Positions 1 through 64,000 are shown, numbered from the stretch's first letter. The stretch: DNA of 64,000 nucleotides from Planctomycetota bacterium (GCA_963667375.1 OY763323.1:2405980-2469979); one strand, 5' to 3'. The notes: generated by a model from the sequence alone, not told the origin. A program made the numbers and translations.

Positions 1-278
1 AGATGTGGAGAACAGGCAGGAAGATACGAGTAGCTGTAATGTTTGCGCAGTTCCTGGGCTTCGTTCTCATCTTCAGCGCAGATTCTGGCCACAAAATCAA
101 GATCAGGAAGAACAAGATGGGGTTTTCCGTCTGAACTTATCTCGGTAAAACATCCGGTCTGTACCGGCTTGTATACGGTGGCGTTGATACCAAGTTTTTT
201 GGCACCAAGCAGAAGTGAGGTTGTGACCACGGTTTTACCAATATCTGTTCCGCAGCCGGTAAGAAATATACCGCACAT
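1..278 (-). CDS. bioD: ATP-dependent dethiobiotin synthetase BioD, N-terminal part (continues beyond window start)
   Basis: Reverse-strand ATG at 278. Translation is MCGIFLTGCGTDIGKTVVTTSLLLGAKKLGINATVYKPVQTGC..., with the BioD P-loop (GTDxxxGKT) and the YKPVxxG motif. The frame stays open to position 1. Absent from the ORF track because the window edge truncates it. Confidence 0.7.
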   Translation of the reverse strand, partial: MCGIFLTGCGTDIGKTVVTTSLLLGAKKLGINATVYKPVQTGCFTEISSDGKPHLVLPDLDFVARICAEDENEAQELRKHYSYSYLPACSPH

Positions 279-314
279 AATACAATTCCTGTCGTTTAAT
301 TATAACACTAATCT

Positions 315-1085
315 TTAAAGCGAAAAATCCGCGTATACAAAAGTATGATCTGAGGGTTTTTCGCGTAATCTCGGTTCAATATCAACCTCGCAGTCGGTGG
401 CCTTATCGGTTACTCCCGCGGTGGCGAGGATATGGTCTATTCTCCAGCCGAGTTTTCGGTTTACTGCATCCCTGACCCGGTAATCCCAGTAGGTGTAGGT
501 GTCTGGCTCGGGGAGAAACTTCCGGAAGATATCGTTAAAGCCGAATTCACACACCTTCGTGAAGGCATCAATCACCTCCTGACAATGACAGACGTGTCCC
601 CAGATGCGTTTGGAGTCATGTACGTCAATCGCTTTCGGCGCAACATTCAGATCGCCGACCCAGATTACTTCCTGCCCGGCAAGATTATTATCAAGATACT
701 TCCGTAACCGTGCCAGCCATTCCAGCTTGAAACCGAACATTTCATGATCGACGGCTCTTCCCTGCGGTACATAGGTATTGAGCAGATTTATCTTGCCGAA
801 TCTGGCATGAGCCATGCGGGTACAGCTTTCTCCGTTATCATCGCCCAGTCCGAAACTTATCATATCCGGTACTTTTTTACTTATGACTGCTACTCCATTA
901 TAAGATTTTTCACCACAAAATTCAACATGCCAGCCGGCAGAATTCAATATTTCAGCAGGAAAGTCCTTATCCTGAGACTTCGTCTCCTGCACTGCAAGTA
1001 TATCCGGCTGTTTAGCTTCAAGCCAGTCAAGAACAGCCGGCAGGCGGGTACGTATAGAATTTGCATTGAAGGTTGCAATCCGCAT
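315..1085 (-). CDS. xthA: Exodeoxyribonuclease III (AP endonuclease, EEP fold)
   Basis: 256 aa. MRIATFNANSIRTRL...PDILAVQETK...SDH is a typical Xth/ExoIII N-terminus and catalytic residues. Same strand as bioD and directly upstream of it. Confidence 0.9.
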   Translation of the reverse strand: MRIATFNANSIRTRLPAVLDWLEAKQPDILAVQETKSQDKDFPAEILNSAGWHVEFCGEKSYNGVAVISKKVPDMISFGLGDDNGESCTRMAHARFGKINLLNTYVPQGRAVDHEMFGFKLEWLARLRKYLDNNLAGQEVIWVGDLNVAPKAIDVHDSKRIWGHVCHCQEVIDAFTKVCEFGFNDIFRKFLPEPDTYTYWDYRVRDAVNRKLGWRIDHILATAGVTDKATDCEVDIEPRLREKPSDHTFVYADFSL

Positions 1086-1095
1086 ACTGCTCTCC

Positions 1096-2376
1096 TTATA
1101 GAATATCGAGTAATTTACAGATAAACACGACGATGATAGAGAAACCTAGAGCCGCCGCGGCTCCAATAATAAAACCGGTATACTTGCTGTTTCTGTTCTT
1201 CCATTTACGCAGGCGGTCAACCGGTGAATACTGCATGGCGGTTACTTCTCTGTTCTCAAGATAAGCTTTAAGGTCGTCAGAGAGCAGCTCGGCGCTCTGA
1301 TAGCGGTCGTCCGGATCGGGCATGGTACATTTGGCAATGATTGCCTGCAACTCACCGGGAACATGAATTTTTTTATTCAGAACGCGGGCGTCAATCGGAC
1401 CAGCTCTGCCTACCTGCTTTAGAGTAATTGCCGGTTCGGTGCTTCTGAAGACTCTGACCAGGGTAATGATCTCGGCAAGGAGAAGCCCAAGAGAAAAGAT
1501 ATCAGAAGCCGGTCCGATACGGTCAAGTTCCCCGCGGGCCTGTTCCGGGCTCATATATGAAGGCGTTCCGGCGATTGAGCCGACCATGGTGCTCATCGAG
1601 TGATTATTACGGACGGTTGATATTTCGCTGGGTTTAACCACTGAGCTGTCACCCATCACCTTGGCCAGTCCCCAGTCCATGATCTGAATTTCTCCATATT
1701 CACCGATAATAATATTATCCGGTTTCAGATCGCGGTGTACTACTCCGCGGCTATGTGCATACGCGATACCGTTACAGAGATTAGAAAACCGTCTGAGCAG
1801 GCGTTTGCGGTAACGTACAAAATCTTTGGAGTTATCCACCCGTCGTTCGTTGATAACTTCTGAAAGGAGTTTGCCGCGTACCTTTTTCATAGTGAAATAT
1901 GGCAGCCCCCCGGGCATTATACCGATTTCGTGAACCGGAACGATCGTAGGGTGTTCCAGTTGGGCAATTATCTGGGCTTCGGCGATAAATCTGGCGATGC
2001 GGTCACGGTCAAGACCACTGCTTTCCTGCAGAATCTTGATTGCAACGTTACGCTTGAGGTGTTCATCTGTCGCTTCAATTACCTGACCGATAGCGCCGCG
2101 TCCAAGTTCATCATGCATGATATAGCGGGCCATTATCTCCTGCGCTTCTTCGGGTTCATAAGAGATGGTCGGTGTGGCGTCGGAGAGATGCTGGAGAAAT
2201 TTTTCGAGTTCTCCCTGAGTCTTTTTCCCCGGTGAAAGAATGCGGTTTGAATCAACCTTCTTTACTTCTGGAGCGATGTCAAGAGTATCACCTGAGGAAA
2301 ATCCATGAAGCTCATCGTGTTCATGATCAGGGTTCATGATGATATGTGTCTCATCAGATTTAGGTTCGTCTTTCAT
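1096..2376 (-). CDS. Serine/threonine protein kinase with C-terminal transmembrane anchor
   Basis: Hanks kinase motifs are present: GRGAIGQV..AIK, HRDLKPDNIII, DWGLAK, GTPSYMSPEQ. The C-terminal hydrophobic helix is GFIIGAAAALGFSIIVVFI. The ORF is open from a TTG at 2439, but I prefer ATG 2376 (MKDEPK...), which is preceded by AGGGA. Confidence 0.85.
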   Translation of the reverse strand: MKDEPKSDETHIIMNPDHEHDELHGFSSGDTLDIAPEVKKVDSNRILSPGKKTQGELEKFLQHLSDATPTISYEPEEAQEIMARYIMHDELGRGAIGQVIEATDEHLKRNVAIKILQESSGLDRDRIARFIAEAQIIAQLEHPTIVPVHEIGIMPGGLPYFTMKKVRGKLLSEVINERRVDNSKDFVRYRKRLLRRFSNLCNGIAYAHSRGVVHRDLKPDNIIIGEYGEIQIMDWGLAKVMGDSSVVKPSEISTVRNNHSMSTMVGSIAGTPSYMSPEQARGELDRIGPASDIFSLGLLLAEIITLVRVFRSTEPAITLKQVGRAGPIDARVLNKKIHVPGELQAIIAKCTMPDPDDRYQSAELLSDDLKAYLENREVTAMQYSPVDRLRKWKNRNSKYTGFIIGAAAALGFSIIVVFICKLLDIL

Positions 2377-2582
2377 ATGTTCCCTATCAATCCTTGGTTT
2401 ATGAATAAAAAACTTTTGGCACCGGAAATTACAATTCAACTTTCGCTGAATATTATATACGTTTTAAGCGCTGGAATAAAGAAGAAAAACGTTAAACCTG
2501 TGTATAATGATTTAGTTTTAAACATATTATCATTTATTGTGCAGAACTGAGAGCTTCACAGAGCCTTGCGTTAACTTCTTGC

Positions 2583-2610
2583 TTGACAAATGTATCTTAA
2601 TAACTAATAT
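2583..2610 (+). promoter_or_regulatory. Sigma70-like promoter TTGACA-N16-TAATAT upstream of the radical SAM gene
   Basis: TTGACA at 2583-2588, a 16-nt spacer, then TAATAT at 2605-2610. It would give a leader of about 190 nt before the start at 2803. Confidence 0.4.
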
Positions 2611-2802
2611 TAATATAAGTTTATTCGGTTATGGTGGATTTTCAAGTTAATATTGCATTAGAAGGCAGTTCTCTCGCAGCAGAGTGGAACAGTTGATTCT
2701 TGGCGGCAGGGAATATTGACTGAGAATTTATTATCCGACCTATGTGTGGTACTTGTAGTTATAATTTTCAGTGTTTAATTCTTATATATCGGGAGTGAAA
2801 AC

Positions 2803-4287
2803 TTGTTTAATTTAGGGAAAATGAAAAACTTCTTACTGGCGAAAGGTATGGAAAAAGCATTGCCTTTTCTCTCCGATTACAGCCCTGATACTCTGATAAA
2901 ATTGATTGATATGATGCGCAAACGCGGTATTGAGCGCATGAAAGCATATCATAAAGGAACAGAGCAGGAACTGGCGAGACGGGTTGAGGGTGCAAATGCC
3001 TTTTTTGAAATGGTCAAAAGAAATCTTCCGCATTACAGTAAGGCAACTCAGAGAAATCTCTGTTACAATATGTATTACAATGCGATAACTTCTGGTGAGG
3101 ATATACGGGAAGCGTACTTTAAGAGAAATGGCGAGTACCCTCCGTTCTTCCTGGCTATCTCTCCGTCAATGGCCTGTAACCTTCGTTGTTTTGGCTGTTA
3201 TGCCTGGAAATATCCTAAGGAGAAGAGTCTCTCCAAGGAGAAGGTTCAGGAGATTATAACTGAAGCCAAGGAGAAGATGGGAATTTATTTCTTTACTATA
3301 ACCGGTGGCGAACCTACTTTCTGGCCGCCTCTTGAGGAAATTATCCGCGAGAATTCCGACTGTTTCTTCCATGTCTATACTCATGGAATGAATATCGATG
3401 AAGCAACTGCTAAGAGATGGGCTGAATATGGTAATGTTCATCCTTCAATTTCAATTGAAGGCAGCCCGGAACTTACCGATGCCCGGCGCGGTGAAGGGGC
3501 GTATCAGAAAATCACCGAATCTATGGCGCGGCTGCGTGATAATGGTGTTCTTTTCGGTTTCTCAATTACCCATACTTCAAAGAATCATGACGTTGTCTGT
3601 TCCGGTGAATATATGGATGAGATGATAAAGCTGGGGGCAAGTTACGGCTGGTTCTTCCAGTATCAGCCTATTGGACGTGATCCTGATCTGTCGCTGCTGC
3701 CTTCTGCTGAGCAGCGTTATGCCCGACGTGAGGCTGTTCTTCAGTTCCGCCGGGAAAAGCCGATTCTTACCTATGACTTCTGGAATGACGGCGATTCTTG
3801 TGAAGGTTGTATCGCTTGGGGGCGTAAGTATGTTCATATTACCGCTCAGGGACTGGTAGAGCCTTGTGTCTTTGTGCATTTTGCGGTTGACAGCATTCAT
3901 GAAAAGTCTCTTGAAGAATGTCTAAACAGTTCATGCTTCAAGGATGCCAGAAAGCGTCAGCCTTTTACCAAAGATCTGCGTAGCCCATGTCCTCAGATTG
4001 ATCAGCCACATGAACTCAAAGATCTTTATGAAAAGTATAATATGAAGCCTACTCATGAAGGTGCTGAGAAGATAGTAACCGATCTGCATGACTTTGTTTG
4101 CAAGATGAGCCAGGATTATAAGGACATTCTGCCCAATGATGATGGTGCGGTTAAAGAGCACATGTCTAGTGAAGATAATAAAGGCGGTTTCTCCAAGGAG
4201 ATAAGCAAAGAGGATATTTCAGGTATTGAGGATGTTGAAGTTCCATTTAAGGACGAAGTCGGAACTTATACCAGTACTAAGCGGTAA
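2803..4287 (+). CDS. Radical SAM protein with long N-terminal extension and Cys-rich C-terminal (SPASM/twitch-like) region
   Basis: The CX3CX2C motif CNLRCFGC is at aa 125-132 (nt 3175-3198). GGEPT follows. C-terminal cysteines lie in CEGC...EPC...EEC...SSC...SPCP. Start is TTG 2803 (GGGAG 8 nt upstream) or ATG 2821. Confidence 0.85.
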   Translation: MFNLGKMKNFLLAKGMEKALPFLSDYSPDTLIKLIDMMRKRGIERMKAYHKGTEQELARRVEGANAFFEMVKRNLPHYSKATQRNLCYNMYYNAITSGEDIREAYFKRNGEYPPFFLAISPSMACNLRCFGCYAWKYPKEKSLSKEKVQEIITEAKEKMGIYFFTITGGEPTFWPPLEEIIRENSDCFFHVYTHGMNIDEATAKRWAEYGNVHPSISIEGSPELTDARRGEGAYQKITESMARLRDNGVLFGFSITHTSKNHDVVCSGEYMDEMIKLGASYGWFFQYQPIGRDPDLSLLPSAEQRYARREAVLQFRREKPILTYDFWNDGDSCEGCIAWGRKYVHITAQGLVEPCVFVHFAVDSIHEKSLEECLNSSCFKDARKRQPFTKDLRSPCPQIDQPHELKDLYEKYNMKPTHEGAEKIVTDLHDFVCKMSQDYKDILPNDDGAVKEHMSSEDNKGGFSKEISKEDISGIEDVEVPFKDEVGTYTSTKR

Positions 4288-4313
4288 GATTTTCGCCTAA
4301 TTATATTATTATG

Positions 4314-4346
4314 ATCAGGATGGCTGTGGTCATCCTGATTTTTTTG
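4314..4346 (+). terminator. Rho-independent terminator after the radical SAM gene
   Basis: Stem atcaggatg / catcctgat (9 bp), loop gctgtggt, followed by a T7 run. Confidence 0.8.
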
Positions 4347-4610
4347 TATTTTTAGCTGCTATTTTGGTTTGAGACTATTATTATTAAATGGTTGTGTGCT
4401 TTTAAATAACTGCATTTCAGTTAAGTGGTTGCAGATTATTATGCTGGATGTTAAATTGTTGATTCTAGGATATAAATTTAACACCATCAAATTAGCAAAC
4501 AAAGTTTTGTGTCGATTATCTAAAATAATTGAAAAATATGTTTTTTGAATTATAATCAGAATATTGTTGAATATATAATACATTTACCTGAATTGAGCCG
4601 GGAGTAAATA

Positions 4611-6029
4611 ATGAAAAAATTAGCAGACATTGGTGTCTTTGGGATCGGGGTTATGGGCAGAAGTCTGGCGCTGAATTTTGCGGATAATGGCGGATATACT
4701 GTGGCTCTGTATAACCGCACTCAGAGTAAAGTACAGGATCTTATTTCATCTGAAGACGCGCAGGGGCTTAACTTTGTCGGCTCGGCCAGTATTCAGGAGT
4801 TTACTGATTCACTTGAATTGCCGCGTAAAATATTTTTAATGGTTTCAGCAGGGGATATGGTTGATAAAACTATCGAAAAGCTGCTGCCTTATCTGACAGA
4901 GGGTGATATAATTATCGATGGCGGTAATTCCTTCTTTGAGGATACCAGAAGAAGAGAGCGTAAATTAAGGGATAAGTCTCTGCATTTCTTTGGTGTCGGA
5001 GTCTCTGGAGGTGAGGAGGGCGCGCGTAACGGCGCCTCAATAATGCCTGGAGGAAACGGTGAGGCGTATGCTCTGATTCAGCCTTTTCTGGAGTCTATTG
5101 CTGCCAAGTATGAGGGGACTCCATGCTGCAGTTATATCGGTTCCGATGGTGCCGGGCATTATGTGAAGATGGTGCATAACGGGATTGAGTATGCTGATAT
5201 GCAGCTGATTGCTGAGGCATATTATATTTTCAGGAATTATTTAAAACTGGACTATGCTGAAATCGCCGATATCTTTACCGGCTGGAATGACCGGGCGCTG
5301 GGTGGTTTTCTTATTGAGATTACCGCAGATATTCTGCGTAAGACCGATCCTGAAAGCTCAAGACCGATGCTGGAGCTGATTCTTGACCGGGCGGGACAGA
5401 AGGGTACCGGCAAGTGGACTTCACAGGCTGCGCTTGATCTTGGTGTTCCGGCACCGACAATTGCGGAAGCGGTGTTTGCCCGTTACAGCAGTGCCGATAT
5501 TCAGGAACGTTATATGGCGGTAAAACTGTTTCCGGTTTATGTTCCTGAATTCACCGGTAATAAGAAGGAGCTGATAGAGGCGGTATATGACAGCCTCCTG
5601 GCATCAAAAATAGTCGCATACGCTCAGGGGTTCAAGCTTATGAGTACGGCCGCCAAGCGCTATGGCTGGGAGCTTGATTATGTCAGCATCAGTTCGATAT
5701 GGCGTAGCGGCTGTATAATCCGCGCCAAGATGCTCAATGACATAGCCCGGGCTTATAGTGATGATGCCGGTCTGATAAATCTGCTGCTGGCGCCAGAATT
5801 TGATGATATAATCAAGAAATGTGAAGCAAACTGGAGGCTGATTGTCGCTGAAGCACTGAAGACAGGGTTGCCGGTACCGTGTTTTGCCAGTGCTCTAAAT
5901 TATTATCTGGCACTGCGCAGTGAGCGGTTATGGACCGACATGATACAGGCGCAGCGGGATTATTTTGGTGCGCATACTTTTGAACGTGTTGATAAACCAG
6001 AGGGTGAATTCTTCCATGTTGAGTGGTGA
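4611..6029 (+). CDS. gnd: 6-phosphogluconate dehydrogenase, decarboxylating
   Basis: 472 aa. N-terminal Rossmann motif GVFGIGVMGRSLALNF, then GGNS, then the C-terminal QRDYFGAHTFERVD signature. GGAG SD 6 nt upstream of the ATG. Confidence 0.95.
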   Translation: MKKLADIGVFGIGVMGRSLALNFADNGGYTVALYNRTQSKVQDLISSEDAQGLNFVGSASIQEFTDSLELPRKIFLMVSAGDMVDKTIEKLLPYLTEGDIIIDGGNSFFEDTRRRERKLRDKSLHFFGVGVSGGEEGARNGASIMPGGNGEAYALIQPFLESIAAKYEGTPCCSYIGSDGAGHYVKMVHNGIEYADMQLIAEAYYIFRNYLKLDYAEIADIFTGWNDRALGGFLIEITADILRKTDPESSRPMLELILDRAGQKGTGKWTSQAALDLGVPAPTIAEAVFARYSSADIQERYMAVKLFPVYVPEFTGNKKELIEAVYDSLLASKIVAYAQGFKLMSTAAKRYGWELDYVSISSIWRSGCIIRAKMLNDIARAYSDDAGLINLLLAPEFDDIIKKCEANWRLIVAEALKTGLPVPCFASALNYYLALRSERLWTDMIQAQRDYFGAHTFERVDKPEGEFFHVEW

Positions 6030-6792
6030 TACAGGAATACCTTTACTGGTGGAGAATTCAGGCTGTTCGGAAACAGCAGAAATGTTTCAGGAAAAGTTTG
6101 GATTCAGGCTGGTGCGTGGTGCGGAGGAGCTGGCTGAGGATGTGCCGGTTCTGCTGTTACTTGATTTCAGCGGTTTGTCCCTGGTGAACCGGGATGATTT
6201 CAAGGAACGGGTGCAGGTTGATTTTGTAAATGGCCGCAGTGGTTTCAGGCTGTCTACCATGAGTAATACCGCGCAGCCGGTGCTGCGGGCGGTCGGTTAC
6301 AATAAGCAGCGTCTGAATTGGCGGGTTCTTGATGCTACCGCGGGGTTAGGGGTAGATGCCATGACTATGGCGGCTGCCGGCTGTGAGGTGACAATGCTGG
6401 AACGTTCTGCGGTGATGGCGGCGCTTCTTGCTGACGGTTTGAGTCGTGCCGGCGCTGATGAACAGCTGCGTGAGGTATGCCGTGGGGTAGATTTGCTGAG
6501 GGAGGACAGTCTGGGATATTTATCCAGGATGGAAGTTGAGAGCTTTGATGTTATCTATCTTGATCCGATGTTTCCCGAGAGACGAAAATCATCAAAGGTC
6601 AAAAAGGAGATGCGGCTCACCCGGCTGATTACTGAGGCTGAGGATAATGCTGAGGCGCTGCTCATGGCCGCACTGGCGACCCCGGTAAGACGGATTGTTC
6701 TCAAGCGACCATTGAAAGCGCCGTTGCTGCATCAAGGAATTTCGAGTCAGATAAAGGGGAAAAGTGTCAGATTTGATATTTTTCTGAGATAG
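6016..6792 (+). CDS. rsmJ: 16S rRNA (guanine1516-N2)-methyltransferase RsmJ-like class I SAM methyltransferase
   Basis: DATAGLGVDAMTMAAAGCEVTMLERS and the IYLDPMFP motif are typical of RsmJ. I prefer ATG 6016, which overlaps the gnd stop by 14 nt. The longer ORF from 5965 runs inside gnd. Confidence 0.75.
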   Translation: MLSGDTGIPLLVENSGCSETAEMFQEKFGFRLVRGAEELAEDVPVLLLLDFSGLSLVNRDDFKERVQVDFVNGRSGFRLSTMSNTAQPVLRAVGYNKQRLNWRVLDATAGLGVDAMTMAAAGCEVTMLERSAVMAALLADGLSRAGADEQLREVCRGVDLLREDSLGYLSRMEVESFDVIYLDPMFPERRKSSKVKKEMRLTRLITEAEDNAEALLMAALATPVRRIVLKRPLKAPLLHQGISSQIKGKSVRFDIFLR

Positions 6793-6962
6793 AAGCTGTG
6801 AATTATATAGCTGATATCCGGCTGAATATGGCAGTATTTGCAGTTTAATCTATGAATATCAGCCAATTCTTACCGGAAGAGTGTTGCTAAAGGCTGAGTT
6901 TCATGAATAATGGGAACATATTTCTGAGTGTTTACTGTTAATGATTATTGCTGGGGATAGAT

Positions 6963-7748
6963 TTGAAGATTATTGCATTTATGAATCAGAAGGGTGGCGT
7001 GGGTAAAACTACGACCACTGTCAGCATTGGCTCGTTTCTTGCTTCTGAGCATGAGAAGAAAGTCTTGCTGATTGACCTTGATCCTCAGGGTAATCTCTCT
7101 GATCATGTCGGAATTGACCCTAATACCACCGAAAAGTCCGTATATAATATTCTGGTTGAAGGTCTGCCGGCGGCCGAAGCTGTGCAGCAGGTATGCGGTA
7201 TGGATGTTATCCCGGCCAATATTGATCTTTCTGCGGCCGAGATTGAGCTGGTAAATATGATGAGTCGGGAACTCAGGCTGAAGAATGCTATTGCTGAAAT
7301 TGCGGATAATTATGATTATATACTTCTTGACTGCCCGCCGAGTCTTGGGCTTCTGACCATATCCGGCCTTTCATTTGCCTCAGAAGTTATTGTGCCGATG
7401 CAGGCTGAATATCTGGCGTTGCGCGGTTTGTCGCAGCTGGTGCATACGATTGAACTGGTAAAAGGGCATCTCAATCCGGGGCTGGTTGTCAGCGGGGTTA
7501 TTTTCTGTATGTTTGACGGCAGAACTCTTCTGGCGCAGAGTGTTCGGGATGAGGTTGAGAGCTACTTTCCTGACAAAGTCTATAATTCCGGGGTAAGGAA
7601 GAATATTCGGCTGGCGGAAGCACCAAGCTATGGTCTGCCGGTAGGACTCTATGATTCCAGCTGTAAGGGCAGTGATGACTATAGATTGATTACCGAAGAA
7701 TTTCTGCTTCGTCATGGCGATAAGCCAAAAAAAAAACTATCAGTATAA
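6963..7748 (+). CDS. ParA/Soj-family P-loop ATPase
   Basis: Deviant Walker A in KIIAFMNQKGGVGKTTTT, followed by DLDPQGN and LLDCPPSLG. The ORF is open from TTG 6948. TTG 6963 gives the classic MKIIAF..NQKGG N-terminus. An A10 tract sits at 7727-7736 just before the stop. Confidence 0.85.
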   Translation: MKIIAFMNQKGGVGKTTTTVSIGSFLASEHEKKVLLIDLDPQGNLSDHVGIDPNTTEKSVYNILVEGLPAAEAVQQVCGMDVIPANIDLSAAEIELVNMMSRELRLKNAIAEIADNYDYILLDCPPSLGLLTISGLSFASEVIVPMQAEYLALRGLSQLVHTIELVKGHLNPGLVVSGVIFCMFDGRTLLAQSVRDEVESYFPDKVYNSGVRKNIRLAEAPSYGLPVGLYDSSCKGSDDYRLITEEFLLRHGDKPKKKLSV

Positions 7749-7858
7749 CTGAAGAAGATCTTTCTGAAACGGTTCAGGAATCGCTGGCAGAAAAAATAGC
7801 TCAGGCGGTCGATTCCGGCAAGGATAGTCATATACCTAAGGAAGATGATGAATCGGCA

Positions 7859-8083
7859 GTGGATGCGGTATTGGAAGAGACTGCCGAGCTGGATGGTAAT
7901 CTGACGGTGGTTGAGGATACGGACGAGTCTGAGGATTGCGGTGAAATCTGCTCCGAAGCGGCAGCAGGACAAATTTTTAGTCAAAGCGCGAACCCCGCTA
8001 AATTTTTACGGCGTTATCCGCGTGCTGAGCAGGAATTACCTCCTGTTATAAGGCCGCAGTGGAAGGGCGATGAAGGCAGGTAA
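7859..8083 (+). CDS. Hypothetical acidic protein. The frame is open from 7724 with no canonical start before GTG 7859
   Basis: The 74-aa ORF from GTG is very acidic (EETAELDGNLTVVEDTDESEDCGE). The same frame continues upstream with the same composition back to the A10 tract of the parA-like gene. Confidence 0.3.
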   Translation: MDAVLEETAELDGNLTVVEDTDESEDCGEICSEAAAGQIFSQSANPAKFLRRYPRAEQELPPVIRPQWKGDEGR

Positions 8084-8397
8084 GCTTTTGGGGCGTGCTG
8101 TCGTCTGCGTAAACTTCATTTAGAGTGTGATTTTTTGTGTTGTGTGTCTGGTGAAGAAATTTATTAACCGGTTGTAGTCAGCTTAATTTTTTATTATAAT
8201 TCTACGACTGGATTAATTACTTAAATGTTGAAAAGTGTGTGTCATGGCGGTTTTCAGGTTGATTTTCCAGTAGCTTTATGTTGGTTGTAACCGGCGTTTC
8301 TGATGACGGAACTTCGGTTTTACCCGGTGTTATTGCTGGTCATTAGCAGGTATAATGCAGCTATTGACCTGCTGGTTTATTAATGTAGAATATAGCC

Positions 8398-8871
8398 ATG
8401 TTTTTAATATTAGCCTTTTTATTTATAATGATTCCGGTGGTGGAGTTCAGAATTCTCTGGGCTCTGGGAGAGAATATCGGAATTATGCAGACACTTGCAA
8501 TTGTTATTGTCACCGGACTTGTCGGCGCGCAGTTGGCAAGGAGTCAGGGAATAAAGGTATTAAATTCGCTAAATTCTGAGTTGCGTTCCGGAAAGATGCC
8601 GGCGGATTCACTCTTATCAGGTGCACTGGTGCTGGTGGGGGGAGTATTACTGGTTACGCCCGGAATTATGACCGATGCTTTCGGCCTTTGCCTGATGCTG
8701 CCGCCTTTTAGAGCGATTATGGCGCGGGTTTTAAAAAAATATTTCAAATCTCACTTCAATATTGTTAATATGAATAGTTTTCAGAATGATGCCGCTACCG
8801 GGTTTTCCGGAAAAAATCAGGATAATCCCGATTTTGTTGATGTCAATGTTGTTGATGATGATGATGATTAA
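8398..8871 (+). CDS. fxsA: FxsA family membrane protein
   Basis: N-terminal pattern FLFIMIPVVEFRILWALGENIG...GLVGAQLARSQG and LLVTPGIMTDAFGLCLMLPP match the FxsA family layout. Poly-Asp tail at the C-terminus. Confidence 0.8.
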   Translation: MFLILAFLFIMIPVVEFRILWALGENIGIMQTLAIVIVTGLVGAQLARSQGIKVLNSLNSELRSGKMPADSLLSGALVLVGGVLLVTPGIMTDAFGLCLMLPPFRAIMARVLKKYFKSHFNIVNMNSFQNDAATGFSGKNQDNPDFVDVNVVDDDDD

Positions 8872-8896
8872 ATAATAATGTCTGGGATAATTTAAC

Positions 8897-9517
8897 ATGG
8901 ATAAAAATATATATAATTTACCGAATGCATTGACTATTTTTCGTTTCCCTGCCGGCTTGGCTCTTTTATGGCTGCTTATGCAGTATAATACACCGGAAGC
9001 GGGTAATGCAGGTAAGGCCTGGGTCTCAATTCTTATTGCGATCTTTGCTGTTCTGGCGTTTCTGTCAGATCTTTTTGACGGTAAACTGGCTCGTAAGCAT
9101 GGGATTGTTACCAATTTTGGCAAGATGCTTGATCCGGTTGCTGATAGTATGCTCTTTACTCTGCTGATGCTGGGGCTGGCAATGTCTCCCAGATTCGGTG
9201 TAAGTATCTGGTTTACCGTGATAATGCTCTATCGTGAGGCCGGGGTGCAGATTATGCGGCGCTATGCCGCGGTAGGCGGAGTTGTGCTGATGGCCGGCTG
9301 GGCGGGAAAGGCCAAGATGTTTGTACAATGTATCGGTATGGGAGTACTCGCTTTTCTGCTGCTGATTACAGATCTGAATATCATTGCGGTACCTGAATTT
9401 ATTCTTTCCGGATTCGCCTGGTGGGCTTCTGCGCTCTCTGCGCTTGTCGGTATGATAAGTCTGGGGCTGTATATCAAGCAGCTTCCTGAGATGATGAGGG
9501 AGCAGGCCGGGAAGTAG
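8897..9517 (+). CDS. pgsA: CDP-alcohol phosphatidyltransferase (phosphatidylglycerophosphate synthase-like)
   Basis: The motif D-x2-DG-x2-AR-x8-G-x3-D-x3-D is seen as SDLFDGKLARKHGIVTNFGKMLDPVADS. Several TM helices. Confidence 0.8.
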   Translation: MDKNIYNLPNALTIFRFPAGLALLWLLMQYNTPEAGNAGKAWVSILIAIFAVLAFLSDLFDGKLARKHGIVTNFGKMLDPVADSMLFTLLMLGLAMSPRFGVSIWFTVIMLYREAGVQIMRRYAAVGGVVLMAGWAGKAKMFVQCIGMGVLAFLLLITDLNIIAVPEFILSGFAWWASALSALVGMISLGLYIKQLPEMMREQAGK

Positions 9518-9543
9518 CCGCTAATTGTGAAAAGGTATATTTG

Positions 9544-10713
9544 ATGGCGAATACAGAGGCGCCGCTGGTAAGTCTTTGCCGACAGCAGACATATAAACTC
9601 GAAGAGGTGCGGCAGTCAATTATAACGCTGCTCGAGCCTTTTGGGGGAATAGAGAACTTTGTTAAGCGTGGTGACAATGTAATTCTTAAACCGAATCTGG
9701 TCATGTCCCGTCCTGAAAGTGCTCCTGTCTGTACCAATCCTGTAGTTTTCAAGGCGATTGCAATGTTGCTGCTCGATCTCGGTGCCAGAGTAAGAGCAGG
9801 TGACAGTCCGGGTATGGAGTCGGCGCGGCGAGTAGCCAAGAGTGCTGGACTTTTAGCGGTAGCTGAGGAATTGGGTATAGAGATTATAGAATTTACTCCC
9901 AAGGAGGTTGCAACGCCCAATGGTATTTTTAAAAAGCTGACACTGGCGAAGGAGCTGCTTGAGGCGGATGTGGTCGTTAATCTGCCGCGGCTCAAGACGC
10001 ATGGGCAGATGATGCTGACGGCGGCGACCAAGAATATGTTTGGGGCGGTGGTCGGGTCGCGTAAATTTGAATGGCATTACCGAGCCGGTAAGGATTATAA
10101 TGCTTTTGCCAGAATGATCTATGAAATTTCGGATTGTATAAAGGCTGATCTGCATATTCTTGATGCGGTAGTGGCTATGGACGGTATGGGACCTACAGCC
10201 GGTACTCCCAATCATACCGGTTTTATGGCTGCCGGTATTGATTCGATCGCAATAGATGCGACCATGATGGATATTCTCGGACGTGAGCCTCTGGATCTCT
10301 ATATGATTCAGGAAGCGACGAAGGCTGGTGATATCGCCTGGCAGGAGCGGAAGGTCGTAGGCGAGGAGGTTGCAGCGCTTCGTCCTGCAAAGTGGCATTG
10401 GCCGCGTACCGTTGATCTTGGTCTTTTTGCCGGTACGGTATTCGATAAGAATCCGGCGTTTAATCGTTTTTTCCGTAAATTCGCTACAGTATATCCCCGG
10501 GCTTCGGCAAAAAAATGCGTCAAATGCAATGCCTGTGTTCGAATCTGCCCGGCTCAGGCTATGACCATGGGTAAGGATAAGGTGGAAATCGATTATGAAA
10601 AGTGTATCCGCTGCTTCTGTTGTCATGAATTGTGCCCGCATGAAGCAATGGAGACTAAAGGTGGAACTCTGGGAAAGGTCTTGCGAACTATTCTGCCGCG
10701 GCTCGTGCGCTGA
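9544..10713 (+). CDS. DUF362-family protein with C-terminal 2x[4Fe-4S] ferredoxin domain
   Basis: Two CxxCxxCxxxCP motifs (CVKCNACVRICP and CIRCFCCHELCP). The N-terminal part, VILKPNLV...LPRLKTHG, is typical of DUF362. ATG 9544 follows the TTG at 9541. Confidence 0.75.
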   Translation: MANTEAPLVSLCRQQTYKLEEVRQSIITLLEPFGGIENFVKRGDNVILKPNLVMSRPESAPVCTNPVVFKAIAMLLLDLGARVRAGDSPGMESARRVAKSAGLLAVAEELGIEIIEFTPKEVATPNGIFKKLTLAKELLEADVVVNLPRLKTHGQMMLTAATKNMFGAVVGSRKFEWHYRAGKDYNAFARMIYEISDCIKADLHILDAVVAMDGMGPTAGTPNHTGFMAAGIDSIAIDATMMDILGREPLDLYMIQEATKAGDIAWQERKVVGEEVAALRPAKWHWPRTVDLGLFAGTVFDKNPAFNRFFRKFATVYPRASAKKCVKCNACVRICPAQAMTMGKDKVEIDYEKCIRCFCCHELCPHEAMETKGGTLGKVLRTILPRLVR

Positions 10714-10734
10714 GAAACCGTTTAAAATTAAAAA

Positions 10735-10766
10735 CCCCCGCAGATTTATTATCTGCGGGGGTTTTT
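10735..10766. terminator. Bidirectional rho-independent terminator between convergent genes
   Basis: Perfect 11-bp stem cccccgcagat / atctgcggggg with loop ttatt. Flanked by an A-run upstream and a T-run downstream. Confidence 0.9.
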
Positions 10767-10768
10767 AG

Positions 10769-11047
10769 TCAGTTATTCGCATTCTTAGAGTTTATTTCAC
10801 GTATCTTTTGCTGCATCGTCTCAATTGACTGGGCTAAAGCCTGCTGCAGCCGCATTGCATTCGCCGGAGTCATTACGATTATGTCTTTGATTACTCCCTG
10901 ATTTGACCCGCGCTGCAGATTGCCGAATTCGAGAGTGACTTCGTCGGTGGATATGTGAATATTAAAAATATCCCGGTATTTATATTCAATCTCGGGGTTT
11001 ATATGGATTTTGATGGTCTTTTCCTGATTATTCTGAACGTCATGCAT
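10769..11047 (-). CDS. DUF3467-like small protein
   Basis: The core IFNIHISTDEVTLEFGNL...VIKDIIVMTPANAMRLQQAL resembles the DUF3467 family. I prefer ATG 11047, which is preceded by AAAGGA. The ORF track starts at 11062. Confidence 0.55.
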   Translation of the reverse strand: MHDVQNNQEKTIKIHINPEIEYKYRDIFNIHISTDEVTLEFGNLQRGSNQGVIKDIIVMTPANAMRLQQALAQSIETMQQKIREINSKNANN

Positions 11048-11222
11048 AGGATTTCCTTTCATAAAATGGATTATTCTAACATTGTGGCAGTTTGCCGGTT
11101 ATCCGGCTCAAGACTGTCTAATGGTGTATATTCTCCTTGATTTTACTTCAAGCCTCTTTAATATTATAGGTTTTGAGGTATAATTTTAAAGTTTTATTTA
11201 TTCTGTGTGTGAAAGTTTGTGT

Positions 11223-12395
11223 ATGAAGATTGCTCTGGTAAATAAGCGTTTTTCACTGAGTGGCGGAGGAGCGGAACGATACGCTGTCGATCTGGCAAAT
11301 GCACTCATGGCTCAGGGGCACGAGGTGGATTGCTATGGCAATACACTGGAGGATCTAGGGACTAAGGCGGGATTGTATAAGGTAAGAATGTATCGTAAGC
11401 CCGGATGGCTGCGGATACTTTCCTTTAACCGGAACTTCAGCAAACTTATTTCCGGGCGTCTTGCTGAGTATGATATTGTTTATGCACTTACCCAGGCCTT
11501 TCCGGCAGATCTGTATTTTATGGGGGGCGGTGCGCATGAACACTGGCTTTCACTGCGTTTCCCTGATCCGTACATTAATTTTCTGAAGCGGCTAATTACG
11601 CCGGTTAATTCTGCACAGCTCTGGCTGGAGAATAAAATATACCGGCAGGAGAACTGCCGCGCGATTATTGCAAATTCCGAACTTGTCAAATGCCATGCCG
11701 AGAAGTATGGAGCAGTACCGCCAGAGCGGGTATTCGTCGTGCATAACGGTATTGATGATAAACGCTTCAATTCAGAGGTTGCCGGCAGATATCGCGAATC
11801 TACCCGGCGTGAATTCGGCATAAGCAGTGATGAATTCGTTATCTCGTATCTTTCTCATAACTGGGAGCGTAAGGGTCTCAAGACTATTCTTGAGGCGATG
11901 GCTCTGCTCAGGAATAAAGCCAATATCACAACCCGCATCCTTGTGGGCGGACGCGGGGATGCGCCCGCTTTTAGAGCTCTGGGGCTGGAGCTTGGACTAG
12001 AAGACAGTGCCATGATTTTTCTCGGTTCTTACGCGATGCCGGAGCGACTGTATGTCGCCAGTGAGGTTTCGATACTGCCTACGATGTATGATCCCTGTGC
12101 CGGGGTTACGGTTGAGGCGATGGCATGCGGGATTCCGGCGATAACAACGCCGGAAAACGGTTCACATGAACTGATACGGCATGGGATTACCGGTTATGTC
12201 CTAAGCTCGTATGCGGCGTCTGAGGAATTGTCGGAATACCTGCTCGAACTTCAGGACCGTGAGAAGCGTGAGGCGATGGGAGCTGCAGCCAGCAGAGATG
12301 TGAGTTACAGGAATTTTAAACAGGTGGTCGCGGAGACGGTGGCTGTAATGCGGCAGGTTGCAGCAGAGAAGAAAAGGCAGGAAAATAATGGCTGA
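11223..12395 (+). CDS. Glycosyltransferase family 4 (GT-B fold)
   Basis: MKIALVNKRFSLSGGGAERY N-terminus and the C-terminal E-x7-E region (VEAMACGIPAITTPENGSHELI). I prefer ATG 11223 over GTG 11205. Confidence 0.85.
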   Translation: MKIALVNKRFSLSGGGAERYAVDLANALMAQGHEVDCYGNTLEDLGTKAGLYKVRMYRKPGWLRILSFNRNFSKLISGRLAEYDIVYALTQAFPADLYFMGGGAHEHWLSLRFPDPYINFLKRLITPVNSAQLWLENKIYRQENCRAIIANSELVKCHAEKYGAVPPERVFVVHNGIDDKRFNSEVAGRYRESTRREFGISSDEFVISYLSHNWERKGLKTILEAMALLRNKANITTRILVGGRGDAPAFRALGLELGLEDSAMIFLGSYAMPERLYVASEVSILPTMYDPCAGVTVEAMACGIPAITTPENGSHELIRHGITGYVLSSYAASEELSEYLLELQDREKREAMGAAASRDVSYRNFKQVVAETVAVMRQVAAEKKRQENNG

Positions 12396-13983
12396 AATTT
12401 ATAGGTTTGAACCGGCTGCAGATTCTAGAAAGCTGACAGAGGTCTTTCGGGAACTGGGAATAAATCTAGATACCCGGTGTGCTGAAATCGGTAAATGCGG
12501 GGGCTGCAGTATTGACCTTCTCTCTGGTGAACTGGTTAATATTCATACAGGAGAGGTTGTGCGGGGCGGGAAACGGGTCTTAGCCTGTCTGCATACTTTA
12601 TCCGCGGCGGCACCGGCAGAGATTTCGGTTCCGGAGAAAAGTATTATATCCGGAAGGTCAAGCGCTGTTTCGCGATTTAAAATAACTTCTGAGCTGCTGA
12701 ACAGTTTTGGAGAGCGGGAGAGCGGGGACAGGAAATTTGGTGTGGCCATCGACATTGGCACTACGACCGTTGCCGTGATGCTGGTAAAACTTGCAGGTGC
12801 GGAAATAGCCGGGGTTGAAACCGCGTTTAACGGTCAGATCAAGTATGGAGATAATGTCCTCAGCAGAATCAAGCATTGTCAGAATGACGAGAAGATGGTG
12901 ACGATTCTGCAGCGGGAAATAATGGATGTTACAATTATGCCGCTGCTGCGGAAACTGCTGCAGGAGAATGGTCTGGAAATTAGTGATTTGGCAGAGATTG
13001 TGGTTGCCGGAAATACGACGATGCTTCATCTTTGTGCTGGAATAAATCCGCAGACTATAGGGGTAAGTCCTTTTACGCCGGTCTTCACCGGTGAAAAAAA
13101 GCTGGCGGCTGCAGAAGTATTCAGTGATATTACGGAGTCGGTATCGGTTCGTCTGCTCCCTTCTATATCGGCTTATCTCGGGGCTGATGTCTATGTCGGG
13201 GCATTAATCAGCGGGGTGCTGGAGAGTAAGGAACCGGTGGTTATTGTCGATGTCGGAACCAATGGCGAAATGATTCTGAATACCGGCTCAGGCATTGCCG
13301 GTTGTTCTACCGCGGCCGGTCCGGCATTTGAAGGCGCGGGGCTCAGCTCTGGTACCAGAGCCGCTCATGGGGCTCTGAGTCATTTGAAGATCAGTGGCGG
13401 TGTGGTTGATATTGAGATTATCGGCGGCGGTCATGAGGCTGTAGGAATCTGTGGTACCGCGTATTTTGATTTTCTGGCGGCTGGGGTGCGCGAAGGCTTG
13501 CTTGGGATGACCGGGAGATTTACCGATAAGTTCCGGCAGGTCTATACCGCGTATGTCTGCACCGGTGAGGGCGGAGGGGAATTTTATCCTCAGGGGGTGC
13601 AGAATAAAGGCGGTATAAAAATAACCGAAAGTGATATTTCCTCATTGCTGCAGGCAAAAGCGGCGGTGGCGGCAGGTCTGGAGACAATGCTTAACCGCTA
13701 TAATCTTGGAGCAGAAGATCTGAAGAAGGTCTATCTTGCCGGTGGATTCGGTATGTATCTGGACGTTGATGCGGCGCTATTGACCGGATTACTGCCGGAG
13801 GTAGAGAGGTCACAGGTGGAGTTGGTTGGCAATACCTCACTCGCCGGAGCGTATGCGGCACTCGAGAAAACCGAGATATCAGAGTATCTGGGGCGGCTGG
13901 CTCCTGATATAACGGTGGTTGAATTGAATCTGGATGAGGATTTTGAAGATACTTATATCGATAATATGCTGCTCCCATGCTGA
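12388..13983 (+). CDS. [2Fe-2S] ferredoxin domain fused to an ASKHA/DUF4445 ATPase (RACo-like corrinoid-activation family architecture)
   Basis: N-terminal Cys pattern CAEIGKCGGC...ACLH. ASKHA phosphate motifs are GVAIDIGTTTVAV, VVAGNTTMLHL and VDVGTNGEM. ATG 12388 overlaps the GT4 stop (ATGGCTGA). Confidence 0.7.
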   Translation: MAEIYRFEPAADSRKLTEVFRELGINLDTRCAEIGKCGGCSIDLLSGELVNIHTGEVVRGGKRVLACLHTLSAAAPAEISVPEKSIISGRSSAVSRFKITSELLNSFGERESGDRKFGVAIDIGTTTVAVMLVKLAGAEIAGVETAFNGQIKYGDNVLSRIKHCQNDEKMVTILQREIMDVTIMPLLRKLLQENGLEISDLAEIVVAGNTTMLHLCAGINPQTIGVSPFTPVFTGEKKLAAAEVFSDITESVSVRLLPSISAYLGADVYVGALISGVLESKEPVVIVDVGTNGEMILNTGSGIAGCSTAAGPAFEGAGLSSGTRAAHGALSHLKISGGVVDIEIIGGGHEAVGICGTAYFDFLAAGVREGLLGMTGRFTDKFRQVYTAYVCTGEGGGEFYPQGVQNKGGIKITESDISSLLQAKAAVAAGLETMLNRYNLGAEDLKKVYLAGGFGMYLDVDAALLTGLLPEVERSQVELVGNTSLAGAYAALEKTEISEYLGRLAPDITVVELNLDEDFEDTYIDNMLLPC

Positions 13984-13992
13984 AAAATTTTT

Positions 13993-14022
13993 AAGCGGGC
14001 TTGAATTCAAGTCCGCTTTTTT
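13993..14022 (+). terminator. Rho-independent terminator
   Basis: 11-bp stem aagcgggcttg / caagtccgctt with one G-U pair, loop aatt, then a T6 run. Confidence 0.75.
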
Positions 14023-14108
14023 GGTCTCGTAAAAACATTGCTAAAATTTGTGACTTGAGGTATTATTAAACCGTAATTATTAATCAACTTTTTATAAGGT
14101 GGGACGAT

Positions 14109-15947
14109 ATGGGAAATACACTTAAAAAGGAATTGTCATTTATTGGTGTTTTCAGTCTGGCCGCAGGAGCGATGATAAGCTCCGGTATCTTTATTCTTCC
14201 CGGAATAGCCTATGCCGCGGCCGGTCCGGCGGTGGTGCTGTCATATTTTCTTGCCGGTATTCTGGCGCTGACTGGAGTACTGAATGTTGTGGAACTCTCT
14301 ACCGCGATGCCGAAAGCCGGTGGGGATTATTACTATGTAAACCGGAGTATGGGGCCGATGCTCGGAACTCTTTCCGGGGTTATGAGTTGGTTTGCACTCT
14401 CGCTGAAGACTGCTTTTGCGATATTTGGTATTGCCGAATTGTTGACACTGATGCTGGGGGCTGATACAACCGTAATCGGGCTGGCAGTATGCGCTATATT
14501 TGTGATTATTAATATACTCGGGGTCAAGGAAGCGGTGCGGCTGGAGATTGTACTGGTTCTGGGGCTGCTGACACTGATGATTCTGTATTTCTTTCTCGGT
14601 ATCTCCTCGGTTGAGGTGTCACATTTTGATCCGTTTGTTCCCAAAGGTATGGGGGCGGTACTCATGACTACCGGGTTTGTCTTTGTCTCGTTTGGTGGTC
14701 TGCTCAAGATATCAAGTGTGGCGGAGGAGGTGGTAAATCCACAGCGGAATATTCCGCTGGGGATGATTGTGGCAGTGGTTGTAATAACCATTCTTTATGT
14801 CTTGCTGCTGGTGGTTACTGTTGGATTGCTGCCGGCGGAGCAGTTGCAGAATTCGCTGACTCCGGTTGCCGATGCCGCTGAGATATTCGCCGGTAAGATT
14901 GGATTCTATGCCATTTCAGTGGCGGCTATGCTGGCGTTTGTTACTACTGCCAATGCCGGAATTATGGCTGCATCACGGTATCCGATAGCCTTAAGCCGGG
15001 ATAATTTACTGCCGAAATTTTTATGTGTTATAAATAAGCGTTTTGCGACTCCGGTGCGTTCGGTGCTACTTACCGGGATCTTTATTGCTGTGTCCTTGTT
15101 TCTGCCGCTTGAGGTGCTGGTTAAAGCGGCATCAACAGTGGTGCTTACGTCATATATTCTGGCTAATGTAGCAATTATTATCCTGCGCGAGAGTAAACTC
15201 CAGAACTACCGTCCGTCATTCACCGCGCCATTCTATCCCTGGATGCAGATTCTGAGTATTATCGCTTTCGGGGTTATCATCAGTGATATGGGGCTCACAA
15301 CACTCAAGATAAGTCTGGGAATAGTTGCGGTGGCAATGCTGCTATATTTCTTTTACGGCAAGAAACGGGCAGATTTTGAATCAGCGTGGGTACATCTGAT
15401 TGCCAGAGTCGGTAATAAAAAGCTGGATTCCTATGATCTTGAAGCTGAACTGAAGGGGATTATTCACCACCGGGATGAGATTGTTTTTGATACCTTTGAC
15501 GCTGTGGTCAGCAGAGCTGCTGTTCTGGATTTTGAAGAGGAGATAGATCGGGATACACTCTTTAAAAAGGTGGCGGAAGTGCTTGAAGGGCGTATCGGAT
15601 CCAGAAGAGATAAGATCTGTGAGCTGCTGGAGGAGCGGGAAGAGTCAAGCAGTACCGCGTTCATTCCGACGGTTGCAATTCCGCATATTATCCTTGATGG
15701 TGAGAATATTTTTGAGCTGGTGCTGGTACGCAGCCGCAAAGGGATCTTCTTTACAAATTCTGCACCGAAGGTGGGCTCGATATTTGTTATCATCGGTACT
15801 CAGGATAAGCGTCAGCTGCACCTGCAGGCTCTGGCAGCTATTGCTCAGGTTATTCAGGGGAAAGACTTTGACCAGCAGTGGCAGGAGGCGAAGAATGAAA
15901 ATCTGCTCAAGGATATCCTGCTGCTCAGTGATCGTCGAAGAGCGTAG
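14109..15947 (+). CDS. APC-family amino acid permease fused to a C-terminal PTS EIIA type-2 (PtsN-like) domain
   Basis: About 430 aa with 12 predicted TM helices, and GAMISSGIFILPG typical of APC transporters. The C-terminal 150 aa or so contain STAFIPTVAIPH (His at nt 15684-15686) and IFVIIGTQD, typical of the EIIA-2 fold. AAGGTGGG SD. Confidence 0.8.
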   Translation: MGNTLKKELSFIGVFSLAAGAMISSGIFILPGIAYAAAGPAVVLSYFLAGILALTGVLNVVELSTAMPKAGGDYYYVNRSMGPMLGTLSGVMSWFALSLKTAFAIFGIAELLTLMLGADTTVIGLAVCAIFVIINILGVKEAVRLEIVLVLGLLTLMILYFFLGISSVEVSHFDPFVPKGMGAVLMTTGFVFVSFGGLLKISSVAEEVVNPQRNIPLGMIVAVVVITILYVLLLVVTVGLLPAEQLQNSLTPVADAAEIFAGKIGFYAISVAAMLAFVTTANAGIMAASRYPIALSRDNLLPKFLCVINKRFATPVRSVLLTGIFIAVSLFLPLEVLVKAASTVVLTSYILANVAIIILRESKLQNYRPSFTAPFYPWMQILSIIAFGVIISDMGLTTLKISLGIVAVAMLLYFFYGKKRADFESAWVHLIARVGNKKLDSYDLEAELKGIIHHRDEIVFDTFDAVVSRAAVLDFEEEIDRDTLFKKVAEVLEGRIGSRRDKICELLEEREESSSTAFIPTVAIPHIILDGENIFELVLVRSRKGIFFTNSAPKVGSIFVIIGTQDKRQLHLQALAAIAQVIQGKDFDQQWQEAKNENLLKDILLLSDRRRA

Positions 15948-16127
15948 TAAGTAGATTCTATTTCGGCTGTTTTTTATGCGCCAGTGATTAATATTGCTCT
16001 GTTATTGCGCAGATAGTGAGCATTTGTATTGCTTTATTACGTATCAGGGTATTTGTGACTTGAAATGACTTTATCATATCAATAGAATAGGCGAAATTTC
16101 GGTTTAAATTGATATAAGGTACAGCTT

Positions 16128-16592
16128 ATGACAAAAGATTATGGTGGCAGGATTTTAAGGCAGAGTCTGCTCTTGGGATTTCTGGCTATATTCTTTTTTC
16201 AGTCGCTGAGTGCGGAAAAACTTCTGCTTCGTTTGTCGCCAAGCGGTATGTCGGTGGTTATTTCAGAACCGGAAATAGCCGGTACGGCTCCCGCATGTGA
16301 GCAGGAAGTATGCTGTCCGCTGGCAATGGTCCTGCCGCTTGATGATTGTCAGGCTGTGGAAACACTCAAGGCTGGCGGTCCAATGCTCTGCTGTTCTGAC
16401 CTGCCTGTAGGTGGAGGTTTGCCCTTCGCCGGTAAAATTCTGCAGTCTTTTCAGGTGCCGGTAAATCTCAATCTTTACTCTGACAGAGTTTTATATAGTA
16501 GTAATGAACCTGCGGGAATTACTGCAGGCTATCTGACTTCACTCCCTCATGGCCCTCCTGGCTATGTCAAGACGACAGTTCTGCGTCTGTGA
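16128..16592 (+). CDS. Hypothetical secreted Cys-rich protein with two vicinal Cys pairs
   Basis: 154 aa. Signal-peptide-like LLLGFLAIFFFQSLSA. Cys at aa 57, 62, 63, 74, 88 and 89 (VCCPLA and MLCCSDL). No recognisable family. Confidence 0.5.
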   Translation: MTKDYGGRILRQSLLLGFLAIFFFQSLSAEKLLLRLSPSGMSVVISEPEIAGTAPACEQEVCCPLAMVLPLDDCQAVETLKAGGPMLCCSDLPVGGGLPFAGKILQSFQVPVNLNLYSDRVLYSSNEPAGITAGYLTSLPHGPPGYVKTTVLRL

Positions 16593-16714
16593 TTCTTATT
16601 AAATAGTGGTTTATTTTCGGGTAAGCAATATTTTGTGCTTATCTGTATGTCCTATTATTTAATAACAGCATCCGTGTGTTAACGGATGGATATCATAACG
16701 TGGAGATTTTTATA

Positions 16715-17443
16715 ATGAAACATCTGAAATATATCTGTGTCGTCTTGTTTGCATGCATTTCTACAACTTTATATGCCGGTAGTACTGATCTTGAAACCTT
16801 TATACAGGAAAATGGCACCAAGAGTATTTTCACCGCGGTATTGTTCTATGATAAAACGGATTCTGCGGCTTATCAGTCTATGGATTCAACTGCCAAGCAG
16901 TTTGCGAAGGATAATTCACGTCGGGTTGTACTGCGTGAGGTCGCTGCAGATTCTGCCGGGGCGGCATCACTGGTAGAGAAGTACCGTCTGCTGCGTGCTC
17001 CCATGCCGCTGCTTCTTGTTTTTGCTCCGAATGGCGCCATTACCCGCGGTTACGCGCAGAAGGTGGAACTCGCTAAACTTCAGACTTCACTGGTGGGTCC
17101 GGTAGAGCAGAAATTGATAAAGTACATGCAGCAGCGGAAACCGGTGGTTATTCGAATTCCAAGCAAAACCCCGCAGGAGAATGCCGATTTTAATACTGTA
17201 ATCACCGATTTTGAGAAGTTGCGCGGGTTTAAACCTGAGGTTCTGGAGGTAATCGCTTTGAGTAAAGATGATAAGAAACTCGAGGAAAAATACGGACTGA
17301 GCCTGTATTCTGGAAAAGCCCAGACCGTGGTGCTTACTACCGCCGGCACTGTCGCCGGTTCTTTTAGCGGGAAGGTTTCCGCCGAGGATATCTCAGAAGC
17401 GCTGAAGAATGCCGGAAGCAGCTGCTGCGCCAACAATTCGTAA
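16715..17443 (+). CDS. Hypothetical secreted/lipoprotein-like protein. It looks like two tandem thioredoxin-fold halves without CxxC, plus a C-terminal CC tail
   Basis: ATG 16715 is preceded by GGAG. N-terminus MKHLKYICVVLFACISTTLYAG. The repeated pattern is LVEKYRLL..PLLLVFAPNGAI and LEEKYGLS..QTVVLTTAGTV. It ends GSSCCANNS. Confidence 0.6.
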   Translation: MKHLKYICVVLFACISTTLYAGSTDLETFIQENGTKSIFTAVLFYDKTDSAAYQSMDSTAKQFAKDNSRRVVLREVAADSAGAASLVEKYRLLRAPMPLLLVFAPNGAITRGYAQKVELAKLQTSLVGPVEQKLIKYMQQRKPVVIRIPSKTPQENADFNTVITDFEKLRGFKPEVLEVIALSKDDKKLEEKYGLSLYSGKAQTVVLTTAGTVAGSFSGKVSAEDISEALKNAGSSCCANNS

Positions 17444-17463
17444 GTGAAAGGAGAATTCGCATA

Positions 17464-18663
17464 ATGAATTTACTTACTATTGTCTGGCGTGAACTCTGGG
17501 AGCGGAAGAATCAGCTGGCAACCAGCTTTCTTGCTGTCTCTCTCGGTGCGGCGGCGATTGTTGCCGTGTATAATATCGCCTATTATACCGAGCTCAAGGT
17601 AAACAAAGATATGAAATCGCTCGGCGCTAATGTTCTGATCCTGCCGAAAAATTCTACGGTGTCGGACTATTATGCCGTCGATATTCAGGGGGCGACAATG
17701 GCTGATTCAATTGTTGATGTTATTACTGCCGCAGGGCTGAAGGGTTTGGATAATATGTCACCAAAGCTCACCTGGAAGACCGACGTTGGTGGTATGAGTA
17801 TGCCGATAACCGGAATCCTTCCGAAGAATGAGATCGAGGCGAAAGAGATCTGGACCGGGGTCAAGGCTTTTAACCCTCTGATAAAAATCGATGAGATGAA
17901 TCTTACCGAAGCTGAGACACTTGCACGCCGGAGATACGTTCATGAGTTAGGCCGTGATCAGGTATTTCTAGGTGCTGATGCTGCAAAAAAACTGGATAAG
18001 AGCAAGGGAGATACTGTTACAATCGGTAATAGGGCGTTTACTGTGGTCTCTATTCTGCCGTCTACCGGTACTGTTGATGACGGCAGAATCTTTGCACATC
18101 TTGATACGGTGCAGGAACTAAGCGGTAAAGGCAGAGTGGTCAGTGTCCTGGAGCTTATGGCCTGCTGCAGTGACCTTCAGCAGGATCTGTTACCGAAACT
18201 TGCCAGATTGCTGCCTGATCAGGAGATTGTTACTATTAATCAGGTCATTGAAACTCAGGTAAAGGCTGGAAAGTTGATGCATAATCTGTCAATACTCTTT
18301 CTGGCGCTGATGGTACTTGTCGGCGGGGCTTCAATAGCAACGTATATGTATGCCAATGTCCGCGACCGGCGTCGGGAGATAGGTACGATGATGGCTTTAG
18401 GGGCTCAGAGCTCGGTATTGCAGCAGATTTTCTTGCTTAAAGCCGGAGTACTTGGTGCGGCCGGCGGTGTACTGGGTTATCTGATTGGTACGGTTTTGGC
18501 GGTATTTTTAGGACCTGTACTGGCTGAGGTGCCGGTTATGCCGCGTCCGGAACTGCTGCTGCTGGCGTTAGGTGTCTGTATTGTGCTGTCGTTGCTGTCA
18601 AGCTATCTGCCGGCACGTCGGGCTGCAGGACTTGACCCGTTCATGACTCTCAGGGAGGGATAA
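17464..18663 (+). CDS. ABC transporter permease, FtsX/MacB (type VII) family
   Basis: 399 aa. TM1 is followed by a periplasmic loop of about 240 aa, then three C-terminal TM helices. This is typical FtsX-like topology. AAAGGAG SD. The CC pair in MACCSDL is at nt 18163-18168. Confidence 0.85.
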   Translation: MNLLTIVWRELWERKNQLATSFLAVSLGAAAIVAVYNIAYYTELKVNKDMKSLGANVLILPKNSTVSDYYAVDIQGATMADSIVDVITAAGLKGLDNMSPKLTWKTDVGGMSMPITGILPKNEIEAKEIWTGVKAFNPLIKIDEMNLTEAETLARRRYVHELGRDQVFLGADAAKKLDKSKGDTVTIGNRAFTVVSILPSTGTVDDGRIFAHLDTVQELSGKGRVVSVLELMACCSDLQQDLLPKLARLLPDQEIVTINQVIETQVKAGKLMHNLSILFLALMVLVGGASIATYMYANVRDRRREIGTMMALGAQSSVLQQIFLLKAGVLGAAGGVLGYLIGTVLAVFLGPVLAEVPVMPRPELLLLALGVCIVLSLLSSYLPARRAAGLDPFMTLREG

Positions 18664-18668
18664 TATAT

Positions 18669-19352
18669 ATGTTTGAATGTAAGAATGTAAGTATGCATTA
18701 CCGGGTACGTGGAAGCATGGTCGAGGCACTTGATGGGGTATACCTCAAGATTGAGCAGGGGGAATCGGTTTCGGTAATTGGTCCCAGCGGCAGTGGTAAA
18801 AGTACTCTGCTGCTTATTCTGGGAGGCATGCTCTCTCCAACTGCGGGTGAGGTTTATTTCGAACAGGAGAATCTGTATCGCTATAAGCCTGACAAGCGGG
18901 CTCAGATTCGCGGAGCCAATATGGGATTTGTCTTTCAGACCTTCAATCTGATCCCGTATCTTAGTGCCCTTGAGAATGTAATGCTGCCGCTGAGTTTAAA
19001 TGAATATGCTCAGAAGAATCAGCGGGAGCAGGCGGTTAGGGTTTTGGAACGGGTAGAGCTGGGGCACAGGCTAGAGCATAAACCGAATGAACTTTCTATC
19101 GGGCAGCAGCAGCGTGTCGCACTGGCGCGGATGCTGGTGACCAATCCCCGGGTAATTCTAGCTGATGAACCGACAGGAAGTCTTGATCCGGAGACCGGAA
19201 AGAATATCCTTGATTTTCTCGATGAGCTTAATCGTGAAGAAGGGAAGACAGTGATTATGGTTACTCATGATCCGGCTGCAGCCGAACGGGCTGAACGGAG
19301 ACTGCGTATTGTTTCCGGGCAGATTGTCGAGGATGATCTGGTCGTTGTATAA
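18669..19352 (+). CDS. ABC transporter ATP-binding protein (MacB/LolD-type)
   Basis: Walker A GPSGSGKST, signature LSIGQQQR, Walker B ILADEPTGSLD, H-loop VTHD. Confidence 0.9.
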   Translation: MFECKNVSMHYRVRGSMVEALDGVYLKIEQGESVSVIGPSGSGKSTLLLILGGMLSPTAGEVYFEQENLYRYKPDKRAQIRGANMGFVFQTFNLIPYLSALENVMLPLSLNEYAQKNQREQAVRVLERVELGHRLEHKPNELSIGQQQRVALARMLVTNPRVILADEPTGSLDPETGKNILDFLDELNREEGKTVIMVTHDPAAAERAERRLRIVSGQIVEDDLVVV

Positions 19353-19379
19353 AGCTGCAGTTTTAACTGAAAATAGGAG

Positions 19380-19411
19380 GAGACCGCCGTTTTGGCGGTC
19401 TCTTTTTTTTT
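19380..19411 (+). terminator. Rho-independent terminator of the ABC cassette
   Basis: Stem gagaccgcc / ggcggtctc (9 bp), followed by a T9 run. Confidence 0.85.
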
Positions 19412-19665
19412 ATGTCTGTGCTAATGAGTAGAGTTGCAGGAGCTTTATAATAGTTTCATTTATCGGGTTTTTCTAGTTCATTTTTTGGAAATATCTGGTA
19501 GCATACAATAAGTAGTAGATGTAATACTATGAGTGTACTTGTGGATGTGTTTATATGTAAATAAATATACTGTTATATGCTTATTTAGCTTGTTGTTGCT
19601 ATGGTATCAAAATTATTGTTTGGTTCTGGTACTGATCTCGGTCACTTCGGAGTAGAAGCTGGTTT

Positions 19666-21801
19666 ATGTCAAAAAAAACATTTAAAGATGAGTCTGCTGC
19701 GGATTTTGAAATTCAGGATATTGAATTTGAAGATTTATTCAATATTGATGATATACAGAAGCTGCAGGATGAATTTTCAGAGGTAACCGGTGTCGGCTCA
19801 CTGATCACTAAGCCTGATGGTACCCCAATAACCAGACCGAGTAACTTTTGCAGGCTGTGCAATGATATTATCCGAAAAACGGATAAAGGCTGTGAAAATT
19901 GCCGCAAATCTGATGTCGATATCGGGAAGCTTTGTGTTGATGGACCGACGATAAAGCAGTGCCGGAGTGGTGGACTTTGGGATGCAGGTGCGGGGATTAC
20001 CGCCGGCGGCAAACATATTGCGAGCTGGTTTGTCGGGCAAATACGGGATAACACGCAGAATGTTGATAATATCCGCAAGTATGCCATGGAAATAGGTGCG
20101 GATGCTGATGCGGCGGCAGAGGCTTTTGATCAGGTAACATATATGCCGACCGAACATTTTAGAAGTATTGCGGCGGTGCTCTTTACCTTTGCCAATCTGA
20201 TGTCGCAATTGGCATATCAGAATTTGCAGAAAACATTCTTTATAAATGAACACAAGAGAGCTGAAAATGCCTTGCGTGAAAGTGAAGAGCTTTTTCGTAA
20301 TATGTTTAATGTGTCAACTGATGCTATATTTTTACATGAAGCTGATGGAACGATCATTGATGCTAATGAAAGTGCCCTGAAGATGTTTCAACTTACTAAA
20401 GAAGAGGTTTACAACTGTTCAATACTTGATGATTTATCTGCACCCAGTATAACGCGTGGAGACCTTGAACATGTTCTGTCTGCAGCTAATAATGGTGAAA
20501 ACAGGGAATTTGAATGGGAGTCAAAGCGTCCGAAAGACGGTAGCACCTTCCCTTCGATGGTGAGCTTGAAAAAATTCAAGCATCGTGACGGTTACCTGCT
20601 TCTCGCTATAGTGCGGGATATGACTGAATATAAAAAAGCAGAAGAAACACGGGTAAAACTTGAGGAACAGCTCAGGCAAAGTCAGAAGATGGATGCGATA
20701 GGGCAGCTTGCGGGAGGGGTCGCACATGATTTTAATAATATGCTTGGAGGAATAATCGGTGCGGCTGAGGTGTTAAAAGAGTTTTTGCCGGCTGATGAAA
20801 CTGCCCACAAATTGCACCATGTGATTTTGGAGGCCGCTGACAATGCGGCGGCTCTGACCAATAAACTGCTGGTTTTTGCGCGGCATCAGACCAGTATTTC
20901 AACCTCGGTCAATCTGCACAATATTATTCATGAAACCATTGATATTCTTAAACGTACATTGGATAAGAAGATACGTATTGTTGATAAGCTTGCTGCGGGC
21001 TGTGACGTGATTATCGGTGATTCCTCCCAGCTTCAAAGTGCCTTGATTAATCTTGCGATCAACTCTTCACATGCAATGCCGGAGGGGGGAGAGCTGCTTA
21101 TCTCCACCTCGACTATTGAACTTGATGAATTGTATTGCAGCAGCAGTCAATTCAAACTTACGCCGGGGGAATATATTGAAATTGATATCCGGGATACCGG
21201 GACGGGGATACCGGCAGAGATATTGCCGCGGATTTTTGAACCTTTCTTTACGACCAAGGAGGTCGGAAAGGGAACCGGGCTGGGTCTCGCGGCAGTGTAT
21301 GGAACGGTTCGTCAGCATTCGGGGGCGATTTCGGTTTACAGTGAGGTCGGAAGAGGGACATGTTTTCATATCCTGTTGCCGGTGGATAGATCGCATTTGG
21401 AGGCGCATGCAGCTGAGCAGGATGTTATCAGCGGAGTGGGCAATATTCTTGTCGTCGATGATGAATCAGTAATGCGTATAACTGCAGAAGCGATTTTAGA
21501 CTATCTCGGATATACTGTAACCACGGTTGCCAGCGGTAACGAAGCACTTGAACTATTTAGAACCGCACCGGAAAAATTCGATCTGGTGATACTTGATATG
21601 ATAATGCCTGAGATGAACGGTAAGGAATGTTTTTATGCCTTGAGGCAGCTGAGGCCGGATATAAAGGTCATCATTTCTTCCGGCTTTACCCGTGAAGAAG
21701 ATATTGGCAGGCTTAAAGATGAAGGGCTTGCTGGATTTATCCGGAAACCGTTCCGGACATTGGGCTTGAGTCAGCTGGTGGACAGATTAATTTCCAAGTG
21801 A
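19666..21801 (+). CDS. Hybrid sensor histidine kinase/response regulator with N-terminal PocR-like sensory domain and a PAS domain
   Basis: PocR-like Cys-rich region (FCRLCNDIIRKTDKGCENCRKSD). PAS domain (ELFRNMFNVSTDAIFLHE). HisKA H-box GGVAHDFNNML. HATPase N/G boxes (NSSHAM, DTGTGI, GKGTGLGL). REC domain (ILVVDDE...DLVILDMIMP). Confidence 0.9.
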   Translation: MSKKTFKDESAADFEIQDIEFEDLFNIDDIQKLQDEFSEVTGVGSLITKPDGTPITRPSNFCRLCNDIIRKTDKGCENCRKSDVDIGKLCVDGPTIKQCRSGGLWDAGAGITAGGKHIASWFVGQIRDNTQNVDNIRKYAMEIGADADAAAEAFDQVTYMPTEHFRSIAAVLFTFANLMSQLAYQNLQKTFFINEHKRAENALRESEELFRNMFNVSTDAIFLHEADGTIIDANESALKMFQLTKEEVYNCSILDDLSAPSITRGDLEHVLSAANNGENREFEWESKRPKDGSTFPSMVSLKKFKHRDGYLLLAIVRDMTEYKKAEETRVKLEEQLRQSQKMDAIGQLAGGVAHDFNNMLGGIIGAAEVLKEFLPADETAHKLHHVILEAADNAAALTNKLLVFARHQTSISTSVNLHNIIHETIDILKRTLDKKIRIVDKLAAGCDVIIGDSSQLQSALINLAINSSHAMPEGGELLISTSTIELDELYCSSSQFKLTPGEYIEIDIRDTGTGIPAEILPRIFEPFFTTKEVGKGTGLGLAAVYGTVRQHSGAISVYSEVGRGTCFHILLPVDRSHLEAHAAEQDVISGVGNILVVDDESVMRITAEAILDYLGYTVTTVASGNEALELFRTAPEKFDLVILDMIMPEMNGKECFYALRQLRPDIKVIISSGFTREEDIGRLKDEGLAGFIRKPFRTLGLSQLVDRLISK

Positions 21802-21920
21802 GTTCATACGCAGGGATATTCTGCAGTTTATCCGGTTTTTATGCTATTTTAGTGGTAGTGTTTAATCGCAACAGGGTGAAGCATAATACTGCGAATTAAC
21901 CTGACTGGATATCGGCTGCT

Positions 21921-22433
21921 TTATAAAAAATTACTATGCAGGATTTTGATTGCCTGTTGTTTTACGGATTCATCCGTCATTATGCGGCGGCAAATTTCAG
22001 ACCAGCTAAAATTTCTTTCAGAATCCTGGTTGAAGACCCTGATAAATTCAACCCGCACTCTGAAGGGCTTGTATTTGCTGAACAAATTTATGTAACGCAG
22101 TACTTCACGGCTGCCAACATGGAAATATTCAGCTATTGCCATTGCACTCCGTACTATTTCCAAAGCTCCAATCATTTTGGAAGTACGTAACGGCTGTTCA
22201 GACTTGATATATTTCATAAGTGTCTGCAGGTTGTGCCATTCCAAGCCAAGCCTTCTTGCCTGTGAGAAGAGCTCACGGATTGCATCTTCAGTTATCCCGG
22301 TTTTTGTATCCCAGAACTCGGCGATTTCGATAAATGCTGTAGGTTCCAGATTAAATTCATCGGCGATACCAAGTGCAATATATATGGAATGATCCATTTG
22401 AGTGTTAGCGTTAGGGATTAAGGCTGTATTCAT
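21921..22433 (-). CDS. Hypothetical protein, no recognisable domain
   Basis: 170-aa ORF, predicted helical. Possible internal repeat (IALGIADEFNLEPTAFIEIAEFW and SAMAIAEYFHVGSREVLRYINLF). No overlapping better ORF. Confidence 0.5.
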   Translation of the reverse strand: MNTALIPNANTQMDHSIYIALGIADEFNLEPTAFIEIAEFWDTKTGITEDAIRELFSQARRLGLEWHNLQTLMKYIKSEQPLRTSKMIGALEIVRSAMAIAEYFHVGSREVLRYINLFSKYKPFRVRVEFIRVFNQDSERNFSWSEICRRIMTDESVKQQAIKILHSNFL

Positions 22434-22978
22434 TATATTCTCTCGCTTTTGCTTGTTTGTGTTTAGTCGTTTTTAAAGCTGTTTTTAAAACAAATGATAT
22501 TATAAATTTACATATATGTCAAGAAATATTGCTTTTTGCATATATGTTGAAAGGTGGTATGGTAGCTGATATTTTTGTTAATATATTGGTGTACAAGGCG
22601 TTAATTATTTATTCAAAGTTGACGGTTGAATTTCGTTACTGTGGGGAGTTTTTCCGGGAGTGCTGGTGGGGCAAGGTTGACTTGTTTGCGGCAGAAGTAT
22701 GATTCTATAGTTGAAGCCTGAGTGGTTGGAGGTATTCTGCTTTGCTGGCAAGTTATGGTTTCTTAAGCAGTTTGTAATCTGGACGCGGATTGCCGGGGCT
22801 ATGGTGATGGCGTATAGGAATATATTGGTAAATGCCGGTAAGCCGGGAATGACAAGGAAGTTAATTTGATAACAAATCATTATTATAGGTATATAAAATA
22901 TCTACGCCGCAGCTACGAAGGGCTGAGGATATTATATGAAGCAGGTAACTGAAAAATCAGGACAGGATAGAAAATTAT

Positions 22979-23206
22979 TCAGGCGTAGGTGTCGATAATC
23001 TGCTGCGCTGTGGCCATTTTCTGTTCGGTGAACTGTGTCTGGAGTCCACTCTGAATTAGTTTTAGTGCCATATCTCCCTGGATTTCTACTGAATCCTTGA
23101 GCAGGCCTACTACGCCGTCTCCACTTGCTGAGCTATCAGCTGCGGACAGTTCGGCTGAACTTACGGTTGGCTGGTATGATTGTGCTGATACGGCTGAAAC
23201 ATCCAT
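22979..23206 (-). CDS. Small YjfB-like putative motility protein
   Basis: 75 aa. The MDVSAVSA... N-terminus and LLKDSVEIQGDMALKLIQS resemble the YjfB_motility family pattern (MDI..LS....LKKA.D.Q...A..L). Strong GGAG SD and a sigma28-like promoter upstream. Confidence 0.45.
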   Translation of the reverse strand: MDVSAVSAQSYQPTVSSAELSAADSSASGDGVVGLLKDSVEIQGDMALKLIQSGLQTQFTEQKMATAQQIIDTYA

Positions 23207-23247
23207 GTTATTCTCCGTTTTCGCTATAGACTATAAGATTATCATTA

Positions 23248-23274
23248 TTAACGGTCGCGTAAAGAAAATCTTTA
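23248..23274 (-). promoter_or_regulatory. Sigma28 (FliA)-like promoter TAAAG-N14-ACCGTTAA
   Basis: The reverse strand reads TAAAG (23274-23270), a 14-nt spacer, then ACCGTTAA (23255-23248). Consensus is TAAAG-N14/15-GCCGATAA, and the -10 element matches 6 of 8. About 40 nt upstream of the YjfB-like start. Confidence 0.35.
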
Positions 23275-23377
23275 ATTAAAAAATTTATAAATAGTGATGC
23301 GTATAATATCCTGTTATGTGCTGAGAGTTGAAGTGTTGCCGGTAATGGGTCAACTTTTAGCAGCAGTAGACATGGGC

Positions 23378-24103
23378 TTATTCCGGAAACATTTCGGCTA
23401 TTGCAGTTAGTGTCGAGGCTTCTGAAAGTTTAAAAGGACCGATTCGGGTGCGGGTGAGTGTGGTCATGGTTGCAAAACATTCCAGACTTCTGCCGAAATC
23501 ATCGATAAGGGTGCGTATATAGAAGCCCTTACTGACAGCTACCTTTATTCTTCCTTCGATGCCATTGAAATCAAGCAATTCAAGATTATAGGTTTCAACT
23601 TCACGGGGTTCACGTTCAACGGTTTCGCCGGCACGGGCTAGTTCATAGAGTTTTTTGCCATTTTTTTTCAGGGCGCTGTACATCGGTGGCAGCTGCAGGA
23701 TTTTACCGCGAAATATATCGAGGCTGGAGTTGAGCTGCTCTGCGGTAACGGTAAAGTCTGGTGAAGGTGCTTCTGCAGTTACAGCTCCGGTAATATCCTG
23801 AGTGTCGGTGGCATAGCCAAGTCTGAAGCTGGCGATGTACTCCTTATCAAAGTCCTGCATGGCATCGAAAAGACGGGTGGCGTTACCAGCAAAAATCAGC
23901 AGGAGTCCTTCTGCGAGAGGGTCAAGTGTTCCGCCATGGCCTATACGTCTCAGGTGCAGGATTCGCCGCATTTTTGCGACAACATCATGACTTGTCCACC
24001 CGGATTCCTTGTTGAGCAGAAAAATTCCCGGAATTTTACCGATTAAGGCGTTGGGATCAGCTTTAAAGGTTGCCAGCAGCTCTGGAAAAGGTATACTTTG
24101 CAA
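23378..24103 (-). CDS. truB: tRNA pseudouridine(55) synthase
   Basis: GWTSHDVVAKMRRIL..RRIGHGGTLDPLAEGLLLI is the catalytic Asp motif of TruB. TTG start preceded by AAGGAG. Confidence 0.9.
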   Translation of the reverse strand: MQSIPFPELLATFKADPNALIGKIPGIFLLNKESGWTSHDVVAKMRRILHLRRIGHGGTLDPLAEGLLLIFAGNATRLFDAMQDFDKEYIASFRLGYATDTQDITGAVTAEAPSPDFTVTAEQLNSSLDIFRGKILQLPPMYSALKKNGKKLYELARAGETVEREPREVETYNLELLDFNGIEGRIKVAVSKGFYIRTLIDDFGRSLECFATMTTLTRTRIGPFKLSEASTLTAIAEMFPE

Positions 24104-24205
24104 ACGTTTCTCCTTCCGGGGTAATTTAGTCTAGTGTTTTGTGAATATACTGTTATAATTAAATAACTGGAATTTGCAAGGGATTATAGTTTATGATAGG
24201 ATTTT

Positions 24206-25174
24206 ATGTCTGAATTTGAGCGGGTTGATCTGAGTATAATTATAATTAATTTCAATACCGGTTCACTGGTTTGTGACTGTCTGGAGTCGCTGTCGTGTGG
24301 CGTTCGGCGTTACAGCTATCGGGTGCTGGTGGTTGATAACGGTTCTTCCGATGATTCTGTGGCACTGGTGCGTGAACGTTTCCCGGAGGTAACTGTCATT
24401 GAGAATGGGTGTAATCTGGGTTTTGCCGCCGCGAATAATATCGCTCTAAAGCAGGCGAATAGTGAGTACTATCTGCTGCTGAATTCAGACACGGTAATGT
24501 GTGAGGGTGCTATCGATCGGGTACTAGATTTTATGGCGCAACAGGAGGATTGCGGTTTTGCCAGTCCACAGCTTTTAAACCGTGACGGCTCACTGCAGAA
24601 TACGGCGGCTAATTTTCCGACGCTGCTGACCGAGCTGACCAATAAAAGCCTGTTGCGTCTGCTCTTTCCTTCACGTTATTATAAGAAGAAGCTGGTTGCG
24701 GAAGCGCCGCTGGCGGTAGAGTCACTGGTCGGAGCCGCACTCTGTGTCAAAGAGAAGATGACCAAAGACCTTGGATTCTACGATGCCGGCTATTTTTTCT
24801 TTCTTGAGGAGACCGACTGGTGCCGGCGGGGATTGGAGCAGGGCTGGAGATCTTATCTGGTTCCAGATGCGGTGATTTATCATTTGCAGGGGCAGACAGC
24901 TAAAAAGGTGCCGTTTGCGGTGCGTATCGAGTATTGGCGCAGCCGTTATCATTATTTTAAATGCTGCTTTTCATGGTGGGTTATGGTGGTACTGATGTGC
25001 GGATTACTCGTAAAAAATACGATAAATCTGCTGTTGAACTTGCTTGCAGCTCCTTTTTCCGTAAAATCAAGGCATAAGTTTAAGCTGGCGCTTCATATTT
25101 TTAAATGGCATATCCTGGGATTGCCGGCGACTATGGGGCTAAGCCAGCAAAAGAATCTAGCGAAAGGTAAATAA
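24206..25174 (+). CDS. Glycosyltransferase family 2
   Basis: LSIIIINFNTG...VVDNGSSDDS...GFAAANN...LLNSD are GT-A motifs. C-terminal hydrophobic segment. Confidence 0.85.
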   Translation: MSEFERVDLSIIIINFNTGSLVCDCLESLSCGVRRYSYRVLVVDNGSSDDSVALVRERFPEVTVIENGCNLGFAAANNIALKQANSEYYLLLNSDTVMCEGAIDRVLDFMAQQEDCGFASPQLLNRDGSLQNTAANFPTLLTELTNKSLLRLLFPSRYYKKKLVAEAPLAVESLVGAALCVKEKMTKDLGFYDAGYFFFLEETDWCRRGLEQGWRSYLVPDAVIYHLQGQTAKKVPFAVRIEYWRSRYHYFKCCFSWWVMVVLMCGLLVKNTINLLLNLLAAPFSVKSRHKFKLALHIFKWHILGLPATMGLSQQKNLAKGK

Positions 25175-25184
25175 AGGTATTTTG

Positions 25185-26207
25185 ATGGAACGGTTACATA
25201 AATTTTTGGCACATTGCGGTATAGCTTCACGCAGAAAGGCAGAGGAGATAATCCTTGAAGGCCGGGTCGCTATCAATGGTGAGGTCGTAGATGAGCTTGG
25301 CGTCAAGATTGATCCTGAGAAGGATTATGTCACCGTTGACGGGAAGACGGTGCATCAGGAGCGGAAGGTCTATCTGCTGATGCATAAACCCAAGGGTTAC
25401 ACGACTACCGCCGAGGATGAGTATGGACGCAAGACGGTACTCGATCTTGTCCCTCCGGAAATTGCTGAGAGGGTATATCCGGCCGGTCGTCTCGACCGGG
25501 ATAGTGAAGGTCTGATCGTTCTTACCAATGATGGCGATCTTTCATATTATCTGACCCACCCCAGTCAGGGAGTGCGTAAGGTCTATGAAGTTACAGTTAT
25601 TGGGCGGGTCGAGGATAAGGCGATAGAAGATTTGCTTCAAAACGGCGTACGTATCGGACCGGTGCTGGTCAAACCGTCTTTCTGTAAGATAAGTCGCCGC
25701 AGCAAGGAGCGTACTACTCTCAAGATCGGGGTCTCCGAAGGTGTAAACCGTGAGGTCCGGCGTCTGTTTGCAATTCTTGGTCATGAAGTGAAGCGTCTGG
25801 TTCGTCTGGAGGTTGGCCCTTTTACTCTTAAAGGAATATCCAAGGGTAAATGTCGAAAATTAACTGTACCTGAGCTTGAGCATGTATTTGAACTGATGCA
25901 TAATCCGTCTGCCGCCAAACTTGAAGTATTGCAGAAGCTTAAAAGACGCTCAGCCGGTAAGAGGCCGCAGGGAAAACCTGATCCTGCTAAACCTCGCCGT
26001 TACAGCGGTGTGGGCAGGATGAAGAGAATGGGTGAACCAGTAAAAAGCGGTAGCGACGAGCAGAGCAGACCCTTCAAAGGGAAAAGACCTAAGCGTCGGG
26101 ATTCTGCCGCTGTGCCGGTAGAGGTGAAGAAAGATAAGCCAAAGACTAAGCTGAAGAAGAAAACCACTCCACGGCCTGCAGCAGGTAAAAAACATCCATT
26201 GGCTTAG
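25185..26207 (+). CDS. rluB: 23S rRNA pseudouridine synthase RluB/RsuA family with S4 domain and basic C-terminal tail
   Basis: S4 domain (RLHKFLAHCGIASRRKAEEII..GRVAING) and catalytic motif GRLDRDSEGLIVLTNDG. Lys/Arg/Pro-rich tail. Confidence 0.85.
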   Translation: MERLHKFLAHCGIASRRKAEEIILEGRVAINGEVVDELGVKIDPEKDYVTVDGKTVHQERKVYLLMHKPKGYTTTAEDEYGRKTVLDLVPPEIAERVYPAGRLDRDSEGLIVLTNDGDLSYYLTHPSQGVRKVYEVTVIGRVEDKAIEDLLQNGVRIGPVLVKPSFCKISRRSKERTTLKIGVSEGVNREVRRLFAILGHEVKRLVRLEVGPFTLKGISKGKCRKLTVPELEHVFELMHNPSAAKLEVLQKLKRRSAGKRPQGKPDPAKPRRYSGVGRMKRMGEPVKSGSDEQSRPFKGKRPKRRDSAAVPVEVKKDKPKTKLKKKTTPRPAAGKKHPLA

Positions 26208-26299
26208 TCGTTGTTTGAGCTGATGTTGGTGACAGTTCTTTTTTACGCGGTAGTAGAGTAATAAATTATTCTTAAAAATTTGATCTGAATATAAAATAA

Positions 26300-26339
26300 A
26301 ACGATTCGAAGTATGGAAGAGACTTCGAATCGTTTTTTT
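26300..26339 (+). terminator. Rho-independent terminator after rluB
   Basis: Perfect 13-bp stem aacgattcgaagt / acttcgaatcgtt, followed by a T-run. Confidence 0.85.
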
Positions 26340-26789
26340 ACTGCTTCTTTTGCGGTTTGTTTTTGTGTTTGGTATTTCTATATACTGCTATTTGTGTTAC
26401 GGTTCATATATATAAATGAGAACTAATTTATTCAAACTCTTTACTTTACTCAGTGTCTACATGTGTATCATATCACATGATTTCTCTTATTCAAGAAATA
26501 TTTTAAATTAAGTTTAAAAAATAAGTTGAAATAAGTGATTTTTTTGTGTTAAGTTAAATATAACAGCATGTTATTGATGTGATGTTTTGTTGATATTTTT
26601 TAAATAAAGTTAAAATAATAATTTCTTTTTTGTTTTTAAATATCTGCTGATAATAGCAAGGAATATATAATAATTAATAGTGATGGATTGTTTCGAGTTA
26701 ATTCTAAATTTGCGTGAGTTGCGGCGGTGTCAGTCAAGTGCAGACACCGCTATTTATGCGAGTGATTGAATAATGCGGGTGGAAAGCTG

Positions 26790-29700
26790 CTAGCGGCGTT
26801 GGAAACGGCGATTACGACCATTTTTACCGTTGCCATTCTGGGGCTGGGTCATTGGAGTATAATGCAGATTGCCTTCACCGATGACATCACGCAACGCAGT
26901 TGCGAACTCTTCAGTAGGGTTTATACAGTATGCCGGTGGCGTTTTAATGGTAATGGTTTTTCCACGCAGAGTGCTGACGCTGAAGTATAGCGGAATTTTA
27001 CCGTGATGTGCGGCAATACACTCCTTGAGGCTGGAGATTTCGGTATTACTGCTGTAGTTATCGGATTGCAGGGTGATGATAGCCTTGCCGGCAAGTTCGT
27101 CAATAGCATTTTCAATGGCAATTATTTTATCACAGAGTATACTTGGTTCATCCCGGCTGAGATCAAGTTTTCCCTGGACAAAGACAACTTTATCCTCTTC
27201 CAGCAGTTCTTTGTATTCTTCAAACTGATTAGAAAAAACCATGATTCTGACACTTGCATCCAGATCATCCAGAACTATCTGGGCGTAGCGCCGTTCTTTC
27301 TTGTCCAGACGGATATTTACCGAACTGATCATACCGCCAATAGTTACAAAAGCTCCATCACTGGCTTCCTTGAGGCGGTTTACTCTGGCGTTACTGAAAA
27401 CCTTGAGCGCGGTTTCGTATTTTGCCAGCGGGTGGCTGGAGACGTACATTCCAAGAACTTCTTTTTCCAGCTGCAGCTTTAGCTGTTCGTCCCATTCCGG
27501 AATAACCGGGAGTTCGGGCGCTGCTATATCTTCGGCTTCACCGAACAGATTCATCTGACCGGAATTACGATCCTTCTGTGCGGTCTGTCCCGCAGCTATT
27601 GCCTGTTCCAGAGCAGCAATATACTGCGCGCGGTGTCCTCCAAGTGAGTCAAAGCCGCCGGCTTTGATGATTGCTTCAATCGAACCTTTATTCAGCTTGT
27701 GCAGGTCAACGCGTTCGCAGAAGTCATGGATGCTGGTGAATTCGCCATTGGTCTGGCGCTCTTCTTCAAGGGACTCAACAGCTTTGTCGCCGACACCTTT
27801 AATTGCAGACAGTCCGTAACGGATGTCCTTGTCCCGGGTGACGGTGAAATAAGCTCCAGATTCATTTATATCCGGGGGGAGCAGAGCGATGCCGAGATGT
27901 TTGGCGTCATCGGTGTATTGAACAACCTTATCGGAATTACCGCGGTTGATAGTGAGTAGCGCAGCGATATATTCCACCGGGTAGTGGGCTTTCAGCCAGG
28001 CTGTCTGATAGGCGATAAAAGCGTAGCAGGCGGAGTGTGACTTGTTGAAGCCGTAGGCAGCGAATTGCTCGACCTGATCGAAGATCTGGGAGGCGATGTC
28101 TTCACCGACCGTATCATGAGCCTGTTTTACGAATTTGCCTTTGTATTCATCCATGATCTCCTTGATCTTCTTACCCATTGCCCGTCGCATCAAGTCACCT
28201 TCGGAGAGGGTGAAGTGTGCCAGCTGCAGCGCCAATGCCTGAACCTGCTCCTGATATAGTACTTCGCCGTGAGTTTCACCGAGAATTCCCTTGAGCAGTG
28301 GATGGAGATAATTGGGCTCTGCCCGCTTGTGTTTACAGTCAATATAACGGTCAACCATACCGCAGCCAAGTGGTCCCGGGCGGTACATTGCCACACCTGC
28401 AACCAGGTCTTCGAAACGGTCCGGGCGCATCTTGGTCAGAAGAGCCCGGAAGCCGTCGGATTCGAACTGAAAAACGCCTTTGGAATCACCGCGGCTCAGC
28501 ATATCGAAGGTTTTTTTGTCATCGATAGGTATATTGTTGATATCGACATCATCACCGGTTGAGAGCTTGATAATATCAAGCGCCTTACGGATAAGGGTAA
28601 GGGTTTCCAGACCGAGTACATCGACCTTACAGAGACCGAGAACTTCTACTTTTTTCATATCATACTGGAAGGTGATATCGTCACCACGTTTAGCGAGCGG
28701 ACCGTAGAATTCCGCCAGTGGTCTGTCGGCGACCAGTACTCCGGCGGCGTGGATTCCGGTCTGCCGGATCACCCCGTCAAGTTCGCCACTCATATCAAGC
28801 ATCTCCTTGATAATCGGATCTTTCTCGTAGACATCGGCGAGATCGGGGTTTTCTTTCATCGCATTCTGAATAGAGGTGAAGCCGTTTTTGGCTTTGACAC
28901 CGTCCGGGATCATTTTGGCGATAGTATTCACTTCATGCAGGGGAATATCCATGACCCGGCCGACATCTCGAATGGCACTTTTGGCAGAAATCTTGCCGTA
29001 GGTGATAATCTGGGAGCAGTGGTCATGTCCGAAACGGTCTTTGATGAACTGCACTACTTCCGCGCGACGTTCAACATCAAAATCGATATCGATATCCGGC
29101 ATTTCGTTACGTCCTTCGTTGAGGAAGCGTTCAAAAAGCAGGTCGTATTTTAGCGGATCAAGGTCGGTGATACGCATGGCGTAGGCAACGATAGAGCCGG
29201 CAGCCGAACCACGTCCCGGTCCGACCGGAATGCCGCTATCTTTGGCAAACTGCACAATCTCCGCCACCATCAGAAAGTATGAGGGGAATCCCATCTCCAG
29301 AATTACCTTGCTCTCCTTGTCATACCGCTGTTGCACTGCTTCTGGAAATTTGCCGTCAACTCGTCCGTAGCGGTATTCCAGACCTTTTTCGCACTCTCTT
29401 CTGAAGGTCTCCTCCACGGTTTCACCGTTTTCAGAGGTCATTACCGGAAGATGGAATTTTATACGGTTGCCGTGTTCATCATTGTGCAGCTCTTCAAGGT
29501 CGAAATTACAGCGGGCTGCGATTTTTACCGTGTTCTCACAGGCTTCGGGGTAATCCTTAAAGGTGTCGAACATCTCTTCGGCGCTCTTCAGATAGAAGTC
29601 TTCACTGTCCATCTTCATACGGTTTTCATCGCTGAGTTTTCTGCCGGTGTTGATGCAGATCATTACATCCTGAACCTTGGCGTGCTCGGGCAGAATGTAA

Positions 29701-30332
29701 TGCACGTCAGAGGTGGCTACCAGAGGTATGCCGGTTTTACGGGAAAGCTCCGCCATCGGCGGGATAATTTTTTTCTGCTCTGGCAGGCCGTTATCCTGAA
29801 TTTCAAGGTAGAAATTATCTTCACCGAGAATCTCCCGGTATTCTTCGGCCGCACGTTCGGCCTCGGCAAAATTGTCATGAAGCAGGTAACGTGAGACTTC
29901 TCCTGAAAGGCAGCCAGAGAGGGCGATTATCCCTTCTGAGTGCTCACGGAGCAGTTCCTTATCGATACGTGGCCGGTAATAGAAGCCTTCAAGAAAGCCT
30001 GAGGTGCAGAGCTGAGAGAGATTGAGATATCCCTTCATGTTCTTTGCCAGCAGAACCAGGTGGTAGGAAGCGTCTTTGACACCATGAGACTGTTTGTCCA
30101 GTCGTGACCCGGGGGCGACATACGCTTCAAAGCCCAGAATTGGTTTGATCCCTTTCTTTTCAGCTGTTTTGTAAAAGTCGATACATCCGTACATTGAGCC
30201 GTGATCGGTAATTGCCAGATTTTTGAATCCAAGTTCCTTGGCACGGGCGATAAGTGGCGCTACCTGACAGACCCCGTCAAGGATGGAGTAGTGGGTATGC
30301 AGATGTAAATGGGTGTATTCTCTTTCAGACAT
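26790..30332 (-). CDS. dnaE: DNA polymerase III subunit alpha
   Basis: 1180 aa. N-terminal PHP domain (YTHLHLHTHYSILDG), polymerase core, and an OB fold near the C-terminus. Confidence 0.97.
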   Translation of the reverse strand: MSEREYTHLHLHTHYSILDGVCQVAPLIARAKELGFKNLAITDHGSMYGCIDFYKTAEKKGIKPILGFEAYVAPGSRLDKQSHGVKDASYHLVLLAKNMKGYLNLSQLCTSGFLEGFYYRPRIDKELLREHSEGIIALSGCLSGEVSRYLLHDNFAEAERAAEEYREILGEDNFYLEIQDNGLPEQKKIIPPMAELSRKTGIPLVATSDVHYILPEHAKVQDVMICINTGRKLSDENRMKMDSEDFYLKSAEEMFDTFKDYPEACENTVKIAARCNFDLEELHNDEHGNRIKFHLPVMTSENGETVEETFRRECEKGLEYRYGRVDGKFPEAVQQRYDKESKVILEMGFPSYFLMVAEIVQFAKDSGIPVGPGRGSAAGSIVAYAMRITDLDPLKYDLLFERFLNEGRNEMPDIDIDFDVERRAEVVQFIKDRFGHDHCSQIITYGKISAKSAIRDVGRVMDIPLHEVNTIAKMIPDGVKAKNGFTSIQNAMKENPDLADVYEKDPIIKEMLDMSGELDGVIRQTGIHAAGVLVADRPLAEFYGPLAKRGDDITFQYDMKKVEVLGLCKVDVLGLETLTLIRKALDIIKLSTGDDVDINNIPIDDKKTFDMLSRGDSKGVFQFESDGFRALLTKMRPDRFEDLVAGVAMYRPGPLGCGMVDRYIDCKHKRAEPNYLHPLLKGILGETHGEVLYQEQVQALALQLAHFTLSEGDLMRRAMGKKIKEIMDEYKGKFVKQAHDTVGEDIASQIFDQVEQFAAYGFNKSHSACYAFIAYQTAWLKAHYPVEYIAALLTINRGNSDKVVQYTDDAKHLGIALLPPDINESGAYFTVTRDKDIRYGLSAIKGVGDKAVESLEEERQTNGEFTSIHDFCERVDLHKLNKGSIEAIIKAGGFDSLGGHRAQYIAALEQAIAAGQTAQKDRNSGQMNLFGEAEDIAAPELPVIPEWDEQLKLQLEKEVLGMYVSSHPLAKYETALKVFSNARVNRLKEASDGAFVTIGGMISSVNIRLDKKERRYAQIVLDDLDASVRIMVFSNQFEEYKELLEEDKVVFVQGKLDLSRDEPSILCDKIIAIENAIDELAGKAIITLQSDNYSSNTEISSLKECIAAHHGKIPLYFSVSTLRGKTITIKTPPAYCINPTEEFATALRDVIGEGNLHYTPMTQPQNGNGKNGRNRRFQRR

Positions 30333-30362
30333 TATTGAGGATTTTCCTGAGTTAAAAGGTGG

Positions 30363-30938
30363 TTATTCTATTATTTCTCCTATAAGACCATTTTTGCCGT
30401 GACCGGCCTGCGGGGCTTCACCGCCACCGAGTCCGACCTTTCCTCCCTGAGGCTTTACCGGTATCCGCTCTTTGAGTGTTTTGGCTATTTCCTTGGGTAC
30501 AAAGGCGGAAATATCACCGCCGAAAGCGCAGGCTTCACGTATCAGTGAGGAGCTTATGAAGGAATTTTCCGCACTGGCCATAACAAACAGCGTCTCAACA
30601 CCACCCATGCGCCGGTTGGCAATCGCCAGCTGGAATTCATACTCGAAATCCGCATAGGTCCGTATACCGCGTAGTATGGCTTTGGCTCCAACCTGTCTGA
30701 CGAAATCAACGGTCATGCAGGAGAAGGTCTCAACCCTGACGTTTCCAAGATCTGCTGTAAGCTTGGAGGTCATGGCTACACGCTCGGCATTTGTGAAGAT
30801 TGACTTTTTTTCCGAGTTGATACCGATGCCGACAATAAGAGTGTCAAAGAGTTTTGCTCCGCGTCTGATAACATCGAGATGACCGAAGGTGATCGGGTCA
30901 AATGATCCTGGAAAAACGGCAATGTTGGAGGTATTCAT
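30363..30938 (-). CDS. coaD: Phosphopantetheine adenylyltransferase with Gly-rich C-terminal extension
   Basis: AVFPGSFDPITFGHLDVIRRG (HxGH motif) and SSSLIRE. About 30 extra C-terminal residues (GGKVGLGGGEAPQAGHGKNG). Confidence 0.9.
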   Translation of the reverse strand: MNTSNIAVFPGSFDPITFGHLDVIRRGAKLFDTLIVGIGINSEKKSIFTNAERVAMTSKLTADLGNVRVETFSCMTVDFVRQVGAKAILRGIRTYADFEYEFQLAIANRRMGGVETLFVMASAENSFISSSLIREACAFGGDISAFVPKEIAKTLKERIPVKPQGGKVGLGGGEAPQAGHGKNGLIGEIIE

Positions 30939-31172
30939 TTTGCTGTGTATCCTTGCTTTAATATCTTCTGAGAGTGCGGAAACAATAAATTGTATCCTGT
31001 AACCTCATGGCATTCAAGCCGGTAAGCAATTATAAGTACTAAAAATAGTAATGAAAATTATAAATCATCTTTAACAAAAAGTGTCAAGAGTGTATAATCG
31101 TAATACAGTCATAATTTGGTTCTCTTTTTTGCTATTCTATGGGAATAAATAAAAAATAAAAGGGTGTAGATT

Positions 31173-31322
31173 ATGAGTTTTTTAAAAATACTGCTGCAGC
31201 GTCTCAAAGCGCTTGTTTCCAGTGAGATGCTGTGTGATACCTGCATGTATGATTACGGTGATGCCTGCACCAGGTCTGAGCGCCCAAATGCTCAGGTGTG
31301 TCCGGATTATAAAAGGAAGTAG
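31173..31322 (+). CDS. Unannotated 49-aa Cys4 (zinc-ribbon-like) small protein
   Basis: Translation is MSFLKILLQRLKALVSSEMLCDTCMYDYGDACTRSERPNAQVCPDYKRK. AAGGGTG lies 7-8 nt upstream of the ATG. The ORF is below the 60-aa cutoff of the ORF track and sits just upstream of def. Confidence 0.4.
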   Translation: MSFLKILLQRLKALVSSEMLCDTCMYDYGDACTRSERPNAQVCPDYKRK

Positions 31323-31389
31323 TTTTTTACAACTTTTATTCGTGTTTTTCATTTAATTTGTCGCGGCATTTTATTTGTTGAGGGTTTGT

Positions 31390-31917
31390 ATGTTAGATAT
31401 TGTATGTTATCCTGATCCTATTTTGCGTAGAGTTTCTACAGAGATAAAAGAGATTACGCCTGAGATCCGTGAACTCGCGGCTGAAATGTTTGAGACTATG
31501 TATAAAAATACCGGCATCGGACTTGCCGCACCGCAGATAGGAAAGAATATCAGACTCTTTGTAATCGATATCAGAGATCCTGAACATCCGGAGAAGCTGG
31601 TCTTTATCAATCCGGTTATTACCTCTAAAAGCAAGGAAAAAGAGAAATTTGAGGAAGGTTGCCTGAGTCTGCCTGAGGTATCAGCAAATGTGACCAGGCC
31701 GGTTGAAGTAACGGTAAAAGCGCTTGATCTGGAGGGTAAAGAATTTGTACTTGAGGCTGATGGTATGCTTGCAAGATGTATTCAGCATGAGTATGATCAT
31801 CTGGATGGTATTGTCTTTACCGATAAGGTTTCACTTGCCAGTAAGCTTTCGGTAAAGGGCGGTCTGCGCCGGCTGGAAGAGGATTACATGGACAGGATGA
31901 GTAAAAAGGATGCTTAA
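31390..31917 (+). CDS. def: Peptide deformylase
   Basis: The three Def motifs are present: GIGLAAPQIG, EGCLSLP and HEYDHLDG. I prefer ATG 31390 over TTG 31375. Confidence 0.95.
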   Translation: MLDIVCYPDPILRRVSTEIKEITPEIRELAAEMFETMYKNTGIGLAAPQIGKNIRLFVIDIRDPEHPEKLVFINPVITSKSKEKEKFEEGCLSLPEVSANVTRPVEVTVKALDLEGKEFVLEADGMLARCIQHEYDHLDGIVFTDKVSLASKLSVKGGLRRLEEDYMDRMSKKDA

Positions 31918-32879
31918 TGAGACTGGTTTTTTTTGGAAGTGCCCCTATTGCTGTCTCAACTCTCAACGCTCTTATTGACAGTAAACATGAGGTCGTTGGA
32001 GTCTTTACACAGCCTGACCGTCCGGCTGGGCGGGGTGGCCATATGCATGTTACTGCAGTCAAGGAACGAGCTCTGGAGGTAGGTATACCGGTAGAGCAGC
32101 CGTCAACCCTGCGTGATGGTACAGCCGCTGAAGCGTTGCGAAAATATTATCCTGATGTGGCGGTGATTGTTGCTTACGGTCACCTTATTCCCAAAGATCT
32201 GCTGGTGATCCCGGAACATGGTTTTATCAATCTGCATGCGTCAATACTTCCCAGATATCGCGGTGCTTCACCGGTTCCGTATGCGATATTGAACGGCGAT
32301 TCAGAGACTGGGGTTACCGTTTTTCAGTTGAATGAACGTTTTGATGAAGGCAGAATACTCGGTATCGAGACTCTTCCTATTGAGGACAATGATACCACAG
32401 CTACTGTATTGAAGAAACTCTCTCCGATCGGAGCGGAGCTGGTGTGTAAGGTTGTCGGGGAGCTTGAGGCCGGGTGGATTGTGCCGATTGAGCAGAATGA
32501 GGAACAAGCGACGCTGGCTCCGAAAATGCAGAAGGATGATGGTCGGCTGAACTGGTCGCTGGATGCCAGAAATATTGACCTGCATGTGCGGGCGTACCAG
32601 CCATGGCCGCGGTGCTTTACTTTTTATATATCCGGCAGGAAGCTGCGGCGTCTCTGTATTCTTGAGGTTCGGCGTTATGAATTAACCACTGAAAATCCGG
32701 TGGACAATGGCGAGATCCTCTATGCTGATGATGAGAATGGCCTTGTTGTCGGCTGTGGTAATGGAGAAGCGGTACGACTGCTTAGAGTCAAACCTGAAGG
32801 CAAGAATGAGATGCGAGGCGTCGACTTTATGCATGGAGCCCGTCTGCAACCCGGGGATATGCTGCTGGGGATTGACTGA
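31917..32879 (+). CDS. fmt: Methionyl-tRNA formyltransferase
   Basis: MRLVFFGS...VGVFTQPDRPAGRG...INLHASILPRYRGASP. TAATG overlap with the def stop. Confidence 0.95.
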   Translation: MRLVFFGSAPIAVSTLNALIDSKHEVVGVFTQPDRPAGRGGHMHVTAVKERALEVGIPVEQPSTLRDGTAAEALRKYYPDVAVIVAYGHLIPKDLLVIPEHGFINLHASILPRYRGASPVPYAILNGDSETGVTVFQLNERFDEGRILGIETLPIEDNDTTATVLKKLSPIGAELVCKVVGELEAGWIVPIEQNEEQATLAPKMQKDDGRLNWSLDARNIDLHVRAYQPWPRCFTFYISGRKLRRLCILEVRRYELTTENPVDNGEILYADDENGLVVGCGNGEAVRLLRVKPEGKNEMRGVDFMHGARLQPGDMLLGID

Positions 32880-32942
32880 TAACTTTACACAGCGTTGCTG
32901 TGTTTTTCTTTTTTAGCATTAGATACTGTTATTTTAACTATT

Positions 32943-34094
32943 ATGCATATTTATCTTTCAACCGGTGATACCTCTGCAGAACCGCATGCCTTGGGATTTA
33001 TCCGGGCCTGTCAGAAGTTATCCCCGGATTGCCGGTTCAGTGTAATGGGGGGGGACATCCTGCGTGAAGGCGGAGTCGATATCGCCTTTGATTCCACAGA
33101 AATTAAGGTTATGGGGTTTGTTGCTATCCTTAAACATCTGCCGGCTATCAGGAAGGTCTTTTATCGGGTGTTGGAGTATATTGAGCGGGAACAGCCCGAG
33201 TGTGTGGTTCTGGTTGATTATCCGGGATTTCACCTGCGACTGGCAAAAGCGTTAAAAAAGCGTTTTCCCGATCTGCCTGTTGTGTATTATATTACCCCGC
33301 AGGTCTGGGCCTGGCACAAGAGCCGGGTCAAGCTGCTCCAGAAGTATATTGACTGGGCAATGTGTATTCTGCCTTTTGAAGAGGATTGGTTCAAGAAGCA
33401 TGGGGTAAGGGCGCAGTATGTGGGCAGTCCGGTGCTTGACGGGATTCGCAATACCGATCCCGGTGCGTTACGAACCAGACTGGGATTGAGTGAGAGCTGC
33501 CGGGTGGTTTCAATATTTGCTGGCAGCAGACGTAAAGAGATAGAGTATATCCTAAAACCGATGCTTGGCGCGGTCGAGATTGTCAGGGAAAAATTCCCTG
33601 ATATTGAGTTCGTGCTCTCAGTTGCGCGAAATATGCAAAAGAATCTGGATAATACTGCGGGTGTAATCCCTGACTATATTCACCGGATTGAGGGGCATAG
33701 CCATGAGATACTGGCAGGGAGTGATTTTGTCTTTGCCAAGAGTGGTACTACAACTCTGGAGGCAGCTCTTCTTGGCACGCCAATGCTGGTGGCGTATCGC
33801 GGTGACTGGTTGAGCGCAAAGCTGGCCTTTTTCTTGAAACGTCTTAATAAACTTGAATTTATATCATTACCCAATATCATTGTCGGAAAAGAGATTGTCC
33901 CTGAAATGCTGCAGGATGGTTGCTCCAAGGAGAATATGGCTGATTACGCGATCCGGGTCATTTCGGATAAGAAAATGTCCGATAATATAAAATTGGAGTT
34001 ACACCACGTCCGTGAGCTTGTTGGTGAGGAAGAGTCTGGAAAACGCGCGGCAAAATCCTTTTTGAGTTTTATGAAAAGTGCAACTGTCGGCTAA
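32943..34094 (+). CDS. lpxB: Lipid-A-disaccharide synthase (GT19)
   Basis: VVLVDYPGFHLRLAK, YYITPQVWAWHKSRV and SGTTTLEAALLGTPMLVAY are typical of LpxB. I prefer ATG 32943 (MHIYLSTGD...). Confidence 0.85.
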   Translation: MHIYLSTGDTSAEPHALGFIRACQKLSPDCRFSVMGGDILREGGVDIAFDSTEIKVMGFVAILKHLPAIRKVFYRVLEYIEREQPECVVLVDYPGFHLRLAKALKKRFPDLPVVYYITPQVWAWHKSRVKLLQKYIDWAMCILPFEEDWFKKHGVRAQYVGSPVLDGIRNTDPGALRTRLGLSESCRVVSIFAGSRRKEIEYILKPMLGAVEIVREKFPDIEFVLSVARNMQKNLDNTAGVIPDYIHRIEGHSHEILAGSDFVFAKSGTTTLEAALLGTPMLVAYRGDWLSAKLAFFLKRLNKLEFISLPNIIVGKEIVPEMLQDGCSKENMADYAIRVISDKKMSDNIKLELHHVRELVGEEESGKRAAKSFLSFMKSATVG

Positions 34095-34252
34095 AAAAAG
34101 TTATAAATGTTAAAATTATGTTGAAAAAACACATAAATTATGTATATTAACATCTGTATTATTATTTAATGTTATTAGAATAACTATTTTATATAATCTT
34201 TTCCGGGTGAACATTGTGGGTTTTTCGGAAATAGCTATTAGGAAAATGGGGA

Positions 34253-35572
34253 ATGAGTATTAAATACTTTACATTGTTGCTGGTCGTTGTGTCTTGCCTG
34301 TGTTTTTCCGGATTTGCTGCTGATGACAATGAATTGGTGGTAATTAATCTCGACGATAATACAGTCGCAGAGCAGACTGTACTGCAGGGTTCGGGAAGTA
34401 CCGCAGATGGTGATTCTGAGGCTGCTGCAGATACTGCTGCTACTGCAGAGTCTGAAAGTGTGGAGACAGCTCAGAAGAGCAAGGTTCGAATTGATACCAG
34501 TGGCGATGATCCATATGTGCTTGAAGAATATTCACCGAATGATTACCAGACATATGATTTTTCACAGGTATTGCCGGTTAAATTTCAGACTGAAGATAAA
34601 AAGCAGTCTTATGTGACTAACAGAGCAAACCGCCTGACTCTCGCTAAAGCTGATGTTACAGTCCATACAAAAGAGAATGTGCGCGGGCAGGATACCAAGT
34701 TTGGTCTTACAGAATATGAGGCTCAGGTGAGTGTGCCGATTCTGTATAAAGGCAATAACAAGCTTCTGTTCACCGTTGAATACAGTATGTATGATTTTGA
34801 TACTGATATGCGCCTTAAGAATGACAGCCCACTCAAATATGGCAATCAGCCTTTGGGTGCGCAGCTGGATTCGATGCAGAGTCTGTATTTCAAGTTGAAT
34901 TACCGTTATGATGTAAATGAGAGCAAATTTGCCGGCGGTTTCTTTGACGGTACAACATTTGGTGTTGATCTGATTGTTGATTCCCGTTCCGATATACTCT
35001 TTAACAGTATTGATGAAACCAACTTCACCGGTCTGGTCAGCTACCGTATGCCGATCTTTGAAAATCAGGCTATTACTATCATGGCCGGCTATATGAGTGA
35101 TTTCAAGCTGCCGATTGCCGGTATCGGTTATCAGTTGAATTTTGGTAAGACCAGTTATCTGAATGTTGGTATGCCGCTGAATATGATTCATATTAATTCC
35201 GCTGATCTGCCTTATCTGGAGACTGAGCGCTTCAACTTTGACTTTAATTATATTCTGTTCGGTGATCTTTCTGCTCAGCTGTCATATGATATTATTCTGG
35301 GTAAGCTGCAGGTTTACTCTGATTTCCAGTGGAATACAGAGACTTGGGCAAGAGCCAATAGATCTGATACTCGTGCTCGGGTGTTCTACACCGACTGCAG
35401 ATGGGGTGCTGGTGTGAGAGCTGATTTCCTGAAGTATTTCTATGCCAAGGCTGAAGGTGGTTGGGCATTCTCCAGAAATATCTATGAGGATCGCAATTAC
35501 TTCGATTACAGCAAGGGTTATGATATAGATGACAGTGCGTACTTAACATTGGAAGCAGGTATTGTCTTCTAG
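34253..35572 (+). CDS. Hypothetical outer-membrane beta-barrel-like protein
   Basis: Signal peptide (LLLVVVSCLCFSGFAADD) and an acidic low-complexity linker. Alternating hydrophobic and aromatic strands follow. The C-terminal sequence LTLEAGIVF ends in Phe, the OMP sorting signature. Confidence 0.65.
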   Translation: MSIKYFTLLLVVVSCLCFSGFAADDNELVVINLDDNTVAEQTVLQGSGSTADGDSEAAADTAATAESESVETAQKSKVRIDTSGDDPYVLEEYSPNDYQTYDFSQVLPVKFQTEDKKQSYVTNRANRLTLAKADVTVHTKENVRGQDTKFGLTEYEAQVSVPILYKGNNKLLFTVEYSMYDFDTDMRLKNDSPLKYGNQPLGAQLDSMQSLYFKLNYRYDVNESKFAGGFFDGTTFGVDLIVDSRSDILFNSIDETNFTGLVSYRMPIFENQAITIMAGYMSDFKLPIAGIGYQLNFGKTSYLNVGMPLNMIHINSADLPYLETERFNFDFNYILFGDLSAQLSYDIILGKLQVYSDFQWNTETWARANRSDTRARVFYTDCRWGAGVRADFLKYFYAKAEGGWAFSRNIYEDRNYFDYSKGYDIDDSAYLTLEAGIVF

Positions 35573-35604
35573 TCTTTATCCGAGCAGATAATTATATGAG
35601 TTTT

Positions 35605-35636
35605 AGCCTGTTGACTAGTTGTCAGCAGGCTTTTTT
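35605..35636 (+). terminator. Rho-independent terminator after the OMP-like gene
   Basis: 11-bp stem agcctgttgac / gtcagcaggct with one G-U pair, loop tagtt, then a T6 run. Confidence 0.75.
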
Positions 35637-35637
35637 G

Positions 35638-36756
35638 TTAATTAAAGGTTTCAATTTCTTTTTTGAACAATGATAATGCTTTTTGGAAATTTTTAATTGT
35701 GACAACAAAATAATTAGAAATATTATCCCAATTATCTTTATTATGAAAATCCAATTCACTAGGTATTACAGAGATCTTTGATTGGATTTTATCTTCATAT
35801 TTATGCCAGGTAAATTTTAATCCGCTTTCAGACTCGAGTTCATCTTTTTTGCTGTATAGCAACTCATAGATTTCATTTGAATGGCTATTTATATACAGAT
35901 CAACTCGACAATTATTATTTAACACATGGAGTGCAAATCCGGTGTATTTAATACTTGATGGGAAGTGTGAATATGATCGGTTTGAAGGTGAATTGCTGAT
36001 TTCAAAGTTGGGTAACTTTTTTTCGCAGTGTTGTAAAAAATATTTCCAGAACTCAATATATTTTAGTTTAGTTTCATTATTTAGTCGTTCATATTGGGCA
36101 TCTTCTTTGTTCTTGTTATTAATACGATTAGTGTATTCTTCTGCATCTTTAACGGGGATTATCTGTTGAATTTGTATGTATAAATTATCATTATCTGAAA
36201 ACGGTTTGATTTCAAAACATTTAATGTCAATGCCGAAGTTTGTTAACCATAAAACCGCAGAGGTTACTTCAATTCTAAAATTATTGGCAATTATTATAAT
36301 CCTCTGAGTTGAACCTTCATTGAGTATCAGTTCTGCGTTTTCATCGTCATATGCTAAAAATTTTCGAATATTAGATAGCGCATTATCATTGGGTCGACCA
36401 GTTTTATTGAGATAATCTTGATAAACGCGTAAAATGTCTTTTGTATTAAATGTTGCACAATATGAGGCATATTTTATTGATTGCAGCGTAACATCTTTAC
36501 CACTGTCATCACGTTTGTTTTCAATGATGACAAGTTTTTTTTCTTTATCCAGTGCAAGTAGGTCTAATCTTTCACTGCTTTTGTTCCAATCAGAGAATTC
36601 TTCCTGGATTATTAATAATGGTTCATCTAATATTCCGTTTTCTGCTTCACTTTTTATCCATTGTTGAATATGTTGCCGTTCTTTCATATTCTCTTGCTTG
36701 AATGTTATTTCTGGTAGTTTTGTCAGCGTTAATTTATCGTTATTAATACGGTACAT
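35638..36756 (-). CDS. NucS/DUF91-like PD-(D/E)XK nuclease domain fused to a DUF4268-like C-terminal domain
   Basis: 372 aa. The N-terminal half has the pattern ERLDLLALDKEKKLVIIENKRD...LQSIKYASY (D...E-x-K). The C-terminal half starts YIEFWKYFLQHC. The gene is much more AT-rich than its neighbours. Family assignment is from memory of the motif patterns. Confidence 0.55.
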   Translation of the reverse strand: MYRINNDKLTLTKLPEITFKQENMKERQHIQQWIKSEAENGILDEPLLIIQEEFSDWNKSSERLDLLALDKEKKLVIIENKRDDSGKDVTLQSIKYASYCATFNTKDILRVYQDYLNKTGRPNDNALSNIRKFLAYDDENAELILNEGSTQRIIIIANNFRIEVTSAVLWLTNFGIDIKCFEIKPFSDNDNLYIQIQQIIPVKDAEEYTNRINNKNKEDAQYERLNNETKLKYIEFWKYFLQHCEKKLPNFEISNSPSNRSYSHFPSSIKYTGFALHVLNNNCRVDLYINSHSNEIYELLYSKKDELESESGLKFTWHKYEDKIQSKISVIPSELDFHNKDNWDNISNYFVVTIKNFQKALSLFKKEIETFN

Positions 36757-37025
36757 TTTTACTCCTTGATAATTGTATATACAATTTATCGGTAAAGGTA
36801 GTATTCCGTATCATTAATTATTTTGATTTAAGTATGGTTTTATGGGCGTAGACTTGAATTTTGTGCAGGCGATTATGGTGTTTTACCGGTTTGTTTTTAA
36901 ATAATAACCAGTATGTTGGGATGAGATTTTATTATTTTTGCGGTGTGGTCATTTGGATGAACAATTACTGATAATGACAATTTAGAAGCGGTGATTAAGG
37001 ATGTTGCTATTACATGATACGTTAT

Positions 37026-37721
37026 TTAGTTATCCTTCATATGGGCATTGCTGGAGTAGAGGCCGCCTACTGGGCGCTGAGGGTGGGCGGTATTGAGGGG
37101 TTTTACCTGAAAAGTACGGGTGAAGAAGAAGCTGGTGGTAGCGGTGTAGGGATTGAACGGAGTGAAGCCGTGCATGTCAACCTGGAGCAGGTTGTTCTCT
37201 CGCAGCAGCTGCATGGCGCTGGCGTATTTGCGGAATTCGGCAGCCCGGTCTGAATTATCAAAGATAATCAGTCCATCCGGCTGCAGACATTCAAGTGCCG
37301 CTAAGGTGCTCGGATATCTGAGCATGCCGTCAATAACGATGATATCGTATTTTTTCCCTGACTCATAGATTGTTTCAACATAATTATCATCCACTCCGCG
37401 GCAGATAAGCTGCAGGTTGTCTGGAGCGAGGGGCTGTATACGGTCATACCAGACACGCCTGGCCTCAAGGCTGGTTACTTCACGGGCTTTACGTGACCAG
37501 TAGAGTGAGGAGCTGCCGCAGCCGAATTCAAAGACGGATTTATCGGAAAAATCGAGCTGATCAAGGTATTCTATCGCGGGATAGGTATACCAAGGGATAG
37601 GTTCGTGGTTTTTATTGACGCAGAGCCGTTCTTTCATGCTCAACTCAAAACCGTATTCAGCAAGCAGAATCTCCGTAACCCGCTTATTGGTTTTCTCAAT
37701 ATCAATTATGCGTTCTTTCAT
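37026..37721 (-). CDS. Class I SAM-dependent methyltransferase (small-molecule/glycan type)
   Basis: Motif I VFEFGCGSSSLYW, and the post-II/III motifs DIIVIDG and DGLIIFDN. No DNA-methyltransferase (D/N)PP(Y/F) or PC motifs. Confidence 0.7.
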   Translation of the reverse strand: MKERIIDIEKTNKRVTEILLAEYGFELSMKERLCVNKNHEPIPWYTYPAIEYLDQLDFSDKSVFEFGCGSSSLYWSRKAREVTSLEARRVWYDRIQPLAPDNLQLICRGVDDNYVETIYESGKKYDIIVIDGMLRYPSTLAALECLQPDGLIIFDNSDRAAEFRKYASAMQLLRENNLLQVDMHGFTPFNPYTATTSFFFTRTFQVKPLNTAHPQRPVGGLYSSNAHMKDN

Positions 37722-37881
37722 ACCTGTCCAGTTCTGTTGTATTAATCTGATACCCTAGTTTCATGTATTTTAAGGTTTTGTCAAGGGTTGCCACTATTAA
37801 ATAATTTTTACCGGAGGTATTATCAGAGTGCAGAATAACGGAAGAAGAATATAATATAAAAAGCGGTTTTAATAATGGGAG

Positions 37882-38550
37882 ATGCTGATGACGGATAATG
37901 TATTCTGTTTGGCTGGGTGCAGTCTACTTCTGGGTGGAAAGAGGCTGTTTTCAGCGTTAAATCTGAAGATAGATAAGGGTGATTTTATTACGATTCATGG
38001 TCGCTCCGGAAGTGGGAAGTCGACTCTGATCCAGCTGCTGCTGGGTTTTCTCCAACCGACAGAGGGCAGGGTGCTCTTTAGAGGCGAGGAATATGAGCGC
38101 AAGGTGCTGGCGCAGTTGCGTGCGACGGTTGCGGTGGTGTTTCAGGAACCGGTATTGCTGGCGGAAACGGTTGAAGAGGCTATTTTGCAACCATTTGGTT
38201 TTCGCTGTAACCGGGAGCTTTATCCTGAGCGGTCTGATATTCGTTTCTGGCTGGAGAAACTTGAGCTTGAATTGACTCCGGATACTGCGGTTGCCACTAT
38301 CTCAGGCGGTGAGAAACAGCGTCTGGCGCTGGTGCGGGCATTACTGCTGAAACGCGATATTCTTATTCTGGACGAAGCAACATCAGCACTTGACAGTGCT
38401 CAGCGGGAGCTGGTTTTTAAGCTGGTCGCTCAGCTGTCGGCTGATAAGGGAATGACGGTGATTTCAGTATCACATGATCCCAGCTGGATCGCAGCATCGG
38501 AGCGAACCTTTGAAATGGGAGTTGCCGCGGTTAGGGAGGGCAGGGAATGA
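37882..38550 (+). CDS. fetA: ABC ATP-binding protein, FetA/YbbL type
   Basis: Walker A GRSGSGKST, signature ISGGEKQR, Walker B LILDEATSALD. It overlaps the UPF0014 permease gene by 4 nt. Confidence 0.8.
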   Translation: MLMTDNVFCLAGCSLLLGGKRLFSALNLKIDKGDFITIHGRSGSGKSTLIQLLLGFLQPTEGRVLFRGEEYERKVLAQLRATVAVVFQEPVLLAETVEEAILQPFGFRCNRELYPERSDIRFWLEKLELELTPDTAVATISGGEKQRLALVRALLLKRDILILDEATSALDSAQRELVFKLVAQLSADKGMTVISVSHDPSWIAASERTFEMGVAAVREGRE

Positions 38551-39344
38551 TTACTACCGATATTTCGCTTGAACGGCTTTTATTCTTTTATCTTCTGCTG
38601 CTGGTTCCGCTCGGGTTTATGTATTATCTTAAAGCGGGATTGATTCGGAAGCTGGTGCTGGCGGTATTCAGAATGACTTTGCAGCTGTTTCTGGTCGGGC
38701 TTTATCTCGGGCATTTATTCTCATACAACAGTATCTGGCTTAATATCGGCTGGATTGCGGTTATGCTGGTAGTTGCCTCAGGGCATATTATCCGCAGTGC
38801 CGGGGTTAGCTGGAGAATACTGGTAACTCCCGTACTCGCCGCGCTGACACTGGCGATGGCGGTGGTGCTGACACCACTCATAATCTATGCTGTCGCGCCG
38901 GTACCTTTGTATGATGCCCGCTACCTTATTCCTATGAGCGGGATGCTGCTGGGTAATTTCCTGTCAATGAATATAATTTCTTTGCGCTATTTTACCAGTG
39001 AACTCCGCAGTAACAGGCAGTATCTGCAGTCGGCATTCTGCTCGGGGGCGACGGTAGCGGAAGCGGTCAGGCCATTTTATCGTGAGGCGTTTGTGCGGGC
39101 TTTAACACCGATTATTACCACTACCGGTACTATGGGGTTGATTTCTCTTCCCGGAATGCTTACCGGGCAGCTTCTTGGCGGTTCTCTGCCTACGGTAGCG
39201 ATAAAGTATCAGCTGATAATTATTCTGGCGATTGTAGTGGCAGGAGCGATTAGTGTCTTTATGACTTTGAGGTTCATTTTGTGCCGATTATTTACGGTTT
39301 ATGGTAATCTTCGTGAGGATATATTTGGCACAAAAGTCAGGTAG
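38547..39344 (+). CDS. fetB: UPF0014-family ABC permease, FetB/YbbM type (putative iron export)
   Basis: 265 aa, polytopic. The N-terminal region (LLLVPLGFMYYLKAGLIRKLVLAVFRMTLQLFLVGLYLGHLF) resembles FetB. Confidence 0.7.
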   Translation: MITTDISLERLLFFYLLLLVPLGFMYYLKAGLIRKLVLAVFRMTLQLFLVGLYLGHLFSYNSIWLNIGWIAVMLVVASGHIIRSAGVSWRILVTPVLAALTLAMAVVLTPLIIYAVAPVPLYDARYLIPMSGMLLGNFLSMNIISLRYFTSELRSNRQYLQSAFCSGATVAEAVRPFYREAFVRALTPIITTTGTMGLISLPGMLTGQLLGGSLPTVAIKYQLIIILAIVVAGAISVFMTLRFILCRLFTVYGNLREDIFGTKVR

Positions 39345-39551
39345 TATGCCGGTATGAATACTTGGGAACTTAAATTTTTATGCGGAGTTTTATTTTCTTG
39401 GATATTGATTTTACTGCTATTGAGAGTATAGTATGTTTATAGCTGGCAGCAAGCTGATTATTTTGTTGCTGATTATAAGTATCCTTTAATAAAGAAGATA
39501 CGCCTGATGCTCTTCGGTTTCAGGTTGACAATCTAATACTGTCAAGTAATT

Positions 39552-39576
39552 AAAAACTACCTGCAGGGTAGTTTTT
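39552..39576. terminator. Bidirectional rho-independent terminator
   Basis: aaaaactacc-tgcag-ggtagttttt is a perfect 10-bp stem that includes the A and T runs. It lies 208 nt downstream of the fetB stop. Confidence 0.7.
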
Positions 39577-39618
39577 AATATTTTATACTGATTTTTATGT
39601 AAAGGTTAAGAGAGTATC

Positions 39619-40608
39619 GTGAAAAAGAAATTTTCACCAATAATGAATCCGGATAATAACGACTTGAATAACAGTCTGTTGTCAGATATTCCGGTAGCAG
39701 TAAAAACGGTTGATTTGGATTATAATCCGGCGAAGAGTATAATGCTGCTGTTACTGGCACTGCTCTTCTTTTCATGTATGGATTCAACAGTAAAGTATCT
39801 GACTATGCGGTATAATACACCGCTGGTGGTGGCAATACGTTATATCGTGCATTGTCTGCTCATGATTATCATACTGGCACCGACTCAGGGGCTGAAGATG
39901 ATTAAAACGCAGCGCCGGGGACTGGTTATTCTGCGTGGCGCCTGTCTGATGATTGCTTCACTGGCAGTAGGGTCGGCGTTGCGGCTTATGCCGGTGGCAG
40001 AGATGACAGCAACAGTCTTTGTTGCGCCGATGCTGGTGGTTCTGCTGGCACGTCCGGTTCTTGGGGAGCGGATAGGCATTCTGGGCTGGACCGCGGCCAT
40101 TACAGGATTTTTAGGGGTTATGCTGATTGTAAGACCGGGAGGGGGAATAAATCCCCTGGCGGTATTTTATCTTTTATTTGCCGTTCTGGGCAATGCCTTT
40201 TATCAGATCCTTTCCAGGGTTCTCGCGAAAACCGAGAATACCATACCGCTCTTATTCTATACTGCCCTTGTCGGGTCGGTCTGTTTTGGTATTGTGTTGC
40301 CCTGGTATTGGGAGGGTGAAACCCCGAGTCTGCTTATTGTGCTGCTGTTTATAAGTATCGGGGCTTCTGGAGGTATGGGGCATTATCTCTATACTCAGGC
40401 TTTCAGATATGCGCCTGCTTCCATGCTGGCACCGATGAATTACCTGCAGCTGGTCTGGGCGGCAATTCTGGGCTGGCTGATATTTGATCATATCCCTGAC
40501 ACTGTTGGAATTATCGGAATGGTTATTGTCGCTATTTCAGGCGGTTTAATCGCACTGAAATCAGTGCGTGAAAGCCGGGCTCAGAAACTGGCAAAAAAAA
40601 TAGTATAG
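39619..40608 (+). CDS. EamA/DMT-family transporter
   Basis: Ten predicted TM helices and two EamA repeats (FFSCMDSTVKYL..., LFAVLGNAFYQILSR...). GTG start at 39619; later ATGs are possible. Confidence 0.8.
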   Translation: MKKKFSPIMNPDNNDLNNSLLSDIPVAVKTVDLDYNPAKSIMLLLLALLFFSCMDSTVKYLTMRYNTPLVVAIRYIVHCLLMIIILAPTQGLKMIKTQRRGLVILRGACLMIASLAVGSALRLMPVAEMTATVFVAPMLVVLLARPVLGERIGILGWTAAITGFLGVMLIVRPGGGINPLAVFYLLFAVLGNAFYQILSRVLAKTENTIPLLFYTALVGSVCFGIVLPWYWEGETPSLLIVLLFISIGASGGMGHYLYTQAFRYAPASMLAPMNYLQLVWAAILGWLIFDHIPDTVGIIGMVIVAISGGLIALKSVRESRAQKLAKKIV

Positions 40609-40647
40609 TTTGTGGCCTGAACAATAATCCTGCCGGTAGATTATAAT

Positions 40648-41373
40648 TTATAGAGCCGGCTGCGGCTTCTGCGGGAGTTCCTGACTGAAGTGCAGGTAGG
40701 GATCAAGTTCATGTATAATCTCTTCAAATTTTTTGACTACAACCGGGTCGAACTGAGTGCCTGCACAGTTTGAAATTTCTCTCACCGCTTCATTGAAGCT
40801 CAGGCTTTTCCGGTAAGGTCTGGTGGTGGTCATGGCATCGAAAGAGTCGGCAACAGCGATTATTCTGGAATCAAAAGGTATTTTTCTGCCCTTGATATTG
40901 GCAGGATAGCCCTTGCCATCATAACGTTCATGATGGTATAAAATACTCTCGGCGATGGATGAAAGCGGGGCTACCCGGCGGATTACCGCATAACCGGCAT
41001 ACGAGTGTTTTTTTACTTCAGCAAATTCGTCATCTGTCAGTCTACCTGCTTTATTGAGAATGCTGGTAGGAACTGCAATTTTGCCGATGTCATGAAGGTG
41101 GGCCGCGATGTGAAGCTGCTGGTGTTCCAGCTCCGATCTGTCAAAGCGCCGTGAAATCTTTTCAGCTATGGCCGCAACCCGGTACGAGTGGTTTGCGGTG
41201 TATTCATCATAGAGATTCAGCAGCAGGGTGGTTGTGTCTACAAGAGTATGTATTGTAACTGAGGGTGGAATACGTACGGATTCGGTGTTGCTGGTTTGGT
41301 GATTCTGCATCGGACTGAGTATTTTGGTCAGCAGCAGGGTTAATTTGCTTTTTTCTGGTTTTGAACGTATCAT
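40648..41373 (-). CDS. HD-GYP domain protein (c-di-GMP phosphodiesterase family)
   Basis: HSYRVA, HLHDIGKIAVP, HHERYDGKGYP and the DSFDAMTTTRPY motifs. Confidence 0.9.
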   Translation of the reverse strand: MIRSKPEKSKLTLLLTKILSPMQNHQTSNTESVRIPPSVTIHTLVDTTTLLLNLYDEYTANHSYRVAAIAEKISRRFDRSELEHQQLHIAAHLHDIGKIAVPTSILNKAGRLTDDEFAEVKKHSYAGYAVIRRVAPLSSIAESILYHHERYDGKGYPANIKGRKIPFDSRIIAVADSFDAMTTTRPYRKSLSFNEAVREISNCAGTQFDPVVVKKFEEIIHELDPYLHFSQELPQKPQPAL

Positions 41374-41897
41374 GTTATTATCATTACCTCATAGTTATAC
41401 TGAATAAGGAAATTTTAATCTTCGTGTTAGTTTGTTCTAATAATGTTAGTCTCAATAATAGCAATGTCTTGAAATCAGTCAAGATAAAATTATGTTAATT
41501 TAAGCAACTGATTAAATTACAACTAATAAAGAATTACTGCAAATAAGTAAAAGTAATCATTTATTTCCTTAATAGCATTGTTATATTTTAATCTTGCAAA
41601 AATAAATATCAATAGTAAGGACTTATAATGTGTTTAATTTTTTTTAAACATTTATGGATTAATAAACATATATTTTACAAATTAAAGATATTATGGCATT
41701 TATTAATTAGTTGAAAAATTGTTATATATTTGAAATAATAGATTTAAGCAAATGTGGACTTGTCTTGGTATAGATATTTTTATACTTATATTGTTTTGTG
41801 ATTAATAAAATTAAAGGGTGTTCATAGGTAAAATAAAATGCCGGGGCTTGTGCCTTTAACCAGGTTTTATTGATAGTAGTTAATCGGGTAAGATAGT

Positions 41898-42923
41898 TTA
41901 TAGTGATCTGACGCTATCGCGGATTATCAGATCAGAACTTAGTCTTAATGTTATACGTTCCGGAATATTTTTTTTGATTCTGGAGATAATGCGTTTAATC
42001 GCAATTTGCCCCAGACGTTCCTTCTGGATACGTATTGTAGAGAGGGGCGGGCGCAGTATTGAGCAGATAGAGATGTCGTCAAAGCCGATTATTGATATAT
42101 CTTCAGGAATTTTTAAACCAAAATCCTGAATTGCACTTGAGGCGGCGATAGCAACGATGTCATTGGAAGCAATAAAGGCAGAGGGCAGTCTGCGTGTAAC
42201 TTTGAGGTGATTGAGCATATCAATTCTGCCGTCATCAATGGTGGGATTCAGCTTGAAGTAGTACTCTTCCTTAAACGTTAGTCCATGTTTGGCGAGGGCT
42301 GTCCGGTAACCTTCAAAGCGTTTCTGCATATTATGTATCCAGAAGGTACTGTTCAGAAAACCGATTTCGGTATGTCCGGCATTTATCAGATACTCTGTCG
42401 CCCGCATTGCGCCATTTACATTATCAAGATATATGGAATCAATTTTTTCATCGGTATAGAAGTCGAGTATGAGTACCGGCAGATCGGTTGATGCCGCTGT
42501 AATCATGCGGACATCCGAGTCTGTCATCTCGGTGGCAAGAATTACCAGCCCACTGAGTTCGCCATTTCTTACCGCTGAGAGCAGCGGGGTTACTCCTTCA
42601 AGTGCCTGATTGCTGATATACGAGATGTTTACCTGATAACCGCTGTCGTTGGCGGTGTTTTCCAGACCTTCTATTACCTTTGAGAAGAACTGGCTGTCTT
42701 CAATTTTAACCCGGCTGTCACGCTTGAATATAAGGAAACAGATAGTCATGGGTGTGATTTCATTTTTGTTATTCTGAGGTTTGCTGAATTCAAACCCCGT
42801 TTCTGCTATCGCTTCGAGAATACGCTGGCGGGTTTTGTCACTGATTCCAGGTTTATTATTGAGCACCATGGATATAGTCGATGGTGAAAGCCCGAGTTTT
42901 CTTGCTAAATCTTTTGCATTCAT
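41898..42923 (-). CDS. LacI-family transcriptional regulator (paralogue 1)
   Basis: HTH region MNAKDLARKLGLSPSTISMVLNNKPGIS followed by a periplasmic-binding-protein-like sugar-binding fold. Confidence 0.9.
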   Translation of the reverse strand: MNAKDLARKLGLSPSTISMVLNNKPGISDKTRQRILEAIAETGFEFSKPQNNKNEITPMTICFLIFKRDSRVKIEDSQFFSKVIEGLENTANDSGYQVNISYISNQALEGVTPLLSAVRNGELSGLVILATEMTDSDVRMITAASTDLPVLILDFYTDEKIDSIYLDNVNGAMRATEYLINAGHTEIGFLNSTFWIHNMQKRFEGYRTALAKHGLTFKEEYYFKLNPTIDDGRIDMLNHLKVTRRLPSAFIASNDIVAIAASSAIQDFGLKIPEDISIIGFDDISICSILRPPLSTIRIQKERLGQIAIKRIISRIKKNIPERITLRLSSDLIIRDSVRSL

Positions 42924-43205
42924 AGTCTTATCTCAGCAGTGATAGCTCTTGTTCCGTTAGCGTTAAGGGAGTTCTTAATCTTAGAAAATGTATATACTCC
43001 AATCTTTATAACTGGATTATTCTTGTATTATAAGTTATTTTTTATCTGTTTCAAGGAACTCTGAGATTTTAAGGGTGTGATTTGTAATTCTTCTTTTGTG
43101 CGAATGATAAAAATATCTTTAAATTTGCACAAGCTATGGCTGACTGCTGACCTTGGCGCAATAAAGTCCACGGCCAAGGTTACCTTCAATTATCCGGGGG
43201 AAGCG

Positions 43206-44264
43206 TTAATCCGCAGTATTTTCAGTGGTGCGGGCCGGTACTTTGTCTGCAACACTGTCGCGGATGATCAGGTCTGAATTCAAACGTAAGGTTATGCGCT
43301 CTGGGATCAGATTTTCTATTCGTTCCAGCAGGCGGATAACGGCTAATTTACCCATTCTTTCCTTCTGAATTCTGATTGTTGATAATGACGGATTGAGAAT
43401 AGAGCAGAAGGGGATATCGTCAAAGCCGATAATGGAAATGTCATCAGGAACTTTGAGCCCGAAATCCTGAATGGCGCTGAGTGCTGCAATCGCAATTACA
43501 TCATTTGAGGCAATGAATGCTGTCGGGAGTTTTTTGGCTTTTTTAAGGTGTTTAAGCATATCAATCCGACCGTCATCGATGGTCGGATTCAACTCGAAAT
43601 AGTATTCATCCTTGAAATCAAGGTTGTGTTTCATCAACGCGGTTTTATAGCCGTCGAAACGTTTCTCCATATTATGAATCCAGAAAGTGCTGTTGAGAAA
43701 TCCTATTTCGGTATGTCCACCGTTTATGAGATATTCGGTAGCTCGCATTGTCGCGTTGGTATTATCCAGGTAGATGGTATCAATTTTCTCGTCAGTGTAG
43801 AAGTCGAGTATTACTACCGGCAGGTCAATTGAGGCGTCGGCGATGCGCTTGACATCGGCATCGGTCATTTCGGTCGCGAGAATAATCAGACCACTGAGCT
43901 CTCCGCTGCGTACAGCGTTGAGCAGCGGTCTGACACCTTCTAGCGCATTATTACTTATATATGAGATATTCATCTGGTAGCCATAGTCATTAGCCTCCGT
44001 CTCCAGACCTTCTATCACCTTCGAGAAAAACTGGCTGTCTTCGATTTTGACCTGGATATCGCGCTTAAAAATCAGAAAACAGATAGTCATGGTATCGGCA
44101 GTGTTTTTGGTCGCCTGTGACTTGGTATATTTAAAGCCGCTTTCAGCGATGGCATCAAGAATACGCTGACGTGTCTTGGCGCTGATACCCGGTTTATTAT
44201 TGAGTACCATTGAGACGGTTGATGGGGATAACCCCAGTTTTTTAGCTAAATCTTTGGCGTTCAT
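43206..44264 (-). CDS. LacI-family transcriptional regulator (paralogue 2), translationally coupled to the FGGY kinase gene
   Basis: HTH region MNAKDLAKKLGLSPSTVSMVLNNKPGIS. About 75% identical to paralogue 1 over the first 60 aa by hand alignment. Its start at 44264 lies 1 nt after the kinase stop codon (44266-44268). Confidence 0.9.
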   Translation of the reverse strand: MNAKDLAKKLGLSPSTVSMVLNNKPGISAKTRQRILDAIAESGFKYTKSQATKNTADTMTICFLIFKRDIQVKIEDSQFFSKVIEGLETEANDYGYQMNISYISNNALEGVRPLLNAVRSGELSGLIILATEMTDADVKRIADASIDLPVVILDFYTDEKIDTIYLDNTNATMRATEYLINGGHTEIGFLNSTFWIHNMEKRFDGYKTALMKHNLDFKDEYYFELNPTIDDGRIDMLKHLKKAKKLPTAFIASNDVIAIAALSAIQDFGLKVPDDISIIGFDDIPFCSILNPSLSTIRIQKERMGKLAVIRLLERIENLIPERITLRLNSDLIIRDSVADKVPARTTENTAD

Positions 44265-44265
44265 C

Positions 44266-45759
44266 TTACACTTTCATATTAATCCCTCTTGCCTGGTTGA
44301 CGGCTTTCCGCCATCCGGCATAGAGTGTGTCTCTGGTGTTACTCTCGATACTGCAGGAAAAGGTATTTGCCGGCTTGAGGAGTTGGCTGAATTCAGAGCG
44401 GTCATTCCACATTTTGACAGTCAGTCCTCCGAGCATAGCTACTCCAAGTGCCGAAAGCTCTTCCGTTTGTGCCGGAAGAACGGCACAACCCAGCATATCT
44501 GCCTGAAACTGCATTAAAAAGTTGTTCCTGGTGGGACCGCCATCGGTACGAAGGTGACTCAATGTCATACCGGAGCCGGAGGTCATAAGTCTGACGATAT
44601 CGGTTATCTGGTATGCTATCGCTTCAAGACCGGCACGGATTATATGACTTCTTCCAGTGTTGAAACTCATACCGGATATCATTGCCCGTACCTCATTGTC
44701 CCAGTAGGGTGCTGAAAGACCGCTGAAGGCCGGTACCAGATAAACCCCTTCAGTACTGCTTACCTCCCTTGCAAATTTTTCAGCATCTTTCGGACTGTCT
44801 AGAAGTTTGAGGCTGTCAACAAGCCATTTAATAGTTGCGCCGGTACAGTTGATGTTCCCCTCCAAAACATAAACTACCTCATCACTGGTTCCCCAGCCGA
44901 TAGAACTTACGATTCCTTCGACATCTTGGGCCTGGCTGGTACCGACATTCATCATAACTGACGAGCCGGTGCCGTATGTCGCTTTAGCCATTCCCGGACT
45001 GTAGCACTGCTGTGCAAAAAGCGCTGCATGGGAATCTCCAAGTATACCTGCAATGGGAATTTTTCGCTGTATCCTGCCACCCAAATCTGTCTCTCCCCAG
45101 ATACAGTCGGAGGGTTTGACTTCAGGTAACATTGATACAGGAATGTTAAATATATTACATATATTTTCATCCCAGTCAAGGCTTGTGAGATTGAATAATG
45201 ACATTCTGGAAGCATTTGAATAGTCGGTTGCATGTACGGTACCGCCGGTTAATTTCCAGACCAGCCAGCTGTCGATAGTACCGGCAAGCAGGTCGCCTTT
45301 TTCGGCTTTTTCCCTGGCTCCTGAGACATTTTCAAGTATCCACATTATTTTGGCAGCTGAAAAATACGGTGAAAGCATGAGACCTGTCGCTTTACGGATA
45401 GCATCACGGTTTTCTGGAGTATCCAGCTGTTTGCAGAGTTCGGTAGCACGCGCACATTGCCAGACAATTGCATTATATACGGGTTTGCCGGTGGTCTTGT
45501 CCCAGACTACAACCGTCTCGCGCTGGTTGGATATTGACAATGCTTCAATCTGCCGCCAGTCAAGTTTCATGCTGTCAACCAGTTCCAGCGCGGCAGATAC
45601 CAGATTATTATAAATTTCTTCAGGGTCATGCTCGACCCAGCTTGGTTGTGGATAAAATTGTGCGTGATCTTTATTAATTCGTGTCTGTATCCGACACTCA
45701 CGGTCAATCAGGAGGGCTTTGGTAGCGGAGGTACTCTGATCAATGGTAAGAATATACAT
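44266..45759 (-). CDS. FGGY-family carbohydrate kinase (glycerol kinase-like)
   Basis: 497 aa. ILTIDQSTSATKALL, WVEHDPEEI and GTGSSVMMNVG are FGGY N- and C-domain signatures. Confidence 0.85.
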   Translation of the reverse strand: MYILTIDQSTSATKALLIDRECRIQTRINKDHAQFYPQPSWVEHDPEEIYNNLVSAALELVDSMKLDWRQIEALSISNQRETVVVWDKTTGKPVYNAIVWQCARATELCKQLDTPENRDAIRKATGLMLSPYFSAAKIMWILENVSGAREKAEKGDLLAGTIDSWLVWKLTGGTVHATDYSNASRMSLFNLTSLDWDENICNIFNIPVSMLPEVKPSDCIWGETDLGGRIQRKIPIAGILGDSHAALFAQQCYSPGMAKATYGTGSSVMMNVGTSQAQDVEGIVSSIGWGTSDEVVYVLEGNINCTGATIKWLVDSLKLLDSPKDAEKFAREVSSTEGVYLVPAFSGLSAPYWDNEVRAMISGMSFNTGRSHIIRAGLEAIAYQITDIVRLMTSGSGMTLSHLRTDGGPTRNNFLMQFQADMLGCAVLPAQTEELSALGVAMLGGLTVKMWNDRSEFSQLLKPANTFSCSIESNTRDTLYAGWRKAVNQARGINMKV

Positions 45760-45792
45760 TTTATTATACTCCCTCAGTTCGGTTGTTATCGG

Positions 45793-46725
45793 TTAAGCCA
45801 GCATTTCTCGTGCATTCTGGCAAAGATTTGCAACGGTCAGTCCATAATGCTGAAAAACTTCGGCAGAGTCGCCGGTAACTGTCTGTTCATCAGCAATTCC
45901 GAGGATACGCATTGGTGTCGGATTATTTACTGCCAGCAGCTCAGCAACCGCGCCACCCAGACCGCCTTTGGCGTAGTGCTCTTCAATGGTGATAATATGA
46001 CCGGTCTCTTCCGCCGCCTTCAGAATAATCTCTTCATCAAGTGGTTTCAGGGTATGCATGTCGATAACGCGTACTGATATATTCGCAGCTTTGAGTTCAG
46101 CAGCGGCTTTCTGAGCAATTATAACTGTTTCGCCGGTTGCGATTATGGTTAGATCGTCTCCGTCAGTCAGCAGATTCGCTTTGCCTATCTTAAAGGGTAC
46201 AGGTGAGGAGTAGACGTCTTCAACTGCTCCGCGCCCCATCCGCACATATACGGGGCCCTCGTAATCAACGAGAGCTTCTGTAAGCTGTTTAGTCTGTATA
46301 TTATCGCAGGGCAGGACTACGGTCATGCCGGCAGTAGCCCGCATCATGGCAATATCCTGCAGCGAGTGGTGAGACGTGCCGAGTGCACCATAGCTTACAC
46401 CACCACTAATGCCTATAAGCTTGACATTTGTGTTGCTGTAGGCTAGATCCACCTTGACCTGTTCAAAGCTGCGGGCTGAGATGAAGCAGGCAGGGGCACA
46501 GGCAAAGGGCTTGAGACCACCACAGGCAAGTCCGGCAGCAACGCCGACCATATTCTGCTCGGCAATACCTATTTCAATAAATTGTTCGGGGAGGGTTTCG
46601 GCAAATTCATTGAGAGTTACAGAGCCCCTTGAATCGGTAGCGAGAACCATTATTTCAGGATGGATTTTGGCTAATTCAAGAATAGTTTCAGTAAAAACTT
46701 TACGGCATGGTTTATTATTTGGCAT
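45793..46725 (-). CDS. Transketolase, C-terminal (pyrimidine-binding) subunit of a split enzyme
   Basis: 310 aa. FIEIGIAEQNMVGVAAGLA and the GxSHHSLQD motif (GTSHHSLQDIAMMRA). Confidence 0.9.
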   Translation of the reverse strand: MPNNKPCRKVFTETILELAKIHPEIMVLATDSRGSVTLNEFAETLPEQFIEIGIAEQNMVGVAAGLACGGLKPFACAPACFISARSFEQVKVDLAYSNTNVKLIGISGGVSYGALGTSHHSLQDIAMMRATAGMTVVLPCDNIQTKQLTEALVDYEGPVYVRMGRGAVEDVYSSPVPFKIGKANLLTDGDDLTIIATGETVIIAQKAAAELKAANISVRVIDMHTLKPLDEEIILKAAEETGHIITIEEHYAKGGLGGAVAELLAVNNPTPMRILGIADEQTVTGDSAEVFQHYGLTVANLCQNAREMLA

Positions 46726-46786
46726 GTGGAATACTCCTGGTTTGGTTGTGGATATAAGAAACTTTCAAAGTTGGTGGTAAAAAAGG

Positions 46787-47611
46787 TTATGCATTAAGGA
46801 AGCTGTTGAGTTCTGCCAGTGCGGTCGCATATTCATCATCCTTTGGAACCCCATGATGCCATTTCGCATTGTTTTCCATAAATGAAACGCCCTTACCCTT
46901 GGTGGTTTTGGCGATAAGAACGGTAGGCTTCTCACCTGAGTAGTCAATAGATTCGAGGGTGCTGCAGAGTTCTGAGATATTGTTTCCAGCGACATCAAGC
47001 GTGTTCCAGCCAAAACTTTCGTATTTATCTGCCAATGGATCAATTGACATTACTTTCTCGGTATTGCCACTTATCTGAAGATAGTTTCTATCAACAATCG
47101 CAACCAGATTACCCAGTTTATAATGTCCGGCTGCCATCGCTGCTTCCCAGATTGAACCTTCCGCCTGTTCACCATCTCCCATAAGGGTGAATACACGATG
47201 CTGCTGGCCGAGTTTCTTTGCTGCAATTGCCATTCCCACACCGACAGAGAGCCCGTGTCCAAGCGCGCCGGTGTTCATTTCAATTCCCGGAACCTTGCGT
47301 GTCGGGTGACCGATAAGTCGTGATTTGTAAGCCGAGAAGGTTGCAAGTTCTGACTCAGGAAAAAAGCCGAGATCGGCAAGGATGCAGAGATAGCCTTCAA
47401 CAGAGTGACCTTTACTGAGAAGGAAGCGGTCTCTCTCTGCCCAGTCAGGCTTGTTGGCATCAATTTTCATAATCCGATAGAATAAGGAAACAAGAATGTC
47501 AACCGATGAAAGGGCACCTCCAGTATGTCCGGTTTTAGCTGTTTTAATCATTTTTATCAGGTTAATTCGTATTTTGGTCGCTTTTGTCGTCAGGTCTTTT
47601 AAATTATCCAT
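46787..47611 (-). CDS. Transketolase, N-terminal (TPP-binding) subunit of a split enzyme
   Basis: 274 aa. GHTGGALSSVDILVSLF, SKGH and GDGEQAEGSIWEAA (TPP motif GDG...E). Confidence 0.9.
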   Translation of the reverse strand: MDNLKDLTTKATKIRINLIKMIKTAKTGHTGGALSSVDILVSLFYRIMKIDANKPDWAERDRFLLSKGHSVEGYLCILADLGFFPESELATFSAYKSRLIGHPTRKVPGIEMNTGALGHGLSVGVGMAIAAKKLGQQHRVFTLMGDGEQAEGSIWEAAMAAGHYKLGNLVAIVDRNYLQISGNTEKVMSIDPLADKYESFGWNTLDVAGNNISELCSTLESIDYSGEKPTVLIAKTTKGKGVSFMENNAKWHHGVPKDDEYATALAELNSFLNA

Positions 47612-48296
47612 ATTTCTTCCTTATGCATTGTAAAAACAGTTTGATTAAGCCTATAAAAAAAATATATATATTCAAATTCTGTTATATTGTAAAGTTAATG
47701 TTAAGTAAATTATATATATGGAATATTATCATATAAATCATGTTAGTCAACGTTTAGAAGAAAATAATTTACTAAATAGTTTTTAAATTATGAAATTATT
47801 TAGTAAAATCATACGATAAATTTCTGTCGATTATAAAAAAATAATTTTATATAATCTTTTATTATAGGTGTTTATGTGGTTTATTAAATTTTTATTGCTT
47901 TTATAAATTGACTAAGAAATAAATTGTGATAAATTTAAAATATCAAGCAGGCAGTGATTTAATAAATATTATAGTAATTTATTGATATTTATCTGTAAAT
48001 TTTTGCCAAGTCATTTCCAAGTATCAAACATATATAAGTGTGTTCGTGTGTGAATAAAGGTGTGAATTCTGAGTTAATGCCAGTTTTTAATAAAATATTT
48101 TTATATGTTTATTAAAATAACTAGGGTGTTGATAAGGCTAATTTTGTGTCTTTGTGTGGTGATCATTCATAAATAATCTCAAGAATTTAATAAAATTTAT
48201 TTCAGGTGTTAAGTTGAAAGTCGAGTATCAAAGACTTCGTTGTTGATAGGGGTTTTGGGTGTTTAAAGAGTTAACGTATAAAGATTTGGAGATAGT

Positions 48297-49241
48297 ATGA
48301 AACTCAGTAAGTTTAAAGGCGGAGTGCATGGGTCGCTTTTCGGATTGATTTTACTAATTGTGGTCTTCTCGTTTGCTTCAAAGTATTTTTTCTCGGTCAG
48401 GAATGCTTTGAATATTCTTGATCAGGTAACAATGCTGGGAATTATGGCTCTGGGTATGACTGCTGTTATTATTATCGGTGGAATTGACCTTTCGGTGGGT
48501 TCAGTGCTGGCTTTTTCAATGATGTCTATGGGGTATGCCGAGCGCTTTCTCGGGCTTCCTCTGGAGTTGGCGATAATAATTGGAATATTGATTGGCGGTC
48601 TTTGCGGTCTGGCTTCTGGTCTGCTTATTACCAAGGCGAAGCTTCCGCCGTTTATTGCGACACTTGCTTTAATGTCAATTGCCCGTGGTGCTGCAAATAT
48701 TATGACCGACGGACGTCAGGTGGTAGGATATCCTGACTGGTTCACCAATTTCGCAACTGTCCGTCACTTCGGGGTTTTTTCTACAACCATGATTCTGTTT
48801 ATTGTGCTGTCAATTGTTGCCTGGCTGTATCTTAGTTTTAGAGCTAATGGGCGTAGTTTATATGCAATTGGCGGCAGTGAAGAGGTTGCAAGACTATCAG
48901 GTATTAATGTGCAGCTTATTACTGTACTTGTTTATACCGCTTCCGGTCTGTTGTCTGGTATTGCTGCTATGACGCTGGCGGCCAGACTTGATTCTTCTCA
49001 GCCTAGTGCTGGTCTTGGTCTGGAGCTTGACTGTATCGCTGCGGTTGTGATTGGTGGTGCAAGTCTCAGCGGTGGTGTTGGAAGTATCGCCGGAACCGTT
49101 ATCGGTGTGTTTATTATCGGCGTGCTGCGTAACGGTCTGAACCTTATCGGTGTCTCACCATTCGCGCAGCAGATCGTTATCGGTGTGGTTATTGCTGTGG
49201 CTGTGGCGTTTGATACACTCGGGCGTAACCGCAGAAAATAG
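48297..49241 (+). CDS. Sugar ABC transporter permease (RbsC/AraH-type)
   Basis: 314 aa, polytopic. IGGIDLSVGSV and the GG(S/T)SLSGG motif. GGAG SD. Confidence 0.85.
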   Translation: MKLSKFKGGVHGSLFGLILLIVVFSFASKYFFSVRNALNILDQVTMLGIMALGMTAVIIIGGIDLSVGSVLAFSMMSMGYAERFLGLPLELAIIIGILIGGLCGLASGLLITKAKLPPFIATLALMSIARGAANIMTDGRQVVGYPDWFTNFATVRHFGVFSTTMILFIVLSIVAWLYLSFRANGRSLYAIGGSEEVARLSGINVQLITVLVYTASGLLSGIAAMTLAARLDSSQPSAGLGLELDCIAAVVIGGASLSGGVGSIAGTVIGVFIIGVLRNGLNLIGVSPFAQQIVIGVVIAVAVAFDTLGRNRRK

Positions 49242-49397
49242 CAATAATCCGCAGTCTGATCAAGTCGGGTAAGCTGTCAGAAAATTTATTTGTTAATTAT
49301 ATTAGGGTGTTTTGTGAATGGAATAGAGGTGTTGTCCATTTGGTGGAAGATTCTATTTCATGGTTAAATGTGTTTGATATTAATTTAGGAGAATGTT

Positions 49398-50336
49398 ATG
49401 AAAACAAGTTTCAAGATGTTCGTGCTAACCCTCTGTGTGATGTGTCTCTGTGCATTCGCTGCTAATGCGAAGGAAAATAAGGATATTACTCTAGGGCTGG
49501 CAGTTGCAAACCTTCAGGCAGATTTCTTCAATCAGATAAAGCAGTCTGTCTGCGATGAAGCTGATAGAATCGGCGTAAAGGTGTTCACTGTTGATGCTAG
49601 AGGTGATTCTGCAACTCAGGTAAATCAGATTCAGGATCTGATTACCAAGGAAGTGGATGCTATTATTTATATTCCTGCAGGTGCTACAGCTGCTAGTGTT
49701 CCGGTAAAGGCTGCGCAGAAAGCAGGTATTCCTGTAATTACCGTTGACCGTAATCCAGCAGATGCTCCTGGTAACAGTTTTATTGCTACTGACAGTGTCG
49801 CCGCTGCCAAAGAACTTGGTGAGTGGGTTGTTAAAAAGACCGGTGGCAAGGCCCGTATCGGTGTTATTCAGGGACAGATTGGAACAACTCCTGAAATCGA
49901 CCGTAACACAGGTTTCAATGAAGCACTTGCAGGAAACCCAGGAATGGAGATAGTTGCCAAGCAGGCAAGTAATATGTGGATGCAGGATGAAGGTTTCAAG
50001 ATTGCTCAGGATATGCTGCAGCGTGATCCAGAGATTGATGTCTTCTTCGGTAGAGCTGATGCTCTGGCTTTAGGCGCGGCTCAGGCTGTAAAAGTTGCTA
50101 ACCTTCCTCATGAGGTTCTTATTGTTGGTTTTGATGGTGATCTGGCTGGACTCGAAGCAGTTAAGAAAGGTGTACTTGACGCTACTATGACTCAGCAGAC
50201 ACAGTTCATGGGAAGACTGGCAATTCGTTCCGCTATTGACTGTATAAATGGTCTGTATGTTCCAGCTACTCAGCTGCAGAACGCAACACTGACAACTAAA
50301 GATAATGTTGATCAGTTCATCAAGACTCATCCATAA
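49398..50336 (+). CDS. Sugar ABC transporter substrate-binding protein (RbsB-like, PBP type I)
   Basis: Signal peptide (LTLCVMCLCAFAANA). FFNQIK...AGIPVITVDR...VGFDG pattern. AGGAG SD. Confidence 0.85.
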   Translation: MKTSFKMFVLTLCVMCLCAFAANAKENKDITLGLAVANLQADFFNQIKQSVCDEADRIGVKVFTVDARGDSATQVNQIQDLITKEVDAIIYIPAGATAASVPVKAAQKAGIPVITVDRNPADAPGNSFIATDSVAAAKELGEWVVKKTGGKARIGVIQGQIGTTPEIDRNTGFNEALAGNPGMEIVAKQASNMWMQDEGFKIAQDMLQRDPEIDVFFGRADALALGAAQAVKVANLPHEVLIVGFDGDLAGLEAVKKGVLDATMTQQTQFMGRLAIRSAIDCINGLYVPATQLQNATLTTKDNVDQFIKTHP

Positions 50337-50648
50337 TTCATAAGATGGCACCAACACGCAAAATGAAGTAAAACAGCACACGATAGTGAGCCCGGAAAAT
50401 CGGGAAACTAATTAACCGGGCTCATGATCCAATTGAAATAAATCAGGATTAAATGGTCGTATGTATAGAGACCGGCCGGTAACCTTGAAGCGTATACCGG
50501 AGTTTTTCCAGACTATTATAGCCGGGTAATCAGGCCTGAATTTATTTGAGCGCGTTGAGCAGATGTTAGAGGAATACTGGCTGAAATGATGTGACAGTTC
50601 TACAGATTTTGAAATGTTACAAATATATTTTTACAAAAGGCTAAATTC

Positions 50649-52181
50649 ATGACTGTACAAGAAGATATTAAGATAGCTTCTGATTCGGAACTTAAAATCT
50701 CTCCGGATGGGTTGTCTATTCGCGGTATATCAAAATGTTATTTTGGCATTCCTGTGCTGCAGGATATTAATATTAATATTGAACCTGGTGAAGTTGTAGC
50801 GCTTCTGGGCGAGAATGGAGCGGGTAAATCTACTTTGTCCGGTATTATAGCCGGGGTTATTCAGCCGGAACCGGAAGGAAAGATGTACTGGCAGGGGGAA
50901 CCGTATGCACCGCAGTCTCCGGGAGAGGCACATGCAGCAGGTATAGGACTGATTCATCAGGAATTACGGCTTCTGCCTGATCTTAGTATTGCTGAGAATG
51001 TTTTTGTCGGTAAACTTCCCGAAAAAAACGGGGTAGTCGATAGAAAGAAAATGAATGAACTGGCTGGTGAGCAGTTGCGAAGACTAGGTCTTGATGTCTC
51101 GCCAACGCAAAAGGTTTCTACCCTCAGAGTCGCGGCGCAGCAGCAGGTTGAGATTGCAAAAGCACTTACTCTTAACGCCAAGCTTATTATTCTTGACGAA
51201 CCGACTGCAGCTTTAGGCGGCGAGGAGACTGAGAAGCTGTTTGAGCAGATTGAAAAATTAAAGAAAGAGGGGATGTCTTTTATATATATAAGTCACCGGC
51301 TTGAGGAAATATCTCGAATCGCGGATCGTATCGTGGTACTGCGTGACGGCATGCAGATAGCGGTTCATGAAACCGCTCAGGTTGATATGAATATCGTGAT
51401 TTCAGAGATGGTTGGCCGGAGTGTTGATCGTCTCTTCCCTGAAGCTTGTATTGAGCATGGCGATGTCGTACTCAAGGTTGATAATCTTACCGCACCAGAT
51501 AGTTCATTTCAGGATATAAGTTTTGAAGTACATGCCGGTGAGATATTTGGTATCTCAGGAATTGTCGGAGCAGGAAGAACCGAATTAATCCGCGCCATTT
51601 GTCAGGTTGATCCGATTGAAAGCGGTGAAGTTACGCTCAATGGAAAATCGCTGCTGGGTATTGGACCGAGAAATGCCATTAAAGAGGGTATCGTGCTGAT
51701 TCCTGAAGACAGAAAGCATGATGGCCTGATTATCGATCATACGATTGCCGAAAATATGTCGTATGGAAATTTCGATATCTTCGGTAATAAGGGCTGGGTC
51801 ACGCCAAAAAAGAAGACCGAGTTTTCAAAGCGTCATAGCGAAAGAATGAATGTTAAAGGATTGCCGCATCATAAAGTAAGTTCGCTATCAGGTGGTAATC
51901 AGCAGAAGGTGGTTATTGCCAAGTGGATTTCTAGAAACCCCAAGGTGTTTGTTCTGGATGAACCTACACGCGGAATTGATGTCGGTGCAAGGTCTGCTAT
52001 CTACGATGTCATTGCCGGTCTGGCGAAGAAAGGGATGGCGGTGGTAATTGTAAGTTCTGATCTGGAAGAAATACTTGGTTTGTCACATAGGATTATGGTT
52101 TTAGCCAGAGGGAGAAATCAGGGTGTTCTCTCCAGAGATGAAGCTACCAGTATCAAGGTTATGGCGCTGGCGACTAAGTAA
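50649..52181 (+). CDS. Sugar ABC transporter ATP-binding protein with duplicated ATPase domains (RbsA-like)
   Basis: 510 aa. Walker A GENGAGKST and Walker B ILDEPTAAL in the first domain. LSGGNQQKV and LDEPTRGIDVGA in the second. Confidence 0.9.
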   Translation: MTVQEDIKIASDSELKISPDGLSIRGISKCYFGIPVLQDININIEPGEVVALLGENGAGKSTLSGIIAGVIQPEPEGKMYWQGEPYAPQSPGEAHAAGIGLIHQELRLLPDLSIAENVFVGKLPEKNGVVDRKKMNELAGEQLRRLGLDVSPTQKVSTLRVAAQQQVEIAKALTLNAKLIILDEPTAALGGEETEKLFEQIEKLKKEGMSFIYISHRLEEISRIADRIVVLRDGMQIAVHETAQVDMNIVISEMVGRSVDRLFPEACIEHGDVVLKVDNLTAPDSSFQDISFEVHAGEIFGISGIVGAGRTELIRAICQVDPIESGEVTLNGKSLLGIGPRNAIKEGIVLIPEDRKHDGLIIDHTIAENMSYGNFDIFGNKGWVTPKKKTEFSKRHSERMNVKGLPHHKVSSLSGGNQQKVVIAKWISRNPKVFVLDEPTRGIDVGARSAIYDVIAGLAKKGMAVVIVSSDLEEILGLSHRIMVLARGRNQGVLSRDEATSIKVMALATK

Positions 52182-52226
52182 GTCATTTTTATTTGCTGAA
52201 TTTATCAACTCTGAAAGGAATAAATT

Positions 52227-52991
52227 ATGGAAATATTCAGTTTGAAGGGCGAAGTAGCTTTGGTTACTGGAGCTGGTTCTGGAATCGGGCAGGCTATTGC
52301 AGTTGAAATAGCTAAATGCGGAGCGGATGTTGCTTTATTCGATCTAAATAACGGCGATGGGTTGCAGGAGACTAAAAGACGGGTCGAGGCTACCGGTCAG
52401 AAAGCATTATGCCTGACCGGTGATGTAACGGTAGAAGAGGATATGGTCAAGGCGGTGGCAGAGGTCGAGGAGAAACTTGGGGAACTGACCATTGCTGTAA
52501 ACAGTGCCGGCATTGCCAATGCTGCTCCGGCTGAGGAGATGGAACTTGCACAGTGGGAGAAAATGCTGAAAGTTGATCTTACCGGGGTATTTCTCTCCTG
52601 TAAGGCCGAGGCTGGGGTCATGCTCAAACGTAAACGCGGTGCGATTGTGAATATTGCCTCAATGTCTGGAAGTATTGTCAATCGCGGTCTAACTCAGATA
52701 CATTATAATTCAGCAAAAGCCGGGGTTATCCACCTTACCAAGAGTCTGGCAATGGAGTGGTGCGACCGTGGCATACGAGTAAATTCAATCAGTCCAGGAT
52801 ATACCGCATCACCGATGAATACACGTCCAGAGGTGGCGGAGCAGGTGAAGCAGTTTGAATATGAAACACCTATGGCGCGAATGGCGAAATGTGAAGAGAT
52901 GGCAGGGCCGGCAGTCTTTCTGGTCAGCAAGGCTGCATCGTATTGTACCGGAGTTGATCTGCTGGTTGACGGAGGTTTTACCTGCTGGTAA
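52227..52991 (+). CDS. SDR-family oxidoreductase
   Basis: TGAGSGIGQA cofactor motif, NSAG, and catalytic YNSAK. Confidence 0.85.
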   Translation: MEIFSLKGEVALVTGAGSGIGQAIAVEIAKCGADVALFDLNNGDGLQETKRRVEATGQKALCLTGDVTVEEDMVKAVAEVEEKLGELTIAVNSAGIANAAPAEEMELAQWEKMLKVDLTGVFLSCKAEAGVMLKRKRGAIVNIASMSGSIVNRGLTQIHYNSAKAGVIHLTKSLAMEWCDRGIRVNSISPGYTASPMNTRPEVAEQVKQFEYETPMARMAKCEEMAGPAVFLVSKAASYCTGVDLLVDGGFTCW

Positions 52992-53050
52992 CAAGCAGGA
53001 TAAGCAGTCATAGTTTGAGTATATATTATTTTATAGATTGGAAGTGGATT

Positions 53051-53836
53051 ATGAGTGGAAGACATGAGAACAAAGTTGTTGTAATTACCGGAGCTGGAAG
53101 AGGTATTGGCCGTTGTATTGCGAATAAATTTTCTCAGGAAGGGGCAAAGTTAGTCGTTTCATCAATTGAGGATTCGGTACATGAAGTGGCTGCGGAAATC
53201 AATAGTAATGGCGGAGATGCGATCTCAATTATTGCCGATGTGACCAAGAAGGATCAGGTAATCAATATTTTCCAGAAAGCCGAAGACAAATATGGTAAAA
53301 TTGATGTTTCAATACATAACGCCGGTGTTATCAAAATTGATAAACTTGAAAATGTAACCGAAGCTGACTGGGATTTTGTCATGAACGTTAATATCAAGGG
53401 GGTATTCCTCTGCGCGCAGGAAGCCGGGCTGAGGATGCGCAAGTATGGTAACGGTGGTAGAATTATAAATACCGCTTCAGGACAGGCTCGGCAGGGATTT
53501 ATTTACACTCCTTCATACGCGGCAAGTAAGTTTGGAGTTATCGGACTTACTCAGAGTCTGGCCAAGGAACTTGCTAAAGATAAGATTACGGTAAATTCAT
53601 ACTGCCCGGGTATTATTAAGAGCGATATGTGGGATTATAATGACCGGGTGTGGGGGGCGCTGCTGGGAGATTATAAACCGGGGGAACTGATGCAGGAATG
53701 GGTCGATAATATTCCTCTCGGTTATGCCGGTGACGGTACCGAGGTCGCAAACCTTCTGAGTTTTATCGCTTCTGATGAAGCTGAGTATATTACTGGACAG
53801 ACTATTAATATTGACGGCGGCATGTTTATGTCTTGA
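53051..53836 (+). CDS. SDR-family oxidoreductase (polyol / acetoin-reductase-like)
   Basis: TGAGRGIGR, NAG, and catalytic YAASK followed by PGII. I prefer ATG 53051 (MSGRHENKVVVITG). Confidence 0.85.
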   Translation: MSGRHENKVVVITGAGRGIGRCIANKFSQEGAKLVVSSIEDSVHEVAAEINSNGGDAISIIADVTKKDQVINIFQKAEDKYGKIDVSIHNAGVIKIDKLENVTEADWDFVMNVNIKGVFLCAQEAGLRMRKYGNGGRIINTASGQARQGFIYTPSYAASKFGVIGLTQSLAKELAKDKITVNSYCPGIIKSDMWDYNDRVWGALLGDYKPGELMQEWVDNIPLGYAGDGTEVANLLSFIASDEAEYITGQTINIDGGMFMS

Positions 53837-53871
53837 TTCTGTCGTATTCGTAAAAAGCAGTATACTGATTA

Positions 53872-53903
53872 TGTCTCGGGATTACCCCGGGACATTTTTT
53901 TTT
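53872..53903 (+). terminator. Rho-independent terminator closing the ABC-SDR operon
   Basis: Stem tgtctcggg / cccgggaca (9 bp, one G-U pair), followed by a T9 run. Confidence 0.75.
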
Positions 53904-54052
53904 AGGTTTAAAGCTATTGACAAAGTTACTGATAGAATTACAATACCGGTCAGTCGGTATTGAATGGTGATTTTAATTGTTGATAAATCACTGATAACAG
54001 TACCGGTAGTGGCAATACTAGGGTTTTAAAAAAATTATTCTGGAGAATACAG

Positions 54053-54619
54053 ATGCAGATATTGGATGAGAATAAACGTAAAAAAATAATTGCGGCGGCC
54101 GGGAAGCTCTTCGGTAAAAATGATTATCATAGTGTGTGTCTGAGTGAGATCGCTGCTGAGGCGAAAGTAGGTAAAGGCACACTCTATGTGTATTTTAAGA
54201 GTAAGGAGGATTTATTTTCCTGTGTGCGTATTGAAGGGTATACGGATATGTACCGCTATCTTTCCAAAAATATCGATACTCTGAGTGGTGATCCACTGGA
54301 TAATCTTCATAAGATAATATCTGAAACCGTGAAGTACTGCTACCGGAATAAATCTGTGTTCAAACTCTTGCGTGCCGGAACCGGCAGGAAGATGAATCCA
54401 AAGATAAAAGAAACCAGAAAAAAAGTACTGGAATTGACCCGGAGTGTTATTGAAAGCGGTGTCGAAAAAGGGATACTCTGCGACTCCAAACCAGCATATA
54501 CTGCAAATTATCTGTTGGATGTTGTCCGTTCCGGGTTGACTTACAGTGAGGGTAATCTGCCTCAGGAAGAGCTTATTGAGCATATATTTAGTTTTTTCAG
54601 CAGAGCATTGCAAAAATAA
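54053..54619 (+). CDS. TetR/AcrR-family transcriptional regulator
   Basis: 188 aa. N-terminal HTH region YHSVCLSEIAAEAKVGKGTLYVYFKSKEDL. Confidence 0.9.
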   Translation: MQILDENKRKKIIAAAGKLFGKNDYHSVCLSEIAAEAKVGKGTLYVYFKSKEDLFSCVRIEGYTDMYRYLSKNIDTLSGDPLDNLHKIISETVKYCYRNKSVFKLLRAGTGRKMNPKIKETRKKVLELTRSVIESGVEKGILCDSKPAYTANYLLDVVRSGLTYSEGNLPQEELIEHIFSFFSRALQK

Positions 54620-54685
54620 AATAAACATGTTTTCTTGTAAGTTATAATGTAATTTAAGACATTACCGGAGTATGGAGAGAGACTA

Positions 54686-56074
54686 ATGTCGGTTGATCAG
54701 ATTGTAGAAGAGGCTGTGGAAGCCCAGGTTGAGAGTAGAGACAGTACCATTGCAGCTGGTGGTAAACCCAAGAAATCAAAGAATAAATTGTTTATTCTGT
54801 TGGCGGTGATATTAGTGGTGGGTGGATATTGTTATTATAGCTCTCTAAAGTATGTTTCAACAGATGATGCCTTTATTGACGGCAAGATCGTAACTATCAG
54901 TCCGAAGGTGGCTGGTCATGTGGCAAAGGTGTATGTCTCTGACAATCAGTATGTCGAAGCTGGGGAGTTGCTTCTTGAGTTATTCCCTGATGACTACAGT
55001 GCCGATCTGGATGCTGCTAAGGCCAAGTTAACCTCGGCGCAGGCTACGTATGAGTCTAGTAAACTCAATATTGATCTGACGAGTATGTCCTCGAATTCCG
55101 AATACGATCAGGCCAGAGCCAATCTTGCAGCGGCTGAAGCAGAAATTAATATCGTAAAATCGCAGGCGCTGTCTGCTGTAAATGAGCGTGATCAGCAGAA
55201 GGCGAAACTTGATGCTGCTCTTGCTGATCTGGAAAGTGCAAAAATGGACATGCAGGCTGCAGATGAACAGCATGAGCGTGATCTGCATGATTTGAACCGG
55301 AGTCAAAAACTGGTTGGCGCCGGAGCGATAAGCAAGAGAGAGTTCGACCATGCTCAGACAACTGAGAAAATTTCTGCTGCGTCTTTGTCTTCTGCCAAGA
55401 AAGATCTTGATTCTTTTAAAGCACAGGTGGAGCTGGCGCGGGCTGAACTTATGGCAGCAGAGAATAATCTGTTGCAGACAAGCAGAGCAATTGATGAAAA
55501 AGTTGCTGAAGCTGCAGAATCTCGAGCCCGCCTGCAGGCGGCAGCATCAGCACCCACGCAGATAGCACGCAGTAAATCAATGGCAGAGGTTGATCAGGCT
55601 GATGTACAGGAAGCTCAGGCCAATCTTAAACAGGCAGAACTGAATCTGTCATATACAAGGATATATGCACCGGTCTCGGGGGTGGTGACTTCGAAAAATG
55701 TCGAGCAGGGAGTCTATGTCAAGGTTGGGCAGTCATTGCTGGCATTGGTATCGAAAGAGCTCTGGGTTACAGCGAACTTTAAGGAGACACAGTTAGAGCA
55801 TATGCATCCGGGGCAAACCGTTAATATTACTGTTGATGCTTACCCAGATATTAAAATCACCGGTAAAGTTGACAGTATTCAGCATGGGACGGGAGCGGCG
55901 TTCAGTCTGCTGCCACCGGATAATGCAACTGGAAATTTTGTTAAAGTTGTACAGCGGGTTCCGGTAAAGATCGTTTTTGACAACCGTACTATCGTCGGCG
56001 GTATTGTTCTCGGACCGGGAATGTCGGTGGTGCCCGAGGTTAATGTGTCAGGTGAGAGTGTAGCTGCACAATGA
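54686..56074 (+). CDS. HlyD/EmrA-family membrane fusion protein
   Basis: N-terminal TM, a lipoyl-like motif (ISPKVAGHVAKVYVSDNQYVEAGELL), a long Ala/Gln-rich coiled coil, and YTRIYAPVSGVVT. Confidence 0.9.
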   Translation: MSVDQIVEEAVEAQVESRDSTIAAGGKPKKSKNKLFILLAVILVVGGYCYYSSLKYVSTDDAFIDGKIVTISPKVAGHVAKVYVSDNQYVEAGELLLELFPDDYSADLDAAKAKLTSAQATYESSKLNIDLTSMSSNSEYDQARANLAAAEAEINIVKSQALSAVNERDQQKAKLDAALADLESAKMDMQAADEQHERDLHDLNRSQKLVGAGAISKREFDHAQTTEKISAASLSSAKKDLDSFKAQVELARAELMAAENNLLQTSRAIDEKVAEAAESRARLQAAASAPTQIARSKSMAEVDQADVQEAQANLKQAELNLSYTRIYAPVSGVVTSKNVEQGVYVKVGQSLLALVSKELWVTANFKETQLEHMHPGQTVNITVDAYPDIKITGKVDSIQHGTGAAFSLLPPDNATGNFVKVVQRVPVKIVFDNRTIVGGIVLGPGMSVVPEVNVSGESVAAQ

Positions 56075-56096
56075 TACTGCAGAGAGTGAGGCAGAA

Positions 56097-57665
56097 ATGT
56101 CAGAGGTAATAATGTCCAATGGGACTGTTAATTTAAATCGGAGAATGATTACTCTGGCAGTAATGCTCGGAACCGCTATGAGCTCTCTTGATTCGAGTAT
56201 TGTGAATGTAACATTACCGTATATGCAGGGAAACTTCGGGGCATCGGTAGAAGCAATATCCTGGGTGGCGACAGCATATATTCTTGCTAACATTATAACT
56301 ATGCCGATTATTGCGATGATCAGTGCGCGATTTGGGAGGAAAAATTTTTTTCTCTTCAGTCTTATTCTCTTTGTTGGCAGTTCTATGCTTTGCGGTTTTT
56401 CTTGGAATCTGGAATCAATGATATTGTTCAGAGTATTTCAGGGGATCGGCGGTGGTACACTGATACCGGTAGCACAGGCGGTACTTCGTGAAATCTATCC
56501 ACCGGAAGAACAGGGACGAGCCATGGGAATATATGGGCTGGGGGTAGTCCTGGGACCGGCATGTGGACCGGTAGTCGGAGGCTGGCTTACCGATAACTTT
56601 TCCTGGCCCTGGATATTTCATATCAATGTCCCAATCGGCATTGTCGCAATTTTGCTTACGATAAAATATATACATGATCCGGTTTATTTTGTTCGGGAGC
56701 ATAAACCGATAGACTGGGCAGGACTTTTTTTTATGATTCTCGGTCTTGGAGCTTTGCAGCTTATGCTGGAGGAGGGCGAACGTAATGACTGGTTTGAGTC
56801 GAGTTTTATCGTTTTTCTGGGAATTCTGACGGTAATGGGTCTGGCGCTCTTTATCTGGCGGGAACTGACAACGGCTACTCCGGCGGTTGATCTGCGGGTA
56901 CTCTCGAATCTCTGTTTTTTATCTGGAACGGCTATAGGCGGTATACTCGGCCTTGGGCTCAACAGCAGTCTGTTTCTTATGCCACAGTTTTTACAGAATA
57001 TGCTCGGATATAATGCTTTGTCATCCGGGCTGGCGCTGATGCCGCGGAGTCTGGCAATGGCCATTATTTTTCCGATTGCAGGAGCATTTTATAACCGGCT
57101 CGGTCCTCAGCTGCTGATTGCTGGAGGGTTGCTGATGAGTGTTTTTTCATTTTATGAACTATCAAACATCTCTTTAGCCGTCGATTACTGGAGTATCTTC
57201 TGGCCGCAGTTTATGCAGGGTATTGGCTTCGGGCTGATTTTTGTAGCACTGAGTACAGCTGCTCTGGCTACTATTGAGAAAAACCGGCTTACCGCCGCAA
57301 CCGGGCTGTATAGTGTTACCAGGCAGGTTTTCGGCAGTATCGGTATTGCAATTTTTACCAATCAGCTTACTGTCAGTACTGCGACAAGCAGAGCACATAT
57401 GGTTCGGCATATCTCGGATTTCAGTCAGGTTACCCGGCATCAGCAGGAGGTGCTTGAAAATGTTGTCGGCAGGCATATGTCTGAGCCGGTGGTTACCACC
57501 AAGCTTGCACTGAAAATGCTTGAGAGTAAAGTGATGAGTCAGGCGAGCATGCTTGCTTTCAATCATGTTTTTATGGAAATTTCTTTATGTTTTTTAATTG
57601 GTGTGCCTTTGGTTTTACTATTACGCAGCAATCATGCTGAGTTTATTAAGAGTAGATCAAATTAG
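56097..57665 (+). CDS. MFS drug efflux transporter, DHA2 (EmrB/QacA, 14-TMS) family
   Basis: 522 aa. LDSSIVNVTLPYM, the GRKNFF motif and about 14 TM helices. Follows the HlyD gene. Confidence 0.9.
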   Translation: MSEVIMSNGTVNLNRRMITLAVMLGTAMSSLDSSIVNVTLPYMQGNFGASVEAISWVATAYILANIITMPIIAMISARFGRKNFFLFSLILFVGSSMLCGFSWNLESMILFRVFQGIGGGTLIPVAQAVLREIYPPEEQGRAMGIYGLGVVLGPACGPVVGGWLTDNFSWPWIFHINVPIGIVAILLTIKYIHDPVYFVREHKPIDWAGLFFMILGLGALQLMLEEGERNDWFESSFIVFLGILTVMGLALFIWRELTTATPAVDLRVLSNLCFLSGTAIGGILGLGLNSSLFLMPQFLQNMLGYNALSSGLALMPRSLAMAIIFPIAGAFYNRLGPQLLIAGGLLMSVFSFYELSNISLAVDYWSIFWPQFMQGIGFGLIFVALSTAALATIEKNRLTAATGLYSVTRQVFGSIGIAIFTNQLTVSTATSRAHMVRHISDFSQVTRHQQEVLENVVGRHMSEPVVTTKLALKMLESKVMSQASMLAFNHVFMEISLCFLIGVPLVLLLRSNHAEFIKSRSN

Positions 57666-57702
57666 TCTGTGTCCGGATATCATTAGCGCAAGTTTACCGT
57701 AA

Positions 57703-57731
57703 AGTGGCAGCTCTTTTAGCTGCCACTTTTT
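57703..57731 (+). terminator. Rho-independent terminator
   Basis: Perfect 10-bp stem agtggcagct / agctgccact, loop ctttt, then a T-run. Confidence 0.8.
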
Positions 57732-58088
57732 ATTGTATTTTTATGATATTTGATAAATTAAATAATTAATAAAAGATGAGGTCTTGTATTTGATTAATTT
57801 TAAAAGTAATTGGGTCGTGGTTATTAAGTAATTAATAACTAATTTAAATGAGGAAATATTGCTTGGTGGATTGGTTGTAATAGCTTATTGTTACAGTGTT
57901 TGTGTTTTTTTATTGGTGGGTGTAGATGCGGTGTGTTTTTGCGTTTTTTGCAGTTTTTAAATATTTTATTATTGAATATTGCGAGATTAGGTGTAAACTA
58001 GGAAATATGTTGATAATAAAATATCGATAAAACTAGTATTCTTTTGAGCAGTATTTAAATATAGATGATTAGCAGGAGGAGGGTTATT

Positions 58089-59240
58089 ATGGCCACATTC
58101 ACAGTACCACGTTTTACTCACTTTGGTCTTGGCTGTCTTGATGAACTCAAGAAAATCAAAGGAACAAAAGCAGTAATTGTTACCGGCGGCAGCTCTATGA
58201 AGAAGGGCGGTTTTATTGAGAAGTGTAAAGCATATCTAAAAGAGGCAGGAATTGATTCTGCTGTATTCGAAGGTGTTGAGCCGGATCCATCTATTCAGAC
58301 GGTTATGCGCGGTGTTGAATTGTTCAACAAAGAGCAGCCTGATGTTATCATTGGACTTGGCGGTTGTTCAGCTATTGATGCTTCAAAAGCTATGTGGGTA
58401 TTTTATGAATATCCAGATTCAAAGTTCGAAGATATCACCCCTCCATTCTCAATCAAACCACTGCGTAACAAAGCCCAGTTTATCGCGATCCCTTCAACCA
58501 GCGGTACTGGAACCGAAGTGACCTGCGCCACAGTTATTACCGATCACGATAAGGGTGTGAAGTATCCGATTGTTTCATATGAGATTACTCCTGATATTGC
58601 TATTGTTGATGGTGAACTCTGCGTCAGTATGCCACCACATGTGACCGCCAATACCGGTCTTGACGCTCTGGCTCATGACGTTGAGGCGTATGTTGCTGTT
58701 CTTGCTTCGTCATTCAGTGATACTCTGGCCCTTGAATCTGTAAAGATGATTTTCGCAAATCTGCCACGTGCTTATAAGGACGGTACTGACCGTGAGGCCC
58801 GTCAGGCTATGCATGAAGCATCCTGTATGGCTGGAATGTCATTCAGTAATGCTTTGCTGGGTATTATTCATTCAATGGCGCATCAGGCTGGTGGTATGTT
58901 CGGTATTCCACATGGTTGTGCAAATGCCATTCTTATGCCTAATATCATCCGTTATAACAGTAAGTCTACAGACAAATATAACAAGCTTGCAGAGATTGTT
59001 GGGGCTAAAGATGCTGAAGGTCTGGCAGTTGCGATTGAGAAGCTCCGAGCTGATCTGGGCGTGCCGTCAACGCTTAAAGAGTATGGCATTAGTGAAGCGC
59101 TCTGGAATGAAAAACTTGACGCTATCTCTGCTAACGCTATGGCTGATCCATGTACCGGTACCAATCCTCGTCAGCCTGAAGGTGATGATATTAAGAAGAT
59201 CTATACCTGCTGTTATAATGGTGTGAAGGTTGATTTTTAG
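58089..59240 (+). CDS. Iron-containing (group III) alcohol dehydrogenase
   Basis: GGGS-type motif (VTGGSSMKKGG), GLGGCSAIDASKA, and metal-binding His residues (HSMAHQAGGMFGIPHG). ATG 58089 is preceded by AGGAGGAGGG. Confidence 0.9.
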   Translation: MATFTVPRFTHFGLGCLDELKKIKGTKAVIVTGGSSMKKGGFIEKCKAYLKEAGIDSAVFEGVEPDPSIQTVMRGVELFNKEQPDVIIGLGGCSAIDASKAMWVFYEYPDSKFEDITPPFSIKPLRNKAQFIAIPSTSGTGTEVTCATVITDHDKGVKYPIVSYEITPDIAIVDGELCVSMPPHVTANTGLDALAHDVEAYVAVLASSFSDTLALESVKMIFANLPRAYKDGTDREARQAMHEASCMAGMSFSNALLGIIHSMAHQAGGMFGIPHGCANAILMPNIIRYNSKSTDKYNKLAEIVGAKDAEGLAVAIEKLRADLGVPSTLKEYGISEALWNEKLDAISANAMADPCTGTNPRQPEGDDIKKIYTCCYNGVKVDF

Positions 59241-59294
59241 TCTGTATTAGCAGTATCAGTTGAGCTACCTGCTGTAAAATATACGCTGAGGTGT

Positions 59295-59350
59295 GCATGC
59301 AGAAGTACTGGGAAGGGTTCAGCAGGAGCAGTACTTCTGCATGCTTTATT
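59295..59350 (+). terminator. Long hairpin after the adh gene (probable terminator)
   Basis: Perfect 16-bp stem gcatgcagaagtactg / cagtacttctgcatgc with an 18-nt loop, followed by tttatt. Confidence 0.65.
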
Positions 59351-59422
59351 CAGGATGGTTTTCAGCTTTAATTGATATAACGTATAGTCTATTACTGGTT
59401 AATGACAGTAAAGGTGTTAAAT

Positions 59423-59460
59423 AAGGATTTGCTCCAGTTGGGGCAAATCCTTTTTATTTT
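59423..59460 (+). terminator. Second rho-independent terminator about 80 nt downstream of the first
   Basis: Stem aaggatttgc / gcaaatcctt (10 bp), followed by tttttatttt. Confidence 0.7.
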
Positions 59461-59629
59461 AGTAACTGTGAATATAACAATCTGACAGTGGAGAATATTC
59501 TTTTGACAAAAAATCAAGGTTGTTTTAGAGTAGAGAATATTGCCGTACTGCAATTATTAGCTAACGCAAAATGAGGTATTTCTAATTTGTTTATTAGTGC
59601 CAGTAATTTTTTATGGGAATAATGTACTA

Positions 59630-62600
59630 ATGGCTACTCTATCCGGTCGAATACTTAATACCATTGGTGCTTTAGGTAACAAGCGCCATATTATATTAAT
59701 GGTTATTTTGGTTACCGGATGTCTGCTGACCGGTTTGTCAGTGATTTATCAGAGTAATATTTTCAGGAAAAGATTTTTAAATGAAGTAAAGACTGTTTCC
59801 GAAGCGATCAATCCTGACAGAGTATCCTCATTACGCGGAGTTGCGGCGGATTCTTCACTACCTGATTACCAGCGTCTGAAAACGGCGCTTACCGAAGTAA
59901 TAAAATTTAAGGGCTATTTTAATTCAATATTCCTGCTCGGCAGACGTGTCGATGGTGAGATATTTTATTACCTTGATATTGACAAGAATGGTTATGCTGC
60001 TATTACTTCAGGAAGCGCTGCTGAAAGTTCTGAGCAGAGTCTGTATAATATTCCTTTTAAAGAACAGCGTTCTCTTATCGAGATCAATGAAAAATTTAAA
60101 AATGATTATGGTGTGCTGGCGCTTGTTCCGGTTACCAGTAGAATCACGATGCGGACAACTACAGAGAAGATGAATAAGGTCAAGACAATGCTTGACAGCG
60201 CGCAGCGAATGCATGAGGCTGAAGGTAGATCCGCGCTGTTGCAGGCCATAAATAGCGGCTCTGGAAAGTTCTATGATAATGATATCTATACCTTCGTTTA
60301 TGATGAGAATATGACGATTCTGGCGCATCCGACAAAGCCGGAACTTATTGGTAAAAATTTGCTTGATAAGAAAGATTATCCCGGCGGCAAGTATTTCAGA
60401 CGGGAGATTCAGGAGGTTGCAAATACAGCTGGAAAAGGCTGGGTTGAGTATGAATATGAGAATCCGGTAAGTGGCCAACTTGAGCCGAAGCGGACTTATG
60501 TGAGCAAGATTGACGATATGATAATTTGCGCCGGCACTTATACTGCTTCCGGGAGGACTGGAGTGGTTCTAGGGGTAACGGTGGAAAAGAACTATTACCT
60601 GAAGCAATTGTTGAAAGCGGCGGTTCCACCGGTAGTATTTACGCTGATTCTCTTTGCCGTTGTGCTTGTTAGTATCTATTTTGCCCGCAAGAGGAGAACG
60701 ACCGCCTGCATTTGGGGAAACTATCTTGAAGGTATTACGGTATTTATAGTCGGTATTGTCATATCAATATATCTGGCATGGAATAGTCAGGTTCTGGAAA
60801 CTGATAATATATATGCCGATTTCTGGGATCTGTCCAAGAATAAATCGGTAATGATTTCAGATTCTTTTACAATTATTAATAATATAGAGCTTGAAGGGCT
60901 GCAGAGTTATTTCGAAAGCTCTGATCATGTCAGTTATCAGGACTTTATTGATTATACCCAGTATCTGCTGAATAATTCTACAGTTAAAGCCTGGGGCTGG
61001 GCACCGCTGGTGCTAAGTGCCGAAACTGCCGATTTTGAAGAAGAGATGTCACAAAATCTGAAGGAAGAGAGAACTATCTGGGAGGTTGATTCTGGTGGTA
61101 AAAGAGTGCCTGCAACGGGTAGAAAAGAATATTTCCCAATCAAATATATTGCACCATTAAAAAACAATAAAGAGGTTATCGGTTTTGACGAAGGTTCGGA
61201 AGAACATCGTAAAAATACGTTGGAATCTGCTTATAACACTGGACTTAACAGTGCTTCACCACCGCTTAAACTGGTGCATAATGAAATTATTCAGGACGGA
61301 ATACTGGTGTTTAATCCTGTGTATTATAAGGACGGAAGTTTTCGTGGTTTCACTTTTGCCATACTTAATCTGCAGACCATACTGGCAAAAATGGTAAGTG
61401 ATAATAATGTGTGTTTGACGCTGCTGATGCTCCACGAAGATTCTGAGAAAGACCTGCTATCAACAACCTGCCATTCCGCAAAAAATAGCAACTGGAATTC
61501 AGCAGGCTCACTGTATTCTACCTGGCGTCCAATATTCATTTTCGGACGGACATTTATGGTTATAGCCCGGGCGGGAGATGAATTTATTAATTCGCATCCT
61601 ACGCATGTCTGGTGGCAGATACTGGTTATAGGATTTTTCTTTTCGGTAATCGTGGCATGGTTTATCGGCGGTATTATTAATCAGAAGCTGTTCCTTGATG
61701 AACTGGTAGGCGCACGTACCAGAGATCTCAGTCAAACCAAAGAGTATCTTGAGGCGACAATCAACTCGATCTGTGACGGGGTTATAACCTTTGACGAGGA
61801 TGGTAAAATCACCGATATGAATAATGTCGCTGTGGAATTAACTGGCTGGGAGTTGAACCAAGCCAAGGGTGAGAATATTTTTACGGTGTTTCAGACTGTC
61901 GGACTTGATACGGAAGCAGCGCAGAAATCGCTTTTGAGCAAGGTTATAACTTCCAGAGAAATTTTGAGTGAAACCAGCGACACGATGAATAACTTCAGCG
62001 GCAGGAGTTGTCATATAATCAGAAACAGTGCTCCCATAATTGATGATACTGCTGAGATTCTTGGAGGTGTACTGGTATTTCGTGACATTACCGAAGAGTT
62101 TGAACGTAAATACAGGCTGCAGCAGAGCGAAGAACGTTATCGGGCGATGTTTGAAGAAAATCAGTCAATACAATTGCTGATCGAACCGCAAACAGGTGCA
62201 ATTATTGATGCAAATGATGCTGCCTGCAGTTTTTACGGATTCTCGCGTCAGGCGATCAGACTTAAGAGTTTATATGATTTTTCAGTGGACGATAAATCAG
62301 CTGTTGATGAGATGCTTTGTAACGCTCTGGGTGCAAGTTGTTCGCCTTTTGAGATTGGGCAGTACAAGTCGGATAATGTTACCGTGGAGGTTGAGGTGCA
62401 ATCCAGCCCTATACCGGTATATGGGCGCGTTATACTGTACTTTGTAATTCAGGATATTACCGCCAGAAAGCGTGCTGAAAGTCAGCTGTTATTCACGCAG
62501 AACAAGTTGCAGACAGTAATGGATACAGTGCACGTTGGTATTATTATAATTGATGCGCTGGAACATCTGATAATCGAGGTCAATTCCGAAGCTCAACGCA

Positions 62601-64000
62601 TGATTGGGTTGGCTGAAGAGGATATAGTAGGGAAGATTTGTCATGAATTTATCTGTACGGCGCTCGAAGGGCAATGTCCGATCTCTGATTTAGGAAATGA
62701 CGTTGATAATACAGAGCGGGTGCTTATAACCAGCACCGGTGAGGAAGTGCCGATTCTTAAAACTGTAACCAAGATACAAATTAATGGCCGGGAGTGTTTC
62801 CTGGAGAGTTTTGTCGATATTTCTGAGCAGAAAAAGTTTGAAGATAATATATTGCGCATAAATGAAAAAATGGCAATGGCGGCAAATGCAGCAAGATTCG
62901 GGGTCTTTGATTATGATGCATTGAGCGGTGAAATTCAGCTTGATGACTGGATGCGACGAATATATGGTGTCCCAGAAGATTCGGCAACATATACTTTGAA
63001 AGACTGGCTGGAGTTTCTTGATCCTGAAATTGCGGATCAGGTATGGAAAGAGCTTGTCAGGGTTATTGATTCGGGTAGAGTACTTGATACGGAATACAGT
63101 ATTATCAGAAAAGATGGCGCTAGAAGGATTATCAGAGCGAAGGCCGAAGTGCTGAGGGATGAACAGGGGGCAGCATTGCGCATGATTGGGGTTAATTATG
63201 ATATAACCGTGCAGCGGCAGAACGAAATTGCTCTGCAGGAAAAAGAGAAGAATTTCAGTACTTTCTTTGAGACCATTGATGATATGATATTTATCACGGA
63301 TAAAAAGCGTCTAATAATTTATACCAATGTGTCTGCGGAGAATAAACTGGGATATACTGCAAATGAGCTGCTCGGAAAGAATATTCTTGATCTGTTCTAT
63401 TATGATGAAAGGGAAAAAGCGGAACAGGTATTCAGTGATATAATGCAAAGTAAGCAGGATATTGGTTTGCTGCCAATTCAGACGCATGACGGTAAGCTGT
63501 TGCCGGTTGAGTCTAGAGTGTGGCTGGGGATATGGAATGGCGAGGAGTGTATTTTCGGTGTTGTCAAGGATTTATCCGCACAGCAGGAAGCTTTGCAGAG
63601 ATTTAATAAGCTGTTTGCCGGAAATCCTGCGCTTATGGCTATCGCCTCTTTTCCTGAACGTGATATTATTGAGGTCAATGAAACCTTTATCCGGGTAACA
63701 GGATTTGAGGCCAAGGCGGTTATCGGCAGAGCCATTTCTGAGCTAGGATTTATCGCGGGCAGTGATCTGGAGGAGCTGATTTCAAGAAAAATGCTGCATG
63801 ATGGAAAGATTGCGGATATTGAGATAAAACTTCGGAAGAGCGATAATACGCTGCTTGATGTAATCTTCTCGGGCGAGGTTATCGATAATCTTGGAAAAAA
63901 ATTCTGTCTGTTTGTAATGGTTGATATCACCAAGCGTAAACAGGCAGAAATTGAATTGTTAAGAACCAATAAAGAACTGGAAGAGGCAACAGTACGTGCT
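59630..64000 (+). CDS. Large multidomain membrane sensor: N-terminal periplasmic module + sCache_2-like + CHASE-like + at least 6 PAS domains. Partial, continues beyond the window end
   Basis: The frame is open from ATG 59630 for 1457 codons to position 64000. It is not in the ORF track because no stop codon lies in the window. It begins MATLSGRILNTIGALGNKRHIILMVILVTGCLL. The Cache-like core is YTFVYDENMTILAHPTKPELIGKNLLDKKDYPGGKYF...GWVEYEYENP. The CHASE-like core is VKAWGWAPLV...EYFPIKYIAPLKNNKEVIGFD. Repeated PAS cores end in DIT/DIS-E-K/R-K linkers. Confidence 0.85.
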   Translation, partial: MATLSGRILNTIGALGNKRHIILMVILVTGCLLTGLSVIYQSNIFRKRFLNEVKTVSEAINPDRVSSLRGVAADSSLPDYQRLKTALTEVIKFKGYFNSIFLLGRRVDGEIFYYLDIDKNGYAAITSGSAAESSEQSLYNIPFKEQRSLIEINEKFKNDYGVLALVPVTSRITMRTTTEKMNKVKTMLDSAQRMHEAEGRSALLQAINSGSGKFYDNDIYTFVYDENMTILAHPTKPELIGKNLLDKKDYPGGKYFRREIQEVANTAGKGWVEYEYENPVSGQLEPKRTYVSKIDDMIICAGTYTASGRTGVVLGVTVEKNYYLKQLLKAAVPPVVFTLILFAVVLVSIYFARKRRTTACIWGNYLEGITVFIVGIVISIYLAWNSQVLETDNIYADFWDLSKNKSVMISDSFTIINNIELEGLQSYFESSDHVSYQDFIDYTQYLLNNSTVKAWGWAPLVLSAETADFEEEMSQNLKEERTIWEVDSGGKRVPATGRKEYFPIKYIAPLKNNKEVIGFDEGSEEHRKNTLESAYNTGLNSASPPLKLVHNEIIQDGILVFNPVYYKDGSFRGFTFAILNLQTILAKMVSDNNVCLTLLMLHEDSEKDLLSTTCHSAKNSNWNSAGSLYSTWRPIFIFGRTFMVIARAGDEFINSHPTHVWWQILVIGFFFSVIVAWFIGGIINQKLFLDELVGARTRDLSQTKEYLEATINSICDGVITFDEDGKITDMNNVAVELTGWELNQAKGENIFTVFQTVGLDTEAAQKSLLSKVITSREILSETSDTMNNFSGRSCHIIRNSAPIIDDTAEILGGVLVFRDITEEFERKYRLQQSEERYRAMFEENQSIQLLIEPQTGAIIDANDAACSFYGFSRQAIRLKSLYDFSVDDKSAVDEMLCNALGASCSPFEIGQYKSDNVTVEVEVQSSPIPVYGRVILYFVIQDITARKRAESQLLFTQNKLQTVMDTVHVGIIIIDALEHLIIEVNSEAQRMIGLAEEDIVGKICHEFICTALEGQCPISDLGNDVDNTERVLITSTGEEVPILKTVTKIQINGRECFLESFVDISEQKKFEDNILRINEKMAMAANAARFGVFDYDALSGEIQLDDWMRRIYGVPEDSATYTLKDWLEFLDPEIADQVWKELVRVIDSGRVLDTEYSIIRKDGARRIIRAKAEVLRDEQGAALRMIGVNYDITVQRQNEIALQEKEKNFSTFFETIDDMIFITDKKRLIIYTNVSAENKLGYTANELLGKNILDLFYYDEREKAEQVFSDIMQSKQDIGLLPIQTHDGKLLPVESRVWLGIWNGEECIFGVVKDLSAQQEALQRFNKLFAGNPALMAIASFPERDIIEVNETFIRVTGFEAKAVIGRAISELGFIAGSDLEELISRKMLHDGKIADIEIKLRKSDNTLLDVIFSGEVIDNLGKKFCLFVMVDITKRKQAEIELLRTNKELEEATVRA

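Follow-up and report, generated by a model that had tools for sequence, protein, structure and literature searches.

A widespread type VII ABC module of the cell envelope with conserved cysteines, and its trimmed variant in a Planctomycetota bacterium

Among type VII ABC systems, the characterised ones are each paired with a periplasmic protein of their own, as seen for FtsEX and EnvC, LolCDE and LolA, MacB and MacA, and YbbAP and TesA (PMC12646458). The locus described here lies in the window, by which we mean the whole 64-kb stretch of DNA that was analysed. Like LolCDE–LolA, MacAB–TolC, FtsEX–EnvC, YbbAP–TesA and HrtBA, it combines a four-TM permease, carrying an FtsX C-terminal domain and a MacB-type periplasmic core, with a separate LolD-like ATPase and a dedicated periplasmic protein in the same operon. 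It differs from these systems in that the partner is a tandem thioredoxin (Trx) fold with a Cys tail and not LolA-, MacA-, EnvC- or TesA-like, in that it comes without a membrane-fusion (MFP) or outer-membrane (OMF) partner, and in that most of its relatives lie in ArsR-controlled ars operons. The genes for the partner (ORF2), the permease and the ATPase form a widespread three-gene module of which the window carries a trimmed variant. We favour a model, with a probability of roughly 0.55, whereby the proteins of the locus form a derived version of an envelope module not previously characterised, in which a type VII permease, its ATPase and the dedicated partner ORF2 transfer a thiophilic species. 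The features of the locus are:

16060-16088, + strand: promoter-like site TTGAAA-17-TAGAAT upstream of ORF1, with 10/12 matches in a consensus scan
16128-16592, + strand: ORF1, a small secreted Cys-rich protein of 154 aa with a signal-peptide-like N-terminus; lineage-specific accessory gene
16669-16688, + strand: intercistronic stem-loop CATCCGT-GTGTTA-ACGGATG, about 25 nt 5′ of the ORF2 start
16715-17443, + strand: ORF2, a periplasmic tandem thioredoxin-fold protein of 242 aa without CxxC, ending in the disordered tail GSSCCANNS
17423-17428, + strand: vicinal Cys codons of ORF2 (aa 237-238); GSSCC in 6/7 close homologues
17464-18663, + strand: type VII (MacB/LolCE-fold, FtsX-family) permease; four TM helices, large periplasmic domain
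18163-18168, + strand: vicinal Cys codons of the permease (C234-C235), invariant in 88/88 relatives
18669-19352, + strand: LolD/MacB-NBD-like ABC ATPase with intact Walker A, Walker B and H-loop
19375-19407, + strand: intrinsic-terminator-like hairpin (15-bp stem with 7 GC pairs, 3-nt loop, then a T-run) at the operon end

All loci (85/85), spanning about ten phyla, have an ORF2-family gene immediately 5′ of the permease gene and in the same orientation (median gap 15 nt), and the ATPase gene follows the permease in at least 69 of 83 loci (median gap 3 nt). An earlier, sequence-only reading of this DNA had described a four-gene cassette; co-occurrence across genomes, which it had proposed as a check, holds for the ORF2–permease pair, and the conserved unit proves to be three genes, with ORF1 outside the ancestral module. 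That reading knew of no described system of this composition; likewise, we found none in the literature, and neither Pfam nor NCBIfam has a model for the module family. Every literal sequence statement that it made is correct position for position. Genes 2–4 are tightly packed, with gaps of 20 nt (ORF2–permease) and 5 nt (permease–ATPase) and a GGAG-type Shine–Dalgarno sequence at both, and the strong terminator that it placed behind them corresponds to the hairpin and T-run at 19375-19407. There is a single permease gene per cassette, and no MFP or OMF gene is encoded in the cassette or between 13 and 24 kb of the window, again as had been noted; just a few relatives have an MFP or OEP gene nearby, and no such partner is consistent across loci. 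A protein with PocR, PAS, HisKA, HATPase and REC domains does follow in the window, but this kinase is not syntenic in the related loci L004 and L088.

The permease matches the FtsX C-terminal domain (PF02687, 63.6 bits, cut-off 25.5) and the MacB periplasmic core domain (PF12704, 43.8 bits, cut-off 27). In its AlphaFold2 (AF2) model (pLDDT 77), helices span residues 15-52, 258-301, 316-354 and 363-388, and the long TM1 and TM2 stalk helices flank a large periplasmic alpha/beta domain (residues 53-257). Its best Foldseek matches are LolCDE, MacB, YbbP and HrtB, all with a probability of 1.0 and at 15-22% identity, and it scores far under the cut-off of every specific NCBIfam model. By NCBIfam, Pfam and Foldseek it is thus a type VII ABC protein outside every characterised clade, a placement that the earlier reading had left to be checked. 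The motif MACCSDL occupies residues 232-238, and C234, C235 and E230 are each invariant in the 88 relatives, so that the proposed conservation of the Cys pair stands in full for the permease. In the monomer AF2 model the pair is flanked by strand 228-231 and helix 236-249 and lies in the membrane-proximal periplasmic subdomain, one beta-alpha unit ahead of the TM2 stalk helix; as the model is a monomer, it does not distinguish a pair facing the cavity from one facing the dimer interface. We know of no characterised type VII member with an invariant vicinal Cys pair in its periplasmic domain. The ATPase matches PF00005 with 118.9 bits and the LolD model TIGR02211 with 231 bits, under its cut-off of 307.75.

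Several assignments to named systems were considered and rejected. LolCDE membership calls for paired LolC and LolE and a LolA-type acceptor; here there are one permease and a Trx-fold partner, and the permease scores 60.5 bits against 362 for TIGR02212, 44.3 against 439 and 38.7 against 540 for the LolE models, and 23.5 against 473 for LolC. For a MacB exporter the NF007826 score is 63.7 bits against 966, the NBD is a separate gene and the MFP and OMF are missing from the region given above; for FtsEX, TIGR00439 gives 26.1 bits against 255.

ORF2 is modelled by AF2 at a mean pLDDT of 85, with two Trx-like domains (residues 25-233) at pLDDT >90 and a tail (residues 236-242) at 28. Foldseek matches it to PfPDO, PDI b-b′ domains, ERp44 and calsequestrin, and no Pfam or NCBIfam model matches the window protein or its relatives. 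Neither domain of ORF2 or its homologues has CxxC or CxxS at the N-terminus of helix 1; we therefore rejected its assignment as a thiol-disulfide oxidoreductase despite the Trx fold. The sequence-only reading of two thioredoxin-fold halves without CxxC, followed by a Cys tail, is thereby confirmed, the tail being flexible in the model. Conservation of the tail is of a looser kind than had been proposed: at least three Cys are present in 81/92 family members and exactly three in 62/92, but CC itself in just 33/92. Typical tails read GCGPGGCGPGGC, SCGPGCSCHH and KCCDDENCKHH. Some ORF2 homologues have lipobox-like N-termini, such as ...LTGC in L017.

In 66/85 loci ars genes flank the module, most of them in the same orientation and no more than 2.5 kb away: ArsR in 61, Acr3 in 48, ArsC in 25, ArsM in 20, ArsP in 10 and ArsD in 6, with matches over cut-off for Acr3 (TIGR00832, 451 bits), ArsM (NF008823, 338 bits) and ArsD (NF033727, 116 bits). 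Clade B cassettes lie directly 3′ of CusA/CzcA heavy-metal RND pumps (TIGR00914, 858 and 772 bits, cut-off 701). This placement in ars and CusA/CzcA settings independently suggests a thiophilic metal or metalloid as ligand, and because in most other bacteria the module lies within operons for arsenic or heavy-metal resistance, its ligand in the envelope is most likely a thiol-loving metal or metalloid. The window and its clade are different: members of the clade have no ars or heavy-metal genes close by, and the 64 kb scanned contain no Acr3, ArsR, ArsM, ArsC, ArsD, ArsP or heavy-metal genes, so that metal handling here is extrapolated from relatives of about 50% identity. By gene placement, the relatives at those 66 loci qualify as ars operon components; for the window clade this assignment was rejected. 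Its permeases also lack the third periplasmic Cys, and its ORF2 tails are cut from three Cys to CC; the two Cys have been lost jointly, in the identical five loci. The sequence-only proposal of a soft-metal thiol relay on an ABC engine is hence supported in part, by evidence that it did not have: conservation of the permease pair and of the tail Cys among relatives, and their ars and CusA/CzcA contexts, speak for it, while its shared heptad, ORF1 and the lack of metal genes in the window clade do not.

The earlier suggestion to look for UGA at the CC positions was answered in two ORF2 homologues, within the tail; the window has no in-frame UGA at a Cys position. In L013 and L021 an in-frame UGA stands at the place of the first tail Cys of their relatives, which makes both proteins selenocysteine (Sec) candidates; they read GGGGG-UGA-GG...GCAP...CGP, and their relative L048 reads GGCGSGGCAPSGCGP. 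An 8-bp hairpin begins 16 nt past the UGA and differs between L013 and L021 by two compensatory pairs. Exchange between Sec and Cys is typical of chemically active residues. A truncated permease, P0006, was rejected as a further Sec case since it is a frameshift.

From the gene anatomy, folds, conservation and gene contexts, we infer a mechanism that includes metal binding, contact between ORF2 and the permease, a direction of transfer and a role for ORF1. The permease would be homodimeric and act with the ATPase, with ORF2 as its dedicated periplasmic partner: a redox-inactive tandem-Trx scaffold whose flexible Cys tail would hold a thiophilic metal or metalloid species. Thiolate ligand swapping would pass this species between ORF2 and the Cys-Cys pair in the membrane-proximal periplasmic domain of the permease. 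ATP hydrolysis in the cytoplasm, by causing a conformational change in the periplasm (mechanotransmission), may load or strip the site and make transfer directional. As(III)–thiolate exchange itself needs no ATP, and the role of the ATPase is for this reason conjecture. Three tail Cys and three periplasmic Cys per permease protomer, in ArsR-controlled ars operons, are likely the ancestral and majority version, and this context makes As(III) or a related arsenical its likely substrate. Arsenite binds vicinal thiols strongly (PMC6205960). The window subclade would have been uncoupled from ars genes, with both proteins pared down to bare CC, and would have gained ORF1, which probably supplies or accepts the ligand, here a soft species bound by two thiolates. 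We hold more tentatively, at somewhat less than even odds, the wider view that the module is an unrecognised, widespread metal(loid)-resistance device in which a Cys-tailed chaperone and the permease CC exchange ligand by thiolate, occasionally selenolate, with the window clade as a re-targeted version that has ORF1 as a new secreted, Cys-rich subunit. If this is true, a type VII mechanotransmission ABC system would for the first time be seen to act on a thiophilic substrate that is inorganic (As(III) in most lineages), and arsenic detoxification in diderm anaerobes would gain a periplasmic step driven by ATP.

The ars adjacency could also reflect damage repair and not transport. The module would then serve thiol redox or protein quality in the envelope: ORF2 would hold thiol-damaged or metal-blocked periplasmic proteins in the manner of the substrate-binding PDI b-b′ domains, the Cys tail and the permease CC would form or reduce mixed disulfides, and the ABC engine would release or extract the clients, so that the ars and heavy-metal contexts would speak of thiol repair. 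The best structural matches of ORF2 (PDI b-b′ domains, ERp57, ERp44, PfPDO) fit this reading, as do the invariant cis-Pro loop of its Trx fold (APxP...APNGA) and the position of the permease CC at a helix N-terminus, like the redox-active Cys of Trx-fold proteins. Genes for DsbD_2/CcdA, thioredoxin and ArsF-like Trx proteins are repeatedly found close to the cassette, each kind in about 7-10 loci, but these are a minority of loci, and ORF2 has the CxxC or CxxS of an active Trx in neither domain. Moreover, the tails resemble metal-binding low-complexity stretches (GCGPGGCGPGGC, or CxCHH with His) and not redox motifs, and three Cys in most tails together with three periplasmic permease Cys fit a three-sulfur site for As(III); we consider this reading improbable. 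Slightly less probable still is trafficking of the Lol kind, in which the permease would extract a membrane-embedded or lipid-linked cargo and pass it to ORF2 as carrier, much as LolA receives its cargo from LolCDE. Possible cargoes would be a lipoprotein, a thio-lipid, a polysulfide carrier, and even ORF1 or ORF2, and the cysteines would be structural or serve covalent tethering and not metal binding. LolCDE chains are the top structural matches and lolCE is among the best sequence-family matches, the membrane-compound extractors HrtB and YbbP are structural neighbours as well, an MFP or OMF is missing here as it is in Lol, and the lipobox of some ORF2 homologues (that of L017, for example) would suit such a role. 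Yet the TIGR02212 score of 60.5 bits is far from 362, there is one permease gene here and two different ones in LolCDE, and ORF2 has a Trx fold and not the beta-barrel of LolA; this alternative also leaves the invariant CC, the Cys/His tails and the ars-operon and CusA/CzcA placement unexplained.

For transfer of a thiophilic species, ArsD–ArsAB offers a parallel in proposed logic: a small Cys-cluster protein with vicinal pairs uses ligand exchange to hand a thiophilic metalloid, As(III) in this case, to an exporter that is powered by ATP and encoded in a common ars operon; ArsD itself adjoins the cassette in 6 loci. ArsD and ArsA differ from the module in being cytoplasmic, and ArsA is not an ABC protein; the module has its two Cys sites in the periplasm and a mechanotransmission ABC transporter as engine, and there is no relationship in sequence or fold. 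In the Mer proteins (MerT, MerP, MerC, MerF and the C-terminal CC of MerA), vicinal or paired Cys are the hand-over sites for soft metals. The analogy that the sequence-only reading drew with Mer hand-over sites is limited to chemistry: no protein of the four at the locus matches a Mer or HMA family in Pfam and NCBIfam scans, no mer genes were recognised among the recurrent neighbours of the relatives, and the context of these, with arsenic or CusA/CzcA genes, suggests arsenic over mercury. As with CusF and CusCBA, an efflux machine of the envelope would be supplied by a carrier in the periplasm, and clade B adjoins pumps of the CusA/CzcA family. The metal site of CusF is made of Met, His and Trp; here a Cys-rich tail is borne on a Trx scaffold and the engine is ABC, not RND.

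ORF1 is a narrow, lineage-specific addition and not an ancestral part of the module. Its pN/pS of 0.22 against L001 upholds it as a real gene, but only about six genomes are known to have it, and it is missing from about 80 of the 88 loci. Searches of Pfam, NCBIfam and PDB gave no relative. It has six Cys (C57, C62, C63, C74, C88 and C89), with two CC pairs in VCCPLA and PMLCCSDLPVGGG (CC of the latter at nt 16389-16394); the pairs are kept in four close genomes and only partly in two relatives of 26% identity. Its C-terminus, HGPPGYVKTTVLRL, is invariant, with synonymous changes within the conserved stretch. The heptad M-x-C-C-S-D-L that it shares with the permease is encoded by different codons (atg ctc tgc tgt tct gac ctg in ORF1, atg gcc tgc tgc agt gac ctt in the permease), and the likeness is therefore at the protein level and no DNA repeat, as had been stated. 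As a signature, however, the heptad does not last: M(-2) is already gone from ORF1 in L006 and L088 (SVCCTDI), the motif is reduced to CC[ST][DE][LI] within the four close genomes, and it is missing beyond them, with ORF1 reading SSCPAC and VCCVDY and the permeases GCCQKV and GCCQQV in L085 and L087, respectively. By a rough estimate, a match to CC[ST][DE][LIVM] among three CC comparisons has a chance of about 0.01, and the heptad is weak evidence beyond chance.

ORF1 might then be an independent neighbour, its heptad coincidental and the three-gene module alone the functional unit. The decay of the heptad and the rarity of the gene argue for this, as does the structural setting, since S-D-L starts a helix in the permease while the ORF1 motif continues into P-x-GGG. 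ORF1 also has its own promoter-like site, whose CTTGA...ATAGAAT blocks are retained in L001, L088 and L004 while the remaining spacer diverges, and a spacer of 118-274 nt with a hairpin separates it from ORF2. Against independence, the order ORF1–ORF2–permease–ATPase is held in every clade A genome despite differing genes 5′ of ORF1 (AA_permease-EIIA, AraC or inositol phosphatase), ORF1 lying directly 5′ of the module in each genome that has it; like its neighbours, the protein is secreted and Cys-rich, and no strong terminator stands between ORF1 and ORF2. On balance we regard independence as unlikely, if less so than the two alternative readings of the module itself. The stem-loop at 16669-16688 has no U-tract after it and may be an mRNA stability element or attenuator; a hairpin is found at the matching position in L001, L088, L004 and L085, with differing stem sequences.

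We conclude that the system belongs with the type VII ABC engines that have a dedicated partner, and that what is new in it is the partner, the thiol chemistry and the likely metal(loid) role. Its conserved unit is a three-gene module, ORF2-permease-ATPase; the four-gene envelope cassette proposed in the sequence-only reading does not hold as the conserved unit, and ORF1 is a clade-specific fourth gene. The components in the window, established from the ORF list and DNA reading, are as follows.

Components of the cassette (window positions)
16128-16592: ORF1, small secreted Cys-rich protein, 154 aa, hydrophobic N-terminus, six Cys including VCCPLA and PMLCCSDLPVGGG
16715-17443: ORF2, periplasmic tandem thioredoxin-fold protein, 242 aa, C-terminal end GSSCCANNS, CC codons 17423-17428
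17464-18663: permease, 399 aa, MACCSDL at residues 232-238
18669-19352: ATPase
19375-19407: 15-bp hairpin with a T-run, ending the unit

The coordinates and motifs reported from the DNA alone were all borne out, as was the tight packing of genes 2-4, which are separated by 20 nt and then 5 nt, have GGAG-type ribosome-binding (SD) sites and are closed by the terminator-like hairpin.

In Pfam the permease matches FtsX and MacB_PCD, each above its cut-off, and it scores far below the cut-offs of the curated MacB, lolCE, LolC, LolE, FtsX and YbbP models. Its AlphaFold2 model (from 78 homologues, pLDDT 77) combines a four-helix topology and a large periplasmic domain, and it matches the structures of LolCDE, MacB, YbbP and HrtB at 15-22% identity. 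It is therefore a type VII ABC permease that falls inside none of the characterised clades; the ATPase is a standard LolD/MacB-type NBD. At least 937 permease relatives were found at E <= 1e-10, and every full-length sequence in the top 120 has the Cys pair. Aligning 88 genomic loci shows C234, C235 and E230 to be invariant, CC occurring in 88/88 permeases. In the model, the pair sits between strand 228-231 and helix 236-249, within the periplasmic subdomain nearest the membrane, one beta-alpha unit ahead of the stalk helix that continues into TM2. A third periplasmic Cys, in a GCG motif aligned to window residue 142 (nt ~17887-17889), is found in 83/88 permeases.

ORF2 has no Pfam or NCBIfam family, and a PDB sequence search with it gave marginal thioredoxin matches only. 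Its model (pLDDT 85, core >90) agrees with the earlier proposal of two tandem thioredoxin folds without CxxC, and structure comparison matches it to PfPDO, PDI b-b' domains, ERp44 and calsequestrin. In the model the C-terminal seven residues, CC included, are disordered. A word-based search returned just seven relatives, and an HMM made from these seven placed an ORF2-family gene directly 5' of the permease, and co-oriented with it, in 85/85 loci, so that the co-occurrence of the two genes is borne out. ORF2-family C-termini are Cys-rich low-complexity tails, typically GCGPGGCGPGGCGPKK, SCGPGCSCHH or KCCDDENCKHH. Of the 92 tails compared, exactly three Cys occur in 62, three or more in 81 and a CC in 33; the window tail SSCC is a minimal version of the family tail. 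ORF2 is duplicated in tandem in 10 loci, all planctomycete (L012, L017, L020, L023, L029, L032, L038, L062, L073 and L076), and the two paralogues often have unlike tail types, for example GCGPGGCGPGGC versus PCAGGKCGPGGC or SCGxGCxCHH.

UGA codons at the CC positions, which had been suggested as worth seeking, are absent from the permease and present as candidates in the ORF2 tail. None was found among the 88 permeases. The sole truncated permease homologue, P0006 (255 aa), has a one-base frameshift and no UGA, which rules out selenocysteine at the permease CC; it comes from a 92%-identical sibling genome, and the frameshift, at codon 233 in a GG run directly 5' of the CC codons, means that the gene is a pseudogene or that the long-read assembly is wrong at this point. 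Two ORF2 homologues, L013 (WOR-3 MAG, 5169-5252) and L021 (673-751), have a UGA stop after GGGGG. The frame past it stays open for 27 (L013) and 25 (L021) more codons, encodes two further Cys and reads GG...GCAP...CGP until a second stop just 5' of the permease gene. An 8-bp hairpin begins 16 nt past the UGA, its stems in the two loci being distinguished by two compensatory pairs, and the L048 relative has GGCGSGGCAPSGCGP at the same place. These UGA codons are candidate Sec/Cys pairs at the first tail Cys which, if real, would imply a chemically active tail.

The genomic context of the relatives points to metal(loid)s. A species-representative scan, with one genome per species, gave at least 477 relatives, from which 80 loci were retained. 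They come from Planctomycetota, Verrucomicrobiota, Hydrogenedentes, WOR-3, Omnitrophota, Acidobacteriota, Desulfomonilaceae and other Deltaproteobacteria, Sumerlaeaceae, Victivallales and Parachlamydiales. Neighbouring ORFs were clustered and cluster representatives scored against NCBIfam and Pfam; arsenic-resistance genes are recurrent neighbours of the module, mostly on the same strand and <=2.5 kb away, with the typical operon order arsR-ORF2-permease-ATPase-acr3-arsC.

Arsenic-resistance genes near the module (85 loci)
ArsR/SmtB regulators: 61/85, many with ELCVC and/or C-terminal GGCCP
ACR3 arsenite efflux: 48/85 (TIGR00832, 451 bits, cut-off 283)
Thioredoxin-type ArsC: 25/85 (TIGR02691, 145 bits, below the cut-off of 174)
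Arsenite methyltransferase: 20/85 (NF008823, 338 bits, cut-off 263)
ArsP-type permease: 10/85 (PF03773, 248 bits, cut-off 32)
ArsD: 6/85 (NF033727, 116 bits, cut-off 90)

Many of the adjacent ArsR regulators end in SGGCCP (L002:10256-10630, L032:3850-4233 and many other loci), others have ELCVC(Q/D), and several loci contain two or three ArsR paralogues. A link to mercury methylation was discarded, the HgcA cap-helix motif occurring in no locus ORF. In a neighbour-joining tree the permeases form three groups. Clade C, the majority, has the ars context and three-Cys ORF2 tails. Clade B, to which Gimesia, Fuerstiella, Thalassoglobus and their relatives belong, combines Cys/His tails with a position beside CusA/CzcA-family heavy-metal RND pumps (TIGR00914, 858 and 772 bits, cut-off 701). 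Clade A consists of the window, L001/L005, L006 (which shares a contig with L088), L004, L085/L086 and L087. No ars or heavy-metal genes were found in clade A flanks, ars HMMs gave zero matches over the whole 64-kb window, and the RND pump at L086 was dismissed as metal context, since it is a general multidrug pump accompanied by a TetR regulator and not of the heavy-metal (HME) type.

The window's clade exemplifies re-tooling of the module: the Cys sites are cut down and a further, Cys-rich subunit is gained. The third permease Cys is missing only in the five closest clade A loci (window, L001, L005, L004 and L006), and in the same five the ORF2 tail has shrunk from three Cys to CC. This joint loss is the best internal hint that both sites cooperate, and as a single evolutionary event it is a hint only. 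An ORF1-like gene lies directly 5' of ORF2 in every clade A member and nowhere outside clade A, and the gene preceding it varies (AA_permease-EIIA, AraC or inositol phosphatase). ORF1 is very rare: three relatives turned up when 1.84 billion representative proteins were searched exhaustively by profile, a metagenome scan with its C-terminal motif gave zero and a PDB sequence search nothing. Judging from substitution patterns it is a real gene, since its pN/pS against a 92%-identity relative is low (0.22; 0.06-0.11 for the other three genes) and its Cys and C-terminus, PPG[YF]VxTTVLR[LIM], are kept while synonymous sites vary. That variation inside the motif also excludes a DNA element, and no other ORF in the window or the 88 loci ends in PPGYVKTTVLRL, which excludes a general sorting tag. 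That ORF1 is an unrelated neighbouring gene remains an alternative to its being a subunit.

The sequence-only reading had further tied the cassette together by a heptad, M-x-C-C-S-D-L, common to ORF1 and the permease. The codons do differ between the two genes, as it had stated, but the tie itself is not borne out.

The heptad region in clade A
Window, L001: ORF1 MLCCSDL, permease MACCSDL
L004: ORF1 MLCCSEL, permease MACCSTL
L006/L088: ORF1 SVCCTDI, permease MACCSDL
L085: ORF1 SSCPAC, permease MGCCQKV
L087: ORF1 VCCVDY, permease MGCCQQV

A core of CC[ST][DE][LI] persists in four related genomes and is gone in L085 and L087, which rules out a family signature. Across the 88 loci the positions after the permease CC vary (Q/K/D/N/S, then E/Q/D, then mostly I), so the SDL part is confined to the closest relatives. 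In the permease model S-D-L begins a helix; ORF1 has P-x-GGG after the motif. A rough estimate puts the probability of a chance match at ~0.01 for three possible CC comparisons, the four genomes being non-independent. Inside the small clade A the heptad could possibly be a meaningful, if unproven, mimicry.

No substrate is taken across the inner membrane by the characterised type VII ABC systems; cytoplasmic ATP hydrolysis moves a periplasmic domain, which acts together with a dedicated periplasmic partner, EnvC, LolA, MacA or TesA (PMC12646458). In our model ORF2, always co-encoded with the permease, would be this partner, its flexible Cys tail swapping a thiophilic ligand with the invariant permease Cys pair, and the ATP cycle would give the exchange its directionality. 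In main-clade proteins the third Cys would complete a three-thiolate site. We infer which way the ligand passes (from chaperone to pump, or from pump to carrier), how it leaves and what ORF1 does. The logic resembles that of ArsD-ArsA, which hands over As(III), whereas the hand-over proposed here is periplasmic. Given the ars and CusA/CzcA contexts, the family ligand is most likely a metal or metalloid, an assignment that gene association makes solid where the family is concerned and that is extrapolated to the window; the substrate of the window's clade may reasonably be guessed to be a species held by two thiolates. The soft-metal or persulfide thiol relay on a mechanotransmission ABC engine inferred from the DNA alone is thus partly supported, by the context of relatives more than by the heptad. 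Two other readings remain beside this hand-over: a thiol-redox or client-protein repair module, and a Lol-like extraction machine in which the cysteines are structural.

Arsenic resistance is held to be well catalogued, and an uncurated three-gene module nonetheless sits inside ars operons of Planctomycetota, Verrucomicrobiota, Hydrogenedentes, WOR-3, Omnitrophota, Acidobacteriota, Desulfomonilaceae and further groups. Pfam and NCBIfam (June 2026 release) contain no model for ORF1, for ORF2 or for this permease clade in particular, and a 2018 survey of prokaryotic ars genes mentions neither ABC transporters nor a periplasmic step (PMC6205960). The module is undescribed in the full-text literature searched on ars/arsenite/Acr3/ArsR with FtsX/MacB/LolD/ABC/thioredoxin-like, where coverage is partial and absence no proof; the arsenite-induced FtsX-like permease of one paper is an unrelated Xanthomonas gene. 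If arsenicals or soft metals are handled in the periplasm, type VII ABC engines would have a wider known range of substrates. The module would then also offer a tractable model of thiolate hand-over coupled to mechanotransmission, and new markers of metal(loid) cycling in metagenomes of anoxic peat, lake and sediment.

Finally, we note several features around the cassette. A stem-loop at 16669-16688 lies in the ORF1-ORF2 spacer, ~25 nt 5' of the ORF2 start codon; its position is kept across genomes (L001 ~7206-7226, L088 ~6552-6573, L004 ~8561-8583, L085 ~6838-6877), the stem sequence is different in each and no U-tract follows. A PocR/PAS hybrid histidine kinase (19666-21801), found 3' of the cassette in the window and L001, is rejected as its regulator and is probably outside the system, since other genes replace it in L004 and L088. 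Unrelated to the cassette finding, the gene 5' of ORF1 (14109-15947) encodes an unusual fusion of 612 aa, an amino-acid permease with a C-terminal PTS EIIA-like domain, and is syntenic in L001, L004 and L088.
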